Source: a virus
DNA: 13,693 nucleotides
Virus genome (UHGV): UHGV-0482402
Reading direction: 5' to 3' (one strand)
Part shown: positions 1 through 13,693 of the stretch, in pieces
Layout of the letters: each line of letters starts with the position of its first letter
How positions within the stretch are numbered: the first letter of the stretch is position 1
Program-made: the position numbers and the translations under genes
Notes under the pieces: model-generated
Databases searched by the model: none
What the model saw: only the letters and a program-made list of their open reading frames with translations
Told to the model about the DNA's origin: nothing

Positions 1-467
1 GCGAAACATACGGACCTGGTAGCAACGTTGTACTGCCAGCAGAAGAAGCGGAAGAGCTGGCACGGATTGCGCTGGCATCACTGGCAGCAGAGCCGGTGGC
101 AAAGATTATAGCTCATTACCCATTAGGAGTTGACGTAGGCAAACAAAAATTCGTACAGGCCATTAGAGAGCTTCCTGACTTTGGCGGATATCTATTTGCC
201 GCCCCTCCAGCGCCGATAGTGCCGGAAGAAATGTATTGGCAGGATGCGCCAGTTGAAGGCAGCAGCAAAGCGGCTGCATACGCTACAGGCTGGAACGATT
301 GCCGCGAAGCCATGCTTCAGTCCGGAAACTTTCGGGAAAATAAAGATTCGTCAACCAATAATTTTCGGAAAATCCCGGAAGCGTCAACCAGCTCTCCGGT
401 AACTCCGGATGGTTGGATAAGCTGTAGTGAGCGAATGCCGGACGACAGGCAGGAGGTGAATCAATGA
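1..467 (+). CDS. Ea22-like early-region protein, C-terminal part (5' end lies outside the window); DUF551-like C-terminus
   Basis: The reading frame is open from nt 3 to the TGA at 465-467, so the GTG at 96 in the ORF track is a truncation artefact. The C-terminal motif GWISCSERMPDD resembles the W...ER.P tail of DUF551/Ea22-type prophage proteins (by recollection). Its position upstream of xis-int matches the lambda early-left/b-region. Confidence 0.5.
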   Translation, partial: ETYGPGSNVVLPAEEAEELARIALASLAAEPVAKIIAHYPLGVDVGKQKFVQAIRELPDFGGYLFAAPPAPIVPEEMYWQDAPVEGSSKAAAYATGWNDCREAMLQSGNFRENKDSSTNNFRKIPEASTSSPVTPDGWISCSERMPDDRQEVNQ

Positions 468-547
468 GCTGGCCTGATGCAATCGTAACTCTGGGGGTGG
501 TATTCGCAGCAGCGTTTGTTGTGTTCTCGATTTGTCGATGGGGATAA
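464..547 (+). CDS. 27-aa hydrophobic (single transmembrane helix) peptide, translationally coupled to the upstream gene; not in the ORF track
   Basis: ATG at 464-466 overlaps the upstream stop (ATGA). A strong Shine-Dalgarno AGGAGGTGA sits at 451-459. Translation is MSWPDAIVTLGVVFAAAFVVFSICRWG, ending at TAA 545-547. The ORF is too short to show up in the supplied track. Confidence 0.35.
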   Translation: MSWPDAIVTLGVVFAAAFVVFSICRWG

Positions 548-551
548 CCAC

Positions 552-794
552 ATGTTCGCTTTGATTCAACGCGGTCAGATATACACGGACAGAGCTGGAT
601 ACCCCGTGGTGATTACTCGCATCACTGAGCACTCAGTGTTCTTTCGACGGATGGACGGACGATCCGGGCGGGTACGCATTGGTGAGTTAAACTGCCTGTT
701 CGAACATATTGACCACCAGGAGTACCGCAAAATTCTCGCGGACACTGAGCAGGAAAAGCACCTGAAAAAATTACGAGCCATAAAAAGGAAGTAA
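552..794 (+). CDS. small conserved lambdoid early-region protein (80 aa; possibly DUF4222-like)
   Basis: Track ORF 516-794 trimmed to the ATG at 552 (MFALIQRGQIYTDRAGYPVVITRITEHSVFFRR...), which follows GGGGA at 540-544 and avoids overlap with the 27-aa peptide. The family name is from memory only. Confidence 0.5.
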   Translation: MFALIQRGQIYTDRAGYPVVITRITEHSVFFRRMDGRSGRVRIGELNCLFEHIDHQEYRKILADTEQEKHLKKLRAIKRK

Positions 795-797
795 AGA

Positions 798-944
798 ATG
801 AATAAAGCATTTGAACGATGGGTCCACCAGCGTTACGGCAATCGCTATGACCTGACGCGAGATGTTGACGGCTTCTACTGTCGTGAAGTTGTGAAGCGAA
901 TGTTTGAAGTGTGTTGCCACTGCCGTGGGCTGAGTGTTGTGTGA
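798..944 (+). CDS. 48-aa cysteine-rich small protein (C-x8-CCHC cluster); not in the ORF track
   Basis: ATG at 798 is preceded by AAGGAAG at 785-791. Translation is MNKAFERWVHQRYGNRYDLTRDVDGFYCREVVKRMFEVCCHCRGLSVV, with stop TGA at 942-944. It is tightly packed between the flanking genes (3 nt upstream, 8 nt downstream). Confidence 0.4.
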   Translation: MNKAFERWVHQRYGNRYDLTRDVDGFYCREVVKRMFEVCCHCRGLSVV

Positions 945-952
945 GGTAATAC

Positions 953-1189
953 ATGGGCAATGTGATTCAACTGGCTCCCAATGAATGGGTTTGTGAAAGC
1001 GTTCTTATCGCAATTACCGGGCTCAAACCAGGCACAATTCTTCGGGCCCGGAAAGAATGCTGGATGGTTGGAAGAGAGTATATTCACGTATCACCAGACG
1101 GTAATCCAAAGCCTTCCAGTGAATGTATGTATAACAGAAAAGCAATAGATGCCTGGGTCGCCTCAATGAAAAACAAACAACCTAGGTGA
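953..1189 (+). CDS. xis: excisionase (Xis-like winged-helix DNA-binding protein)
   Basis: 78-aa basic protein immediately upstream of the integrase. It carries a ...KECWMVGREYIHVS... motif reminiscent of lambda Xis (..DGREYLFH..). GAGGT lies 5 nt before the ATG. Confidence 0.6.
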   Translation: MGNVIQLAPNEWVCESVLIAITGLKPGTILRARKECWMVGREYIHVSPDGNPKPSSECMYNRKAIDAWVASMKNKQPR

Positions 1190-1244
1190 TTTAATATCAT
1201 GAAATATGTAAGCTCGTATCGCTCTTGGGCGTCTGGAGGTATCG

Positions 1245-2558
1245 ATGGATAAAGTCAAATATCCAACAGGCGTCGAAAACCACGGCGGCACATTACGCAT
1301 CTGGTTTAATTTTAAAGGTAAACGTGTCAGGGAAAATCTTGGTGTCCCTGACACTGCCAAGAACAGGAAGATCGCCGGGGAACTGCGGACATCAGTATGT
1401 TTTGCCATCCGCACAGGAAGCTTTGATTATGCTGCACAGTTCCCTGACTCCCCCAACCTTCAGGCTTTTGGGGTAAGTAAAAAAGAAATTACGGTGAAGG
1501 AACTTGAAGAAAAGTGGCTGGATCTGAAACGAATGGAAATCTCTGCAAATGCATTCAATCGCTATGAATCCGTTGCAAGAACGATGGTTCCGAAAATTGG
1601 AGGCAGTAGACTGGTGTCATCGGTAACCAAAGAGGAATTGCTGTATATCAGGAAAGATTTGCTGACCGGGTATCAGAATTCAACGAAAAACAAAGCAGCA
1701 GCAAAAGGACGGAGCGTCGTTACTGTAAATTATTACATGACGACAATCGCTGGAATGTTTCAGTTTGCTGCAGATCACGGTTACTTAGAAGCAAATCCCT
1801 TCCAGGGAATTAAGCCTCTTAAAAGAGCCAGGGCAGAGCCAGATCCGCTAACTCGTGACGAATTTATTCGCCTGATAGATGCTTGCCGACATCAGCAGAC
1901 GAAAAACCTGTGGTCATTGGCTGTGTACACAGGAATGCGTCACGGTGAACTGGTCTCCCTGGCCTGGGAAGATATCGATCTGAAGGCAGGAACAATTACC
2001 ATCAGGCGCAATTATACGAAACTTGGTGAGTTCACTCTACCGAAAACTGAAGCAAGCACAAACAGGGTTGTGCACCTTATCCAGCCCGCTATCAGTGTCC
2101 TGAAAAATCAGGCTGAAATGACAAGACTGGGTAAGCAGTACAACATCAAGGTGCAACTACGTGAATATGGACGTTCAGTGAACCATGAATGTACTTTCGT
2201 GTTTAACCCTCAAGTGGTTAGAAAAAGCGAACAGGTAGGTTTTGTCTACAAAGTCGATTCTGTAGGTGACTCATGGGAAACAGCCATTAAGCGTGCAGGG
2301 ATCAGGCATCGAAAGGCATACCAGTCACGACACACTTATGCGTGCTGGTCATTATCTGCCGGAGCAAACCCAAGCTTCATTGCCAGCCAGATGGGCCATG
2401 CAAGTGCCCAGATGGTATTCAATGTATACGGAGCATGGATGACTGACAGCAATGCAGAACAGATCGCAATGCTGAATCAGAAGCTGACAGATTATGTCCC
2501 AATGATGCCCCATAGTCACCAAAGTGACACCAGAGGCTTATTAAAATCAGTAAGTTAA
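1245..2558 (+). CDS. int: tyrosine site-specific integrase (lambda Int family, with N-terminal arm-binding domain)
   Basis: 437 aa. The N-terminus (YPTGVENHGGTLRIWFNFKGKRVRENLG) looks like an arm-type DNA-binding domain. The C-terminus has the catalytic signature region ...RHRKAYQSRHTYACW...HASAQMVFNVYGAW (R, H-x-x-R and a C-terminal Tyr). GGAGGT lies 4 nt before the ATG. Confidence 0.9.
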   Translation: MDKVKYPTGVENHGGTLRIWFNFKGKRVRENLGVPDTAKNRKIAGELRTSVCFAIRTGSFDYAAQFPDSPNLQAFGVSKKEITVKELEEKWLDLKRMEISANAFNRYESVARTMVPKIGGSRLVSSVTKEELLYIRKDLLTGYQNSTKNKAAAKGRSVVTVNYYMTTIAGMFQFAADHGYLEANPFQGIKPLKRARAEPDPLTRDEFIRLIDACRHQQTKNLWSLAVYTGMRHGELVSLAWEDIDLKAGTITIRRNYTKLGEFTLPKTEASTNRVVHLIQPAISVLKNQAEMTRLGKQYNIKVQLREYGRSVNHECTFVFNPQVVRKSEQVGFVYKVDSVGDSWETAIKRAGIRHRKAYQSRHTYACWSLSAGANPSFIASQMGHASAQMVFNVYGAWMTDSNAEQIAMLNQKLTDYVPMMPHSHQSDTRGLLKSVS

Positions 2559-2763
2559 TCCTTAATACCCGTCATGTTAACTGCGTGATACGGAATTTTT
2601 AAAAATCACTAAAGAACGCCCAAGAGCATGTGTTTTCTTTAGAAGAATCAAAGCGTTGCATTGCCATGTCATATAAAAATCGGCAAAGTTCATATGTAAC
2701 AAAGTGTCCCAATCATGCCCCAAAATGCCCCACAACAAATATTTTTGCCCCATGCATGCCCCA
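2495..2763 (+). repeat. putative attP region: five direct copies of TGCCCCA, including an 18-bp near-perfect direct repeat (putative Int arm-type sites)
   Basis: TGTCCCAATGATGCCCCA at 2495-2512 (inside the int 3' end) and TGTCCCAATCATGCCCCA at 2705-2722 match at 17 of 18 positions. Further TGCCCCA copies sit at 2726-2732, 2746-2752 and 2757-2763, all in the same orientation. The location immediately 3' of int is where lambdoid attP sits. Confidence 0.4.
2646..2658 (+). promoter_or_regulatory. candidate IHF binding site within the putative attP
   Basis: AATCAAAGCGTTG matches the IHF core consensus WATCAANNNNTTR at every specified position. A chance match is possible. Confidence 0.3.
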
Positions 2764-2783
2764 AAAAATCACTTTCCCTCACC

Positions 2784-2835
2784 TTGACACTGTTTATCCA
2801 TACAGTTAAAAATAATACTGTATACAAACACAGTG
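2784..2835 (+). promoter_or_regulatory. dinI promoter with two tandem LexA (SOS) boxes
   Basis: Consensus -35 TTGACA at 2784-2789. LexA-type CTGT-N8-ACAG boxes at 2790-2805 (CTGTTTATCCATACAG) and 2818-2833 (CTGTATACAAACACAG). An A/T-rich -10 candidate lies at 2807-2816. The Shine-Dalgarno AGAGGGA is at 2836-2842 and the dinI ATG at 2849. Confidence 0.6.
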
Positions 2836-2848
2836 TAGAGGGACTTTT

Positions 2849-3097
2849 ATGCGTATTGAGATCTGCATAGCCAAAGAAAAAATGACTAAAATGCCAACCG
2901 GTGCTGTGGATGCGTTAAAGGAAGAATTAACTCGGCGCATCAGTAAGCGTTATGACGATGTAGAAGTGATCGTAAAAGCCACCAGCAATGATGGGCTTTC
3001 TGTTACACGCACAGCAGATAAGGATTCTGCAAAAACATTTGTTCAGGAGACTCTGAAAGATACCTGGGAGTCTGCTGACGAGTGGTTTGTTCACTAA
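2849..3097 (+). CDS. dinI: DinI-family protein (RecA co-protease modulator)
   Basis: The 82-aa translation [37 protein letters not shown]...[16 protein letters not shown] aligns along its length with E. coli DinI as recalled (MRIEVTIAK...ETWESADDWFVSE). LexA boxes lie upstream. Confidence 0.85.
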
Positions 3098-3165
3098 TAA
3101 ACACGTAAAATCGGTAACGGCTGGAAATCATTCAATACTCGCACTATCGAAAGTTAACCAGCCAA

Positions 3166-3203
3166 CCGCAGTATCCTGTCATGACAAGTTACTGCGGCTT
3201 TTT
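3166..3203 (+). terminator. rho-independent terminator downstream of dinI
   Basis: Inverted repeat CCGCAGTA (3166-3173) and TACTGCGG (3190-3197), followed by CTTTTTACTTTTT. Confidence 0.45.
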
Positions 3204-3214
3204 ACTTTTTATAT

Positions 3215-3502
3215 TTAACGGATCAACATCCAGATCAGCAGACACGCCACCACCGGCACAGCAAAATCCATCAGGCTTGCCACATCCCACGCGCGTGGAT
3301 CAAAACCGCCCCACCACGGCATGTTAATCCGCTTGCCATGCCCGAACATTTCAATCCAGCGATATTCTGCCTGGGTGTGTTCCCGCGCAATGAAGAACGT
3401 ACAACCGGCTATCGCACCGTAAGCCCAGTTTCCGGTAAAAAGACCACCCAGTACCTGTGCGACCACAGCGCAAAGTGCGTGATGAATTGGGGTTTTATCC
3501 AT
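3215..3502 (-). CDS. small integral membrane protein (95 aa), translationally coupled to the tailspike gene; function unknown
   Basis: ATG at 3502-3500 directly abuts the tailspike stop (minus strand reads TAG-ATG). Hydrophobic segments are AVVAQVLGGLFTGNWAYGAIAGCTFFIA and LMDFAVPVVACLLIWMLI. It sits where P22 and Sf6 carry O-antigen conversion genes, between tailspike and att. Confidence 0.6.
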   Translation of the reverse strand: MDKTPIHHALCAVVAQVLGGLFTGNWAYGAIAGCTFFIAREHTQAEYRWIEMFGHGKRINMPWWGGFDPRAWDVASLMDFAVPVVACLLIWMLIR

Positions 3503-6088
3503 CTACTCTATCTCTTTTGCTTTTTTAATTATCAATTCAAGCTCTGTTAAACGAGATTCAATACGTTCACACCTTCTTCGCTGGAATGCAGCCTCCAACC
3601 ACAAACATTCATCTGGACGCAATCCCCAACGCTCACCAGCATGTACAACCAGTTCCGTGTCACCAGTATCGTATTCTTCAAAGTATTCGTGAACGATGTC
3701 TTCTCCTTCAGGGGATTTAGCTATAAATGACACCTTGCGCTGTGCCATTACAGGTTGGTACTCATCATCCCATTTATCATGACATAGCAAGCCAAATCTT
3801 GTTCCATCTATCCCCTTTGCAAGAAACGCATCTCTTACCTGCTGTGCAATTGCTCCGAAATGCCAACGAGCAGTATCCGAACCTTTAGCCTTAATATCGG
3901 ACAACCACTGGTAAACGATAATATTTACGTCACCCCATGCGTCAAGAATTGCATCCTGATCCACCTCCATGATTTCTGAAAGTTGCTCTACTGTCAGTGG
4001 CTTTGTTTTCAATGTCTGGTCTGAAGTATTTATTGCCCCATTAGTTGCATATACTTGCGTCCACCGTTTAGATGATGTCCCACATGATGACGTATTATCT
4101 TTATTAGCACTTATATAGCCATTAACCTCCGCTGACTGACCGATATACGAATATGAAGATGTTGATAAGGGAGATTTAAATATCCATTGAGCATTGGTAA
4201 AGTCATAAATACCGGTATCACCTTTTTCACTAACATGAAAAGTTACATTCCGTAACGTATTCTTTGCATCATAACGGGCGGCTTGTGTTGTTGCCCTCGA
4301 AACAGTGAATCCTTTGTCATCAAGGTTTGCCTGCTCTATGACTTCACCACCAGGCATAATTTTACCAAGGCTTAACAAACCAGAGTTAGTGACAATATCA
4401 TGGGTTGAATCAATGATAATACCAGGCTGATTTCTTGATGTTGTTTTTACATGCATTACCTGTTGTGGCATTAATGTGTAAAATGTAGTTTCTCGCCCAC
4501 TATCACCATCTGGTATGCCATTTGTATTCCCCATTACAAGGTCATACCCACCTGCAATCATACGGAAAAACATTGCTTCTGGTTCATATGTAAGATTGCT
4601 AACATCTGGCGTTCCGGTATCATTTGGATCTGCTATTTCATAGGCTCTTCCTGCACCTGCCTGTATTTGCTGCACCCCAAGATAAACACCATCAAGTGTG
4701 TACTGATGCAAATATTTTCTGGTTGAAGAATATGCAGATCCAGCCTGACAAAAATAAATAGCAGTACCGTCACACGCAACTGTTTGCATATCCCTCACAA
4801 AATCGGCAATTTCAAATTCAAAAGTTGCTTCATTACGATAATCGTAATTGTACGCCTGCGGGTTAATAAATTTGCTGGTATCAAATACTTTTACATAATA
4901 GCGAATTTGATCTGGTGTTGATGGGCTCTCACCAGGGCCAACATAACGTTTTGCTGTAGTAATCAGCCATCGACTCATAGGGTCGGTGCATAAAACATTT
5001 ACCTGATTCTCGTAACCATCTTCCCATATGAGAAAAAACTCTGGTTCAATTTCACCACCATCAGTAGGGGTGAATCTGGTGATATACTTTGCGCGATCCT
5101 CTCCTTTAGCTGTGCCAGCTAACCCCCATATCTGTAACTGGCCTCTTGTGTTACGAAAACCAACGCGCCCTATGGTTAAACCAAGACATTGATGTCCTAA
5201 TTCTCTACTACCTTTAGTCTCCCAAAGAGGAGTTAACTCTTCATTCCCAAACCAATTATAAGCAACAACTTTATTAACTTCATCACCAGAACTAACGCTG
5301 CCACTCACATTTACCAAGCAATAAAGAACACTGTCATAATAATCAAGAACAGCACCCTGTATGACAGTATTTTTAATTGTTGCCAGTCGCAACCCTGACT
5401 TAACATGATTAGGAGTAGAAGGTCTGAAACCTGTATACATCCCCTTTTTTATAGTTTGTATTCTTTTTTCAGTAAAATCAGCATCTGGCAGTAATCGATT
5501 CTCTGTGCGAAAATAGCCATTTATATACTTATTTCCATCAAAAACTTGATCTGTTATATATGTATTACCCCTTAGATCAACAATCCTTCCTGTGATTTGT
5601 TTTTCTAACTCTTGAAAAGATAATGTGTCATCGGTGATGCCATCACCTTTTGCTCCCCATCCGCGAGGGTCAGCGTCATCACGCCACCGAGACATCTGCA
5701 ATTCATGATATTTTTTAGCACCTTCCGGGTCTTCTAATTGTTGTCTTAATTGGTCTGGATCGTACTTAAGCACATTCGGAAAATAGAACTGCTGCGTACC
5801 ATATGCATCGTAAACAGCCATAGAATGGCCTTGCACGGTAACGAATTTGGAAATCTGTCCGTTGTATACCGGGTATCCAGCAGCATTGATAACGATTGGC
5901 TGTGGCACCTGAACATAAGTACCATCTTCTCGTTCCAGATATACTGGAATCTGGTTTTCTGGATTTACCGGATCTGTGTCAATCTTACCGATATAAATTT
6001 TTCCATTTGCTACGGTTTTAAAAGAGCTAGCCATTGTGAAGAGTTGCGATGGCATACCTATCACAACATTTGGGGTTATATCAGGCAT
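3503..6088 (-). CDS. tailspike protein: P22 gp9-type head-binding domain, central pectate-lyase-type beta-helix (putative polysaccharide depolymerase) and C-terminal S74-type intramolecular chaperone
   Basis: The N-terminus [50 protein letters not shown]...[13 protein letters not shown]...NVLKYDPDQ matches the recalled P22 tailspike N-terminus (MTDITANVVV...[27 protein letters not shown]...[13 protein letters not shown]...NVLKYDPDQ). [13 protein letters not shown] beta-helix signature follows. The C-terminal roughly 173 aa begin at NTSDQTLK (Ser codon at 4022-4024) and end in a coiled coil. The start is placed at the ATG at 6088 (AGGA 8 nt upstream), not at the track start 6181. Confidence 0.9.
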
Positions 6089-6430
6089 ATTAGTCATCCT
6101 GTTTGAAGATTTAGATATTGAAGAAAACGGAATGACTGCAGACAACGATGCAATTGTTTTGAAAAATAACCTTCTATTCATTTAAAAACCATGCAACATG
6201 AACAAAACGATTATTTTACAATACTCAAGAATCTTGATCAACAGGCATATTATTTATGCGCTTAATGCGTCACTTACAAAAATAAAAACAAGTAATACCT
6301 TTATTCCTATCGTCCATGATTTTTATTTTCAAACATTATTAAATAACAATTCCTATTTATAATATCTGTCATTTAATTTGCTCCAGATACAAGTAATCGC
6401 TGCAGCGTGGCTACGGTGAATTTTGGGCAT

Positions 6431-6453
6431 AAAAAAACCCAGCCGAAGCTGGG
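6431..6453 (-). terminator. rho-independent terminator downstream of ant (between ant and tailspike)
   Basis: On the minus strand the hairpin CCCAGC-TTCG-GCTGGG is followed by a run of seven T (plus strand AAAAAAACCCAGCCGAAGCTGGG). P22 has a terminator at the equivalent position after ant. Confidence 0.6.
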
Positions 6454-6472
6454 TCGTTGCGTTGGTTATCTA

Positions 6473-7375
6473 TCAGTAGTTATGTACTGAAGGAGGTAAT
6501 TCTTTATTCTTAAGTCTCATCCATGCGGAAAGATTCGTTGGTCCATCTGGCTCATTGATATCAACATCTCGTGTGTGATTGATTAAAACGTCTCTCGCCA
6601 TTCCAATAACATACGAGAACTCATGACCGTAGTCGTAGCATCTGCCGGAATAGTTAGACTGAATTTGTTTTAGCGCCGGATACAGTTCGCGGAATAATGC
6701 CTGTGAGCGGTTGGCATAATCCCATAACCATACAAGGCTGTTTGCTTCTTTTGCAGAAAGCTCGTTGGTTTTCTTCTCTTGTTTGCCGATGAATTCGCCT
6801 TCAAGCACTACCCTGTGGATGTACTCTACGGCTTGCGGTATCTGAGACGCATCAAGCTCTTCAATACTTTCCACATTGAAACGCTGATGAATCATTGCAT
6901 AAGCTTCTGGGTACATTAGATGCTTTTTGCTGACCAGCATATTTACAGCATCACGAAGCGGAGTCCTGTCATCAACAGATGTTTTCTTACGTGCATTTTC
7001 TGCCTCTCCCTTTGTCCAGTAGTCATGCAGCACAGTAAAGCATTCTTCCTGGTACTGAATCAGTTTATCGCGGATGTCAGCACGAACTTTCTCAGGGTTG
7101 ATGCTGAACAGCCATCCATTTAACTTCTTCAAAGGAAGGCAGAGTAGCTTACGAAGCTTACCATCAGCGGCAACCATGTTCATATGAACACAGTTGAATT
7201 TGCTAATCTGCTTCATGAGTTTTGTTTGCTGCGTTGACCAGCTCATTCCAAGGTTTTCAACGATTGGCTTCATCGCAACATATGCAACTCCGGCAGCCAT
7301 GGCGGTGATAATTTGCTGACCGTTGAATGGTACGTAAGAGGTGTTCACTGCTTCTAAAATTGCTATACTATTCAT
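6473..7375 (-). CDS. ant: antirepressor Ant
   Basis: 300 aa from the ATG at 7375 ([29 protein letters not shown]...). GGAG lies upstream. It is immediately downstream of an Arc-like RHH gene and upstream of the tailspike, the same order as P22 arc-ant-gene 9. The track start at 7441 is a TTG that overlaps arc. Confidence 0.8.
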
Positions 7376-7447
7376 GTTGGTTTTTCTCCACGGATTTACT
7401 GACAACCGAAGCCCTGACTGTTCCCGCAGTTGGGGCTTCAACTTTTT
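7376..7447 (+). ncRNA. candidate sar-like antisense RNA covering the ant ribosome-binding site
   Basis: A plus-strand -10-like TATACT at 7364-7369 sits inside the first ant codons. A plus-strand intrinsic terminator follows: stem GAAGCCC (7408-7414) and GGGCTTC (7433-7439) with an inner ACTG/CAGT pairing, then AACTTTTT. The roughly 70-nt product would be antisense to the ant Shine-Dalgarno and start codon, like P22 sar. Confidence 0.4.
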
Positions 7448-7578
7448 AGGCTGCGAATAAGACGCTGCACTATTTCTGAATTTAAAGACCTGCCCTCCTC
7501 CTTAGCCTTTTCCTTCAATTTTTCTTTAATCTCTGGCGGGATACGAATCCCTAATGGAGCGATGTCTCTAACTTTCAT
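7438..7578 (-). CDS. arc: Arc-like ribbon-helix-helix repressor (46 aa)
   Basis: Minus-strand ORF missing from the track: [46 protein letters not shown]. It has the RHH signature (N-terminal beta-strand, then G-R-S-hNSEI) and lies directly upstream of ant. The Shine-Dalgarno is TGAGGGG. Confidence 0.7.
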
Positions 7579-7591
7579 TTCCCCTCACTTG

Positions 7592-7677
7592 CTACACCGT
7601 GATAACTAAATACTACACCGTGTTTATTTAAAGTCAAAATTTTTTTGCCTACACTGTGTAGCTATGCACAGCGTGCA
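7592..7677. promoter_or_regulatory. divergent immI control region with operator-like repeats
   Basis: CTACACCGTG occurs at 7592-7601 and again at 7613-7622. A perfect 13-bp palindrome CTACACTGTGTAG sits at 7649-7661 and a second, TGCACAGCGTGCA, at 7665-7677. All lie between the divergent arc (minus) and RHH-1 (plus) start codons. Confidence 0.45.
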
Positions 7678-7686
7678 GGAGGAGAA

Positions 7687-7926
7687 ATGAAAGGTGCAAG
7701 AGATATCAGTCCATTGGGGATTAGGATTCCAGACTATTTAAAGAAACGCATTCAGCAAGAAGCGGATAAAAACGGCAGATCAATGAACTCAGAGATCGTG
7801 CTTATCCTTCAAAAACATGTTGATAATCTTGATGGCTCTCGCTCACTTGAAGGATTCGCTAACCAAGAAGCTGATAAATTCAAAGAGGCGCTACTTGAGA
7901 CGCTAAAGACCATGTATGGTAAATAA
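7687..7926 (+). CDS. ribbon-helix-helix repressor, Mnt-like architecture (RHH plus C-terminal helical oligomerisation tail), paralogue 1
   Basis: ATG at 7687 follows GGAGGAG. Translation is MKGARDISPLGIRIPDYLKKRIQQEADKNGRSMNSEIVLILQKH...EADKFKEALLETLKTMYGK. The N-terminal strand (RDISPLGIRIP) is nearly identical to that of the divergent Arc-like protein ([11 protein letters not shown]). Confidence 0.7.
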   Translation: MKGARDISPLGIRIPDYLKKRIQQEADKNGRSMNSEIVLILQKHVDNLDGSRSLEGFANQEADKFKEALLETLKTMYGK

Positions 7927-7943
7927 TTATTCAGGATGTGCCG

Positions 7944-8201
7944 ATGTCTGATCGTAAGTACAAAAACCCTCAAGTGAATCTGAGGCTTCCTGTAGAGATA
8001 AAGGAACGTCTTATTGAACTGGCTGAGGCTAATTCTCGTTCATTAAATGCTGAGATGGTCGCGGCACTTGAAGCGTGGACAGAAAAAAATAAACACATTC
8101 AAGCACTAGACCTTGCAACTATAGCATCACGATTGATAGATCTTGAACATGATGTTGAGAAGTTGAAATGCATGTATAGCAACAATAAAGACGAAAGTTA
8201 G
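7944..8201 (+). CDS. ribbon-helix-helix repressor with Arc-type N-terminal strand and a C-terminal coiled-coil extension, paralogue 2
   Basis: ATG at 7944 is 7 nt after AGGA. Translation is MSDRKYKNPQVNLRLPVEIKERLIELAEANSRSLNAEMVAALEAW..., and its N-terminus resembles recalled P22 Arc (..PQFNLRWPREV..). Confidence 0.65.
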   Translation: MSDRKYKNPQVNLRLPVEIKERLIELAEANSRSLNAEMVAALEAWTEKNKHIQALDLATIASRLIDLEHDVEKLKCMYSNNKDES

Positions 8202-8224
8202 AGATACTAACTTGGAGTGATGGC

Positions 8225-8479
8225 ATGGCTAGAGACGATCCGCACTTTAACTTCCGTATGCCTTTGGAAGTAAGAGAAAAATTGAAATTAAGAGCAGAGG
8301 CTAACGGAAGGTCAATGAACTCAGAGTTATTACAAATCGTTCAGGATGCGCTATCAAAACCATCACCGATTGCAGGCTATCGCGACGATGCTGAACGCTT
8401 GGCTGATCAGCAAGCAGAGCAGTTCAAGGCCGTTGTGTTTGAGACACTTAAAAAGATTTATGGCAAGGATGAAAAATAA
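8225..8479 (+). CDS. mnt: Mnt repressor orthologue (ribbon-helix-helix)
   Basis: MARDDPHFNFRMPLEVREKLKLRAEANGRSMNSELLQIVQDALSKPSP... is near-identical over the N-terminal half to recalled P22 Mnt (MARDDPHFNFRMPMEVREKLKFRAEANGRSMNSELLQIVQDALSKPSP...). GGAG lies 7 nt upstream. Confidence 0.85.
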   Translation: MARDDPHFNFRMPLEVREKLKLRAEANGRSMNSELLQIVQDALSKPSPIAGYRDDAERLADQQAEQFKAVVFETLKKIYGKDEK

Positions 8480-9015
8480 TGCTGCACACAATTCATTTCT
8501 TATGCCCCGTTAACACTGCCACTGTTGGGCAACTTCAGAACCACTGTCTCACCGCATTATCTCAAGGCGCAACTGAATTAAATATCCATATATCAAGTCA
8601 GGGAGGGGAAACTGCCGCTGGCTTTACTGCGTATAACTTTCTTAAGTCACTCCCTGTTACCGTTAGAACTCACAACATAAGCAATGTTGAATCCATAGCT
8701 AATATCGTTTTCCTGGCTGGCTCAGAACGTTTCGCAAACCCATTATCAAGATTCCTGTTACATCCTCTATTATGGTGCTTTGCCTCCCCAGCCGCCGACC
8801 ATGCCAGATTGAGAGAGTACGGGAAATGCCTCGATAACGATCTTGATCGCTTCGTTGAGACGTTCAATATCGACATCGGAACCCATATTAGGTGGGCATC
8901 CCTGATAGCAGACTCGACCATTTTGGATGCTAACAAGGCTCTTGAGCATGGCATAATTAATTCCATAAAAACTGCAAGGCTGGTATCCAATCAGGCAAAC
9001 TGGTGGGTTGTTTGA
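8479..9015 (+). CDS. ClpP-like serine peptidase (ClpP/crotonase fold), translationally coupled to mnt
   Basis: Its ATG overlaps the mnt stop (TAATG). LNIHISSQGGETAAGFTAYNF...NVESIANIVFLAGSERFANPLSRFLLHP lines up with recalled E. coli ClpP ([21 protein letters not shown]...[32 protein letters not shown]). Candidate triad residues are the Ser in ESIAN, the His in LLHP and a downstream Asp in IADSTILD. Confidence 0.65.
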   Translation: MLHTIHFLCPVNTATVGQLQNHCLTALSQGATELNIHISSQGGETAAGFTAYNFLKSLPVTVRTHNISNVESIANIVFLAGSERFANPLSRFLLHPLLWCFASPAADHARLREYGKCLDNDLDRFVETFNIDIGTHIRWASLIADSTILDANKALEHGIINSIKTARLVSNQANWWVV

Positions 9016-9092
9016 TGGGTAAATCATGATTACTCCTATGGCCGGAAAGATTCGCATCCTTAAATTTAGTGAGCAAGGATTACCATCACACC

Positions 9093-9278
9093 TTAACAGC
9101 CTCCGCGTCCACGAGTAATTCTGTCGCGGATTTGCTTCCTGCGGTGGTTTAAGCTGGAGAGCTTGGCTTCTGCTTCTGATATTTGCGCATCAAGATCTTT
9201 AAGTTCAAGATCTGAAAGTCGCTGGTCAAGCAGGGTTTGGTTTAACTCAATGTTGTTCAGGCGTTCTTCTATGGTCAT
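9093..9278 (-). CDS. small coiled-coil protein (61 aa), function unknown
   Basis: Track ORF trimmed to the ATG at 9278, which has AGGA 8 nt upstream. MTIEERLNNIELNQTLLDQRLSDLELKDLDAQISEAEAKLSSLNHRRKQIRDRITRGRGGC is a heptad-like, charged helix with a basic tail. Confidence 0.4.
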   Translation of the reverse strand: MTIEERLNNIELNQTLLDQRLSDLELKDLDAQISEAEAKLSSLNHRRKQIRDRITRGRGGC

Positions 9279-9309
9279 AACTTTCATCCTATAACTATTT
9301 GGAATTAAA

Positions 9310-9492
9310 ATGAAAAATATATTAATTGGTTTCGTTTTTGGTGCAGCCTGCGCCGCCAGCATTAGCGTCATAGCCGCTCAGATTGTTGGTGGTAACTCAT
9401 ATCTAATGGGCTATGACGTCATGATAAATGGAGAGGTTGTTTGCTCAGACCCTTATGTATGGACCTCGACAAAAGAAATAGAATGTGACTAA
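9310..9492 (+). CDS. small secreted or membrane-anchored protein with N-terminal signal peptide (60 aa), function unknown
   Basis: [24 protein letters not shown]... has a hydrophobic N-terminus. The mature part has two Cys ([17 protein letters not shown]). A terminator follows. The Shine-Dalgarno is weak (GGA). Confidence 0.45.
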
Positions 9493-9493
9493 T

Positions 9494-9520
9494 ACCAGCC
9501 TGATGGCTGGTTAATTTTTT
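9494..9520 (+). terminator. rho-independent terminator
   Basis: ACCAGCC-TGAT-GGCTGGT followed by TAATTTTTT, immediately after the stop of the signal-peptide ORF. Confidence 0.5.
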
Positions 9521-9602
9521 CATTTACCTGGGCCATATTGACTACTTATAAAATGAGATCAATATTTAATCGCCCAATAACGGGTGTATGTTGAGGTATA
9601 TC

Positions 9603-9782
9603 ATGGCGAAAAAACCAGGTGAAAACACAGGAAAAAACGGCGGAATATACCAAGAAGTTGGCCCGCGCGGCGGTAAGAAAGGCAATTTTGCCACCGTCAA
9701 GGACAACGAAAGGCTTCCGCCAACAACAAAGCCAGGTCATGGCTGGGTATTGGATAAGCGAACTCCAGACAGCAAAAAGTAA
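9603..9782 (+). CDS. YjzC-like small protein (59 aa)
   Basis: ATG at 9603 is 6 nt after GAGGT. MAKKPGENTGKNGGIYQEVGPRGGKKGNFATVKDNERLPPTTKPGHGWVL... matches, by recollection, the Gly-rich G-x-Y-x-E-V-G...LPPT...GHxW pattern of YjzC-family small proteins. A double stop TAATAA ends it. Confidence 0.55.
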   Translation: MAKKPGENTGKNGGIYQEVGPRGGKKGNFATVKDNERLPPTTKPGHGWVLDKRTPDSKK

Positions 9783-9788
9783 TAATCA

Positions 9789-9810
9789 AGCCGGTTCACT
9801 CCGGCTTTTT
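9789..9810 (+). terminator. rho-independent terminator downstream of the YjzC-like gene (overlaps the last codons of the convergent HExxH gene)
   Basis: AGCCGG-TTCACT-CCGGCT followed by TTTT. Confidence 0.45.
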
Positions 9811-10161
9811 GATATGTCGTTCGCAGAACTCAACAAGCCTGCTCATTAAGTAGCAGTAAGTCTCGTTGGCTCTTCCTGGTTCAACATCAACACCGACCCT
9901 TGAGCAGATATCGAATGCCATGTGAGCGCACTCATGGGCAATAGTAGATAGTTTGCCATTGAACACGCCTATCACATGCAAAACACCATTCTCGCTGCTC
10001 ATTGTATGAGACGCTCCGTTGGCATCCGAGTCCTGCACGTCCACACCAAGTTTTTGATGCAGGCGTTGCCATTCTGGAAAGTCTCTACAAAACACAATTG
10101 TACCGCTCTCAAAGAGCGGTACGAGCATCTTTGGTACGTTTCCAATGTTAACTTTTTTCAT
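9796..10161 (-). CDS. minimal HExxH zinc-metallopeptidase-like protein (121 aa)
   Basis: HECAH motif within ...KLSTIAHECAHMAFDICSRVGVDVEPGRANETY..., with downstream Glu candidates for a third zinc ligand. AGGA lies 4-5 nt before the ATG at 10161. No transmembrane segment is evident. Confidence 0.55.
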   Translation of the reverse strand: MKKVNIGNVPKMLVPLFESGTIVFCRDFPEWQRLHQKLGVDVQDSDANGASHTMSSENGVLHVIGVFNGKLSTIAHECAHMAFDICSRVGVDVEPGRANETYCYLMSRLVEFCERHIKKPE

Positions 10162-10191
10162 GGTATCCTGCTCAAAACTAAGGAGGTTGGT

Positions 10192-10614
10192 GTGTTTGGC
10201 ATATTAACGAGAAGCAAGATAAAAAAATTAAGGGCGGAACTTGCCGAAACACAAAAATTAGCTTCACATTTTTACAAAATGAAACACGACGCTGAAGAGC
10301 GTGCATTCGTTGAGTTATGCGACCTATCTATTCGTATGGGGGTAGAGCCAGATGTAGCGGCAAAAACTCAAGAAGGCGTTAATATACTTGCAGATGTTGT
10401 TTTAAACAGACAATATGCGTTTTATCTAAACGAAAAAGCCATTCAAATTTACTCGCAAATTTTCCTCTTGGAAAAAAGGAGAGGAACTCGCGATAGAGAA
10501 GAGTGGCTAAATGAAGTTGTTAAAAAATCTGGCTGGGAAGTTGTTTCATCAGAGCTACCTTTTATTTGTGCTGATTTAATCGAAGAGGCAAAAGAGCGCC
10601 TATCCGATGGTTAG
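10192..10614 (+). CDS. hypothetical 140-aa protein, divergent from the HExxH gene
   Basis: Track ORF 9976-10614 trimmed to the GTG at 10192, which is 5 nt after a strong AAGGAGG (10180-10186); the earlier part overlaps the HExxH gene. The protein is a charged, helix-rich sequence with no family I recognise. Confidence 0.45.
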   Translation: MFGILTRSKIKKLRAELAETQKLASHFYKMKHDAEERAFVELCDLSIRMGVEPDVAAKTQEGVNILADVVLNRQYAFYLNEKAIQIYSQIFLLEKRRGTRDREEWLNEVVKKSGWEVVSSELPFICADLIEEAKERLSDG

Positions 10615-10646
10615 CCGAAGCCATCCTTGGCTTTATGGAGATTAAC

Positions 10647-10712
10647 ATGGTAACAGTTGGTTGGATTATCGCGTTCCTTATTGCATTTTGGGTTGGTCGT
10701 CACTGGCTGTAG
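10647..10712 (+). CDS. possible 21-aa hydrophobic micro-protein downstream of the 140-aa gene
   Basis: ATG at 10647 is 6 nt after GGAG. Translation is MVTVGWIIAFLIAFWVGRHWL. It overlaps the 3' end of the convergent gp16-like gene, so it may be fortuitous. Confidence 0.2.
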   Translation: MVTVGWIIAFLIAFWVGRHWL

Positions 10713-12834
10713 TATCTTGCTGAGATAACCATGTGATAAACCCCGTGCGAGAAATGGTTTTTGCTTCATCTGTTGACAGGGTTTTCTCCCATATCTTAAA
10801 TGCATTAGATCGCATCAGCTTCCTTTCTATTACGCGTCTCACTTCTGCTCTGTCTACTGGTGCGTTTTGCAGGCGAAATAGCATTAATTTAAACTCAGGA
10901 GAAGACAGTAGAGCATCAGCAGCCTTTATCCTGCTTGTTTTCCCTGACATCAATGCAGCCGATATTACCCCTGAAGCACCTGCTCCCAAAAGGCCAAATG
11001 AGCTTGTAATTCCTTCCGCCGCAGCAGCTTTTGAGACTATTCCATAAATTTTTGCGAGACTACCCTTTTCTTTCAGAAAGTTATTAACTTGCTGATCCAC
11101 AAGGCTACTAGCATACTGCTTACCAGTATTGAGTCTATTCATAGCCTTAGCTGCTTGATAAATCGTATCAAGGCGCTTTGATGCATCTGTGCCAATAGCA
11201 TCACGGAGAGCCTTCATATTGGCCCCATTGCGTGACATTCCGTTATACCATTTTACAAATCCATCAACTCCTAATTGCTGACCAGGTGATTTGGCATAGC
11301 TGGTAAATGCTTTATTCATTGAGGTGAGCGCAACTTCCTGCCGCATATCCTTTGGAATTGACTTCATTAATTGCCTAAAGTCACCACCGTTTCCTTTTGC
11401 CATATTAACAACGGCACTTTCAACTTTTGGAATTGCTGATTGCTGAAGTTTTCTACCCAAGACGGTTACAGCATCATCTTCAATGGATTTTCGTTTTTTT
11501 ACCAACTCCTTACCAAGCGTCCATAATTCCCCTGCACCATATTTTTCTGCGACAGCCTGTTGGTCATCTGTTATGGCTGCATATAACTTTTTAAGAACAC
11601 CTGTTTCTTCATCCTTGAATGGGCCAGAGCCTTTGCCAATAGCTTGTCCAACCTGCTTTCTAGCGAGATCTAAACGCCCATACGTTGGCAAGGTGTTTGG
11701 ATCAAGTCGGTTCAATGTCCGCTTCATTATTGGAGATAATTCATCAATTCCACCTATGTCATCAGCAAAATCCTCTAAAAAATTCAATGTATTAGTTGCC
11801 TCAATCCGGTCTCTTACAGGTACCTTTTCGGCAATTTTGTTGTAGATGTTATCTGACTGATTTTGTAATGATGAAATGGTTTTATCAAAATTATCTGCAA
11901 GCCTGTCAGAAACCAGTTGCTTATCAAGGTTTCCCCCAAATGAAGTTATCATTTCATCAGCTTTTCTTCCTAATTCAGTAATAAAACGCTTATGCGCCTC
12001 ACTAATCTCTGTTCCAGGGAGACTTGCCACTGCATTATCAAGAGCCCTGACAGCAGGATTATTAGAGATCATGCCTGGAGTGGCATAATTTTCCAGTTCT
12101 AGCTCACGAATAGCATTTATCGCGTTAAAATCAGGATTAACTTCATCGGCGAAATCTTGAATAGCTCGTTGCCCACCAATAAATTTATTATCCATTGCGC
12201 CAGCAGCTTTCTTTAACGTTGCTTTAGATGATTTACTACCCATCCCTACGGATGAGCGATAAATATCTCCGGCACTATTTTTAATTTTTCCTGCAATCTT
12301 CCCAAGCGCTGGACCAACAATCTCGGCTACAGGGCCAGCCACAGCGCCAATAGCAGCGCCGGAAGCAACATCGCTATTTGTTCCATTGGCTACAATAGCC
12401 CCTTCTCCAGCACCAAGCCCTGCGGCGGCAGCCAGCCTTGCCGCCCCTTTCGGAACCTGAGAAATAATCCCACCACCACTAACAAATGGTGCTGCTTGTC
12501 CAACGAACTCACCAACATCTTGTGCGGTTGATGGTTTTGCCGCTAACTTCTGCTGTAGAGACTGAATTGCGGCTTGCTCTTCTGGTGTCATGTCCTGAAA
12601 CAGGCCAACACCTTTACCAACATCCATCAATCCACTGAGAACGCCATACATAAAACGGTCGAAACCGTTAGCATTATTAACAACATTTTCCTGTCTGGAA
12701 TTTTCCTCTGGTGAAACCAAAGGAGATTGCTGCTGTTCTGGTTGGGAATCAAGCACAAAGCCATCAGGAAGCTGTGAGTTATCAGGCTGATTATCGAGAA
12801 CAAAGCCTTCGGGTAAACCTACATCGGTTGCCAT
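10678..12834 (-). CDS. virion ejection/injection protein (P22 gp16-like by position)
   Basis: 718 aa with Gly/Ala-rich segments (AAAGLGAGEGAIVANG..., GAAIGAVAGPVAEIVGPALG). Its start overlaps the upstream gene's 3' end by 16 nt. It lies directly upstream of the immI region, as in the P22 order 20-16-sieA-mnt. Confidence 0.65.
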   Translation of the reverse strand: MATDVGLPEGFVLDNQPDNSQLPDGFVLDSQPEQQQSPLVSPEENSRQENVVNNANGFDRFMYGVLSGLMDVGKGVGLFQDMTPEEQAAIQSLQQKLAAKPSTAQDVGEFVGQAAPFVSGGGIISQVPKGAARLAAAAGLGAGEGAIVANGTNSDVASGAAIGAVAGPVAEIVGPALGKIAGKIKNSAGDIYRSSVGMGSKSSKATLKKAAGAMDNKFIGGQRAIQDFADEVNPDFNAINAIRELELENYATPGMISNNPAVRALDNAVASLPGTEISEAHKRFITELGRKADEMITSFGGNLDKQLVSDRLADNFDKTISSLQNQSDNIYNKIAEKVPVRDRIEATNTLNFLEDFADDIGGIDELSPIMKRTLNRLDPNTLPTYGRLDLARKQVGQAIGKGSGPFKDEETGVLKKLYAAITDDQQAVAEKYGAGELWTLGKELVKKRKSIEDDAVTVLGRKLQQSAIPKVESAVVNMAKGNGGDFRQLMKSIPKDMRQEVALTSMNKAFTSYAKSPGQQLGVDGFVKWYNGMSRNGANMKALRDAIGTDASKRLDTIYQAAKAMNRLNTGKQYASSLVDQQVNNFLKEKGSLAKIYGIVSKAAAAEGITSSFGLLGAGASGVISAALMSGKTSRIKAADALLSSPEFKLMLFRLQNAPVDRAEVRRVIERKLMRSNAFKIWEKTLSTDEAKTISRTGFITWLSQQDTTASDDQPKMQ

Positions 12835-13693
12835 TGTCCGTTCCTATAAATGAGTTTCTGACCAGTTTTAGGGTTCGTTGCCGTCGCGCCTTCTGATATC
12901 CCACTTGGCGCAGCTTTTGTCTGCCCATTACCACCTTGTGGTGTAGGCTGCGCTGGGACATCGTCAAATAGCTTGGCCTTCCTTCTCCCTAAACTTTTTT
13001 TCAGCCCCTGAGGAATAGTATCTCCATACGTATCCAGATATTCGTCTACCTGCTGGTTAAACTGCTGCCCCATAGCGTTGGCGTTAATTTTTGCTGCGTT
13101 GACAATGTTATCCCTCGCTTCCTGTGACAAGCCATTCCCTGCATTAAGCTGGTCTACATATCCTTTTATCTGCCCCCATATGCCATCAGAGCGCATGACC
13201 TGAACCTGTTCACCTTCGCGAACAACTGACTGAGGGTCGAGAGACTTCATGTAATTAAAGATAATCCCAAGTTGGGCAGCGCCAGTATTTACCTTGCTAA
13301 GGGCTTGCAGAGAGTTTGCCGCCGCTCTGACAGAGTTATAATTTTTGCCAAAATTGGTAATGTCAGAATTTAATCCCTTAATTAAGTCTGCTGACGGCTT
13401 ACCTTTTTGCCCCAGCTCCATTAGCTTCAATCCCATCTCATCTGAGTGCATTTGTGCCCGCTGAGCCCTGTCTAGTTGAGCGTTCTGGATATTTGCCCAT
13501 CCTCTCGCATTCTCCATGTCAGCCTGACGGATGCTTTCATCCAATCGCCCTTGCTCAAGTCGACGCCCCTCCATTTGATCTTTGATATCGAAATACTTCT
13601 CATGGCCGAGAGAAAATAGTGCCAGATTACCTGCAAAGTGCTGGAAGCCCTGCGGGTCATTAACCTGCATTTCAGCAATAGTTTCTGGAGGGA
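12819..13693 (-). CDS. virion ejection protein (P22 gp20-like by position), C-terminal part; 5' end outside the window
   Basis: The minus-strand frame stays open to the window edge at 13693, so the track start at 13670 is not the true start. The Gln/Asn-rich helical sequence ends in ...KLIYRNGQWQPM. Confidence 0.6.
   Translation of the reverse strand, partial: PPETIAEMQVNDPQGFQHFAGNLALFSLGHEKYFDIKDQMEGRRLEQGRLDESIRQADMENARGWANIQNAQLDRAQRAQMHSDEMGLKLMELGQKGKPSADLIKGLNSDITNFGKNYNSVRAAANSLQALSKVNTGAAQLGIIFNYMKSLDPQSVVREGEQVQVMRSDGIWGQIKGYVDQLNAGNGLSQEARDNIVNAAKINANAMGQQFNQQVDEYLDTYGDTIPQGLKKSLGRRKAKLFDDVPAQPTPQGGNGQTKAAPSGISEGATATNPKTGQKLIYRNGQWQPM

Follow-up and report, generated by a model that had tools for sequence, protein, structure and literature searches.

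Gene content and organization of the locus

The window analyzed here, a 13.7-kb stretch of viral DNA, carries an excisionase gene (xis), a tyrosine integrase gene (int), a 290-bp non-coding stretch and dinI, in that order (Table 1). These are followed 3′ of dinI by a small reverse ORF and then by a P22-type tailspike gene on the reverse strand (3503-6181), a gene order that we take to agree with the P22-type map. The recombination directionality factor gene adjoining int is a DUF1233 excisionase gene, and its product shares 51% identity with that of the annotated xis of VT2-Sakai. Int contains an arm-binding domain (Arm-DNA-bind_2, PF12167; residues 7-70, E=1e-23) and a Phage_integrase domain (PF00589; residues 202-395, E=3e-18). 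Its catalytic residues were assigned by motif as R232, R362-H363, H385 and Y395, with Y359 in place of the first His of the catalytic pentad. Close int relatives are present in 328 of 5426 complete E. coli genomes, and among the matches listed the int relative always adjoins yecE (DUF72). On the dinI side, similarity to many phages with unrelated integrases starts only at 2783/2784 and extends rightward through the dinI module.

The 3′ end of int contains an 18-mer, TGTCCCAATGATGCCCCA (2495-2512), that recurs 210 bp away as TGTCCCAATCATGCCCCA (2705-2722; 17/18 identical) and is followed there by further TGCCCCA copies at 2726, 2746 and 2757, the last of which ends at 2763. The first-pass annotation, made from the sequence alone, had described this arrangement correctly, as an 18-bp repeat with one mismatch about 210 bp downstream and three more TGCCCCA heptamers behind the downstream copy. 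All seven TGYCCCA heptamers of the proposed attP lie on the + strand, two in an int-proximal pair that overlaps the last ~22 int codons and five in a non-coding int-distal cluster. TGCCCCA occurs eight times in the 13.7-kb window, with five of the eight copies within 2506-2763; base shuffles yielded ~1.1 copies for each window, and at least three copies inside 70 bp were seen in none of the 2000 shuffles.

Table 1. Coordinates of genes and of observed or putative attachment-site features in the window.
Feature	Position	Strand	Basis and details
xis, excisionase (recombination directionality factor)	953..1189	+	Pfam DUF1233 putative excisionase, E=9.5e-33
int, heterobivalent tyrosine integrase, 437 aa	1245..2558	+	PF12167 and Phage_integrase domains
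Putative int-proximal arm-type pair	2495..2512	+	TGTCCCA 2495-2501, TGCCCCA 2506-2512; 11 bp start to start; -85/-74 from overlap centre
IHF-like site AATCAGTAAGTTA	2545..2557	+	perfect WATCARNNNNTTR match between int-proximal pair and core
Putative left core-type half-site CCCGTCATG	2568..2576	+	dyad symmetry; attB counterpart GCCCGCCACT
Overlap (crossover) TTAACTG	2577..2583		attP/attB/attL/attR comparison; yecE nucleotides 86-92
Putative right core-type half-site CGTGATACG	2584..2592	+	dyad partner of 2568-2576; attB counterpart CGTGGAGGGC
Conserved block AAGAACGCCCAAGAGCAT	2612..2629	+	int-distal arm; aligns with GAAGATCGTCCA(A/G)GAGC at the same overlap distance in EH1910/YYZ-2008 and VT2-Sakai attPs
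Perfect IHF consensus AATCAAAGCGTTG	2646..2658	+	int-distal arm
Putative int-distal arm-type cluster, five heptamers	2705..2763	+	TGTCCCA 2705; TGCCCCA 2716, 2726, 2746, 2757; non-coding
dinI module, right limit of attP	2784..3097	+	-35 TTGACA 2784-2789; LexA-type boxes 2790-2805, 2818-2833; dinI CDS 2849-3097

Crossover site and target gene

As one uninterrupted piece, 2400-3200 is absent from complete E. coli genomes. Int-side matches run from 1245 to 2587 and continue into the rest of yecE (DUF72), yecN, cmoA and cmoB, and dinI-side matches begin at 2565 or 2577, just downstream of yecD, where they are preceded by a cut-off 5′ piece of the gene that comes next. Because E. coli genomes split this region between two prophage ends, the window represents the free-phage (attP) arrangement of an element inserted in yecE. 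Both attL and attR were recovered from the same lysogen genomes.

To locate the crossover, attP was aligned with both junctions of lysogen SW070919 and with the empty attB of MG1655. The exact identity between attP and attB is 11 bp, TTAACTGCGTG (2577-2587), within a looser match of 19/23 at 2565-2587. Flank-specific bases at 2567, 2572, 2575 and 2576 have the host version in the yecD-side junction (attL) and the phage version in the int-side junction (attR), with the host bases of attL extending up to 2576, where attR has phage bases. In a second lysogen, E-1246 (yecD-side junction TTAACTGCgtgatacgg, int-side junction TTAACTGTgtggaggg), attL has C at position 2584 and attR has T. Because this position segregates with the right-hand flank, both strand exchanges must, judging from this lysogen, be confined to the 7 bp TTAACTG, although the 2584 polymorphism could in principle be a post-integration mutation in one clonal group. 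Three other observations point the same way: a relative at a secondary insertion site (L070) has only TTAACTG in common with that site, PPyecE_EH1910 has only TTAACTGC in common with attB, and a 7-bp att is annotated in the VT2-Sakai record.

The first-pass annotation had expected the crossover within 2515-2700 and had guessed a target other than a tRNA gene. Host-genome comparison bears out both: the crossover lies at 2577-2583 between the two repeat groups, and the target is the protein-coding gene yecE. ARAGORN identified no tRNA gene in the window, and a tRNA-gene-targeting attP was rejected on this result and on the position of the core within yecE.

Putative core-type half-sites

The overlap is bordered by CATG and CGTG as imperfect inverted half-sites, with the dyad centre at 2580. 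For comparison, the attPs of three relatives (EH1910, YYZ-2008 and VT2-Sakai) were rebuilt from both prophage ends. The core of the window phage reads GTCATG-TTAACTG-CGTGAT (yecE), and those of the relatives read GTCACA-TTAACTG-CATGAC in PPyecE_EH1910 (yecE; Int identity 76%), GTCACG-TTACGCG-CGTGAC in YYZ-2008 (yehV side; 72%) and GACATG-TTGAAAC-CATGAA in VT2-Sakai (wrbA; 67-68%). A CAYG-N7-CRTG core pattern is present in four attPs with three different overlaps. In addition, CAT(G/A), the end of the left half-site, is found at +78 from heptamer 1 in ~70% of 76 relatives. From this pattern we infer that the 6-9 bp flanking the overlap are core-type half-sites. In the window phage these putative half-sites are weak, and the right one, the weakest of the four half-sites, matches the dyad poorly.

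Conservation of the heptamers and selection on DNA

Relative to the overlap centre, the heptamers of the window start at -85 and -74 on the int side and at +125, +136, +146, +166 and +177 on the dinI side. The offsets are -84 and -73, and +122, +133 and +144, in both EH1910 and YYZ-2008, and -85 and -74, and +126, +137, +157 and +168, in VT2-Sakai. They are thus almost identical in four attPs with three targets (yecE, yehV and wrbA). The relatives have three to four distal copies, which begin at +122 to +126 and of which the second starts 11 bp after the first. Invariant alignment columns make up 25/28 of the heptamer positions vs. 71/222 of the others (Fisher p=5e-9; three independent lineages). 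The conserved geometry is in part inheritance, since related attPs have a common ancestry. In the more distant PHB10 (Int 44% identical), TGCCCCT occurs twice, 11 bp apart, just 3′ of the int stop codon, with three more copies from 208 bp later; compared with the window, the geometry is equal and the motif is altered in both arms.

In a family-wide scan, for which five aligned integrases served as the query and each species was represented by a single genome, we found 80 prophage loci with 48-89% identity in Citrobacter, Enterobacter, Klebsiella, Pantoea, Yersinia, Serratia, Providencia and other genera. Counted from the catalytic Tyr codon, the pair T[GT]YCCCN-N4-NRYCCCN starts at exactly 68 nt in 77 of these 80 loci and at 56 nt in one more. 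It is located in the variable C-terminal tail of Int, and its reading frame is constant, and therefore constraint at the protein level needed to be excluded. Within the heptamers, four-fold degenerate third positions show 92-100% fixation (Ala GCC 63/63, Pro CCA 70/76, Pro CCC 75/75), whereas for twelve four-fold control sites, taken from conserved codons in these sequences, the frequency of the major base has a mean of 0.46 and a maximum of 0.65. This difference places the selection on the heptamers at the DNA level.

These data bear on the view that the int-side pair is kept only as code for the Int C-terminal tail (..VPMMPH..), and that the downstream copies are unrelated, being dinI-promoter elements or products of chance. 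The pair does fall inside int, and nearly all relatives read it in one and the same frame, but neither the fixed synonymous positions nor the PHB10 pair, which is positioned past the stop codon, would be expected from coding alone, and the distal copies are non-coding yet conserved at fixed offsets. A role in the dinI promoter is countered by two arrangements: in mEp460 the dinI module stands behind an unrelated, Rci-like integrase and the heptamers are absent, and in VT2-Sakai the distal heptamers are present without dinI beside them. The same two arrangements rule out the heptamers as part of the dinI regulatory module, and they support the view that the heptamers travel with the integrase type, not with the neighboring dinI module. 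Chance origin is excluded by the shuffles described above. Overall, we consider this explanation extremely unlikely and read the heptamers as elements of the attachment site.

IHF-like and other accessory elements

The perfect IHF consensus WATCARNNNNTTR has four matches in the 13.7-kb window, including those at 2545-2557 and 2646-2658. The first-pass annotation had noted a perfect consensus between the repeat groups, and the match to which it most likely referred, at 2646-2658, is indeed present; however, EH1910, YYZ-2008 and VT2-Sakai do not retain it as a match to the consensus, whereas the match at 2545-2557, which went unmentioned, is conserved in position. At the corresponding offset, exactly +50 from heptamer 1, the best IHF-consensus match is found in 61 of 76 distinct relatives, and 61% of relatives have at most one mismatch to the consensus there, compared with 3.8% of shuffled controls.

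The block at 2612-2629 is conserved over three target specificities and is a candidate Xis or host-factor site, Xis being a candidate ligand because the Xis proteins of these phages are homologous. The distal arm also contains an invariant CCATG at 2664-2668. Separately, a repeat family, AAAAATCA, occurs at 2539, 2598, 2672 and 2764. A sib-like retroregulatory structure or terminator 3′ of int was considered and rejected, as the RNA fold of 2540-2700 had a z-score of -0.62 and a scan returned no terminator-like site; a search for known RNA families in 2300-3300 returned just one sub-threshold chance match.

Arm-binding domain and a putative recognition loop

The arm-binding domain (residues 1-72) is the most conserved region of Int, with 78-86% identity, compared with 60-69% in the core-binding region, which has to follow the changing cores. 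Within the arm-binding domain, the ENHGG loop is altered in every lineage with an altered heptamer. TGYCCCA, the heptamer of most loci, goes with ENHGG; TGCCCCG in Yersinia, Hafnia and Rahnella goes with NHCG; T(T/G)CCCCC in Serratia with KHNG; TGCCCCT in PHB10 with EIRNN; and a non-CCCC repeat (locus L175) with APNKN. With approximately four independent lineages, this covariation is suggestive of arm recognition by the loop. When viral contigs were scanned for the variant TGCCCCG pair in search of the distal arm of the Yersinia-type lineage, the hits were mostly unrelated contigs. In a sequence search of the PDB, no solved structure was found for the arm-binding domain, with only the catalytic and core-binding regions matched.

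Proposed mechanism and alternative explanations

Overall, the interval 2495-2763 very probably serves as attP for a P22-like temperate phage of E. coli, with its target inside yecE and a lambda-style layout. The lambda-type attP layout claimed in the first-pass annotation gains support from the yecE crossover between the repeat groups, from the PF12167 domain of Int, and from the heptamer-to-crossover distance, which is kept across three targets. The sequences show how attP, attB, attL and attR are related, that exchange is confined to 7 bp, that the heptamers are under selection as DNA, and that their geometry is fixed. These results can be combined into a scheme in which we infer the assignment of each protein to its DNA element from sequence. 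The adjacent integrase would recombine attP with attB in yecE, with strand exchange in TTAACTG, and its core-binding and catalytic domains would occupy the inverted core-type half-sites (CATG...CGTG). The TGYCCCA heptamers, which differ in sequence from the core and number two next to int and five towards dinI, would serve as arm-type sites for the N-terminal arm-binding domain of Int. A host bending protein may act at the A-tract and IHF-like elements between the arms and the core and fold the arms back, so that, in the manner of the lambda intasome, a single Int molecule could contact an arm site and a core site at once. In the presence of Xis, recombination at these sites would be turned towards excision.

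It is also conceivable that the region is attP but that the heptamers bind the excisionase or another accessory protein instead of the Int arm-binding domain. Xis is conserved among these phages (the 51% identity between the window and VT2-Sakai proteins), and lambda Xis sites are typically direct repeats at helical spacing. By contrast, lambda-type Xis sites are found in one arm only, whereas the heptamers flank the core on both sides; the motif does not vary among integrases with 78-86% identity in the arm-binding domain, and it changes with the ENHGG loop; and a separate conserved block (2612-2629) is on hand as the Xis candidate. We therefore regard this alternative as unlikely. Still less credible is the suggestion that the window represents a junction of prophage and host, or a chimeric assembly, and not a true attP: phage genes lie on both sides (xis and int on the left, dinI and the P22-type tailspike on the right), yecD/yecE sequence is absent around the core, and the join is the exact reciprocal of the lysogen attL and attR.

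A possible wider rule and its significance

The yecE core is already published, and no concept is changed by the present results, as the mechanism class is the lambda paradigm in a different integrase family. As for the arm-type sites of IntBPP-1/PF12167 integrases, no description was found in a literature search that covered subscription journals only in part. We tentatively propose, as a possibility that we favor somewhat less than its negation, that the TGYCCCA arm code and its fixed geometry constitute an undescribed rule for the whole PF12167 (IntBPP-1) family of Enterobacterales phages, with the ENHGG loop as the specificity determinant. Such a rule may comprise a heptamer pair that starts 68 nt past the catalytic Tyr codon and overprints the C-terminal tail of Int; an IHF-like site at +50 bp; an overlap that starts 82 bp after heptamer 1 (centre 85 bp); and a distal cluster ~125 bp past the centre.

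If the rule is true, the attP and exact crossover of Stx and other prophages would be predictable from sequence alone. The fixed arm-to-core geometry would allow annotators to place prophage ends and crossover points exactly, and would define a minimal attP (~2490-2770) for yecE-targeting integration vectors. The base-level attP map concerns a common class of E. coli prophages, with close int relatives in ~6% of complete E. coli genomes, and more distant Int homologues bring Shiga-toxin phages into yecE, yehV and wrbA. The finding also supplies a recognition code that can be put to the test, in an integrase subgroup whose proteins have been classified but, per the literature found, not studied biochemically.

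Comparison with known attachment systems

The lambda attP (P-O-P′), with Int, IHF and Xis, resembles the window in several respects. In both, the tyrosine integrase is heterobivalent and carries an arm-binding domain at its N terminus; both also have a 7-bp overlap with inverted core-type sites and arm-type repeats on either side, an int gene that ends at or in the adjacent arm, and xis upstream of int. Likewise, the position of the IHF-like site in the window, with the core on one side and the tandem int-proximal arm sites on the other, resembles lambda H′ and P′1-P′3. The two differ in the arm motif (TGYCCCA in the window vs. C/AAGTCACTAT in lambda), in arm-site orientation (all in the same direction in the window, whereas lambda P2 is inverted) and in arm-site number (2 + 5 vs. 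2 + 3). The arm-binding domain of the window Int belongs to a Pfam family (PF12167) other than that of lambda, and, unlike lambda, the window site spans ~270 bp, has its distal cluster 125-180 bp away from the core and targets the inside of a protein-coding gene.

The closest known system is that of the yecE-integrating phages. It is established that Stx and other lambdoid prophages insert into yecE; a 21-bp att has been defined for them, and the circular attP junctions of these phages have been confirmed by PCR (Nakamura et al., 2021; PMC8112680). PPyecE_EH1910 (LC567835) shares with the window the yecE target, TTAACTG, an Int that is 76% identical, the 18-bp TGTCCCA-N4-TGCCCCA unit in both arms, and a dinI that adjoins the distal arm. 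The published work (PMC8112680) defined only the duplicated core. The window differs from EH1910 in the core flank (CATG/CGTGATACG vs. CACA/CATGACGCA), in belonging to a P22-like podovirus, in having five distal heptamers instead of three, and in its longer Int tail.

The integrases of VT2-Sakai/933W-type phages (wrbA) and YYZ-2008 (yehV) are 68-73% identical to the window Int, and their attPs share near-identical heptamer offsets, CAYG-N7-CRTG cores and the conserved distal-arm block. By contrast, their overlaps (TTGAAAC in VT2-Sakai and TTACGCG in YYZ-2008, vs. TTAACTG in the window) and host targets differ.

At the family level, the IntBPP-1 subgroup was defined by the DUF3596/PF12167 arm-binding domain (Smyshlyaev et al., 2021; PMC8138268). 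Within the subgroup the first His of the pentad is weakly conserved, and a beta-stranded insertion separates beta2 from beta3 in the catalytic domain. Its members, termed putative integrases, are integrases of gamma- and betaproteobacteria phages, including an Stx2a phage and Gifsy-2 (PMC8138268). The window Int shares the DUF3596/PF12167 domain with this subgroup; that study classifies the proteins without describing DNA sites.

Integration junctions and a predicted YecE fusion

At the int-side junction, the phage sequence left of the crossover overlap can be read in the yecE frame as T-R-H-V-N-C-V, compared with A-R-H-F-N-C-V in native yecE. This readable frame points to a predicted phage/YecE fusion, in which a phage-encoded N-terminus would be joined to YecE from residue 29 onward. 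In lysogens, PGAP places the start of the DUF72 (yecE) coding sequence within the int 3' end (window 2540-2587; 4296-5066 in the E. coli lysogen locus L003).

Conserved elements of attP and the arm-binding domain

Two elements of the int-distal arm (see table), the AAGAACGCCCAAGAGCAT block and CCATG, keep an unchanged distance to the overlap among the attPs for yecE, yehV, and wrbA. Direct repeats centered on AAAAATCA are found on both sides of the core, and the conserved IHF-like site overlaps with one of these repeats.

Pairs of the form TGCCCCG-N4-TGCCCCG also flank an interval of 125-205 bp in unrelated viral contigs, and in L253 a different tyrosine integrase immediately precedes this region. 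Heptamer pairs of the G/C-rich TGCCCC(N) type with 11-bp spacing may serve as arm sites in further integrase lineages. Within the arm-binding domain, the ENHGG loop (Int residues about 11-15, window 1275-1289) is altered in every lineage with a different arm heptamer (NHCG, KHNG, EIRNN, and APNKN), making it a candidate specificity determinant of this domain.

Coordinates of attP elements, the dinI promoter region, and heptamer pairs in other contigs
Feature	Sequence	Coordinates	Remarks
Conserved block AAGAACGCCCAAGAGCAT	window	2612-2629	int-distal arm
Invariant CCATG	window	2664-2668	int-distal arm
Direct repeats centered on AAAAATCA	window	2539-2553, 2598-2612, 2672-2686, 2764-2773	A-tract then ATC
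-35 element TTGACA	window	2784-2789	shortly upstream of dinI
LexA-type box 1 (CTGT-N8-ACAG)	window	2790-2805	upstream of dinI
LexA-type box 2 (CTGT-N8-ACAG)	window	2818-2833	upstream of dinI
TGCCCCG pairs	L253	2355-2546	
TGCCCCG pairs	L186	1548-1770	
TGCCCCG pairs	L254	6079-6221	

Module boundaries and mobility

A sharp mosaic boundary at 2783/2784 marks the start of the dinI module, which also occurs in phages whose integrases are unrelated, mEp460 among them. Two LexA-type boxes occur in 2784-2848, compared with a chance expectation of 0.14 per window. The window phage is P22-like, with a tailspike (3503-6181, minus strand) that combines a P22 head-binding domain with an endosialidase-type chaperone, and with Mnt/Arc/Ant-region homology further along. 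In E. coli genomes (lysogen loci L001 and L002), by contrast, a nearly identical int-attP-dinI module is joined to lambda-like tail genes (gpJ, Lom, and side tail fibre). Judging from these gene arrangements, the recombination module moves between phage morphotypes.

A secondary attachment site

The 93-kb viral contig L070 (IMGVR_UViG_2850796239_000011) encodes an integrase 95% identical to the window Int, and its junction, at about 3830-3850, reads TTAACTG followed directly by TTAATGAGGGC in place of yecE. A secondary attB of the prophage-in-prophage type has been described (PMC8112680), and the L070 junction looks like such a site.

Follow-up and report, generated by a model that had tools for sequence, protein, structure and literature searches.

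A dinI-like gene with two candidate LexA operators beside attP of a P22-like temperate phage: a moron that may restrain prophage induction

DinI-type genes of chromosomes and mobile elements

The chromosomal DinI of E. coli (b1061; structures 1GHH and 7YWA) resembles the product of the phage gene described here in being a single-domain protein of about 80 aa with the same fold, and all eight of its contacts to RecA are identical or conservatively replaced in the phage protein. Chromosomal dinI is monocistronic, with a LexA box over its promoter and a terminator downstream, and the phage cassette repeats this organization; it differs in possessing two operators, in being phage-borne and located near attP, and in a long 3' UTR that derives from a shared lambdoid element. 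The dinI homologues of the prophages Gifsy-1, -2 and -3 (Lemire et al. 2011, PMC3121763) also code for DinI paralogues, and their promoters carry a LexA box. They are induced by DNA damage, which for our cassette is predicted from the sequence. In Gifsy, however, dinI has one operator, is the first gene of an operon that also includes an antirepressor gene (gfoA/gftA) and irsA, and lies 1.3 kb downstream of the replication genes, whereas the gene studied here stands alone beside attP, with two operators and no antirepressor.

Proteins 95–100% identical to ours are encoded by mEp460 (gp21, NC_019716), cdtI (orf30), Stx1 and Stx2 phages, CP-1639 and PhiR49_2. These phages share with our locus the two LexA boxes, the position near int/att and the same or a related type of promoter, but they are lambda-like siphoviruses, while our cassette resides in a P22-like podovirus backbone. 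The record of mEp460 bears the annotations "promoter" and "RecA filament binding protein DinI"; no LexA-box annotation was seen in the records of phages carrying the cassette. Coliphage 186 Tum and the split tum genes in PSP3 and Fels-2 likewise combine LexA control with a DinI-like segment. There, however, the DinI-like half is joined to, or lies beside, an antirepressor by which the phage repressor is inactivated; our gene lacks a partner of this kind. A functional analogy exists with PsiB of conjugative plasmids: it, too, is encoded by a mobile element, which profits from the modulation of RecA and the SOS response, as is proposed for phage DinI. PsiB, however, belongs to an unrelated family, is expressed when DNA enters the cell, independently of LexA, and has free RecA as its target. 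PsiB is named among the RecA modulators in PMC6590174.

We analyzed a stretch of 13,693 nucleotides of the virus genome UHGV-0482402 (hereafter "the window"), the relevant features of which are listed in Table 1. We interpret the locus as a one-gene, LexA-controlled moron at the attP end of a P22-like temperate phage, which encodes a paralogue of DinI, and we consider it rather probable that its function is to restrain prophage induction.

Table 1. Features of the dinI-like cassette and of its neighbourhood (window coordinates)
Feature	Position	Strand	Remarks
int	1245-2558	+	integrase with Arm-DNA-bind_2 domain
Four ATGCCCCA repeats	2505, 2715, 2725, 2756 (span 2505-2763)	+	flank the attP core
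attP core TTAACTGCGTG	2577-2587		end of the prophage; the dinI -35 follows 197 bp downstream
-35 hexamer TTGACA	2784-2789	+	coincides with the left border of the cassette
LexA operator 1 (candidate)	2788-2807	+	core CTGTTTATCCATACAG at 2790-2805; occupies the -35/-10 spacer
-10-like hexamer AAAAAT	2808-2813	+	18-nt spacer; 10/12 consensus positions
LexA operator 2 (candidate)	2816-2835	+	core CTGTATACAAACACAG at 2818-2833; over the predicted transcription start
Shine-Dalgarno GAGGG	2838-2842	+	read from the sequence; 6 nt ahead of the ATG
dinI-like coding sequence	2849-3097	+	82 aa and stop codon
Conserved non-coding 3' UTR stretch	3105-3165	+	GTAAAATCGGTAACGGCTGG...CCAGCCAA; separate module, also in phages without dinI
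Intrinsic-terminator-like hairpin and U-tract	3166-3197 and 3199-3212	+	direct folding
Tailspike	3503-6181	-	endosialidase-type
P22-type Ant	6473-8479		under Arc/Mnt/sar control

The DinI-like protein and its cassette

The 82-aa protein scores 70.9 bits against the Pfam DinI family (PF06183, cut-off 24.2), with residues 16–80 aligned to positions 1–63 of the 63-position profile, and it matches PHROG 189 ("RecA filament binding protein DinI"). A phmmer search of the PDB aligned its residues 1–81 to residues 1–79 of E. coli DinI (1GHH/7YWA, E = 3.7e-13), and the same two entries were the top two PDB matches of a single-sequence AlphaFold2 model (pLDDT 77; probability 1.00, TM 0.64–0.68), in agreement with the architecture expected of DinI, i.e. 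about 80 aa in the order beta-alpha-beta-beta-alpha. The residues by which DinI contacts RecA are L13, L21, W71, W77 and F78 of a hydrophobic pocket and E24, E69 and D76 of an acidic patch (PMC9926225). Their equivalents in the window protein are M15, L23, W73, W79, F80, E26, D71 and E78; thus, three positions are changed with respect to E. coli DinI (L to M, E to D and D to E) and the other five are identical. In six aligned phage homologues these residues are the same as in the window protein or show Asp/Glu swaps only. The original assignment of the gene to the DinI family is therefore upheld by the Pfam match, by the full-length likeness in sequence and fold and by the RecA-contact residues, and the protein, a "DinI-like family protein" in RefSeq, is a paralogue of DinI. 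From the retained contact residues and fold we predict that it binds RecA filaments. With 49% identity to E. coli DinI and a score of 73 bits in NF007893, the NCBIfam equivalog model of DinI, below the cut-off of 111 (E. coli DinI: 178), it may differ from DinI in affinity and effect. Comparison with the mEp460 copy revealed 10 synonymous and no non-synonymous differences (dN/dS 0), and dN/dS against more diverged copies is 0.05–0.23, which strongly indicates that the coding sequence is under purifying selection.

The position of the gene is defined by the attP core on one side and by the tailspike gene on the other. The core is identical to attB within yecE of K-12 and to the junction of yecD-yecE' with the prophage in strain 19AR1724, and the linear record of PhiR49_2 is cut at the position that corresponds to approximately 2586–2589 of the window. 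The four ATGCCCCA matches (0.62 expected) all lie inside 260 bp around the core and are probably arm-type sites of the integrase; they are also found ahead of dinI in PhiR49_2, P-EibC and Stx2 phages. Downstream, dinI converges on the late/tailspike operon. PADLOC assigned neither DinI nor its neighbours to a defence system.

The cassette has a sharp left border: homology with mEp460, cdtI and PhiR12_2* begins 0–2 nt before the -35 hexamer, and the sequences upstream are unrelated. It is absent from the P22-like prophage of MLI114, which has the same tailspike module, and its carriers include lambda-like, Stx and P22-like genomes. This border, the absence from a related prophage and the unrelated backbones bear out the sequence-only reading of the gene as a moron next to attP, and the attP core and tailspike in Table 1 confirm the placement between attachment region and tailspike that the same reading had given. 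The cassette is thus a typical phage moron, i.e. a discrete, horizontally mobile unit. It is also an ordinary one, already annotated in more than 100 phages; we found it in 133–211 phage records and, using the promoter and coding sequence only as the query, in 1660 of 5426 complete E. coli genomes (~31%), with up to 7 copies per genome. An earlier count of 5246/5426, obtained with positions 2560–3230 as the query, was discarded as inflated by a relic of the 3' element in the core genome. The exact junction of dinI with the tailspike module seen in the window was found in no complete E. coli genome.

Promoter, operators and the 3' element

The promoter has a consensus -35 hexamer, as had been proposed, and a -10-like hexamer that is retained in both promoter types found among the cassettes, with an imperfect match to the consensus. 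An alternative -10, TAAAAA, lies at 2807–2812 with a 17-nt spacer. The motif CTGT-N8-ACAG occurs exactly twice in the window, both times on the dinI promoter, against 0.14 sites expected from shuffled sequences. A heterology index was derived anew from a set of 22 E. coli operators, of which the dinI operator alone was checked against its sequence; it gives 6.1 for operator 1 and 3.6 for operator 2, the best site of the window, compared with a range of 0.2 to 9.8 for the 22 sites of the set and 7.9 for the best site among 100 shuffled windows. Both scores are operator-grade, and the two well-formed LexA boxes of the initial reading are thereby substantiated. A third, weak LexA-like site, in int at 1721, has an index of 10.6, inside the shuffled range, and was taken as a chance match.

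Both operators are present in all 55 IMG/VR loci. The CTG...CAG triplets of operator 1 are intact in 19/19 promoter variants from these loci and in 9 diverged cassettes, operator 2 is retained in every variant, and the pair is preserved through mixed pairings of the two promoter types with two types of coding sequence. (The first scan of viral contigs yielded solely proteins of 99–100% identity; two more scans brought the diverged lineages.) Operator 1 is lost in one natural variant, so the double operator is not indispensable. Among chromosomal dinI orthologues that a scan of genome contigs returned and that served as a control, 77 of 80 have one operator and none has two, and the dinI versions of Gifsy and of Klebsiella phages also have a single operator. 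Compared with chromosomal dinI, the double operator predicts a tighter repression. Gifsy dinI genes are controlled by LexA (PMC3121763) and increase 4.6- to 23-fold under nalidixic acid (PMC8072944), and LexA binding to Klebsiella dinI has been detected by ChIP (PMC10907235). On the basis of the operator sequences and of the Salmonella prophage homologues we infer that the cassette is a candidate member of the LexA regulon, bound by LexA and induced in the SOS response.

The coding sequence is followed, 68 nt after the stop codon, by a hairpin of -14.8 kcal/mol (z = -4.3) and the T-rich tract CTTTTTACTTTTT. A consensus terminator scanner run over positions 2400–3600 made no call here because of its loop limit of 8 nt. 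The hairpin forms part of a conserved element of approximately 95 nt (3105–3197), which also occurs in phages without dinI. Copies are found in lambda (24160–24265, in the b region), HK633, Rac and others and in 5391/5426 E. coli genomes, where the core-genome copy adjoins a dinI relic. According to individual folding of the variants, every one of them retains the hairpin despite sequence change, while the tail comprises 9 T of 12 in the window version and 10 of 12 in the two closest variants, and is weak in several others. These data qualify two claims of the sequence-only reading, namely that the gene ends at its own terminator and that it is transcribed independently of the phage operons. 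A hairpin with a U-tract does follow the gene, and independent transcription agrees with the presence of its own promoter, the terminator-like hairpin and the convergent orientation; the hairpin, however, belongs to the shared element and is not strictly the gene's own.

The best-studied setting of prophage dinI genes is at the head of a LexA-controlled antirepressor module, of the type of Gifsy dinI-gfoA or 186 tum (PMC3121763), and the profile of PHROG 189 could be taken to point in the same direction: it has 151 positions, of which the window protein covers 71–149, and the remainder probably comes from fused, Tum-like members. Yet the protein corresponds to the DinI half only and has no N-terminal extension, and the 68 nt between stop codon and hairpin contain no conserved ORF. 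The sole ORF there (3087–3218, TTG start) crosses the variable hairpin and is absent from the copies in lambda and HK633, and the phage possesses a separate P22-type Ant. The antirepressor operon was rejected for lack of both space and a conserved ORF ahead of the terminator, and we regard this role of the gene as extremely improbable.

It could also be proposed that the payload of the cassette is partly or wholly RNA, with the 3' UTR freed as an Hfq-dependent small RNA. The dinI mRNA of Klebsiella yields such an RNA, DinR, a repressor of ftsZ (PMC10907235); the 3' UTR of our gene is about 100 nt long up to the end of the hairpin, with some 60 nt nearly invariant and a hairpin and U-tail thereafter; and both lambda and the E. 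coli core genome have kept the element in the absence of an intact dinI. On the other hand, an Rfam search with the element returned no family even at E ≤ 1, the first hairpin of the 3' UTR (3119–3163) shows no compensatory changes or covariation and has several pairs broken, many copies of the element are devoid of the U-tail, and the strong purifying selection on the protein indicates that the coding function matters. We therefore consider an RNA payload very unlikely. A DinR-like RNA aimed at ftsZ was tried as a specific candidate and rejected: the duplex with the E. coli ftsZ initiation region has an energy of -20.4 kcal/mol, the mean for shuffled sequences is -19.7 kcal/mol, and 40% of the shuffles are as good.

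RecA modulation and prophage induction

With a DinI-like protein as the product, the cassette could operate in the following manner. In the undamaged lysogen, LexA dimers on both operators, one in the -35/-10 spacer and one at the start site, would keep dinI off. Upon DNA damage, activation of RecA and self-cleavage of LexA would open the promoter, and the 82-aa protein would be made. Its hydrophobic pocket is expected to take F203 of the RecA L2 loop, with the acidic residues facing K232, R243 and K245 of RecA, and UmuD and LexA-like phage repressors depend on this site as well. DinI and lambda CI bind the same elements of RecA, the L2 loop and the basic patch (PMC9926225), and the repressors of the carrier phages mEp460 and PhiR49_2 consist of an HTH and a Peptidase_S24 domain; the repressor gene of the phage studied here lies outside the window. 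As the phage copy would add to the cellular dose of DinI at a shared site on RecA, the net effect would most likely be that RecA filaments are stabilized while slow RecA-dependent cleavages, such as those of S24-type repressors and UmuD, are held back. The suggestion made at the outset, that DinI damps the co-protease activity of RecA and so modulates repressor cleavage in a self-stabilizing circuit, is a plausible hypothesis. The outcome, which forms the last step of the mechanism, would be a higher damage threshold for prophage induction or a delay of induction.

The dose of DinI is critical for this scheme. DinI stabilizes filaments at levels stoichiometric with RecA and inhibits only at high levels (PMC6590174), and since it is mainly a positive modulator in the stoichiometric range, the sign of its effect on induction is uncertain. 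A phage DinI might thus mainly stabilize RecA filaments under the same LexA control, sustain the SOS signal and RecA-dependent recombination, and either favour induction or the recombination of phage DNA or be neutral for the phage; in cryo-EM and negative-stain images filaments are indeed longer and more numerous when DinI is present (PMC9926225). However, DinI sits on the groove elements that lambda CI needs (PMC9926225), so that bound DinI should exclude the repressor monomer, and extra gene copies shift the dose towards the inhibitory range. A purely stabilizing role appears to us unlikely.

As far as we found, prophage dinI genes have been tested genetically only in Gifsy-1 and Gifsy-3, in which non-polar dinI deletions left induction unchanged (data not shown in PMC3121763). 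This result fits the notion that the cassette is a lysogenic-conversion gene, whose extra DinI tempers SOS mutagenesis or toxicity (e.g. with quinolones) and hardly affects the induction of its own phage. Consistent with this notion are a DinI-like prophage gene in a cluster linked to the evolution of quinolone resistance in E. coli (PMC10575684), the movement of the cassette among unrelated phages and its location beside the cargo genes nleC and cdtABC, as is usual for fitness morons, and its presence in ~31% of genomes. Nevertheless, Gifsy phages do not rely on repressor cleavage, and their deletions are therefore not decisive and do not apply to cleavage-type repressors; the association in PMC10575684 is a correlation only. 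A contribution to host fitness is rather unlikely as the main role of the gene, and it is compatible with restraint of induction rather than exclusive of it.

Restraint of prophage induction by phage DinI, the function we prefer, has a precedent in the literature, as it has been put forward for Stx2a phages in which dinI lies next to nleC (PMC8456039), and Stx2_EH2201 carries this very cassette in the dinI-nleC arrangement. The gene and its family are established, as is the principle that prophage dinI genes can be under LexA control, and restraint of induction is a plausible, directly testable hypothesis that comes as no surprise. A broader and rather improbable extension is that the operator pair creates a tightly shut, late-opening dinI that restrains in trans all S24 repressors of a polylysogen (with up to 7 copies per genome), is used in competition or coordination among prophages and spares those induced through LexA-controlled antirepressors; as a separate part of this speculation, the 60-nt element with its hairpin might be an RNA or DNA module of its own. 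If phage DinI restrains repressor cleavage, the copy number of dinI would help to set how readily the prophages of a strain fire under DNA-damaging antibiotics. Because Stx phages carry the cassette, such restraint would also bear on toxin release and on SOS-driven mutagenesis: E. coli O157:H7 possesses several dinI copies, including those of Stx phages with this same cassette.

A DinI paralogue behind two LexA operators

The ORF between int and the tailspike gene had been read from the sequence alone as a DinI-family gene, and this assignment is borne out: the product matches Pfam DinI (70.9 bits, cut-off 24.2) and PHROG 189 ("RecA filament binding protein DinI"), aligns along its whole length with E. 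coli DinI (PDB 1GHH, 7YWA; E = 3.7e-13, identity 49%), and its AlphaFold2 single-sequence model (pLDDT 77) has 1GHH and 7YWA as its only significant PDB matches. It scores below the NCBI equivalog threshold for chromosomal DinI (73 bits vs 111) and is a DinI paralogue, in agreement with its RefSeq name "DinI-like family protein". In the RecA-DinI cryo-EM structure, a hydrophobic pocket (L13, L21, W71, W77, F78) takes RecA F203 and an acidic patch (E24, E69, D76) lies opposite RecA K232/R243/K245 (PMC9926225). The equivalents here are M15, L23, W73, W79, F80 and E26, D71, E78; in all six aligned phage homologues the contact residues are the same or show only Asp/Glu swaps. Purifying selection on the gene is strong, with 10 synonymous and no non-synonymous differences from the copy in phage mEp460, and dN/dS of 0.06–0.23 against copies with 62–71% protein identity.

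Two copies of the motif CTGT-N8-ACAG are present in the entire window (0.14 expected), one in the promoter spacer (box 1) and one over the predicted start site (box 2). A heterology index re-derived from 22 E. coli operators (the dinI operator among them confirmed against sequence) gives 6.1 and 3.6 for the two 20-mers; the 22 sites span 0.2–9.8, and both boxes do better than the best site among 100 shuffled windows (7.9). By sequence, the product belongs to the DinI family and keeps the RecA-contact residues, and the promoter is overlapped by two LexA sites of operator grade. The ORF, the promoter, both LexA boxes and the downstream hairpin confirm the observation and coordinates of the sequence-only reading.

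Both boxes are present in all 55 IMG/VR loci with sufficient upstream sequence, and among 19 promoter variants changes affect the -35 hexamer, the spacer within each box and the stretch between the boxes, never the CTG/CAG triplets. The promoter and the coding sequence each exist in two types, found in mixed pairings that all retain both boxes; in P-EibC box 1 comes from one promoter type and box 2 from the other. The upstream box of the second promoter type starts with CTGG and scores more weakly, and box 1 has been lost from one natural variant. The distance between box centres varies (27–29 bp); the boxes therefore need not keep a strict helical phase. Chromosomal dinI orthologues of Enterobacteriaceae, in contrast, have exactly one operator in 77 of 80 cases and two in none, and a Klebsiella-phage dinI lineage and the dinI genes of the Salmonella prophages Gifsy likewise carry one. 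The double operator is thus a hallmark of this E. coli lambdoid cassette, and it predicts tighter repression than that of chromosomal dinI. On the opposite strand (2839-2812) a weak promoter-like match (TCTACA-16 nt-TATTAT, 9/12 positions) overlaps box 2 and points towards attP; it is probably due to chance, and if real would likewise be under LexA control.

Features of the dinI cassette, its surroundings and copies of the shared 3' element
Feature	Position	Strand	Remark
Excisionase	953-1189	+	
Tyrosine integrase (int)	1245-2558	+	arm-binding domain
Attachment core TTAACTGCGTG	2577-2587		11 bp
-35 TTGACA	2784-2789	+	
LexA box 1	2790-2805		
-10-like AAAAAT	2808-2813	+	18-nt spacer after -35
LexA box 2	2818-2833		
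Ribosome site GAGGG		+	ends 6 nt upstream of ATG; read from sequence
dinI-like ORF	2849-3097	+	82 aa; between int and tailspike side
Shared 3' element	3105-3197		hairpin at 3166-3197
Tailspike	3503-6181	-	P22 head-binding and endosialidase-type domains
P22-type immI region	6473-8479		ant, sar RNA, Arc/Mnt genes
3' element copy, lambda	24160-24265 (L003 1501-1606)		between ea31 and ea47
3' element copy, HK633	L002 2001-2083		int-stf spacer
3' element copies, Rac, phiP27, others			
3' element copy, E. coli K-12	L014 643-776		between ecpE and ykgJ

Mobility of the cassette and its 3' element

The region from ~2783 to ~3171 was found in 133 phage records by megablast and in 211 by sensitive blastn, including mEp460, cdtI, CP-1639, PhiR49_2 and many Stx1 and Stx2 phages. 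Upstream sequences in mEp460, cdtI and PhiR12_2* are unrelated, and homology starts at the -35 hexamer. Promoter plus coding sequence (coverage >=80%) is carried by 1660 of 5426 complete E. coli genomes, with a maximum of 7 copies per genome. A P22-like prophage at lambda attB in strain MLI114 has a 99% identical tailspike module and no dinI, and the exact dinI-to-tailspike junction of the window is found in none of the 5426 genomes; dinI therefore arrived with the yecE-type int/attP module. The cassette often adjoins other cargo (nleC, cdtABC). Its sharp border, spread, presence/absence and neighbouring cargo make it a moron by properties, as had been proposed; the border at -35, the unrelated carriers and the MLI114 prophage uphold that claim. 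Comparison with further loci (L004, L005, L006, L009, L011) shows that 2784-3097 is itself mosaic: PhiR12_2* is 95% identical in the promoter and 76% in the coding sequence, and Stx2_EH2201 is the reverse, which implies recombination within the 300-bp unit.

In lysogen strain 19AR1724 the int-dinI module is inserted in yecE, and the attachment core was located by comparing the window, this junction and intact K-12 yecE. It is flanked by four ATGCCCCA repeats (0.62 expected), which are probably arm-type integrase sites, and lies 197 bp from the dinI -35; core, ORF and tailspike agree with the suggested placement between the attachment region and the tailspike side. In the prophage dinI occupies the extreme end, reading inward in the orientation of yecD-yecE'. 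In 6 of 7 other phages examined it lies beside int or at the extreme record end; in the seventh, phi330, its upstream neighbour is unannotated.

The downstream hairpin folds at -14.8 kcal/mol (z = -4.3), and CTTTTTACTTTTT comes after it. Homology to dinI-less phages begins ~8 nt past the stop codon, with ~60 nearly invariant nt (3105-3165) preceding the hairpin. The gene does have a plausible intrinsic terminator, but, contrary to what had been claimed, not strictly one of its own: the hairpin with its U-tract belongs to an element that many lambdoid phages share, whether they carry dinI or not. The hairpin is kept in every variant despite altered stem sequence; the window version has a good U-tail and several others a poor one, and other cassette lineages have different terminators. 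The element is present in 5391 of 5426 E. coli genomes. Its core-genome copy (ecpE-ykgJ) sits behind a frameshifted, truncated phage-type dinI relic (L014 643-876; residues 34-55 and 65-82 in two different frames); this has the look of an old prophage end that became fixed in the species, and the RefSeq table leaves it unannotated. The element might act as a terminator or insulator module, serve as a recombination linker or function as an RNA. It has no Rfam match, and its first predicted hairpin shows no covariation. In Klebsiella, dinI mRNA gives rise to the ftsZ-targeting small RNA DinR (PMC10907235); similar targeting was rejected here, as complementarity between the window element and E. 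coli ftsZ is unremarkable.

Possible role in prophage induction

LexA control of prophage dinI is established in principle: the Gifsy dinI genes are LexA-controlled (PMC3121763), nalidixic acid raises their expression 4.6- to 23-fold (PMC8072944), and LexA ChIP shows binding at Klebsiella dinI (PMC10907235). [quoted passage not shown] According to reviews, the effect of DinI varies with its dose: close to stoichiometric amounts filaments are stabilised, and high levels inhibit UmuD cleavage and recombinase activity (PMC6590174). A phage copy would raise this dose, and the net effect may be a brake on the slow RecA-dependent cleavages of phage repressor and UmuD, although DinI may instead act positively at the levels reached. 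Because the groove elements are common to DinI and repressor, a phage copy adds to the dose, and two carriers (mEp460, PhiR49_2) have HTH plus Peptidase_S24 repressors, we favour the brake, as the sequence-only reading did, with a confidence well below certainty. Against it, deletion of the dinI homologue of Gifsy-1 or Gifsy-3 left induction unchanged (PMC3121763); however, Gifsy prophages are induced via antirepressors rather than repressor cleavage, so this test is not decisive. The layout of the window dinI locus rules out an antirepressor operon. Equally compatible with the data, and not exclusive of the brake, is a benefit to the host, in which the gene tempers SOS mutagenesis or toxicity; an association of a DinI-like prophage gene with quinolone-resistance evolution (PMC10575684) speaks for this.

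Published phage genomes already list the identical protein (in mEp460 as gp21, with an annotated promoter), and an induction-limiting hypothesis has been written for Stx2a phages with a dinI gene (PMC8456039). In the literature we did not find stated the conserved double operator, the border at -35, or the shared 3' element with its core-genome relic; these are refinements, not a new kind of system. The widespread extra dinI copies may alter induction thresholds.

Neighbouring genes of the P22-like segment

The window is part of a P22-like temperate phage. Its immI region has three tandem Arc/Mnt-type ribbon-helix-helix ORFs (7645-7926, 7938-8201, 8225-8479; +), whereas P22 has one arc and one mnt, and a 178-aa ClpP-like protease ORF (8479-9015, +) begins at the mnt stop codon; PADLOC gave no match for any of these. 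Between immI and the ejection-protein genes lie three ORFs (9093-9371, -; 9796-10161, -; 9976-10614, +) with no Pfam domain and at most PHROG matches of unknown function; the last (212 aa) has no match whatever and overlaps the opposite-strand 121-aa ORF. A hydrophobic 95-aa ORF (3215-3502, -; PHROG 1443, unknown function) begins at the base right after the tailspike stop codon, and the homology break between the int-dinI and tailspike modules falls inside it (~3230-3263). It also occurs behind tail-fibre genes in lambda-like prophages (L013) and behind the tailspike in a P22-like prophage (L095). In the tailspike itself the P22 head-binding domain is joined to an N-terminal extension of endosialidase type and to a Peptidase_S74 intramolecular-chaperone domain. 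This points to a receptor-binding protein specific for capsule (polysialic-acid type) on a virion of P22-like build.

Follow-up and report, generated by a model that had tools for sequence, protein, structure and literature searches.

PHROG 1443, a family of small predicted inner-membrane proteins encoded after receptor-binding-protein genes in diverse phages

What is the role of a small membrane protein whose gene begins exactly where a tailspike gene ends? The question was raised by a 13,693-nucleotide stretch of the virus genome UHGV-0482402, all of which was analysed and is called the window here. It is a mosaic P22-like genome with ejection-protein genes, an immI-like region, a tailspike gene, the small ORF, a convergent dinI-like gene and an integrase gene. 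In the ORF list of the window, the small ORF was found at 3215..3502 on the minus strand, with an ATG start and 95 codons for amino acids. The minus-strand junction reads gagatagagTAGATGgataaa, in which the ATG of the small ORF lies immediately 3′ of the tailspike TAG (TAGATG, 3500..3505, minus strand). The abutting start codon and the same-strand operon layout, both claimed in an earlier sequence-only reading of this DNA, were confirmed from the sequence, and the layout recurs in other hosts. The junction is also a mosaic and compositional breakpoint, with a GC3 of 57% in the small ORF versus 30% in the tailspike. Given the TAGATG coupling, translation of the small protein is expected to occur on the late tailspike message, by termination-reinitiation.

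The upstream tailspike ORF covers 3503..6181 on the minus strand (892 codons) and matches PHROG tail-spike families. Its Pfam matches were Head_binding at residues 32-144 and Peptidase_S74 at residues 720-786, showing a P22 head-binding domain combined with a Peptidase_S74 intramolecular-chaperone C-terminus. In Escherichia coli A26, a near-identical tailspike gene was annotated by PGAP with 2586 bases and abuts a gene for a 97-aa ‘hypothetical protein’. Because of this length, and because the Head_binding match begins there, the tailspike coding sequence probably starts near M29-M32, which gives a P22-type tailspike at roughly 3503..6088 on the minus strand. The mechanical ORF to 6181 carries an N-terminal extension of ~30 codons before this likely start. 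Further upstream, the immI-like region (6473-8479) was seen to hold a 322-aa ORF at 6473-7441, putatively antirepressor-like by position, and four short ORFs at 7438-7578 (minus), 7645-7926 (plus), 7938-8201 (plus) and 8225-8479 (plus). By eye, the four short ORFs putatively resemble Arc/Mnt repressors with a common N-terminal motif; a 178-aa ORF at 8479-9015 follows them.

On the other side of the small ORF lie a DinI-like gene (2849..3097, plus strand), convergent on it, and a tyrosine integrase gene (1245..2558, plus strand) with Arm-DNA-bind_2 and Phage_integrase domains. Upstream of the dinI-like gene, a promoter-like site TTGACA...AAAAAT, overlapped by two LexA boxes, was found at 2784..2833 on the plus strand. 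The boxes are perfect matches to CTGT-N8-ACAG (2790-2805 and 2818-2833; 0.14 expected by chance), and the gene has the appearance of a dinI paralogue under SOS control, occupying the slot that gtrABC take in related phages. One such relative, the Salmonella Lederbergvirus 103203_sal5, has gtrA-gtrB-gtrC between int and the tailspike gene, on the integrase strand and convergent on the tailspike. Because the dinI-like gene lies on the same strand and has its own regulated promoter, and the small ORF is appended to the tailspike unit, the positional and architectural analogue of gtrABC here is the dinI-like gene and not the small ORF. The earlier assignment of the small ORF to a lysogenic-conversion slot between tailspike and att therefore stands as to position, as it does lie between tailspike and int where the relative has gtrABC, but fails as to architecture, since gtrABC form a unit of their own on the integrase strand.

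A strong hairpin was found at 3164..3199, in the gap that separates the small ORF from the convergent dinI-like gene. On the plus strand it is followed by a T-run and so resembles a terminator of dinI; on the minus strand the T-run is weak. The hairpin was not picked up by the consensus terminator scan. Several further contexts preserve it along with the small ORF. In the E. coli A26 prophage that has the near-identical tailspike and small ORF (L159, 3758-5499), the dinI/int side is missing; next to thrS, its place is taken by a P-loop NTPase fragment and a gene for a 473-aa hypothetical protein, which may be defence-type cargo.

Database searches placed the small ORF in a family without assigned function. 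It matched PHROG 1443 with E=3e-56, residues 1-95 aligning to profile positions 1-95 of 97. Residues 52-95 also matched PHROG 34165, a 46-residue fragment family, and the only further PHROG match was a weak one to 9191; none of the three has an assigned function. Homologues fell into 568 clusters at 90% identity and 433 at 50% identity. By megablast, the family was found in 1906 of 5426 complete E. coli genomes (about a third), with a median of 2 copies and a maximum of 7, always labelled ‘hypothetical protein’, and 71 phage records matched the small protein by tblastn. The family occurs overwhelmingly in temperate phages and prophages and is also present in Aeromonas, Comamonas, Desulfovibrio, Halomonas and Sphingomonadales. 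The gene is under purifying selection, with a median dN/dS of 0.15 over 1043 sequence pairs. The full-length profile match, the many homologous clusters, the prevalence in E. coli and this dN/dS value make the ORF more than a chance reading frame, and the 95-codon ORF is almost certainly a genuine gene, one copy of the widespread, uncharacterised PHROG 1443. Since the family is already catalogued as PHROG 1443 and as a RefSeq ‘hypothetical protein’, the window ORF is a further copy of it.

The earlier statement that the protein belongs to no recognised family was correct for curated libraries: Pfam gave zero families at E<=1, NCBIfam zero, and the PADLOC-DB v2 defence profiles zero at E<=10. 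The remote-homology check that it had proposed was carried out with profile and fold searches, which returned no sequence or fold homologue with a biochemical lead. The family profile found nothing among PDB sequences at E<=10, the fold comparison of the small protein gave no match, and nothing relevant on the family was found in the literature. A profile search of 1.84 billion representatives showed no domain fusions among family members, hence no functional hint from that side; the listed members are all stand-alone proteins of 63-146 aa, mostly about 90-115 aa.

Kyte-Doolittle analysis of the 95-aa protein gave hydrophobic segments at about 6-23, 27-39 and 74-94. An AlphaFold2 model built on 30 homologues reached a mean pLDDT of 92 and showed helices at 4-23, 26-52 and 74-94, with a Trp-rich loop at 53-73. 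The two to three transmembrane segments predicted in the sequence-only reading thus became three hydrophobic helices by both methods, and the small ORF can be described as encoding a predicted three-helix inner-membrane protein. Residue conservation was assessed in two sets, of 46 and 207 family members. Moderately diverged members show almost no variation at residues 39-50 (AREHTQAEYRWI) and 61-68 (MPWWGGFD). Distant members retain E41, W72 and P83 without exception, and H8, R40, Q44, A45 and E46 are at least 90% conserved. In the 207 members, conservation of at least 80% was found for H8, G24, G29, R40, E41, Q44, A45, E46, Y47, R48, I50, G56, R58, P62, W63, W72, D79 and P83. The window protein has the whole family core, H8 / R40-E41 / Q44-A45-E46 / W72 / P83.

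The topology was predicted from the distribution of basic residues. The K+R count was 0.57 in the N-terminal tail, 0.05 in the turn between helices 1 and 2, 5.39 in the loop 40-73 and 0.54 in the C-terminal tail, so that by the positive-inside rule the loop and the N-terminus would lie in the cytoplasm; C-terminal tails are mildly basic, which tempers this prediction. Helices 1 and 2 would then form a hairpin, with the N-terminus cytoplasmic and the short C-terminus outside. A 35-residue, near-invariant mini-domain (R40-E41-x-x-Q44-A45-E46-Y47-R48 ... P62-W63 ... W72) is predicted on the cytoplasmic face, and the third helix would carry D79 and P83. In this arrangement, H8, E41, E46 and D79 appear to cluster at the cytoplasm-membrane interface, like a metal- or ligand-binding site. 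A lipobox-like IAGC was noticed at residues 31-34 and is seen in close relatives. A lipoprotein was considered and rejected, because C34 is A or S in some close relatives, is unconserved in distant ones and lies within predicted helix 26-52.

The genomic placement of the family was then compared across 84 phage and provirus loci. In 82 of them, the gene immediately upstream of the family member is a fibre or spike gene or the 92-aa companion ORF of one. The most frequent arrangement (40 loci) is a lambda stf-like fibre gene and the 92-aa ORF, with the family member about 9-12 nt after the latter. Fibres of 227-234 aa with S74 C-termini precede it at 26 loci (gap 9-13 nt), 346-aa S74 fibres at nine (42 nt) and a 299-aa relative of the 346-aa fibre at one (183 nt). 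P22-like S74 tailspikes precede it with a gap of 0 nt (TAGATG) at four loci from IMG/VR, another P22-like spike with a gap of 34 nt at one, and an epsilon15-like fibre with a gap of 91 nt at one. The two exceptions are the Halomonas myovirus phiHAP-1, where the order is fibre, tfa (tail-fibre-assembly), family member and sheath gene, and Aeromonas 62AhydR11PP, where the family gene lies one gene away from a convergent tailspike gene.

Similar arrangements were found elsewhere. In a Desulfovibrio prophage, the family member follows a 935-aa S74 spike at gap 0; at other loci it overlaps the upstream gene (-1 or -4 nt); and in Leclercia, Chelativorans and Pantoea prophages it follows fibre genes. 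An intact member of a 236-kb Aeromonas jumbo phage lies between the terminase gene and a tail fibre gene, just upstream of the fibre. In two betaproteobacterial DGR loci (L116 and L117, 4785-8404), the member lies between a 370-383-aa ORF, possibly mtd-like by position, and the genes for bAvd and reverse transcriptase. The epsilon15-like phiv142-3 carries it between its tail fibre gene and a holin-endolysin-endopeptidase cassette. Proteins 84-94% identical were found behind unrelated lambdoid and P22-like receptor-binding proteins (RBPs), and the copy in the epsilon15-like context is about 81% identical; across these unrelated RBPs, no co-variation of the family with RBP type was seen. The family is thus placed after RBP genes across phage types, whatever the type of RBP. 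This adjacency could be positional rather than functional, as the end of the late operon is the classical slot for morons.

Two narrower associations were tried and rejected. An exclusive link to S74-type fibres does not hold, since half of the E. coli contexts have stf-type fibres and the 92-aa ORF, and no conserved downstream partner was found, as host genes or varied cargo follow. The ~92-aa ORF between the lambdoid stf-type fibre and the family member is itself conserved and uncharacterised (L001 4710-4988; L088 5710-5988; L160 9292-9570), and some prophages have an additional short S74 fibre gene separating the two. In phage 21 (L001, 5386-8835) and in the icd-adjacent prophage of UM146 (L160, 5445-8894), sitABCD, encoding an iron/manganese transporter, lies just beyond the family member and is convergent on it.

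In the ExPEC strain UM146, the small gene is intact although the stf gene before it is a pseudogene. In virulent HC6-type phages, what is left of the gene is decayed and unannotated, with a stop inside helix 3; this remnant directly follows an 859-aa S74 tailspike gene (L086, 3938-4132, in Escherichia phage HC6; five similar records). Fragments of this kind appear to have been annotated as PHROG 34165 and as a 42-aa BFVD entry. Because the copy has decayed in these virulent phages, the small gene is dispensable for at least some lytic growth.

Whether the gene has its own promoter bears on when it acts. When eight loci from five contexts were aligned, DNA homology between contexts began exactly at the ATG, with unrelated sequences upstream, and each context provides its own Shine-Dalgarno sequence before the family ATG. 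Upstream of the window ORF, the five promoter-like sites detected compare with a chance expectation of 4.0, and none stands out. With homology starting at the ATG and promoter matches at chance level, the cassette is promoter-less and depends on the RBP transcript. In the 346-aa fibre context, an intrinsic-terminator-like hairpin (GGGGCCGAGCGCCCC, then GTTTTATT) lies between the fibre stop codon and the family ATG; it is located at 5959-6000 of an IMG/VR provirus (L013), 21 nt before the ATG, with an identical sequence in L089. Given this hairpin and the lack of room for a promoter after it, only read-through transcription can express the family gene there. In lambdoid phages, such read-through would be Q-antiterminated late transcription. 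Together, these features suggest that the small gene is expressed late with the RBP.

This predicted expression pattern weighs on the main rival explanation, in which the gene is a moron that is expressed in the lysogen from its position after the tail-fibre genes and gives the host superinfection exclusion, defence or an envelope benefit. The conversion or exclusion idea of the sequence-only reading is a special case of it. Several observations fit this explanation: relatives carry gtrABC in the slot, cargo such as sitABCD adjoins, the family is biased to temperate phages and prophages and has decayed in HC6-type virulent phages, UM146 keeps an intact copy beside its stf pseudogene, and chromosomal homologues exist. 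The phiHAP-1 copy between tail-fibre-assembly and sheath genes fits as well; P2 carries Z/fun between the same two genes. However, the cassette begins at the ATG and brings no promoter, the gene invariably shares the strand of the late operon and is closely coupled to the gene before it, and one common context places a terminator ahead of it. Moreover, intact copies occur in the 236-kb Aeromonas jumbo phage, which we presume to be virulent, the several copies that genomes carry (median 2, up to 7) would be superfluous if the benefit were at the level of the host, and PADLOC gave no match. A lysogen-expressed moron is therefore somewhat doubtful in our judgement.

Homologues outside phages were found in alpha- and betaproteobacteria (Sphingomonas, Sphingomicrobium and MAGs), 45-55% identical and in housekeeping neighbourhoods without phage genes. 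The homologue directly follows ligA in four genomes (L140, L151, L152 and L153), lies upstream of ftsZ in two (L121 and L137) and upstream of the CFA synthase gene cfa in two (L134 and L142); at other chromosomal loci it comes after pnp, a flavoprotein gene, HerA or a deaminase gene. A conserved cellular neighbourhood was rejected, as ligA, ftsZ, cfa, pnp and the other neighbours share no consistent theme, and a neighbour taken for ftsA proved to be an MFS transporter gene. Since these chromosomal homologues lack phage genes around them, the activity of the family is not intrinsically phage-specific. Sphingomonadales have no classical LPS, and because many of the chromosomal hosts belong to this order, the activity is probably not tied to the LPS O-antigen.

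Such homologues raise the possibility of a borrowed housekeeping membrane protein, involved in inner-membrane or lipid homeostasis, whose phage copies supplement the cellular function late in infection or hitch-hike with RBP modules. Stand-alone copies by ligA, pnp, ftsZ and the CFA synthase gene are consistent with it, as are the absence of fusions to other domains and the lack of co-variation with RBP type. On the other hand, purely hitch-hiking genes would be expected to become unlinked quickly, as the breakpoints fall at the gene start; instead, the position after the RBP gene persists in E. coli, Desulfovibrio and Halomonas alike, and the gene is under strong purifying selection. We consider this explanation unlikely.

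The earlier reading had proposed a receptor-modifying or exclusion factor, framed around P22-like phages. The P22-specific framing did not survive the survey, since the family spans lambdoid and epsilon15-like contexts as well as non-phage chromosomes. A blocker or modifier of a specific receptor is also unlikely, because nearly the same protein stands behind unrelated RBPs and has chromosomal homologues outside phages; the predicted cytoplasmic location of the conserved loop speaks against receptor modification too.

The same survey bears on a membrane-anchored factor for RBP assembly or maturation; during assembly, the mini-domain in the cytoplasm would engage fibres, spikes or the S74 chaperone after its release. 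The position directly after the fibre gene is the classical fibre-chaperone position, gaps of 0, -1 and -4 nt imply stoichiometric coupling to the RBP, and S74-type fibres occur in about half of the E. coli contexts as well as in Desulfovibrio and HC6. Against this, the same protein is found behind structurally unrelated RBPs, including ones with their own Tfa-like gene, and the chromosomal homologues lack phage genes. P22 and lambda are absent among the tblastn matches listed (the best 60 of 71), and fibre assembly is not known to depend on a membrane. With regard to tail-fibre-assembly (Tfa) proteins, Pfam and PHROG searches gave no profile match, and the three predicted transmembrane helices are not of the soluble type. 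An assembly role thus appears highly improbable.

A role in lysis, as a holin, an antiholin or a modulator of lysis timing encoded downstream of the tail-fibre gene, would suit a small protein with several transmembrane helices whose gene lies late in the operon. The member in phiv142-3 lies next to a lysis cassette, and T7 17.5 and T4 t are precedents. However, no holin profile was matched in Pfam or PHROGs, and phiv142-3 was the only one of the contexts examined with a lysis cassette beside the family member. The window itself holds no lysis genes; the neighbours of the small ORF are the tailspike and dinI-like genes, with no endolysin gene nearby. The lambdoid and P22-like carriers presumably have a complete lysis cassette elsewhere, which we counted against a lysis role. 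Moreover, the invariant 12-residue polar motif, the predicted cytoplasmic mini-domain and the chromosomal homologues are unlike holins. That the ORF might be a known holin or lysis gene displaced to this position, as the sequence-only reading had considered, found no support in the Pfam and PHROG searches, which gave no holin match, and we regard a lysis-associated function in general as very unlikely.

The small protein thus seems to be neither a holin nor a lipoprotein nor a Gtr/Oac protein. The reading that we tentatively prefer, from sequence and predicted structure, is that it may be a late-expressed inner-membrane accessory factor which alters or blocks a conserved envelope function with an exclusion-like outcome; we hold it to be possible rather than probable. 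Located in the inner membrane, the protein would act late in infection, and its target would be a component that is conserved in Gram-negative envelopes, perhaps a lipid-linked precursor or else an inner-membrane machine, but not one particular receptor. Such a receptor-independent change or block of the envelope would benefit the infected cell or the progeny, with an outcome similar to exclusion.

A more specific form of this late envelope-directed role can be imagined, and it is unlikely to be correct in full. PHROG 1443 might represent an unrecognised class of minimal (~95 aa) inner-membrane metallo-enzymes or ligand binders with a His/Glu/Glu/Asp site at the cytoplasmic leaflet. Co-expressed with the RBP by lambdoid, P22-like, epsilon15-like, P2-like and jumbo phages, it would rewire a universal Gram-negative envelope pathway as a receptor-independent exclusion or shut-off module. 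If so, the pathway might be, for example, that of polyprenyl-phosphate-linked glycan precursors or an inner-membrane entry route, and the cellular orthologues would perform the same chemistry in Sphingomonadales.

The family is very common, shows strong conservation across E. coli, Desulfovibrio and Sphingomonas, and has a confidently predicted fold, yet it is without a structural or characterised sequence relative. Receptor-binding modules are the phage part most used for host-range engineering and prediction, and because an unexplained partner gene travels at the 3′ edge of these modules, PHROG 1443 is a practical blind spot. The family is also tractable, since cultivable carriers include phage 21, mEp460 and the PhiR phages on K-12 and ECOR13, and it could prove to be a new kind of RBP-linked module.

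Among known systems, the O-antigen conversion factors (GtrA/GtrABC, Oac, the epsilon15 polymerase inhibitor and D3 Iap) are likewise small and hydrophobic, and they share the interval in P22-like phages and the post-fibre position in epsilon15-like phage. Unlike them, the window family has no Pfam match and is also found in Sphingomonadales. The Pfam library includes GtrA-like and acyltransferase-3 models, and the search for such a match gave zero Pfam and zero NCBIfam families. A Gtr/Oac-type independent unit was rejected for the small ORF: the position fits, but the gene is on the tailspike strand, at a 0-nt gap and in a promoter-less cassette.

Cor (phi80, N15 and HK022) and T5 Llp are outer-membrane exclusion lipoproteins that block one receptor, FhuA, and are matched to their RBP. 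They resemble the window protein as small envelope proteins encoded beside an RBP gene, between the tail fibres and att. In contrast to them, the window protein is a predicted polytopic inner-membrane protein, has no conserved lipobox and is constant across RBP types. T7 gene 17.5, encoding the gp17.5 holin, follows gene 17, and T4 gene t, encoding the T holin, follows gene 38; both encode a small membrane protein 3′ of a fibre gene on a late transcript, as the window ORF does. The window family differs from them in its invariant polar motif, predicted to be cytoplasmic, in its cellular homologues and in having no adjacent endolysin gene.

T4 Imm, P22 SieA and HK97 gp15 are small inner-membrane superinfection-exclusion proteins that act independently of the outer-membrane receptor, and HK97 gp15 is a moron inside the tail operon. 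Pfam, PHROG and PADLOC searches detected no similarity to them, and they are expressed early or from the prophage with a promoter of their own, whereas the PHROG 1443 cassette has none. What the window protein, by its predicted topology, has in common with Imm, SieA and gp15 is that all are small inner-membrane proteins of phages.

Follow-up and report, generated by a model that had tools for sequence, protein, structure and literature searches.

Gene content around ant

The window, by which we mean the whole 13,693-nt stretch of viral DNA analyzed here (genome UHGV-0482402), is part of a P22-like (Lederbergvirus-type) phage or prophage of Escherichia coli. Integrase and excisionase genes occupy approximately positions 1-2600. 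They are followed on the minus strand by a tailspike gene (3503-6181), whose 892-amino-acid (aa) product combines the head-binding domain of P22 gp9 (residues 32-144) with a C-terminal Peptidase_S74 intramolecular chaperone domain. Since the head-binding domain begins at residue 32, the true start codon of this gene may lie downstream of the first ATG. The endosialidase N-terminal extension is matched too, though weakly and below threshold. On the far side of the region of interest, a gene for an ejection (DNA transfer) protein is located at 10678-12834 on the minus strand.

Next to the tailspike gene lies ant (6473-7375, minus strand), which encodes a 300-aa antirepressor with both P22 antirepressor domains, PF10547 (P22_AR_N, 4e-45) and PF10548 (P22_AR_C, 5.8e-30). 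Its Shine-Dalgarno sequence, GGAG (7386-7389, minus strand), is located 10 nt upstream of the ATG, and P22 record X01916 annotates a ribosome-binding site at the equivalent position. Upstream of ant, and first in the arc-ant operon, is a gene for a 46-aa Arc-like ribbon-helix-helix repressor (7438-7578, minus strand; Pfam Arc, 5.2e-13). The arc stop codon occupies 7438-7440, which leaves an intercistronic gap at 7376-7437. This arc is a different allele from the arc genes of P22 and epsilon34, and given that difference, regulation of the arc-ant transcript from Pant, the target of the antisense RNA described below, may differ from that in P22.

Divergent from arc are three tandem Arc/Mnt-type ribbon-helix-helix genes on the plus strand, at 7687-7926 (79 aa), 7945-8201 (about 85 aa), and 8225-8479 (84 aa); the third has a Pfam Mnt C-terminal domain. 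The locus thus contains a P22-type Ant, an Arc-family gene upstream of it, and divergent Arc/Mnt-family genes, one of them with the Mnt C-terminal domain, which makes it an immunity I (immI) module. The same arrangement has been described as the “ant moron” or immunity I region of P22 and epsilon34, to which sar also belongs (PMC2629481).

The intergenic region between arc and the mnt-like genes (7579-7686) holds the sole sigma-70-like promoter call in 6900-8000, TTGACT-16 nt-TAGTAT at 7610-7637 on the minus strand. By analogy with P22, this candidate Pant would produce the arc-ant mRNA with which sar pairs. A repeat search also found three copies of CTACACYGTG(T), starting at 7592, 7613, and 7649 (span, 7592-7661). 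The second copy overlaps the candidate Pant, and the copy at 7649 lies in the palindrome CTACACTGTGTAG. The copies are unlike the annotated Oarc and Omnt operators of P22, and they are candidate operators, probably of an immI specificity that differs from that of P22.

Two further features of the region concern genes beyond the repressors. The third ribbon-helix-helix gene overlaps by 1 nt a plus-strand gene for a 178-aa ClpP-like protein (8479-9015; Pfam CLP_protease, 44 bits). We are not aware of any role described for a ClpP-like gene that stands alone in an immunity I region, in the same orientation as mnt. The protein matches the “Clp protease” of PDB entry 9uxt (E value, 1.8e-35); that entry is a ClpP paralogue of Pseudomonas plecoglossicida and is uninformative as a clue to a role in the phage. 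A plus-strand open reading frame (ORF) of 212 aa (9976-10614), located between the immI region and the gene for the ejection protein, occupies the place of sieA in P22. It has no Pfam or PHROG match. A 121-aa ORF that overlaps it from the opposite strand (9796-10161) matches phrog_1365; either may be the real gene.

The antisense RNA and its promoter

An earlier sequence-only reading of this DNA had proposed a sar-like antisense RNA of about 70 nt on the plus strand, complementary to the ant ribosome-binding site and of the same arrangement and size class as P22 sar. Our results agree with this proposal and allow a firmer identification. Positions 7376-7443 of the plus strand match the Rfam sar family (RF00262) at 95.6 bits (E value, 6.6e-20; the gathering score is 43) over model positions 1-68 of 68, with no truncation, and this is the sole Rfam match anywhere in the window. 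Moreover, Salmonella phage epsilon34 matches 7300-7445 at 100% identity. This segment comprises the promoter, all of the RNA as far as the T-run, and the first part of ant; in the epsilon34 record, it bears annotations for Psar and a “sar small antisense regulatory RNA,” equivalent to 7341-7369 and 7377-7444 of the window. Transfer of the curated features of P22-pbi and P22virB-3 gives a base-for-base fit, with Psar at 7341-7369, the sar RNA at 7376-7445, and its terminator, t-sar, at 7408-7445. The Rfam match, these annotations, and the predicted fold thus agree on an RNA of 68 to 70 nt at 7376-7445, which may reach 7447 on the longer T-run found here.

Considering these matches, we put at roughly 93% the probability that 7376-7445 encodes the sar RNA of a P22-type immunity I region, controlling ant. 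The element is sar proper rather than just a sar-like sequence. It is also already known, in that the identical sequence is annotated in epsilon34. sar itself has been known since 1987, and its identification here carries little weight as a discovery and is useful mainly as annotation. What the annotation adds is that, at the sequence level, a P22-like element of E. coli carries the whole circuit by which immunity I controls the antirepressor (Pant, arc, sar, and ant); it also illustrates that a cis-antisense RNA can be recognized by a reader from the raw letters.

The RNA lies antiparallel to the operon in the arc-ant gap. The start of the sar model at 7376 adjoins the ant ATG (7375-7373, minus strand), and the Shine-Dalgarno sequence is wholly covered. 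It had been suggested that the RNA extends across the ant translation start. On this point the proposal needs correction: the predicted RNA ends at position -1 of the ant ATG, so that it covers the Shine-Dalgarno sequence but not the start codon, and only the promoter part of the sar unit sits within ant.

For the predicted 72-nt transcript (7376-7447), the fold consists of two hairpins, with a free energy of -29.4 kcal/mol and a z score of -5.3; none of 200 shuffled sequences folded as well. This minimum free energy (MFE) structure is the Rfam consensus, two stem-loops of which the second is a predicted Rho-independent terminator. Hairpin I (7376-7403), found both in the MFE fold and in the Rfam consensus, has a 6-bp outer stem (GUUGGU/ACUGAC), and its apical part bears the anti-Shine-Dalgarno sequence CUCC at 7386-7389. 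Hairpin II (7408-7439), the stem of t-sar called by the terminator scan, has 14 bp, including three G-U pairs, and the loop UCCC. It is followed, after AAC, by the T-run TTTTT (7443-7447), which is templated by the last arc codons. The sequence-only reading was right about a plus-strand hairpin with a T-run in this place, but these are not wholly intercistronic: arc extends over the final 2 bp of the stem and all of the T-run, which occupy its stop codon and its last two codons (L-K-S-stop).

The promoter lies at the other end of the unit. A -35-like hexamer, GTGTTC (7341-7346, plus strand), taken from the Psar annotations of epsilon34 and P22-pbi, is located 17 nt upstream of the -10 element. 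The latter had been noticed as a TATACT in the first ant codons; it is indeed present at 7364-7369 of the plus strand, in ant codons 3 and 4. Read directly from the sequence, it forms part of an extended -10, TGcTATACT (7361-7369), in ant codons 3-5 (Ser-Ile-Ala, with ATA as the Ile codon). The -10 is identical to those of P22 and of the annotated Psar of epsilon34, and the predicted start of sar, 6 to 7 nt past it, adjoins the ant ATG. In contrast, GTGTTC is a weak match to TTGACA and differs by one base from the P22 hexamer, GTGTTA, being that much further from the consensus.

A generic sigma-70 scan gave no call at Psar, because the -35 is weak. We did not take this miss as evidence against the promoter, since Psar has been mapped in P22 and relies on an extended -10. 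Nor does the -10 motif by itself exceed chance in the window (3 matches, with 2.98 expected); hence, the motif alone proves nothing, and its position and conservation carry the argument. Judged by its sequence, then, this is a Psar placed in the first codons of ant and directed against Pant.

Every sequence part of the P22 circuit is present and intact, and a mechanism can be proposed on that model. RNA polymerase would start at Psar, with its weak -35 and an extended -10 buried in ant codons 3-5, and would move away from ant, against the arc-ant mRNA, until the 14-bp hairpin and the U-run halted it where arc ends. This would yield an RNA of about 70 nt that matches, with perfect complementarity, all of the arc-ant intercistronic leader between position -1 of the ant AUG and the arc stop codon, GGAG included. 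By pairing with this leader, sar would block ribosome binding and lower the amount of antirepressor made from Pant transcripts, which would help the phage to establish lysogeny. For the present phage, it is by analogy with P22 that we infer that transcription starts at Psar, where exactly the RNA begins and ends, and that Ant is repressed.

Conservation of sar and a mosaic joint

The immI regions of 13 further phage records were retrieved; the host genera are Salmonella, Escherichia, Cronobacter, Edwardsiella, and Erwinia, and some of the phages are lambda-like siphoviruses. The window and one sar region from each of 12 distinct sequences were aligned with MAFFT. Across these 13 sequences, mean pairwise identity is 0.90 in the extended -10 and 0.83 in hairpin II, whereas it ranges from 0.46 to 0.55 in the adjacent ant codons (0.50), hairpin I, and the tail. 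Conservation thus peaks in two islands, the extended -10 and hairpin II. The TG of the -35 hexamer is conserved as well, with an invariant G and a T in at least 90% of the sequences, and 4 nt separate the -10 from the ant ATG in 13/13.

All relatives share the same two-hairpin fold. In hairpin II, 98.9% of the alignment cells are paired, and three pairs have changed on both sides. Hairpin I appears only 63% paired on the MAFFT alignment, a value that we discounted, as its 3' arm is shifted by one column in the PhiR12-type sequences. When the sequences are folded singly, its stem forms in all 13, despite arms as different as GUUGGU/ACUGAC, GUCAAUA/UGUUGAU, GUCGU/ACGAU, and GUCGGU/ACUGGC.

The Rfam sar threshold is passed by 10 of the 13 related loci (48 to 98 bits). 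Those of SEN22 and GF-2 score 32 bits, under the threshold, and the Midgardsormr38 locus gave no Rfam sar match. In the coordinates of the retrieved regions, the sar-like loci in question are located at 437-503 in SEN22, 423-482 in Edwardsiella phage GF-2, and about 437-505 in Erwinia phage Midgardsormr38. All three have a conserved -10 of the TTGCTATACT type at 4 nt from the ant ATG, and all three have two hairpins and a tail rich in T. Since loci with the same architecture fall below the threshold or escape the model, the real sar family is wider than RF00262 now captures.

The homology of the window to epsilon34 and P22 ends abruptly at 7445. To the left of this point, 6360-7445, which comprises ant and sar, has 98.3% DNA identity to epsilon34. 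To the right, the relationship is with another lineage: 7352-8177 has 96.9% identity to the immI cassette that E. coli MS 196-1 carries in a lambda-like prophage and about 94% identity to phage PhiR12_1. Only the segment from the Psar -10 to the end of sar is common to the two parental types. Within this overlap, hairpin I of the window is identical to that of epsilon34 and unlike that of PhiR12_1; the joint is therefore probably located in the terminator half of sar. In phage Emek, a 36-bp segment, 7405-7440 of the window (hairpin II and a few flanking bases), forms a 100% identical island whose flanks do not align.

No one record in the phage collection or among 5,426 complete E. coli genomes spans 7445 at high identity on both sides. 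The individual pieces are common, since 442 of the 5,426 genomes match part of 7300-7700. In the lambda-like siphoviruses and prophages, the entire cassette of ant-sar-arc, two ribbon-helix-helix genes, and the ClpP-like gene is inserted between tail genes L and K (1602-3614 in PhiR12_1 and 2058-4338 in MS 196-1, in coordinates of the retrieved regions); hence, the antirepressor module under sar control moves as a unit from one phage type to another.

That the conserved segment of sar coincides with the mosaic joint between two immI lineages is the only mildly new point of this analysis. We offer, as a tentative idea that we think is more probably wrong than right, that the near-invariant 3' half of sar, made up of hairpin II and its tail, has functions beyond termination: it would serve as a recombination linker for arc/mnt and ant alleles and allow cross-talk between the sar RNAs and ant leaders of co-resident prophages. 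If so, the sar RNAs of a P22-like and a lambda-like prophage would pair with each other's ant leaders, and the variable hairpin I would set the specificity.

Alternative readings and comparison with known systems

Three other scenarios may account for the conserved elements at the locus. The hairpin, which sits right at the arc stop codon, could be a mere terminator or attenuator of minus-strand arc transcripts, or a bidirectional terminator, with no plus-strand RNA made; the sequence-only reading had itself raised the possibility that it serves arc transcripts alone. The complementary strand does form a hairpin there, at -16.0 kcal/mol. Yet the terminator scan calls hairpin II on the plus strand only, where it folds by itself at -21.9 kcal/mol (z score, -5.8), and hairpin I shows the same asymmetry (-4.3 kcal/mol on the plus strand versus -0.8 on the minus strand, where it is essentially unfolded). 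The plus-strand fold is the stronger one because of the G-U pairs of sar, in place of which the minus-strand copy of hairpin II has A-C mismatches. This interrupted stem is followed by GGUUGUCAGUAAAUCC (also given as GGUUGUCAG), without a U-run, so that Pant transcripts should read through into ant. The ant ribosome-binding site stays unstructured on this strand. Furthermore, the Pant of P22 is annotated as transcribing both arc and ant, with no separate promoter annotated for ant; efficient termination at this point would therefore silence the downstream gene. A role in termination alone also leaves unexplained why a conserved extended -10 is found at a fixed distance from the ant ATG. Given its weaker and interrupted stem and the missing U-run, we rejected the minus-strand terminator, and a hairpin that acts without any plus-strand RNA is highly unlikely.

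It is very unlikely, too, that sar was inherited but is now a silent relic, with a Psar too weak to act or in a decaying prophage. Such a view could appeal to the -35, weaker than that of P22, and to the mosaic window, which was not found whole in the phage collection or the 5,426 complete E. coli genomes. Against it, promoter and RNA are identical to those of a viable temperate phage, epsilon34; ant (300 aa, with both domains) and arc are intact; the T-run exceeds that of P22 in length; and divergent relatives conserve both the -10 and the terminator. As for a coding function, the mechanical ORF list includes a 40-aa ORF with an ATG start (7327-7449, plus strand) that spans the interval, and a small protein might be encoded instead of a regulatory RNA. 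We rejected this ORF and give a protein-coding role next to no credence. The Psar start is downstream of its ATG (7327), a codon missing in P22, which has AACGGC for AATGGT; no in-frame start codon follows the mapped 5' end, and there is no Shine-Dalgarno sequence. In addition, single-base indels in both hairpin loops of the relatives would break the frame, and conservation tracks stems rather than codons. A sar RNA directed against ant thus remains our preferred reading.

Among the closest known systems is sar of P22 (RF00262; mnt-arc-sar-ant), where a transcript of 68 to 69 nt is made and represses Ant translation (PMC12197685, PMC7968456); in small-RNA sequencing, sar reads are found only in P22-infected cells (PMC13397905). 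The two elements share position, strand, size, -10, and spacing to the ant ATG. Both have two hairpins with an anti-Shine-Dalgarno sequence and a P22-type Ant as target, and 66 of 68 bases are identical. The two substitutions, at 7391 and 7423, fall in loops, with C in the window and A in P22. Other differences are seen at the arc end. The arc product has 46 aa in the window and 53 in P22; stop codon and terminator stem share 2 nt in the window, while the P22 stop codon is found about 6 nt past the stem; and the T-run has five T's in the window compared with three in P22 and epsilon34. Both the longer U-run and the 2-nt overlap are due to the new arc allele.

Epsilon34 (EU570103; misc_RNA “sar” and Psar), identical to the window in promoter and RNA, has P22-like arc, operators, and mnt, whereas the window has another arc/mnt allele and extra ribbon-helix-helix genes. 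Variants of sar also occur in immI cassettes of lambda-like E. coli prophages and of P22-like E. coli phages. Those of PhiR12_1, the E. coli MS 196-1 prophage, Kapi1, and EC.P3 have the extended -10, hairpin II, and a T-rich tail in common with the window, and the three of them that were scanned (PhiR12_1, Kapi1, and EC.P3) pass the Rfam sar threshold at 64 to 72 bits. PhiR12_1 and MS 196-1 also carry the arc allele of the window, but their cassette is flanked by siphovirus tail genes, while that of the window is next to the tailspike gene. In these four, hairpin I has the arms GUCAAUA/UGUUGAU; it still pairs and fits a different ant leader and Ant N terminus.

A functional parallel outside the family is the c4 RNA of P1 and P7. 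Like sar, it is a small RNA that pairs around a ribosome-binding site, blocks translation of an antirepressor operon, and aids immunity (PMC12197685). The two are unrelated in sequence, and the sar family alone was matched here. They also differ in how they arise and act: c4 is processed from its target's own transcript and pairs through short complementary loops, whereas sar is a convergent, fully complementary cis-antisense RNA.

Follow-up and report, generated by a model that had tools for sequence, protein, structure and literature searches.

Antirepressors allow an incoming phage to break the immunity of a resident prophage, and the secondary immunity conferred by the repressor Mnt is a counter-measure. 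To our knowledge, secondary immunity has been studied essentially in phage P22 alone, as the action of one repressor on one operator. P22 immunity depends on immI as well as immC, and the Mnt of the prophage represses the ant gene of an incoming homologous phage (Susskind and Botstein, as cited in PMC8022706 and PMC2629481). The 'ant moron' of CUS-3 is variable and contains two mnt genes (King et al., 2007, record CP000711; Villafane et al., 2008, PMC2629481); in the literature found on it, arc is reported absent from CUS-3 and repressor stacking is not discussed. Phages L and ST64T carry mnt without ant or arc, and for this orphan gene the authors consider either 'another function' or a remnant (PMC8022706).

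Here we describe an immI locus of the virus genome UHGV-0482402, a P22-like E. coli phage, contained in a stretch of 13,693 nucleotides (the window) whose relatives are Lederbergvirus. Its stacked repressors are a variant of the known immI system, in which two Mnt-family repressors, predicted to have the specificities of other phages, follow a complete regulatory circuit of a third type.

Gene content of the locus

The region is a P22-type immI, or ant moron, by its ant and sar genes, its Arc-family gene, its divergent Mnt-family genes and its position. As in P22, it lies between the ejection-protein genes (PHROG matches at 10678-13670) and the tailspike gene (match at 3503-6181), and its genes are of the same kinds and orientation. 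The antirepressor matches P22_AR_N (4e-45) and P22_AR_C (5.8e-30) in Pfam, ant DNA is ~96% identical to that of epsilon34, and the hairpin 3' of the gene matches in position the annotated epsilon34 terminator. The sar RNA is full length (1-68) and scores 95.6 bits with RF00262, against a gathering score of 43.

A check of the open reading frames (ORFs) found four ribbon-helix-helix (RHH) genes around ant (Table 1), in agreement with the initial annotation, which had seen four such regulators in place of the P22 mnt/arc pair. All exceed the gathering cut-off of PF03869 (Pfam Arc), set at 20.4 bits, with 49.1, 32.9, 40.1 and 95.8 bits, and all are members of the Arc/MetJ ribbon-helix-helix superfamily. 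The ATGs listed for RHH1 and RHH2 are the likely starts, RefSeq and CUS-3 annotating identical proteins in this way. Whereas P22 has a single mnt gene, the window has three in tandem, separated by 17 nt (RHH1-RHH2) and 23 nt (RHH2-RHH3), and attached to them is a ClpP-like cargo gene that is a further difference from P22. The start of this gene overlaps the RHH3 stop (TAATG); its product scores below the NCBIfam cut-offs, and the same cargo occurs behind several Mnt types. A consensus scan of the + strand detected no internal promoter or terminator in the mnt operon.

Table 1. Features of the immI region (coordinates of the window)
Feature	Position	Strand or location	Basis
Terminator-like hairpin 3' of ant	6436..6455	-	consensus scan
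ant, antirepressor, 300 aa from ATG 7375	6473..7375	-	Pfam
sar antisense RNA	7376..7443	+	Rfam RF00262
sar terminator hairpin	7408-7439	within sar	hairpin scan
arc-like gene, type A, 46 aa, 11-residue strand	7438..7578	-	Pfam Arc 5.2e-13
Putative operator O1, CTACACCGTGATA	7592..7604	downstream of Pant -10	repeat
Pant-like sigma-70 promoter, -35 TTGACT 7637-7632, -10 TAGTAT 7615-7610	7610..7637	-	predicted
Putative operator O2, CTACACCGTGTTT	7613..7625	overlaps Pant -10, 21 bp from O1	repeat
Putative operator O3, perfect palindrome CTACACTGTGTAG	7649..7661	mnt side	repeat
Weaker palindrome GCACAGCGTGC	7666-7676		
RHH1, type-A Mnt-like repressor, 79 aa, promoter-proximal	7687..7926	+	Pfam Arc
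Conserved 28-nt 3' segment coding ETLKxMYGK	7895..7922; more copies 8155-8182, 8439-8466	+	repeat
RHH2, type-B (CUS-3 type) Mnt-like repressor, 85 aa, distal	7944..8201	+	Pfam Arc
RHH3, P22-type Mnt, 84 aa, distal	8225..8479	+	Pfam Arc, PF11423
ClpP-like cargo gene, last in mnt operon	8479..9015	+	Pfam CLP_protease 2.2e-11

Reading strands and operators

The PDB matches of the arc-like protein are Arc structures, and an identical protein adjoins ant in loci L029-L038 of our survey. It aligns with RHH1 (strand RDISPLGIRIP) at 57% identity over 35 aa (E=1e-14). The best PDB match of RHH1 is 1mnt (4.6e-5), and its BLASTP alignment with RHH3 (E=5e-17) runs through ETLKxxYGK, the C-terminal tails being alike (QEADKFKEALLETLKTMYGK in RHH1, QQAEQFKAVVFETLKKIYGK in RHH3); RHH1 does combine, as had been proposed, the reading strand of the arc-like protein with an Mnt-like tail. 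Type A has a Pro where Mnt has His6, and the His6-to-Pro change of Mnt is a classical altered-specificity mutation. RHH2 also matches 1mnt best (1.7e-5) and has a family with over 140 Enterobacterales clusters. Its strand PQVNLRLP resembles PQFNLRWP of P22 Arc, within a sequence, YK(N/H)PQVNLRLP, that is invariant in an alignment of 25 homologues. RHH2 had previously been ascribed an Arc-type strand and a long C-terminal coiled coil; an AlphaFold model (mean pLDDT 77) predicts the two RHH helices (17-29 and 34-48) and one long C-terminal helix (57-83). RHH3 is the orthologue of P22 Mnt, as first recognized, including the reading strand and the C-terminal tetramerisation domain: it matches 1mnt (E=1.7e-38), 1qey (1.1e-5) and PF11423 Repressor_Mnt (3.4e-12), its residues 1-13 are exactly those of P22 Mnt, and its reading strand includes R2, H6, N8 and R10. 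The PDB entry 9pio ('Arc family DNA-binding protein') appears in a paper on ClpXP degradation.

The earlier view of two specificity classes, each with a short and a long form, gives way to three: type A with a short (arc-like) and a long (RHH1) member, type B with a long one only (RHH2) and P22-Mnt, also long only (RHH3). The short partners of types B and P22-Mnt are absent from the window, like their operators.

In the intergenic region between the arc-like gene and RHH1, the motif CTACACNGTG recurs in O1, O2 and the palindrome O3, and it has five strand-matches within the window, against 0.06 expected. One of these, at 2829-2838, was rejected as an operator because it belongs to a LexA box that precedes a dinI-like gene. 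The Pant-like promoter, predicted by consensus scan, fits 9 of 12 consensus positions. O1 is kept in all type-A loci of the survey, and CTACAC sites also occur in a type-A-like module of Xenorhabdus (L293). The similarity of the arc-like and RHH1 strands extends to the DNA level, where two inverted repeats are visible (7538-7569/7699-7730 and 7572-7586/7679-7693). P22 differs in having Omnt and Oarc instead of CTACAC-N-GTG repeats, and its Arc and Mnt read different operators, whereas the arc-like protein and RHH1 share one reading strand.

Our survey comprised 173 distinct immI clusters, the prophages being drawn from the best 80 matches per query. The operator types, as assigned by their co-occurrence with reading strands, agreed throughout these 173 clusters with the mnt-like gene in first position and in no case with a distal gene (53 P22-type, ~66 B-type and 12 A-type pairs), and type-A operators (O_A) always accompanied clusters whose first gene has the SPLGIRIP strand. 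Type A, that is the arc-like gene, the three CTACAC-N-GTG operators and RHH1, is the only complete cis circuit here. In Klebsiella, Morganella and Salmonella, an RHH2 homologue stands next to arc and ant with no other mnt-like gene; the intergenic region of RHH2-type loci is nearly invariant across genera, and the O_B control region is present in the ~66 clusters with this type as first gene. Similarly, the RHH3 type is the stand-alone Mnt of P22 and epsilon34. Of 5426 complete E. coli genomes, 173 contain P22-type, at least 111 B-type and 19 type-A control regions, so that presumptive targets of the two orphans are present in the same host. A convergent 'mnt then arc' layout in seven clusters proved to be an artefact of extending a long upstream ORF; these are ordinary P22-type modules with ClpP cargo.

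The operators expected for RHH2 and RHH3 are missing. The 13.7-kb window has no Omnt (AGGTCCACCGTGGACCT) when up to 3 mismatches in 17 positions, or up to 2 among the 12 specified core positions, are allowed, and no Oarc at up to 3 mismatches. Nor does its immI contain the O_B region (GGTACGCAT...GATAGTCAATAGATACCTAC), which is marked by GGTACGYAT repeats and GATAGTCAATAGATACC; a lone GGTACGCAT at 671-679 lies inside coding sequence, fits chance and was rejected as an O_B site. For this phage the search for distal-cognate operators covered the window, and for CUS-3 the whole genome (40.2 kb). CUS-3 has the same distal P22-type mnt and no Omnt-like site, and its O_B sites are confined to immI.

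Mosaic structure and selection on the distal genes

In PhiR12_1 and the E. coli MS 196-1 prophage, the block formed by the arc-like gene, the operators and RHH1 has counterparts of 95-100% identity, with the same ClpP-like cargo. These two carry one (an RHH1/3 hybrid) or two (RHH1 and an RHH2/1/3 hybrid) mnt genes in a lambda-like tail gene cluster; in the window, by contrast, the three genes are unfused and the surrounding late region is P22-like. RHH2 and RHH3, 5' leaders included, are 97.8% identical in DNA to the mnt pair of the UTI89/CUS-3 moron. CUS-3 differs in having its own arc (KVKTLRMP strand) and B-type operators beside RHH2; in the window, a type-A unit replaces this CUS-3-type unit, and RHH2 thereby becomes a second orphan. 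The locus had been suggested to be a mosaic of two immI regions; a mosaic it is, with three contributing types (PhiR12/MS196-1, CUS-3 and P22) rather than two. The hybrid genes of MS196-1 and PhiR12_1 change parent inside the conserved 28-nt segment, and mosaic junctions fall just upstream of each RBS, in short shared 5' leaders; judging from these junctions, stacks expand and contract through crossovers in the 28-nt 3' segment and the 5' leaders.

Distal orphan repressors, of five strand types, occur in ~10% of the clusters (~17), and E. coli, Xenorhabdus and Arsenophonus all have such stacks. At least six E. coli assemblies that differ in their tailspikes share exactly this three-gene stack, as does one IMG/VR contig. 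Two Xenorhabdus species have independent stacks in which an RHH2-type gene is distal, behind two different primary modules, and an independent Arsenophonus stack has another distal type. None of the 53 P22-type primary modules in the sample has distal genes, a pattern that is also compatible with replacement in one direction and no selection.

The additional genes are not pseudogenes: 54-aa calls for the third gene in two loci (L034 and L036) are gene-calling artefacts, the ORFs being intact. Synonymous and nonsynonymous changes number 34:14 in distal P22-type genes and 90:31 in primary copies, with pairwise omega of 0.03-0.07, values that indicate purifying selection. P22-type mnt has the same alleles in primary and distal positions. 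Since alleles move between these positions, dN/dS is a weaker argument for selection acting on the genes while they are distal; a large part of the signal of purifying selection may predate their distal placement, and intact copies could be recent leftovers. The Xenorhabdus pair is a cleaner test than the P22-type alleles: its two distal copies differ by dS 0.60 and dN 0.12 (omega 0.19), with an invariant reading strand.

Possible roles of the distal repressors

RHH2 and RHH3 might be leftovers of recombination, transcribed passengers without selected function that stayed behind when crossovers fell upstream of an old mnt and that are intact through recency or through refreshment by recombination. 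The nested order of types (A-B-P22 here, B-P22 in CUS-3) fits stepwise replacement from the promoter side, as do junctions in the short shared leaders and the 28-nt repeat, the deletion derivatives in which distal genes are fused or lost (the MS196-1 hybrid, PhiR12_1) and the occurrence of identical alleles in both positions. In addition, the three-gene stacks of E. coli share 99% identity and are therefore young. We nevertheless consider this account unlikely, because no disruption was seen in 17 distinct distal P22-type contexts or in 16 NCBI loci inspected, constraint is not relaxed relative to primary copies, the distal RHH2-type genes of Xenorhabdus persist in two species under constraint, and at least five distal types occur in several genera. 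Less probable still is a layered control in cis, in which RHH2, RHH3 or both would regulate the phage's own ant or mnt promoters through CTACAC-N-GTG, through unrecognised sites or as mixed tetramers with RHH1. The central CAC-N-GTG is common to the type-A operators and Omnt, so that weak cross-binding by RHH3 in cis is possible; the tails of RHH1 and RHH3 are similar, and the three mnt genes form one operon. Against this, type-A modules work on RHH1 alone (PhiR12_1 and 6-7 IMG/VR clusters) and B-type modules on the RHH2 type alone, their intergenic sequence being the same with and without a distal Mnt; Omnt and O_A differ at 4 of 12 specified core positions, the window lacks any site that departs from the Omnt core by 2 mismatches or fewer, and no hybrid half-sites were seen in O1-O3. 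A literature search for quantitative data on Mnt operator specificity, by which cross-binding to CTACAC-N-GTG could be judged, found nothing usable. The multi-layer circuit on this ant promoter envisaged in the initial annotation draws no support from the operator content, which is exclusively type A and, across the survey, follows the first mnt gene.

It is extremely improbable that the additional RHH genes are antitoxins of type II toxin-antitoxin systems, and we regard this reading as effectively refuted. RelB-like antitoxin and FitA-like RHH models do match, weakly and far below their cut-offs, and in UTI89/CUS-3 the second gene downstream of the mnt pair encodes a YafO-family toxin. The window, though, has no adjacent toxin: the next gene is ClpP-like, and PADLOC (which returned nothing), Pfam and NCBIfam were toxin-negative. 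In more than 150 loci these RHH families are divergent from arc-ant while the downstream cargo varies freely, and RHH3 is P22 Mnt itself.

The absence of their targets from their own switch makes it most likely that RHH2 and RHH3 silence the antirepressors of rival phages. The proposal that we favour, namely that both orphans act in trans on phages of other immI types and so widen secondary immunity behind a type-A cis circuit, is one whose truth we judge to be evenly poised. Under this proposal, the leftward Pant would drive the arc-like gene and then ant, with the sar antisense RNA between them, and the three CTACAC-N-GTG sites that cover and flank Pant would serve as operators. The rightward mnt operon would begin with RHH1, which has the same DNA-reading strand as the arc-like protein; in its long form, presumably as an Mnt-like tetramer made by the prophage, RHH1 would keep ant off in the lysogen, and the short arc-like protein would turn Pant off after infection via the same operators. 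The control regions of RHH2 and RHH3 would belong elsewhere, to the CUS-3/B-type region and P22 Omnt, respectively. The stack would have arisen by modular recombination, with a new arc-operator-mnt unit taking the place of the left part of an older immI whose mnt gene or genes were kept. RHH2 and RHH3 may then hold the antirepressor off in superinfecting or co-resident B-type and P22-type phages, and the secondary immunity of the lysogen would span three immI types instead of one. Phages L and ST64T have similarly kept an Mnt-family repressor without its cognate ant promoter in cis, but the orphans of the window stand behind a complete immI module, and in the same host species their types are frequent as primary modules.

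A more general form of the trans-acting proposal, which we hold slightly more tentatively, is that orphan Mnt repressors of foreign specificity, accumulated behind a phage's own mnt, constitute a heritable, modular shield, gained and lost as cassettes at the 3' and 5' junctions and present in about one tenth of Enterobacterales immI regions. Such a shield would hold off the antirepressors of several rival immI types simultaneously, as a multi-specific form of secondary immunity. Because RHH2 has the Arc-type Q/N/R reading residues, it might additionally cross-repress the P22-type Oarc; if it does, an incoming P22-type phage would find both of its operators closed by RHH2 and RHH3 acting together.

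The three specificities would offer a natural set of RHH proteins with matched operators for the study of beta-sheet DNA recognition, namely P22 Mnt with Omnt, RHH2 with the GGTACGCAT region and type A with CTACAC-N-GTG. If orphan repressors do act in trans, this would make cross-immunity and induction easier to predict for E. coli prophages, among them K1-capsule and Stx-associated lambdoid phages with related ant modules. The immI region would then be an arena of phage-phage conflict, beyond a private switch, and the specificities carried by a prophage would record the rivals it has met.

Layout of the immI region

The window comes from a P22-like (Lederbergvirus-like) phage of E. coli, and no single deposited phage covers above 29% of it. 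It holds cargo genes and an immI region, which by gene content belongs to the P22-type kind. The initial annotation had placed four ribbon-helix-helix (RHH) genes around ant, an arc-like gene and the tandem RHH1, RHH2 and RHH3, and this arrangement is confirmed, since all four proteins score above the Pfam Arc threshold and match Arc or Mnt structures.

Features of the window and their coordinates
Feature	Position	Strand	Remarks
Integrase	1245-2558
dinI-like gene	2849-3097		phrog_189, 5.7e-31
Tailspike	3503-6181	minus
ant	6473-7375	minus	P22_AR_N and P22_AR_C domains
sar RNA	7376-7443	plus	Rfam, 95.6 bits
arc-like gene	7438-7578	minus	46 aa
arc-like/RHH1 intergenic region			108 bp
Pant-like promoter, predicted	-35 7637-7632; -10 7615-7610	minus
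RHH1	7687-7926	plus	79 aa
RHH2	7944-8201	plus	85 aa
RHH3	8225-8479	plus	84 aa
ClpP-like gene	8479-9015	plus	178 aa; start overlaps RHH3 stop (TAATG)
ORF	9796-10161	minus	phrog_1365
ORF	9976-10614	plus	no match
Ejection-protein genes	10678-13670	minus

Gaps of 17 and 23 nt, intact RBSs and the lack of matches to a plus-strand promoter or terminator inside the array argue for RHH1-RHH2-RHH3 being one operon. On the opposite strand, RHH2 contains a terminator-like hairpin with a T-run (7968-7985, minus), oriented along late, arc and ant transcription, that could attenuate read-through toward ant and tailspike. Only the sar region lies between the arc-like gene and ant; some CUS-3-type loci (L008, L012, L013 and L016; 3555-3758) have an additional 67-aa ORF between arc and ant, with no Pfam match. 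The two long ORFs that overlap on opposite strands within 9796-10614 are unlikely both to be real; just one probably is.

In other phages (loci L001, L003, L004 and L044) the ClpP-like gene likewise stands behind mnt, with at least four specificity types of mnt represented; its product falls short of the NCBIfam cut-offs for head maturation proteases and gives no PADLOC match. Genes behind the last mnt differ widely among loci and include GmrSD with HEPN, a Rap1a-like gene, a YafO-family toxin, SieA and SocA_Panacea (L021 3266-5136; L025 3261-3623; L006 4636-5055; L010 5714-6208; L012 4970-5413). Defence and cargo genes appear to have a hotspot in and around the mnt operon, which is expressed from the prophage.

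The cis circuit and its mosaic origin

As read from the sequence, the cis circuit belongs to a single type, type A, made up of the arc-like gene, CTACAC-N-GTG operators and RHH1. CTACACNGTG occurs three times in the arc-like/RHH1 intergenic region, at 7592, at 7613 (21 bp on) and at 7649-7661, the last copy being the perfect palindrome CTACACTGTGTAG, and the second overlaps the -10 of the Pant-like promoter. The window has five strand-matches against 0.06 expected. The fifth was rejected as an operator and attributed to chance; it falls inside the LexA box that precedes the dinI-like gene. That gene and its LexA-box-like CTGTATACAAACACAG (region 2819-3097) suggest an SOS-controlled moron beside the integrase. 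RHH1 and the arc-like protein do share a DNA-reading strand (RDISPLGIRIP in RHH1), as first proposed, and their common RBS and N-terminal DNA form an inverted repeat flanking the operators. No P22 Omnt, P22 Oarc or CUS-3-type (B-type) control sequence was found anywhere in the window.

RHH2 and RHH3 each lack here one defining feature of their families, a cognate operator in cis. RHH3 is P22 Mnt, and the earlier call of an Mnt orthologue stands: residues 1-13 are identical, and it matches 1mnt (1.7e-38) and PF11423. RHH2 comes from a large family in Enterobacterales whose YK(N/H)PQVNLRLP strand is invariant; the predicted model of RHH2 shows a long C-terminal helix. Klebsiella, Morganella and Salmonella have this type as the sole mnt-like gene adjoining ant and an arc-like gene; across these genera the intergenic TGTATGTGGTACGCATACATAGTAT.TAGGTACGCATTGATAGTCAATAGATACCTAC is nearly invariant, with proteins only 61-76% identical. 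On two IMG/VR contigs (L068 2215-2477, L195 471-720) the RHH2-type gene is broken into two ORFs by a frameshift or sequencing error, and L068 has an intact distal P22-type mnt behind it.

The suggestion of a mosaic of immI regions was right, with three immI types combined rather than two. Escherichia phage PhiR12_1 and the E. coli MS 196-1 prophage match the arc-like gene, operators and RHH1 at 95-100% identity, the pair of mnt-annotated genes in phage CUS-3 and UTI89 matches RHH2 and RHH3 at 97.8%, and the nearest relative of ant is in epsilon34. RHH3 retains the P22 mnt leader and RBS, RHH2 the CUS-3 leader, and all three genes carry, at the 3' end, a 28-nt segment encoding ETLKxMYGK. The second mnt gene of MS 196-1 is a hybrid (RHH2 body, RHH1-type 3' segment, KDEK tail), PhiR12_1 carries RHH1 fused to the KDEK tail, and both switch parents inside this segment; the array thus expands and contracts through recombination at conserved gene ends. 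In PhiR12_1 (L003 3042-5054) and MS 196-1 (L004 3047-5327) the whole ant-arc-mnt-clpP module is flanked by the lambda-like tail genes K and L, which indicates that it travels between P22-like phages with short tails and lambda-like phages with long ones. Loci L291 and L293 (2245-2734), from two Xenorhabdus species, agree in the distal RHH2-type gene and in the C-terminal half of the mnt gene that comes first; arc, the operators and the N-terminal half of that mnt gene differ, which is a domain-level swap of DNA-binding specificity within mnt.

Operators and the first mnt gene

RHH1, RHH2 and RHH3 proteins were used to fetch 240 IMG/VR loci, in which RHH ORFs were detected by HMM; 173 distinct clusters were left once duplicates were dropped. 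The divergent intergenic region had, without exception, the operator motif that goes with the first mnt-like gene: P22 operators where PHFNFRMP came first (53 clusters), GGTACGYAT for PQVNLRLP (about 66, with four different arc strands) and CTACACNGTG for SPLGIRIP (12). An operator cognate to a distal gene was found in 0 of the 173. About 17 clusters (10%) have at least two tandem long RHH genes, with P22-Mnt, APYSVRMP, APFGLRMP, PQINIRVS and PQVNLRLP as distal types; PQINIR and PQVNLRLP also come first in other clusters.

Six or more E. coli assemblies, differing in their tailspikes, and one IMG/VR contig carry exactly this three-gene stack; none of 5426 RefSeq complete genomes has it at 80% coverage or more. 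Species-dereplicated genomes yielded further stacks. In Xenorhabdus sp. TCT-1, arc and mnt are type-A-like, CTACAC sites are present, a distal RHH2-type gene comes next and a B-type operator is absent; X. yunnanensis places the same kind of distal gene behind a different primary module, and Arsenophonus has a B-type primary module and a distal gene of different type.

Possible roles of the distal genes

Anatomy, mosaic history and the operator rule are read directly from the DNA. Beyond these, we infer that RHH1 and the arc-like protein would run the phage's own ant switch via the CTACAC-N-GTG sites, and that RHH2 and RHH3 would act in trans on phages bearing B-type or P22-type immI. This last reading, to which we give an even chance, derives from the classical two-part immunity of P22, where an incoming phage's ant must be repressed by prophage Mnt (background in PMC2629481, PMC8022706 and PMC11016777). 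Such phages are common in E. coli: among 5426 complete genomes, control regions were P22-type in 173, B-type in at least 111 and type A in 19. CUS-3 likewise has more than one mnt, two genes being so annotated; its B-type sites lie in immI only, and since its whole genome has no Omnt-like site, its distal P22-type Mnt is without a target in its own phage.

Cis cross-regulation or mixed tetramers are improbable, and it is extremely doubtful that the extra RHH genes are antitoxins. Less doubtful than either, if still unlikely, is that RHH2 and RHH3 are neutral leftovers. Distal P22-type genes were intact with the reading strand kept in 17/17 distinct contexts (14 alleles), and their synonymous to nonsynonymous ratio (34:14) is similar to that of primary copies (90:31; pairwise omega 0.03-0.07), a constraint signal that may partly predate the orphan state, since identical alleles occupy both positions. 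Two Xenorhabdus distal copies (dS 0.60, dN 0.12, omega 0.19) provide a cleaner test.

The 'ant moron' is known to vary greatly, sixteen genomes holding ten types of it (PMC2629481). Our literature search found no paper describing repressor stacking, the operator-follows-first-gene rule or a three-gene stack. Trans action of the orphan repressors offers a simple, testable hypothesis on phage-phage conflict.

Follow-up and report, generated by a model that had tools for sequence, protein, structure and literature searches.

The Arc and Mnt repressors of P22 are textbook models of beta-sheet DNA recognition. In UHGV virus genome UHGV-0482402, the two outward-facing genes for small RHH proteins are separated by an intergenic region of 108 bp (7579–7686) that carries several repeats and palindromes, which raises the question of whether these elements are operators and, if so, whether they are of one type or two. 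An earlier note on this DNA had described a region of this length with two direct copies of a 10-mer, a perfect 13-bp palindrome and a second palindrome; all of these are present, at the coordinates given below. We analyzed the whole stretch of 13,693 nucleotides (hereafter the window) together with related loci from prophages and metagenomes. The sequence comparisons make it likely that three sites of the CTACAC type, designated O1–O3, are operators for a pair of small RHH repressors in a variant, Mnt-type version of the P22-type immI control region. The CTACAC repeats very probably serve to hold the antirepressor gene ant off, and the variant very probably uses a single DNA motif in place of the two different operators of P22.

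The window holds a complete P22-type immI module, consisting of ant, the sar RNA, an Arc-position gene and the divergent, Mnt-like RHH-1. All four small open reading frames of the locus match Pfam Arc/RHH, and the three divergent ones lie on the plus strand.

6473–7375, minus strand: ant, antirepressor gene and putative regulated target (Pfam P22_AR_N, 4e-45; P22_AR_C, 6e-30)
7376–7443, plus strand: sar antisense RNA (Rfam RF00262, 95.6 bits against a gathering score of 43)
7438–7578, minus strand: Arc-position repressor gene, 46 aa, RHH protein without a C-terminal domain (Pfam Arc, 5e-13)
7687–7926, plus strand: RHH-1, Mnt-position repressor, 79 aa (Pfam Arc/RHH; match to PDB 1mnt)
7944–8201, plus strand: RHH-2, with the Arc-like strand PQVNLRLP (Pfam Arc/RHH)
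8225–8479, plus strand: RHH-3, a true Mnt homologue with the strand PHFNFRMP, 80% identical to P22 Mnt

The gene order and orientation are those of P22 immI, namely ant, sar, a small RHH gene, the divergent control region and an Mnt-type RHH gene. The sar RNA spans the arc–ant junction, with a terminator hairpin at 7408–7439. Within its own operon, ant is preceded by the small Arc-family RHH gene, and the divergent Mnt-type repressor, composed of an RHH domain and a C-terminal helix in the predicted structure, is RHH-1. The module is mobile, being found in P22-like podovirus prophages as well as in the tail-gene cluster of lambda-like siphoviruses (PhiR12 and the prophage of E. coli MS 196-1). 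In E. coli MS 196-1, a 100% match falls in a lambda-like prophage that is arranged differently from the window, and any one complete E. coli genome covers at most 53% of the window. The "ant moron" differs widely among P22-like phages; experimental work has been done on the P22 version alone and on none of the other variants (Villafane et al. 2008, PMC2629481). Our literature search found no description of a CTACAC-type operator/repressor pair.

The repeated unit of the intergenic region is CTACAC-N-GTG. Two copies of CTACACCGTG are located at 7592–7601 and 7613–7622, 21 bp apart, and the unit occurs a third time as part of the perfect palindrome.

7592–7604, no strand assigned: O1, CTACACCGTGATA, left half-site perfect, only GTG of the right half kept
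7613–7625, no strand assigned: O2, CTACACCGTGTTT, in the spacer of the leftward promoter and overlapping its -10
7649–7661, no strand assigned: O3, perfect 13-bp palindrome CTACACTGTGTAG, two inverted half-sites flanking one central base

In both O1 and O2 the left arm is perfect and the right arm is weakened, to GTGATA and GTGTTT, respectively. Only 1 of 20,000 dinucleotide-preserving shuffles of the 108-bp region produced any 10-mer, allowing one wildcard position, in three copies, and the window contains seven matches to the pattern with at most one mismatch against 1.59 expected. A single 6+6 palindrome arose in 6% of the shuffles, being common by chance because the region is A/T-rich; the O3 palindrome alone is therefore weak evidence, and the three-member family strong. 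The CTACAC family as a whole is far beyond chance. Half-sites of 6 bp are also found in other arrangements, as direct repeats of GTGTAG 11 bp apart in Xenorhabdus and inverted in locus L012, and the direct repeats of Xenorhabdus point to the 6-bp half-site as the recognized unit.

Two further candidates were rejected. The sole other exact match to the pattern in the window, CTACACTGTG at 2829–2838, was considered as a fifth operator and proved to be the end of a genuine LexA box (2819–2837) upstream of a DinI-like open reading frame. A putative LexA box (CTGT-N8-ACAG) at 7654–7671 has its CTGT at 7654 and its ACAG at 7668, so the spacer is 10 nt long instead of 8 nt, and related loci do not retain this arrangement.

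The predicted promoters and the tract between them are as follows.

7610–7637, minus strand: predicted sigma-70-type leftward promoter (Pant analogue) for the Arc-position gene and ant
7627–7655, plus strand: candidate rightward promoter for RHH-1, predicted by matrix scoring
7638–7646, no strand assigned: A/T tract AATTTTTTT, just upstream of the leftward -35, between O2 and O3

The leftward promoter combines a -35 TTGACT (7637–7632), a 16-bp spacer and a -10 TAGTAT (7615–7610), matching the consensus at 9 of 12 positions, with a predicted start at about 7603. When candidates were scored with an approximate sigma-70 matrix, TTGACT-16-TAGTAT ranked first on the minus strand in each of the nine loci compared, and it aligns with P22 Pant. 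The rightward candidate has a -35 TTTAAA (7627–7632), a 17-bp spacer and a -10 TACACT (7650–7655) that lies inside O3; it is the best plus-strand candidate in eight of the nine loci, and its 8 of 12 consensus matches put it below the threshold of the consensus scan. A face-to-face rightward promoter of the P22 kind, with its -10 just left of AGTCAA, scored poorly and was discarded. On this map, O1 covers approximately -1 to +12 of the leftward ant promoter and is the positional counterpart of P22 Omnt, and O2 is that of P22 Oarc. The center of O3 lies at about -52, upstream of the leftward -35, a location where an UP element or the C-terminal domain of the polymerase alpha subunit would act. 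The neighboring A/T tract, the T-run of which is retained in eight of nine loci, may itself be an UP-element-like or bent segment. At its two ends the region is bordered by an inverted repeat (7572–7586 and 7679–7693), in which the ribosome-binding sites and first codons of the Arc-position gene and RHH-1 form mirror images.

Comparative analysis was performed on nine loci from Escherichia, Salmonella, Serratia, Pluralibacter, Tatumella and metagenomes, whose RHH-1 proteins are 61%–97% identical. Among them, O3 is invariant at 13 of 13 positions and the leftward -35 at 6 of 6. O2 shows 85% mean pairwise identity with an invariant TACAC-N-GTG and a central base that is either C or G, and O1 shows 70%. 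The O1–O2 spacing is 21 bp in eight loci and 22 bp in one, and the O2–O3 spacing is 36 bp in all nine. Conservation within the region is lowest in the 16 nt downstream of O3, at 36% mean pairwise identity. At the center of the sites the base is free to vary among C, G and T, as would be expected at the dyad of a symmetric protein site. Homologs of RHH-1 occupy the Mnt position of P22-like prophages in Serratia, Pluralibacter, Tatumella and Salmonella as well as several metagenomic contigs. In these prophages RHH-1 is usually the sole divergent RHH gene, and an identical three-site region is found in many loci that possess only the Arc-position gene and RHH-1.

Both flanking repressors are recognizable relatives of their P22 counterparts. 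RHH-1 matches PDB 1mnt over nearly its full length (HMMER, E = 4.6e-5, residues 4–74) and is 33% identical to P22 Mnt over 80 aa. The AlphaFold model of RHH-1 has helices at residues 16–29, 33–51 and 54–77, the last of which, as modeled, corresponds to the tetramerization domain of Mnt. This C-terminal domain makes Mnt a tetramer (PMC3325190). A Foldseek search with the model returned generic RHH matches only (E ≥ 0.2), and the sequence match to 1mnt is the better evidence. The Arc-position protein is 43% identical to P22 Arc over 37 aa and 57% identical to the N-terminus of RHH-1 over 35 aa. The two proteins have in common the recognition strand R-D-I-(A/S)-P-L-G-I-R-I-P, which reads RDISPLGIRIP in RHH-1, and they therefore represent one specificity class, not two.

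The strand and the DNA motif change together. A scan with the RHH-1 alignment, limited to one genome per species, provided 29 further loci, which were pooled with all others. Of the 16 loci with a P-x-G-[IVL]-R strand, 13 have CTACAC or GTGTAG in the 150 bp that precede the Mnt-position gene, compared with none of the 24 loci with other strands (Fisher p = 4.7e-8, uncorrected for phylogeny, several of the loci being close relatives). All three exceptions, which lack the exact hexamer, have Phe at position x (P-F-G), and two of them carry the near-variants TTACACTGTGATA and CTACATCATGTAG. Where Ser or Thr replaces the Gly, palindromes TTGATATCAA or GTGATATCAC are found at the O3 position instead. 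In the reverse direction, the DNA pattern TACACNGTG-N26-CTACACTGTGTAG alone retrieved 23 IMG/VR contigs, every one of which encodes a P-x-G-[IVL]-R RHH protein immediately downstream. In the more distant of these contigs, each of the three or four sites is a full CTACAC-N-GTGTAG palindrome. Palindromes that share the CAC-N-GTG core but have different outer bases also precede Arc/Mnt-like genes in Erwinia, Pectobacterium, Acetobacter, Rhodobacter, Duganella and Rhizobium. The proposal that the CTACAC repeats are operator-like is borne out, at the level of sequence, by their conserved sequence and spacing, their overlap with promoters and their covariation with the beta-strand of the repressor.

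The kinship with the Mnt operator of P22, which the earlier note had suggested from the core, also holds up and extends across the family. P22 Omnt is AGGTCCACCGTGGACCT in X01916, and the center that the note gave for it is correct. Mnt-type architecture, that is, inverted half-sites of 6–7 bp with a one-bp gap and a CAC-N-GTG core, is complete in O3, which like the P22 operator has inverted half-sites around one free base, and is limited to the left half and the core in O1 and O2. The half-site GTGTAG(C/G) agrees at five of seven positions with the optimal Mnt half-site GTGGACC (PMC2726951); the A at position 5 is common to both, whereas positions 4 and 6 differ (GTGTAGC versus GTGGACC). O1 resembles Omnt in its placement at the start of the ant transcript, but O1 and O2, unlike the P22 operator, are asymmetric, with the right half reduced to GTG. 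On the protein side, HMMER pairs ARDISPLGIRIP with ARDDPHFNFRMP of Mnt, so that both Arg residues are kept, and His6 and Asn8 of Mnt correspond to Pro and Gly in the predicted binder. The change of His6 to Pro is said to be the classical altered-specificity mutation of Mnt, reportedly from Youderian et al. in 1983.

The alignment with Omnt and Oarc that had been proposed as a check places O1 at the Omnt position and O2 at the Oarc position; the P22 operators themselves are absent. No match to the Omnt 15-mer with up to three mismatches was found in the whole window. The intergenic region has no Arc-type TAGA-N5-TCTA, and the one-mismatch matches to it number six in the window against 4.4 expected, with none in the intergenic region. 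The layout is otherwise that of P22 immI, with a strong leftward promoter that has a site within the spacer and another at the start. In contrast to P22, which has a 17-bp Omnt for PHFNFRMP and a 21-bp Oarc for PQFNLRWP, one motif is used three times here and the same strand is found in both flanking repressors; the perfect site O3 upstream of the -35 is an addition to which P22 has no counterpart, and the intergenic region is 108 bp long versus 90 bp in P22. Two operators of two specificities, Omnt and Oarc, belong to P22 immI, and this feature does not hold here because the P22 operators are absent, both flanking repressors carry one strand and a single motif occurs three times. The locus also shares features with CUS-3 and other "ant moron" variants, being located between the tailspike gene and gene 16, and its leftward promoter is laid out as in CUS-3, where two direct repeats are likewise spaced by 21 bp. 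The CUS-3 repeats, however, are GGTACGCAT, and the unannotated Arc-position open reading frame of CUS-3 has the strand KVKTLRMP.

CUS-3 has two "mnt" genes to which RHH-2 and RHH-3 are near-identical, and the junction at approximately 7917–7943 matches CUS-3 sequence just upstream of the first "mnt" gene. The junction was found in one of 5,426 complete E. coli genomes, and the RHH-1/RHH-2 gene arrangement recurs in two IMG/VR contigs. To judge from these matches, RHH-2 and RHH-3 are recombinant add-ons from a CUS-3-like module, co-transcribed behind RHH-1. This locus lacks the control region of CUS-3 and its GGTACGCAT repeats, and Mnt-type and Arc-type searches of the window found no cognate operator for RHH-2 or RHH-3. 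Given that RHH-3 is identical to P22 Mnt from the N-terminus through the recognition strand, that the sites have in common with Omnt the CAC-N-GTG core and five of seven half-site positions, and that O1 aligns with Omnt in position, it is conceivable that RHH-3, rather than RHH-1 and the Arc-position protein, is the main protein at the CTACAC sites, which would then be divergent but functional copies of Omnt. We regard this as quite improbable: the sites are fully conserved in at least eight loci without an Mnt homolog, they covary with P-x-G-[IVL]-R and not with PHFNFRMP, and none comes within three mismatches of the 15-bp Omnt. Moreover, two positions per half-site differ, whereas for Mnt a single-base change in its half-site can lower the affinity by as much as about 70-fold (PMC2726951). 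Some cross-binding of RHH-3 at the CTACAC sites may occur, given the common motif core.

The second palindrome bears on the number of operator types.

7665–7677, no strand assigned: TGCACAGCGTGCA, TGCAC-AGC-GTGCA, abutting the AGGAGG Shine-Dalgarno sequence

The earlier note had assigned two distinct operator types to two RHH specificity classes, which would make CTACAC the operator of one class and TGCAC-N3-GTGCA that of a second, for example, of RHH-2 or RHH-3. The element does lie between the likely RHH-1 start and the ribosome-binding site, it is kept in the closest relatives (L047 and L065) and nearly so in L056, L060 and L068, and the four RHH proteins encoded here have three different strands. 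Its arms, however, are only 5 bp long around a non-symmetric AGC center, 36% of the shuffles contained at least one 5+5 palindrome whose arms were at most 3 nt apart, and the element falls in the poorly conserved stretch downstream of O3, where a 1-nt insertion in PhiR12 breaks it. It matches neither the Mnt half-site nor the TAGA boxes of Arc. Loci with the same O1–O3 lack RHH-2 and RHH-3, and these two genes came from a CUS-3-like module but arrived without its control region. An assignment of two operator types is accordingly even less credible than RHH-3 as the main binder, and with one motif and one strand the proposed match to two specificity classes is not supported. Among the repeats first noticed, the CTACAC family stands and TGCACAGCGTGCA does not, being within chance and unconserved. 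Most likely it arose by chance; at most, it is a fourth CTACAC-type site that has decayed (GCACAG-C-GTGCAG, 8 of 12 positions). Better fourth sites are found at this position in the relatives PhiR12 (CTACAGCGTGCAG), Tatumella (ATACACTGCGTAG) and L050 (TTACACGGTGTAG).

The least probable alternative is that the repeats serve in promoter function, in DNA architecture or, as "boundary" sequences, in recombination and are conserved since the module moves as a whole between podovirus prophages and the siphovirus tail-gene cluster, a reading in line with the "boundary sequences" marked in this area by the CUS-3 annotators and with the overlap of O3 and a possible -10 hexamer, but at odds with a patchy conservation that tracks the motif while neighboring bases vary freely at the same evolutionary distance, with the variable central base typical of a dyad-symmetric protein site, with the other half-site arrangements in Xenorhabdus and L012, and with a motif that changes along with the protein strand.

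Taking O1–O3 as operators of the two flanking repressors enables us to propose a putative model for the control of ant. The predicted binders are the Arc-position protein, which would be produced from the ant promoter itself, and RHH-1, which would be produced from the divergent promoter. Occupancy of O1 and O2, two helical turns apart, would exclude RNA polymerase from the leftward promoter and keep ant off. By analogy with Mnt in P22, RHH-1 would act at O1 and O2 in the lysogen, and the Arc-position protein, like Arc in P22, would provide negative feedback after infection. Binding at O3, over the likely -10 of RHH-1, would lead to autoregulation of the RHH-1 operon. Since both proteins carry one strand, the circuit would differ from the two-operator logic of P22, and discrimination between the two repressors would depend on oligomeric state and graded site strength, with O3 complete and the right halves of O1 and O2 weakened. 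Two difficulties are noted. With its location upstream of the ant -35, the best site, O3, is on its own insufficient to explain repression of ant; in addition, the O2–O3 distance of 36 bp, about 3.4 turns, is out of phase for simple cooperative binding.

We tentatively offer, as a possible but less than even prospect, a joint reading that unites a single-specificity immI switch, in which both repressors use one half-site, with cross-immunity conferred by RHH-2 and RHH-3 and a recognition code of Gly versus Ser/Thr. If the first part is true, the circuit would be set only by oligomeric state, graded site strength and the fixed phasing of 21 and 36 bp, the Arc-position dimer presumably providing feedback and the Mnt-position tetramer maintenance. 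RHH-2 and the true Mnt may be decoy-free "cross-immunity" factors that silence ant of incoming phages with other immI types. The recognition code, if true, would mean that Gly versus Ser/Thr at the position of Mnt Asn8 switches the operator from CTACAC-N-GTGTAG to TTGATATCAA.

In summary, this locus would place a natural, well-conserved alternative protein/operator pair beside Arc and Mnt of P22. The family offers a series of strand/operator pairs built on the CAC-N-GTG core, which may be usable for deriving recognition rules and for designing orthogonal small repressors. The circuit logic that it suggests is one in which a single operator motif would serve both the maintenance and the feedback repressor. 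The locus also illustrates how repressors of different specificity become stacked in one prophage through recombination at 3' ends that are conserved among Mnt-family genes.

At the end of RHH-1, the Mnt-like ribbon-helix-helix gene of the immI module, there is a recombination junction located at about 7917-7943, where the RHH-1 stop meets the RHH-2 start. From this point onward, the window matches the sequence upstream of the first 'mnt' gene of the P22-like phage CUS-3, and RHH-1 is truncated, encoding 79 aa against 82 aa in its relatives. Among 5,426 complete E. coli genomes, one has this junction; the RHH-1/RHH-2 gene arrangement recurs in two IMG/VR contigs (L047 and L065). No complete E. 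coli genome contains more than 53% of the window, which is thus a mosaic. Its relevant features are:

1245-2558, tyrosine-integrase-like ORF
2849-3097, DinI-like ORF (NCBIfam DNA damage-inducible protein I, 2e-20)
3503-6181 (-), tailspike ORF with a P22-type head-binding N-terminus
7376-7443 (+), sar antisense RNA (Rfam RF00262, 95.6 bits)
7944-8479, two more Mnt-family repressors, RHH-2 and RHH-3
8479-9015 (+), ClpP-like protease ORF (Pfam CLP_protease, 2e-11)

The DinI-like ORF is preceded by a canonical LexA box, TACTGTATACAAACACAGT, within 2819-3097, both being downstream of the tyrosine-integrase-like ORF. The longest tailspike ORF carries about 30 extra codons ahead of the head-binding N-terminus, and the true start is probably an internal Met.

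The last Mnt-family gene and the ClpP-like ORF overlap, stop on start. The same kind of partner follows RHH-1 in PhiR12, a Salmonella locus (L007) and many IMG/VR contigs. Moreover, the module comprising ant, the Arc-position gene, the putative operators O1-O3, RHH-1 and the Clp gene is also present in PhiR12_1 and the prophage of E. coli MS 196-1, both lambda-like siphoviruses, in which it is located between the tail-assembly genes K/I and L. This insertion among siphovirus tail-assembly genes indicates that the module is mobile between the late operons of podoviruses and those of siphoviruses.

As in P22, sar overlaps the ribosome-binding region of ant; its terminator hairpin is at 7408-7439. 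A 15-nt inverted repeat (7572-7586 and 7679-7693, 93% complementary) is made up of the Shine-Dalgarno sequences and initial codons of RHH-1 and the Arc-position gene, and the 5' ends of these divergent genes look like mirror-image paralogues. CUS-3 has been stated to be without arc (PMC2629481); at 2745-2888 (-), upstream of its ant gene, lies an Arc-like ORF (MKVKTLRMPEKLEK...) that is not annotated. CUS-3's own direct repeats, GGTACGCAT-N-ATAGT, spaced 21 bp apart at 2905-2941, occupy the same promoter positions as the sites of the window.

RHH-3 is a Mnt homologue (80% identical), and the strand residues of RHH-2, Q/N/R, are Arc-like. The 13.7-kb window yielded no operator cognate to either of them. 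RHH-2 and RHH-3 may confer immunity against the antirepressor modules of other immI types. At distant Arc/Mnt-like genes from Pectobacterium, Rhodobacter, Acetobacter, Duganella, Erwinia and Rhizobium (L028, L030, L031, L033, L036 and L039), the upstream palindromes (TGTCACCGTGACA, GCACACCGTGTGC, ACCCCACCGTGGGGT and CGTATCACTGTGATACG) share a CAC-N-GTG core, and the outer bases change from protein to protein, possibly a family-wide recognition pattern. In the MS 196-1 prophage, RHH-2 possesses a hybrid C-terminus (...DVETLKTMYAKDEK). Together with the junction pattern, this suggests that DNA-binding domains are shuffled among Mnt-family genes through their conserved 3' end, which would act as a recombination linker.

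What the first reader, a model, noticed from the sequence alone, without database searches (positions are those of the whole stretch)
8225..9015. ClpP-like serine peptidase translationally coupled to the Mnt repressor gene
P22-like phages need no ClpP-type prohead protease, and this gene is not in the structural operon. It sits on the opposite strand, its start codon overlaps the mnt stop (TAATG), and mnt is the maintenance repressor expressed in lysogens. A catalytic-looking ClpP-fold peptidase would therefore be made from the prophage in lysogeny, in the slot where P22 carries superinfection-exclusion functions. That placement suggests a regulatory protease or a defence/exclusion effector rather than a morphogenetic enzyme. 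The Ser, His and Asp candidates all align with the ClpP triad as I recall it.
Basis: partly seen in the sequence, partly recalled or inferred. Interest (0 to 1): 0.8.

Follow-up and report, generated by a model that had tools for sequence, protein, structure and literature searches.

The report
Short gate-less ClpP prophage moron
A P22-like E. coli prophage carries, fused to the end of its maintenance-repressor (mnt) operon, a small ClpP-type serine peptidase subunit that lacks the usual gate, ATPase-docking pocket and catalytic Asp; it is not a capsid protease, and relatives recur as lone opposite-strand cargo genes in many temperate phages, with a biological role nobody has tested.

Summary
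A 178-aa ORF (8479-9015, +) starts at an ATG sharing one base with the mnt stop (TAATG). It is a significant ClpP-family member (Pfam PF00574, 44 bits against a cutoff of 20) under strong purifying selection (dN/dS 0.08).

Ser72 and His95 are invariant, but the canonical Asp position holds Ser146. The adjacent Asp145 is not conserved.

The closest characterised relative is Pseudomonas plecoglossicida ClpP1 (PDB 9UXT; 40% identity, TM 0.93). That protein is an N-terminally truncated, wide-pore, weakly active tetradecamer. It cannot bind ClpX but stacks onto canonical ClpP.

The gene is not morphogenetic. In E. coli and Pectobacterium it always follows an Mnt gene with the same TAATG joint, whatever the Mnt allele. 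Homologs of 74% identity or less have no Mnt upstream and sit in other prophage positions; wherever genes were called, they lie antiparallel to the flanking phage genes.

In P22 and sibling prophages the same slot holds sieA, PIN or YafO cargo.

The best reading is a lysogeny-expressed moron encoding an accessory ClpP ring subunit. Its payoff (exclusion, defence or lysogen physiology) is unproven. It matches no known defence model, and I found no literature on it.

The parts
8479..9015 (+). Short ClpP1-type serine peptidase subunit gene (178 aa). Catalytic Ser72 and His95; Ser146 at the canonical Asp position. No N-terminal axial loop.
   Evidence: Pfam PF00574 44 bits. PDB 9UXT E=1.8e-35 and Foldseek TM 0.93. 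Family alignment A1. Alignment to E. coli ClpP. dN/dS 0.08.
8225..8479 (+). mnt-type repressor gene (third of three). Its stop overlaps the peptidase ATG, and its last ~25-45 nt, including the AAGGA SD, are part of the conserved joint.
   Evidence: Pfam Arc plus Repressor_Mnt. TAATG seen in sequence. The same joint and the C-terminal ...ETLKxxYGKD[ED]K follow at least 5 different Mnt alleles.
7938..8201 (+). Second Mnt/Arc-family RHH gene of the same transcription unit.
   Evidence: Pfam Arc 3.4e-10. This allele lies directly upstream of the clpP-like gene in L017 and L044.
7666..7926 (+). First Mnt/Arc-family RHH gene (alternative TTG start at 7645), divergent from arc-ant.
   Evidence: Pfam Arc 6.8e-08, PHROG 2685 4e-30. 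This allele lies directly upstream of the clpP-like gene in PhiR12 and L026-30.
7579..7665 (.). Divergent control region between arc and the mnt array. It holds repeated CTACACCGTG motifs and a palindrome (candidate operators) and a minus-strand promoter-like site (candidate Pant) at 7637-7610.
   Evidence: No consensus plus-strand promoter was detected, so Pmnt is inferred from the homologous P22 layout.
7438..7578 (-). arc
   Evidence: Pfam Arc 4.9e-13
6473..7441 (-). ant (antirepressor)
   Evidence: Pfam P22_AR_N and P22_AR_C; PHROG 245 5.6e-100

Best explanation
The gene encodes an accessory, 'short' ClpP subunit carried as a prophage moron.

Expression (inferred). It is transcribed with the mnt array from the lysogenic immI promoter and is probably translationally coupled to mnt (TAATG, internal SD). 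It would therefore be made in lysogens.

Protein (shown by sequence and model). It has a ClpP fold with the Ser72-His95 pair and the SxGG oxyanion region intact. It lacks the catalytic Asp and the whole N-terminal gate and axial loop. It also lacks most hydrophobic residues of the ClpX/ClpA (IGF-loop/ADEP) docking pocket.

Mechanism (by homology to PpClpP1, 40% identity, not tested here). It should form heptameric rings and tetradecamers with a wide-open pore and weak intrinsic peptidase activity, and it should be unable to bind ClpX or ClpA itself. It could act alone as an ungated peptidase, or as a ring stacked on a host ClpP heptamer. In the stacked case it would reprogram host ClpXP/ClpAP proteolysis in the lysogen.

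Biological payoff (inferred from context only). The function is generic and independent of immI, most plausibly superinfection exclusion, defence or a lysogen fitness trait. It is not head maturation and not specific control of Ant, Arc or Mnt.
For: Family and fold.

Ser and His are invariant, the Asp is replaced and the N-terminus is truncated. Pocket residues Y60/Y62/F82/I90/M92/F112/L114/L189 of mature E. coli ClpP correspond to N35/H37/S57/H65/I67/F85/N87/K164.

Biochemistry of the nearest relative PpClpP1: homo-14-mer with a 42.7 A pore and 13-fold weaker peptidase activity. Ser and His are essential and the third residue is dispensable. It does not bind ClpX, and the hetero-14-mer with canonical ClpP is more active with ClpX (PMC12900304). 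As a precedent, PaClpP2 tunes ClpXP assembly (PMC13056064).

Moron behaviour. In every homolog locus with called genes the gene is antiparallel to the flanking phage genes; in the one partial exception (P0063) an uncharacterised 182-aa same-strand ORF precedes it. The positions differ: the lysis-terminase junction in Klebsiella, Leclercia and E. coli lambdoids, N-erf in Proteus, and the lysis/tail-fibre junction in Chromobacterium. On the crude ORF calls it also lies between a tape-measure-like and a DNA-circulation-like gene in L064.

The link to mnt is conserved across at least 5 Mnt alleles and in Pectobacterium. The whole ant-arc-mnt-clp cassette also occurs in lambda-like siphoviruses. 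The slot holds sieA, PIN or YafO in relatives.

128 of 5426 complete E. coli genomes carry the gene, 127 of them at 99% or higher nucleotide identity.
Against: No expression data are available. No consensus plus-strand promoter was found upstream of the mnt array, and no terminator between 9015 and 9093. Promoter scans of homolog loci were no better than shuffles.

Oligomeric state, activity and interaction with E. coli ClpP are extrapolated from a 40%-identical Pseudomonas protein. That protein is chromosomal, not phage-borne.

There is no hit to any PADLOC defence model.

The invariable mnt coupling in E. coli could still reflect an immI-specific role in that clade.
Confidence: 0.6

Rival explanations
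1. immI-dedicated regulatory protease. Made together with Mnt, it degrades leaky antirepressor (Ant), Arc or another immI protein to stabilise lysogeny, or it times the switch.
For: The gene lies immediately after mnt, with a conserved overlap, in every locus of 97% identity or more where the upstream gene is intact, and in Pectobacterium. The ant-arc-mnt-clp cassette moves as a unit into lambda-like siphoviruses.
Against: Homologs of 51-74% identity never have Mnt, Arc or Ant nearby, so family function cannot depend on immI. P22 and many siblings run immI without it. A gate-less ring with no adaptor or ATPase site has no obvious way to select a folded substrate.
Confidence: 0.12
2. Superinfection-exclusion or anti-phage defence effector. 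The open-pore ring, alone or on host ClpP, degrades unfolded or freshly ejected proteins of incoming phages, or it triggers abortive proteolysis.
For: It occupies the sieA slot of P22, which in siblings holds PIN and YafO toxin-type cargo. It behaves as a lone opposite-strand moron at classic moron sites. The predicted ungated pore follows from the PpClpP1 structure.
Against: No PADLOC hit for this protein or its homologs. There is no published phenotype. Close relatives in Pseudomonas and Azotobacter are chromosomal genes next to stress-protein genes, not in defence islands.
Confidence: 0.3
3. ClpP-related prohead (head maturation) protease or scaffold, as annotated for phage phiv205-1.
For: The best PHROG hit is phrog_94 'head maturation protease' (7.4e-21). 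GenBank annotates the phiv205-1 copy this way.
Against: NCBIfam Clp_rel_HeadMat scores 49 bits against a cutoff of 120. The gene is outside, and antiparallel to, the virion genes. A Leclercia prophage has a separate 284-aa ClpP prohead protease. P22 assembles without a protease (established knowledge). The nearest structure is a cellular ClpP paralog.
Confidence: 0.02
4. Toxin-antitoxin-like pair in which the RHH protein (Mnt) neutralises or represses a toxic ungated protease.
For: An RHH gene overlapping the start of a downstream gene is the typical type II TA layout. Sibling prophages carry toxin-family genes (PIN, YafO) in the same slot.
Against: Homologs elsewhere have no upstream RHH. The Mnt alleles are interchangeable, which argues against a specific protein-protein pairing. 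Mnt has an established repressor role.
Confidence: 0.05

Closest known systems
PpClpP1 of Pseudomonas plecoglossicida (PDB 9UXT; PMC12900304)
   Same: 40% identity, phmmer E=1.8e-35, Foldseek TM 0.93. Same length class (178 vs 183 aa), the same N-terminal truncation removing the axial loop, conserved Ser and His, and a non-Asp third residue. The polar substitutions in the ATPase-docking pocket are similar.
   Different: The third position is Ser146 here and Pro151 there. PpClpP1 and its Pseudomonas/Azotobacter orthologs are chromosomal genes in non-phage neighbourhoods. This gene is prophage cargo fused to the mnt operon. Its oligomeric state, activity and pairing with E. coli ClpP are untested.
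Housekeeping ClpP (E. coli ClpP, peptidase family S14)
   Same: Same fold (TM about 0.78). Ser and His align with Ser111 and His136 of the precursor, and the handle helix is present.
   Different: 27% identity. TIGR00493 scores 19 bits against a cutoff of 309. There is no propeptide or N-terminal gate, no catalytic Asp, and 6 of 8 pocket residues are polar.
Atypical accessory ClpP subunits that hetero-oligomerise with a canonical ClpP (P. aeruginosa ClpP2, PMC13056064; Listeria and Mycobacterium ClpP1P2)
   Same: A second, atypical ClpP ring that depends on, or modulates, the canonical ring and so tunes ClpXP output. This is the proposed way of working.
   Different: Those are chromosomal paralogs of the same organism. 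Here the accessory subunit would be supplied by a prophage to the host's single ClpP. Hetero-oligomerisation is not shown.
ClpP-related phage prohead proteases (NCBIfam NF045542, PHROG 94)
   Same: Same superfamily; best PHROG match.
   Different: The score is below the family cutoff, the genome position and strand are wrong, and the gene coexists with a genuine prohead protease in Leclercia prophages.
P22 sieA and other cargo of the mnt-gene 16 slot
   Same: Same genomic slot and orientation downstream of mnt.
   Different: No sequence or fold relationship. SieA is a membrane exclusion protein (established knowledge).

Membership tests
Peptidase S14 / Pfam CLP_protease (PF00574) | Profile match above the curated threshold | tested here: met
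   44.4 bits against a cutoff of 20.2, E=2.2e-11, residues 24-165
Peptidase S14 / Pfam CLP_protease (PF00574) | ClpP alpha/beta fold with handle helix | tested here: met
   AF2 model with pLDDT 90 and pTM 0.87. Foldseek TM 0.93 to 9UXT and 0.76-0.81 to ClpP structures.
Peptidase S14 / Pfam CLP_protease (PF00574) | Catalytic Ser and His | tested here: met
   Ser72 and His95 align to E. coli ClpP Ser111 and His136 and are invariant in 28+19 sequences
Peptidase S14 / Pfam CLP_protease (PF00574) | Catalytic Asp completing the triad | tested here: not met
   E. coli ClpP Asp185 aligns to Ser146 in three alignments. Asp145 is adjacent but not conserved. Triad geometry could not be measured because no coordinates were available.
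Housekeeping ClpP ortholog (TIGR00493 / PRK00277) | Equivalog score, N-terminal axial loop, hydrophobic ClpX/ClpA docking pocket | tested here: not met
   19.2 bits against a cutoff of 308.6. The protein starts at about residue 40 of the E. coli precursor. Pocket residues are N35/H37/S57/H65/I67/F85/N87/K164.
PpClpP1-like short ClpP paralogs | Close sequence and structure similarity, N-terminal truncation, Ser-His with a non-Asp third residue | tested here: met
   E=1.8e-35, 40% identity, TM 0.93. Truncation and Ser146/Pro151 equivalence. 243 representative clusters at E<=1e-30.
PpClpP1-like short ClpP paralogs | Homotetradecamer with dilated pore; hetero-tetradecamer with canonical ClpP; no ClpX binding | not testable with these tools
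   Only monomer prediction is available. These properties are known for PpClpP1 alone.
ClpP-related prohead protease (NF045542, PHROG 94) | Score above the NCBIfam cutoff; location between portal and capsid genes | tested here: not met
   49.3 bits against a cutoff of 120. The gene is located in immI, antiparallel to the virion genes. A separate prohead protease exists in L093/L094.
Peptidase S49 (SppA) | Profile match to Peptidase_S49 | tested here: not met
   No S49 hit at E<=1 in Pfam
Known anti-phage defence systems (PADLOC-DB v2) | Match to any defence protein model | tested here: not met
   No hits for the protein, its neighbours or its homologs P0027, P0063 and P0070
Prophage moron (lysogeny-expressed cargo gene) | Single gene inserted antiparallel to the flanking phage genes at variable positions in different phages | tested here: met
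Prophage moron (lysogeny-expressed cargo gene) | Own promoter and terminator, or expression in the lysogen | tested here: inconclusive
   Consensus scans were not above shuffles. Expression from Pmnt is inferred from P22 biology.

The most novel reading that the evidence does not exclude
Temperate phages of Enterobacterales supply their host's single ClpP with a second, gate-less, ATPase-blind ring. The resulting hybrid (or autonomous) open-pore protease would be a new kind of lysogenic-conversion or superinfection-exclusion device. It would act by degrading unfolded, freshly ejected or nascent proteins of incoming phages, or by rewiring ClpXP/ClpAP substrate turnover. This would also recast the 'ClpP1' of Pseudomonas as part of a family exchanged between chromosomes and phages.
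Probability: 0.22. Interest if true: 0.85.

Novelty: new variant of a known kind. Interest (0 to 1): 0.58.

Why it matters
ClpXP and ClpAP control many regulators and several phage proteins. E. coli is the textbook one-ClpP organism, yet about 2.4% of complete E. coli genomes (128 of 5426) carry this prophage-borne second ClpP-type subunit in nearly identical form. If it assembles with host ClpP or acts as an ungated peptidase, then lysogeny changes the host's proteolytic machinery. That could explain exclusion, stress or virulence phenotypes of P22-like and lambdoid lysogens.

It would also correct database labels. The gene is called 'head maturation protease' in phage phiv205-1 and 'ATP-dependent Clp protease proteolytic subunit' in RefSeq.

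The question is directly testable with simple genetics and biochemistry, and a solved structure of a 40%-identical relative now exists.

Tried and rejected
- Prohead protease reading: rejected (NCBIfam score below cutoff, genome context, coexistence with a genuine prohead protease).
- S49/SppA: no hit.
- Known defence systems: no PADLOC hit for the protein, its neighbours or its homologs.
- Asp145 as the triad Asp: rejected on three alignments and on lack of conservation.
- Idea that PpClpP1 is itself prophage-borne: checked and rejected. Pseudomonas and Azotobacter orthologs sit in chromosomal, non-phage neighbourhoods next to KGG/CsbD-type stress genes.
- Promoter and terminator scans in the window and in three homolog loci: no signal above shuffles.
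- Literature searches for phage-encoded or prophage ClpP paralogs, immI plus Clp, and moron plus Clp protease found nothing on this gene. The phiv205-1 and E212 papers do not discuss it, and a search for PhiR12 returned nothing relevant.
- Measuring triad distances in the AF2 model was impossible because coordinates are not exposed.
- Upstream same-strand ORFs in divergent loci were mostly spurious. One 182-aa ORF with an RNKRSH motif had no Pfam or PADLOC hit.
- Plasmids: only one close homolog, on a 50-kb Enterobacter record.

Full report
**The locus**

The window is the right arm of a P22-like (Lederbergvirus-type) E. coli prophage. Its genes, in order, are:

| Coordinates | Strand | Gene |
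|---|---|---|
| 1245-2558 | + | integrase |
| 3503-6181 | - | tailspike |
| 6473-7441 | - | ant |
| 7438-7578 | - | arc |
| 7666-7926, 7938-8201, 8225-8479 | + | three tandem Mnt/Arc-family ribbon-helix-helix genes |
| 8479-9015 | + | the ORF in question |
| (between) | mixed | several small ORFs |
| 10678-12834, 12819-13670 | - | ejection genes 16 and 20 |

Closely related DNA occurs in E. coli chromosomes and in phages phiv205-1, E212, EC.P3 and PhiR12.

**Observation check**

The 178-aa ORF begins at the first ATG after a stop, and that ATG shares its A with the TAA stop of the third mnt gene (GAAAAATAATGCTG). An AAGGA Shine-Dalgarno lies 9 nt upstream, inside mnt.

The ORF is a genuine gene. 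Homologs of 51-100% identity exist (68 clusters and 115 IMG/VR loci). Against the 79%-identical Pectobacterium copy, dN/dS is 0.08 with synonymous sites near saturation.

It matches Pfam CLP_protease above threshold (44.4 against 20.2 bits). It does not match S49, and it does not match any PADLOC defence model.

**What the protein is**

The best solved relative is 9UXT (E=1.8e-35, 40% identity by BLASTP). A high-confidence AF2 model (pLDDT 90, pTM 0.87) superposes on it with TM 0.93, and on E. coli ClpP with TM about 0.78.

9UXT is PpClpP1 of Pseudomonas plecoglossicida. The published work (PMC12900304) reports the following:
- It is an N-terminally truncated paralog that forms a homotetradecamer with a 42.7 A axial pore.
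- It has a Ser73-His96-Pro151 'triad' and about 13-fold lower peptidase activity than the canonical paralog.
- Ser and His are strictly required, while the third residue is dispensable.
- It does not bind ClpX.
- It forms a hetero-tetradecamer with the canonical ClpP that degrades ClpX substrates faster.

The window protein shares the defining features:
- Ser72 and His95 align with E. coli ClpP Ser111 and His136. They are invariant in 28 family members and 19 Pseudomonas relatives.
- The canonical Asp185 column holds Ser146 in three independent alignments. Across the phage-type family this column is Ser 9, Ala 16, Thr 1, Gly 2. In the Pseudomonas clade it is Pro 17, Ala 2.
- The protein starts at about residue 40 of the E. 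coli precursor. The propeptide, the axial loop and the start of helix A are therefore missing.
- Eight residues that, from my knowledge of the ADEP and ClpX-IGF pocket, line the docking site are Y60, Y62, F82, I90, M92, F112, L114 and L189 (mature numbering). They correspond here to N35, H37, S57, H65, I67, F85, N87 and K164.

The protein is not an ortholog of housekeeping ClpP (TIGR00493 19 against 309 bits). It is also not a member of the ClpP-related head-maturation family (NF045542 49 against 120 bits).

**Context evidence**

(a) Among alleles of 97% identity or more (E. coli) and the 79% Pectobacterium allele, the gene follows an Mnt-type gene with the same one-base overlap in every locus where the upstream gene is intact. 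The Mnt alleles upstream differ widely: at least five types, 37-100% identical to the three alleles in this window. All of them end ...ETLKxxYGKD[ED]K followed by TAATG. The conserved DNA begins only in the last ~25-45 nt of mnt. The unit that recombines is therefore 'mnt 3' end plus SD plus clp'.

(b) 128 of 5426 complete E. coli genomes carry the gene, 127 of them at 99% or higher nucleotide identity.

(c) The complete ant-arc-mnt-clp cassette also sits between lambda-type tail genes K and L. This is seen in the siphoviruses PhiR12_1, PhiR12_4 and PhiR12_5 and in IMG/VR contigs.

(d) Homologs of 74% identity or less never have Mnt, Arc or Ant nearby. Wherever gene calls exist, they are antiparallel to the flanking phage genes; the one partial exception is P0063, which is preceded by an uncharacterised 182-aa same-strand ORF. 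The positions seen are:
- convergent with Rz/Rz1 at the lysis-terminase junction of lambdoid prophages of Klebsiella, Leclercia, E. coli and others (about 30 loci);
- between N and erf/ssb in Proteus;
- between lysis and tail-fibre genes in a Chromobacterium prophage;
- on crude ORF calls, between a tape-measure-like and a DNA-circulation-like gene, or beside terminase or tail-fibre genes.

(e) The Leclercia prophage carries both this short gene and a genuine 284-aa ClpP prohead protease between portal and capsid. Together with P22's protease-free assembly (established knowledge), this excludes a morphogenetic role.

(f) In P22 the slot after mnt holds ORF59a and sieA. In CUS-3 and sibling E. 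coli prophages it holds a hypothetical gene plus a YafO-family toxin or a PIN-domain gene.

(g) The PpClpP1 clade itself is chromosomal in Pseudomonas and Azotobacter, next to KGG/CsbD-type stress genes and not in prophages. The broader short-ClpP family comprises 243 representative clusters at E<=1e-30.

**Mechanism**

Shown here:
- ClpP fold and Ser/His conservation;
- loss of the Asp, the gate and the docking-pocket hydrophobics;
- the conserved overlap with mnt;
- moron-like distribution.

Inferred:
- Transcription from Pmnt in lysogens. This rests on P22 immI biology, where Mnt represses Pant and supports Pmnt while Arc shuts both down. No consensus plus-strand promoter or downstream terminator was detected.
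- Ring or tetradecamer assembly, weak ungated peptidase activity and possible stacking on host ClpP. These rest on homology to PpClpP1 and on the precedent of PaClpP2 tuning ClpXP assembly.

Because distant homologs function without immI, I favour a generic moron function over a protease dedicated to Ant, Arc or Mnt. Candidates are exclusion, defence or lysogen physiology. Which of these applies cannot be decided computationally.

**Novelty**

RefSeq labels the gene 'ATP-dependent Clp protease proteolytic subunit'. The phiv205-1 GenBank record calls it 'head maturation protease'. Neither label fits the evidence: the protein cannot be expected to dock an ATPase, and it is not morphogenetic. I found no paper describing a phage- or prophage-encoded short ClpP paralog. 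Its nearest characterised relative was published only in 2026.

It is a new variant of a known kind, an accessory ClpP subunit, in a new biological setting: a prophage moron hard-wired to the maintenance-repressor operon.

**Verdict**

The specific role is open. Interest is moderate to high because the question is cheap to test and concerns a central protease of the best-studied bacterium.

Noticed in passing
window 7645/7666-7926, 7938-8201, 8225-8479: There are three tandem, mutually divergent Mnt/Arc-family repressor genes. Each allele occurs singly, directly upstream of the clpP-like gene, in other prophages. L014 has the same triple array, and L017 and CUS-3 have doubles. This may broaden immI immunity to several antirepressor-promoter specificities.
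   Followed up: partly
window 7591-7662: The arc-mnt intergenic region contains three copies of CTACACCGTG(A/T) in direct and inverted arrangement, including the palindrome CTACACTGTGTAG (7649-7661). These are candidate Mnt/Arc operators. A minus-strand promoter-like site (candidate Pant) lies at 7637-7610.
   Followed up: partly
L002 (PhiR12_1) 3525-5537; also L019, L022-24, L026-30, L036: The whole ant-arc-mnt-clp cassette is inserted between lambda-type tail genes K and L in siphoviruses. The immI module, with the clpP-like gene attached, is therefore mobile between podovirus and siphovirus backbones.
   Followed up: partly
window 9796-10161 (-): A 121-aa ORF (PHROG 1365, unknown function) contains an HECAH (HExxH-type) motif suggesting a small metallopeptidase-like protein. 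It partly overlaps a plus-strand ORF, 9976-10614.
   Followed up: no
window 2849-3097 (+): A DinI-like 82-aa ORF lies next to the integrase (NCBIfam PRK10597, 73 bits, below the cutoff of 111).
   Followed up: no
L095 2219-2767; L074-L080 upstream of the clp homolog: The 52%-identical E. coli homolog (P0063) is preceded on the same strand by a 182-aa ORF carrying an RNKRSH (Rx4H, HEPN-like) motif. It has no Pfam or PADLOC hit.
   Followed up: partly
L093/L094 43-897 and 6001-6540: A Leclercia prophage encodes two ClpP-family genes: a 284-aa prohead protease between portal and capsid, and the 179-aa short ClpP moron between lysis and terminase.
   Followed up: yes
L107 5450-6708; L108 4773-6221; L100 3871-4954: The slot between mnt and gene 16 is a variable cargo site. 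It holds hypothetical plus PIN, hypothetical plus YafO toxin plus hypothetical, or ORF59a plus sieA in different P22-like prophages.
   Followed up: partly
L102-L106 (Pseudomonas, Azotobacter): The characterised PpClpP1 clade is a stand-alone chromosomal gene near small general-stress genes (KGG, CsbD). The 2026 paper does not use the word prophage (0 occurrences).
   Followed up: partly

Follow-up and report, generated by a model that had tools for sequence, protein, structure and literature searches.

The ant moron of a P22-like phage carries a candidate minimal metallopeptidase, an exchangeable gene slot and a conserved small open reading frame

[quoted passage not shown] 2001, AF335538); although P22 is a reference phage, hkcC and orf59a of its ant moron have thus been without a function for 25 years. 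In P22, the 85 bp upstream of sieA are sufficient for sieA expression and exclusion, and SieA is characterised by the motif FxRYPxEAxxFNK (PMC10883804). Another P22-like prophage, BTP1, expresses in the lysogen an RNA, STnc6030, that excludes superinfecting phage (Owen et al. 2020, PMC7067206).

The DNA analysed here is a stretch of 13,693 nucleotides from the UHGV virus genome UHGV-0482402, referred to as the window. Judged by its sequence, the interval of interest belongs to the ant moron, located between genes 16 and 9, of a temperate phage of the P22 type (Lederbergvirus). Positions 9500 to 10198 align with P22 13824-14522 at 98% identity, and a 718-aa homologue of the gene 16-type ejection (DNA transfer) protein, matching phrog_6704 and phrog_770, lies on the minus strand at 10678-12834, in the position of P22 gene 16, and is the last virion gene ahead of the moron. 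The initial annotation had rightly recognised a phage accessory slot at this locus, and was wrong in stating that nothing there matches a nameable system: hkcC, orf59a and the sieA slot identify it as the P22 ant moron (PMC2629481). The window differs from P22 by three extra Arc-family genes and a ClpP-like gene, which P22 lacks. An Rfam scan of positions 9400 to 10900 gave no match; the only Rfam match within the window, the sar RNA, lies outside this interval. We consider it probable that the moron is composed of three independently assorting units, namely hkcC with orf59a, the cargo of the sieA slot, and a hairpin with a 21-aa ORF, each with the role proposed for it below.

The slot itself has the organisation of the P22 sieA locus. 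It extends from gene 16 to mnt/orf59a/hkcC, its gene is convergent with gene 16, and the flanking block, consisting of orf59a, hkcC, the PsieA region, the Shine-Dalgarno sequence and the GTG, is in the same position and 98% identical. The 85-bp PsieA region, placed at 10107-10191 on the plus strand by alignment with the P22 annotation, differs from that of P22 only at 10120 and 10172, and the annotated sieA promoter maps to 10131-10161, inside the hkcC coding sequence. Alignments with P22 and HK620 delimit a conserved joint at 10180-10194 on the plus strand, formed by the Shine-Dalgarno sequence AAGGAGG, 5 nt and a GTG, and the P22 sieA start codon maps to 10192. The joint anchor AAGGAGGTTGGTGTG was found in 58 sequences (57 fetched loci and the window) with unrelated ORFs behind it, and the identical joint is used by at least 11 unrelated ORFs: sieA, hkcB, the 140-aa gene of the window and at least eight other cassettes. 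HK620, for instance, carries the same hkcC, and its hkcB starts with the GTG of the identical joint, whereas the hkcB product, with 109 aa, a hydrophobic N-terminus and a coiled coil, is unrelated to the 140-aa protein.

At about 10198, 7 nt and hence within three codons into the 140-aa gene, homology with P22 and HK620 is lost. The right boundary, at 10619, is marked by the hairpin AGCCATCCTTGGCT (10619-10632, plus strand), a weak terminator that is the same across cassettes and is found directly 3' of the stop codons of four to five different ones; the exchanged cassette of the window thus spans about 10199-10618. The slot thus has a fixed expression joint, with a conserved promoter region in the 5' end of hkcC, a strong ribosome site and a GTG, behind which different cargo genes are recombined. 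The two divergent genes had originally been assumed to have their promoters inside each other's coding regions; this holds for the sieA promoter inside hkcC, whereas no promoter for hkcC is required within the 140-aa gene. With at least 11 genes exchanged at one fixed joint, the sieA position is a convenient source of candidate prophage exclusion or defence genes, including the 140-aa family, predicted to be soluble, and the conserved unannotated 21-aa ORF.

The 140-aa gene occupies 10192-10614 on the plus strand, from a GTG at 10192 to a stop codon at 10612-10614, and its strong Shine-Dalgarno sequence (AAGGAGG, 10180-10186) is 5 nt from the start. P22 sieA and HK620 hkcB are annotated with this same GTG as their start, PGAP places it as the start in E. 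coli Ec15103, and the Serratia homologues start with ATG-TTT-GGA at the aligned position; the start at 10192 is supported by these comparisons. The dN/dS ratio was 0.08 and 0.16 for the two measurable pairs, ratios being given in this study for three comparisons only, as dS was saturated for most diverged pairs. The gene is under purifying selection and, like hkcC and the small ORF described below, is more than a chance ORF. Its family is tiny, orphan and restricted to phages, with five clusters found in a set of 5.8 billion proteins and 14 representatives in one of 1.84 billion. Searches of Pfam, NCBIfam, PADLOC and PHROGs gave no match, in agreement with the initial annotation, which had recognised no family for this protein, and a sequence-profile search of the PDB with the family gave 0 matches at E<=10.

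The 140-aa protein differs from SieA of types A, B and C in sequence, in not having multiple transmembrane helices and in the absence of the motif FxRYPxEAxxFNK. No transmembrane segment was found, the maximum hydropathy over 19 residues being 0.75, compared to 2.6 in SieA. All 10 of the other slot cassettes (10/10) have a membrane segment, the 140-aa product alone being soluble by prediction, and for this reason its analogy with SieA is one of position only. By its position, the gene would be expressed from the prophage, and in all loci that were read the family is antisense to late genes. The protein most likely protects the lysogen against other phages, from the cytoplasm in this case, unlike the membrane protein SieA. 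The solubility that sets it apart from every other slot occupant would also fit a cargo unrelated to exclusion, such as a regulator, an entry anti-defence protein or a modifier of host physiology or virulence; no defence model matched the protein, and its AF2 model (pLDDT 80), a helical hairpin, is uninformative. We regard such a cargo as possible but rather unlikely, as the one slot occupant that has been studied is an exclusion protein and as a lysogen-active promoter antisense to late genes is typical of protective morons, although unspecific (PMC10883804; PMC7067206).

Downstream of the slot hairpin lies the 21-aa hydrophobic ORF MVTVGWIIAFLIAFWVGRHWL (10647-10712, plus strand), with an ATG at 10647, a TAG at 10710-10712 and a GGAG at 10637-10640, exactly where a possible membrane peptide had initially been placed. 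Its hydropathy is 2.2. Genes for small hydrophobic peptides, whether type I toxin-like or membrane, combine a translated short ORF and ribosome site with a conserved hydrophobic core and an overlapping antisense transcript. Phage Kapi1 and 14 IMG/VR loci carry the small ORF, intact in two variants of 21 and 22 aa and located 26-32 nt behind four to five different cassettes. The antisense position relative to gene 16 was considered as the source of the hydrophobicity and rejected, because the ORF is intergenic over about half of its length (10647-10677). The hairpin and the ORF may specify a small membrane peptide, or they may form the 3' part of an antisense transcript.

The latter would be the case if the ORF were not translated and acted as RNA: it might terminate the slot transcript or form its 3' end, or it might, like STnc6030, serve as an antisense seed directed at the 3' end of the gene 16 mRNA of an incoming phage. 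The ORF is called by no annotation and shares, in antisense, 35 nt with the 3' end of the gene 16 homologue (50 nt in Kapi1). In BTP1, phage is excluded by a lysogen-expressed RNA that is complementary to the 3' end of the gene 16 homologue, and the escape mutations cluster in this targeted 3' end (PMC7067206). The slot transcript would have the same geometry as STnc6030, lying in the gene 16/9 region and entering gene 16 in antisense from its 3' end, but would differ in that it includes the 140-aa coding sequence together with the small ORF, which is conserved; in the phage collection, no similarity was found between the small-ORF region and STnc6030. The conservation pattern argues against a role as RNA only. 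The Shine-Dalgarno sequence and the ATG are conserved in both variants, the first eight codons are shared with two changes that are both synonymous, and the variants are very different in DNA, yet keep the length, the hydrophobic core and then a W and basic residues; in addition, there is no Rfam match. We give the RNA-only alternative slightly less than an even chance.

To the left of the joint, hkcC and the 140-aa gene start 30 bp apart on opposite strands (gap 10162-10191), and all three ORFs are located as in the initial annotation. A good Shine-Dalgarno sequence had been ascribed to both genes; that of the 140-aa gene is strong and that of hkcC moderate (AGGA ending 4 nt before the ATG at 10161). 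It had further been proposed that the two genes form a divergent peptidase-plus-partner module, and their dedication to each other as a toxin-antitoxin-like, switch or anti-defence pair, with expression coupled by divergence, would be in line with the short distance and with the promoter of one gene lying inside the other. The IMG/VR contig L098 has the same arrangement, a remnant of which is left in L092, and both genes are present in Serratia L003, 395 bp apart. However, the identical hkcC block elsewhere faces at least 10 other unrelated genes, and to the left of the 140-aa gene at least five different neighbours are found, so that partners are swapped on both sides.

Among the 13 close IMG/VR loci of the 140-aa gene, hkcC co-occurs once in full and once as a remnant; the full gene is missing at 11 of the 13, one of which keeps a remnant of 40 aa, and also in Serratia L002, where the 140-aa gene directly follows mnt at a distance of 36 nt. 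The 5,426 complete E. coli genomes include 30 with the 140-aa gene and 313 with the hkcC block, and none has both adjacent. More distant members of the 140-aa family are found in other phage types, without hkcC. A dedicated pair, largely refuted by this partner swapping, is therefore very improbable. Because the 140-aa gene usually occurs without hkcC and unrelated cassettes swap at the slot, the juxtaposition is to be read as a product of mosaic recombination and not as a functional pair. Two genes that diverge at close range in a mosaic stretch of a phage genome do not necessarily work as a unit.

Zincins with the thermolysin-type spacing of HExxH and NE are well known, and "minigluzincins" exist. 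hkcC (9796-10161, minus strand) encodes a 121-aa protein that matches phrog_1365, of unknown function, over residues 1-121 (E 1.4e-39) and is identical over all 121 residues (100%, tblastn) at the P22 and HK620 loci. The homologues form 278 clusters, in which the H, E, H and N-E residues are invariant. H76, E77 and H80 are likewise invariant in family alignments of 18 and of 22 diverse sequences, as is N99-E100, with E100 located 20 residues past H80. Between hkcC and a homologue of 77% identity, dN was 0.15 and dS was saturated. The AlphaFold model (pLDDT 89) shows an N-terminal mixed beta-sheet in a zincin-type layout, the HExxH in a helix of residues 71-89 and a further helix, 100-116, starting at E100. 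By this model, HkcC resembles minimal zincins and gluzincins, such as the 114-aa predicted zincin 3e11, the M3 oligopeptidases and proteins with thermolysin-type HExxH...NE sites, in its helix-borne HExxH, in the Glu 20 residues past the second His at the start of the next helix, in its N-terminal mixed beta-sheet and in its size of about 120 aa.

Because the HExxH and NE residues are invariant and the model is confident, these data indicate that HkcC is a minimal gluzincin-like metallopeptidase candidate, as which it gains a biochemical identity that can be tested. H76, H80 and E100 would hold a zinc ion, with E77 as the probable catalytic base. Matches to the predicted fold were weak but enriched in zincins, which agrees with the metallopeptidase-like character initially noted for the protein. 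The search of BFVD gave 27 matches at E<=0.001, a few of which are named SprT-like, and one match just above this value is named metalloprotease. The resemblance to SprT is a structural neighbourhood to two phage proteins so labelled and nothing more, the SprT-like HMM (PF10263) matching 1 of 18 family members at E 0.055, far below the cut-off. The site might instead serve another hydrolytic, metal-dependent or purely structural role, as in SprT-like zincins acting on DNA-protein adducts or in non-peptidase zincin-like folds. This we consider improbable, since the catalytic Glu of the HExxH is invariant in the 22 diverse sequences, the invariant NE has the thermolysin-like spacing (20 residues after the second His), and the annotated structural matches are nearly all peptidases.

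HkcC had also been described as smaller than typical ImmA/IrrE peptidases, and by sequence it does lie outside that family: neither HkcC nor 18 family members matched Peptidase_M78 (PF06114), even at E<=10. Compared to the regulatory metallopeptidases ImmA/IrrE and CapP (M78), HkcC is half as large, lacks an additional domain of the helix-turn-helix or GAF type and is not flanked by a cognate repressor as substrate, its conserved neighbour being the 59-aa Orf59a. An ImmA-like cleavage of the neighbouring Arc/Mnt repressors by HkcC was rejected as unsupported, because hkcC also occurs in contexts without an adjacent repressor. Pfam, NCBIfam and PADLOC gave no match to HkcC, the sequence-profile search of the PDB with its family gave 0 matches at E<=10, and a literature search for phage HExxH anti-defence proteases returned nothing relevant.

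hkcC lies on the strand of the late genes (genes 16, 20 and 9), and in every context read its homologues are co-oriented with structural or lysis genes. As there is also no space in which a promoter of its own could be conserved, the gene is most likely expressed by late read-through only. Going by orientation, HkcC would be made solely from antiterminated late transcripts that extend from gene 16 across the moron. A terminator-like site, a 10-bp hairpin followed by a T-rich stretch, was detected in the 5' part of hkcC (10100-10122, minus strand), over the codons V-P-L-F-E-S-G-T. This hairpin, part of which persists in diverged homologues (L119 shows one compensatory pair), is possibly an attenuator for non-antiterminated transcription.

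Convergent with hkcC on its other side is orf59a (9603-9782, plus strand), which encodes 59 aa with 97% identity to P22 orf59a. The product matches phrog_3202 (E 1e-30) and, below the cut-off, Pfam YjzC (E 0.005); the dN/dS ratio of the gene is 0.09. hkcC is adjacent in 80 of 80 orf59a loci and orf59a is present in 79 of 96 hkcC sequences (95 fetched loci and the window), many of the loci counted here and elsewhere in this study being near-identical P22-like prophages, so that the counts are not independent observations. The pair occurs in P22-like podovirus and in siphovirus-type prophages of four genera, including Klebsiella, Rosenbergiella and Rodentibacter; in the latter, Orf59a is 71% identical and HkcC just 46%. 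orf59a is thus a conserved partner that travels only with hkcC and is co-inherited with it across unrelated phage backbones. The link is one-way: Orf59a is not needed for HkcC, because hkcC occurs without it at 17 loci and at all 80 loci of a second hkcC clade. The HK620 copy of orf59a carries a stop codon. The idea of a peptidase with a partner, as put forward in the initial annotation, fits better with the orf59a side of hkcC.

As P22 orf59a is downstream of mnt, it is placed in a lysogen-expressed transcript. Speculatively, Orf59a might be an inhibitor or a substrate of HkcC, which would tie a factor made in the lysogen to a protease made late. A more far-reaching reading, to which we give only a low probability as a whole, would join such a protease switch, with a late HkcC and a lysogen-made Orf59a as inhibitor or target, to a new family of cytoplasmic phage-exclusion proteins represented by the 140-aa protein and a new small membrane peptide represented by the 21-aa ORF, both delivered through the fixed joint of promoter, ribosome site and start codon as a natural cassette-exchange site. 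If true, the prophage would arm a lysogen-specific function and then dismantle it by proteolysis on going lytic.

A scan for terminators detected, on both strands, a hairpin that the 3' ends of orf59a and hkcC have in common (9788-9807); its annotated counterparts are the mnt terminator in P22 and, in HK620, the bidirectional terminator tORF59A.

The three ORFs described in the initial annotation are all present in the window. The gene for the 121-aa HExxH protein lies at 9796-10161 on the minus strand, behind a moderate Shine-Dalgarno sequence (AGGA, 4 nt from the start), the 140-aa ORF extends from a GTG at 10192 to 10614 on the plus strand, behind a strong one (AAGGAGG, 10180-10186, 5 nt from the start), and the 21-aa ORF extends on the plus strand from an ATG at 10647 to a TAG at 10710-10712, with GGAG at 10637-10640. 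The start codons of the first two are separated by exactly 30 bp, as had been stated. By gene content the window belongs to a P22-like (Lederbergvirus) phage, with xis and int genes, a DinI-like gene, a tailspike gene, ant, arc, sar RNA, three Arc-family genes plus mnt, a ClpP-like gene and genes for ejection proteins of the gene 16 and gene 20 types. Between window 9500-10198 and P22 13824-14522 the identity is 98.1%, and a three-way alignment of the window, P22 and HK620 was near-invariant up to position 10198 and random beyond. The P22 counterpart of this block contains orf59a, the 121-aa ORF, the sieA promoter as annotated and the start codon of sieA, which corresponds to window position 10192. 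The 121-aa ORF of P22 encodes a protein identical to that of the window and is unannotated in BK000583; HK620 has it annotated as hkcC ("unknown"), and there the GTG that corresponds to the sieA start opens hkcB. [quoted passage not shown] 2008, PMC2629481). Regions of this kind, phage moron sites, are already known, and the whole interval lies within one.

The conserved block ends in a joint comprising the sieA promoter region, the Shine-Dalgarno sequence and the GTG start codon of the gene in the sieA slot. Every fetched locus with the exact joint AAGGAGGTTGGTGTG was translated from the GTG (58 sequences, i.e. 57 fetched loci and the window), which yielded at least 11 unrelated products, among them SieA (164 aa), an HkcB-like protein (109 aa) and others of 109, 68, 62, 75, 106, 129, 99 and 149 aa; only in the window was the product the 140-aa protein. 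This view of the sieA position, as a fixed expression joint behind which at least 11 cargos can be exchanged, is new. Loci with the 140-aa gene keep only 10-30 bp of the joint and otherwise show at least five different left neighbours, the locus lists being the best 80 matches and mostly near-identical prophages. Among 13 close IMG/VR copies a full hkcC was found beside the 140-aa gene in L098 only and a 40-aa remnant in L092, and in a Serratia P22-like prophage the 140-aa gene follows mnt by 36 nt with no hkcC at all. The hkcC block was found in 313 and the 140-aa gene in 30 of 5,426 complete E. coli genomes, and they were adjacent in none of the 5,426. Because partners swap on either side and rarely co-occur, the juxtaposition of hkcC and the 140-aa gene reflects mosaic recombination at the conserved joint. 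The products behind the joint, the left neighbours of the 140-aa gene and the E. coli count speak against a module of these two genes, and the coupled divergent pair proposed previously is not supported, as the joint is shared with all these products and the 140-aa gene usually occurs without hkcC.

Two sieA-slot cassettes are present on the same strand in one prophage, L088 (4137-5423), a gene for a 129-aa signal-peptide protein upstream and the 140-aa gene adjoining gene 16, and slot cassettes can thus be added to one another as well as exchanged.

A new linkage was found between hkcC and orf59a (9603-9782, plus strand), which are convergent and have a hairpin in common (9788-9807). The latter was present in 79 of 96 hkcC-bearing sequences (95 fetched loci and the window), and in a reciprocal search hkcC was immediately adjacent and convergent in all of the best 80 orf59a loci. 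In four further genera the same pair was found on phage backbones that are unrelated. Of the two proteins Orf59a evolves more slowly: identity in Rodentibacter is 71% for Orf59a versus 46% for HkcC, and the dN/dS of Orf59a is 0.09. hkcC was found without orf59a in 17 loci, as well as in all of the best 80 loci of a second clade of homologues. That orf59a was accompanied by hkcC in all of these loci, whereas hkcC also occurs alone, suggests a role for Orf59a that is linked to HkcC. The orf59a of P22 sits between mnt and the mnt terminator, which places it in a lysogen-expressed transcript; speculatively, Orf59a made in the lysogen might be an inhibitor or a substrate of HkcC, the candidate protease that would be made late.

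A profile search for the hkcC family returned 278 clusters at E<=0.01, the best 120 of which were all "hypothetical" proteins of ~110-200 aa with no Pfam domain, from Enterobacterales and Pasteurellaceae. The columns invariant across 22 diverse members include P-L-F, H76, E77, H80, F83, C86, G90, N99-E100 and C103-Y-L. The AlphaFold model is confident (pLDDT 89, pTM 0.83) and consists of strands and a helix, followed by helix 71-89, which carries the HExxH, and helix 100-116, which begins at E100. The modelled arrangement is that of a zincin, with E100, 20 residues past the second histidine, as the putative third ligand of gluzincin type. The proposal that the protein is metallopeptidase-like is therefore supported, both by this layout and by the HExxH and N99-E100 invariant in the 22 members. 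As no curated family matched HkcC by sequence, ImmA/IrrE and SprT were rejected as its identity and it is considered a candidate zincin-like metallopeptidase, which is a new biochemical hypothesis for hkcC.

In every context read, hkcC is co-oriented with late or structural genes. In P22-like phages it lies between genes 16 and 9, in prophages of Klebsiella and Rosenbergiella between the genes for the tail tube/chaperone and the tape measure protein, and in Rodentibacter between head genes; homologues of the second clade have the lysis genes on one side and the small terminase gene on the other. With a gap of 30 bp and variable sequence upstream, there is no room for a conserved hkcC promoter, and antiterminated late transcription is known to cross the ant moron and enter gene 9 (PMC2629481). 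The simplest reading is thus that hkcC is expressed by late read-through, and HkcC would be made late from antiterminated transcripts traversing the ant moron. A 10-bp GC-rich hairpin with a T-rich stretch lies inside hkcC (10100-10122, minus strand), in the codons of the invariant V-P-L-F-E-S-G; diverged homologues keep part of it, L119 with one compensatory pair (CCACT...AGTGG), and it could attenuate incoming transcription that is not antiterminated.

Some P22-like IMG/VR contigs (behind L082/L198, L050/L201 and L111/L194) carry two phrog_1365 paralogues, hkcC in the ant moron and a member of the second, ~40%-identical clade that is flanked by the lysis genes and the small terminase gene. 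In one locus, a Citrobacter freundii prophage (L125, 5660-6372), the second-clade homologue directly follows a Tad2-like gene (anti-Thoeris, PF11195, E 1e-23), the two having the lysis cassette on one side and the terminase genes on the other, which hints that this slot collects counter-defence genes. Immediately downstream in 11 second-clade loci (L134, 4376-5014, and related ones) is a gene for a 212-aa "putative phage metallopeptidase" (PF18894), which puts the genes of two different HExxH proteins next to each other.

The 140-aa family is tiny: a search of 5.8 billion proteins gave 5 clusters and one of 1.84 billion gave 14 representatives, all of ~140 aa with an N-terminal MF, a conserved LNRQYAFYLNExAIQ and an invariant Trp. 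dN/dS values of 0.08 and 0.16 indicate that the gene is under purifying selection. The model shows a long helical hairpin and short C-terminal helices (pLDDT 80), for which no informative structural neighbour was found. The protein has no hydrophobic segment; of the ten other slot cassettes, eight encode a transmembrane-like segment and two a signal-like N-terminus, the Kapi1 annotation backing signal peptides. It represents a new, uncharacterised family of soluble cargo. In every context read the gene is antisense to late genes, and this includes distant members, which lie next to lipoprotein genes within the tail regions of siphoviruses. It occupies the same slot and start codon as sieA of P22, but its product is unrelated to SieA. 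In the 85 bp upstream of sieA, which suffice for its expression in P22 (PMC10883804), the window has two differences from P22 and, with promoter and expression carried over from P22, the 140-aa gene would be expected to be expressed from the prophage. From its position, a protective role in the cytoplasm may be guessed.

The right boundary of the cassette is a hairpin, AGCCATCCNTGGCT (10619-10632), from which onward the sequence is common to loci with other cassettes. The 21-aa ORF, a conserved and unannotated small ORF that is new here, begins 26-32 nt after the cassette stop codon and exists in two variants, MVTVGWIIAFLIAFWVGRHWL and MVTVGWIIVALLVALWAKNRYY. In 14 IMG/VR loci it follows four different cassettes, and in phage Kapi1 a fifth, there with one W-to-S change and unannotated. 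Its Shine-Dalgarno sequence and ATG are conserved, two changes in the first eight codons are synonymous, and the diverged C-terminal parts of the variants keep the same length and hydrophobic character. The ORF is also antisense to the 3' end of the gene 16 homologue, which it overlaps, a geometry like that of STnc6030, an RNA of the P22-like prophage BTP1 that is antisense at the gene 16 3' end and mediates exclusion (PMC7067206). Given this precedent, action of the region at the RNA level is a serious rival to its translation.

Elsewhere in the window, a full-length sar antisense RNA (7376-7443, plus strand; Rfam RF00262, 95.6 bits) spans the arc/ant junction as in P22, and the immI control circuit therefore looks intact. 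Three Arc-family genes are arranged in tandem on the plus strand (7645-7926, 7938-8201 and 8225-8479), the last, mnt, having the Mnt C-terminal domain, and are directly followed by a gene for a 178-aa ClpP-like (S14) protease, the ATG of which (8479) overlaps the mnt stop codon (7645-9015 overall). The extra Arc genes and the protease are absent from P22, and the protease gene also occurs in the ant morons of L087 and L119. At 9093-9492, genes for a 92-aa coiled-coil protein (minus strand; phrog_7586, weakly XhlA-like) and a 60-aa protein (plus strand; phrog_37095, signal peptide annotated in Kapi1) overlap by 62 nt at their 5' ends; this pair is also present in Kapi1 and in L088, there between the two slot cassettes. 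The tailspike ORF (3503-6181, minus strand) encodes 892 aa and ends in an endosialidase-type chaperone domain (Peptidase_S74). Its Pfam match to the P22 head-binding domain starts at residue 32 and, as ~30 codons precede it, translation probably begins at an internal Met.
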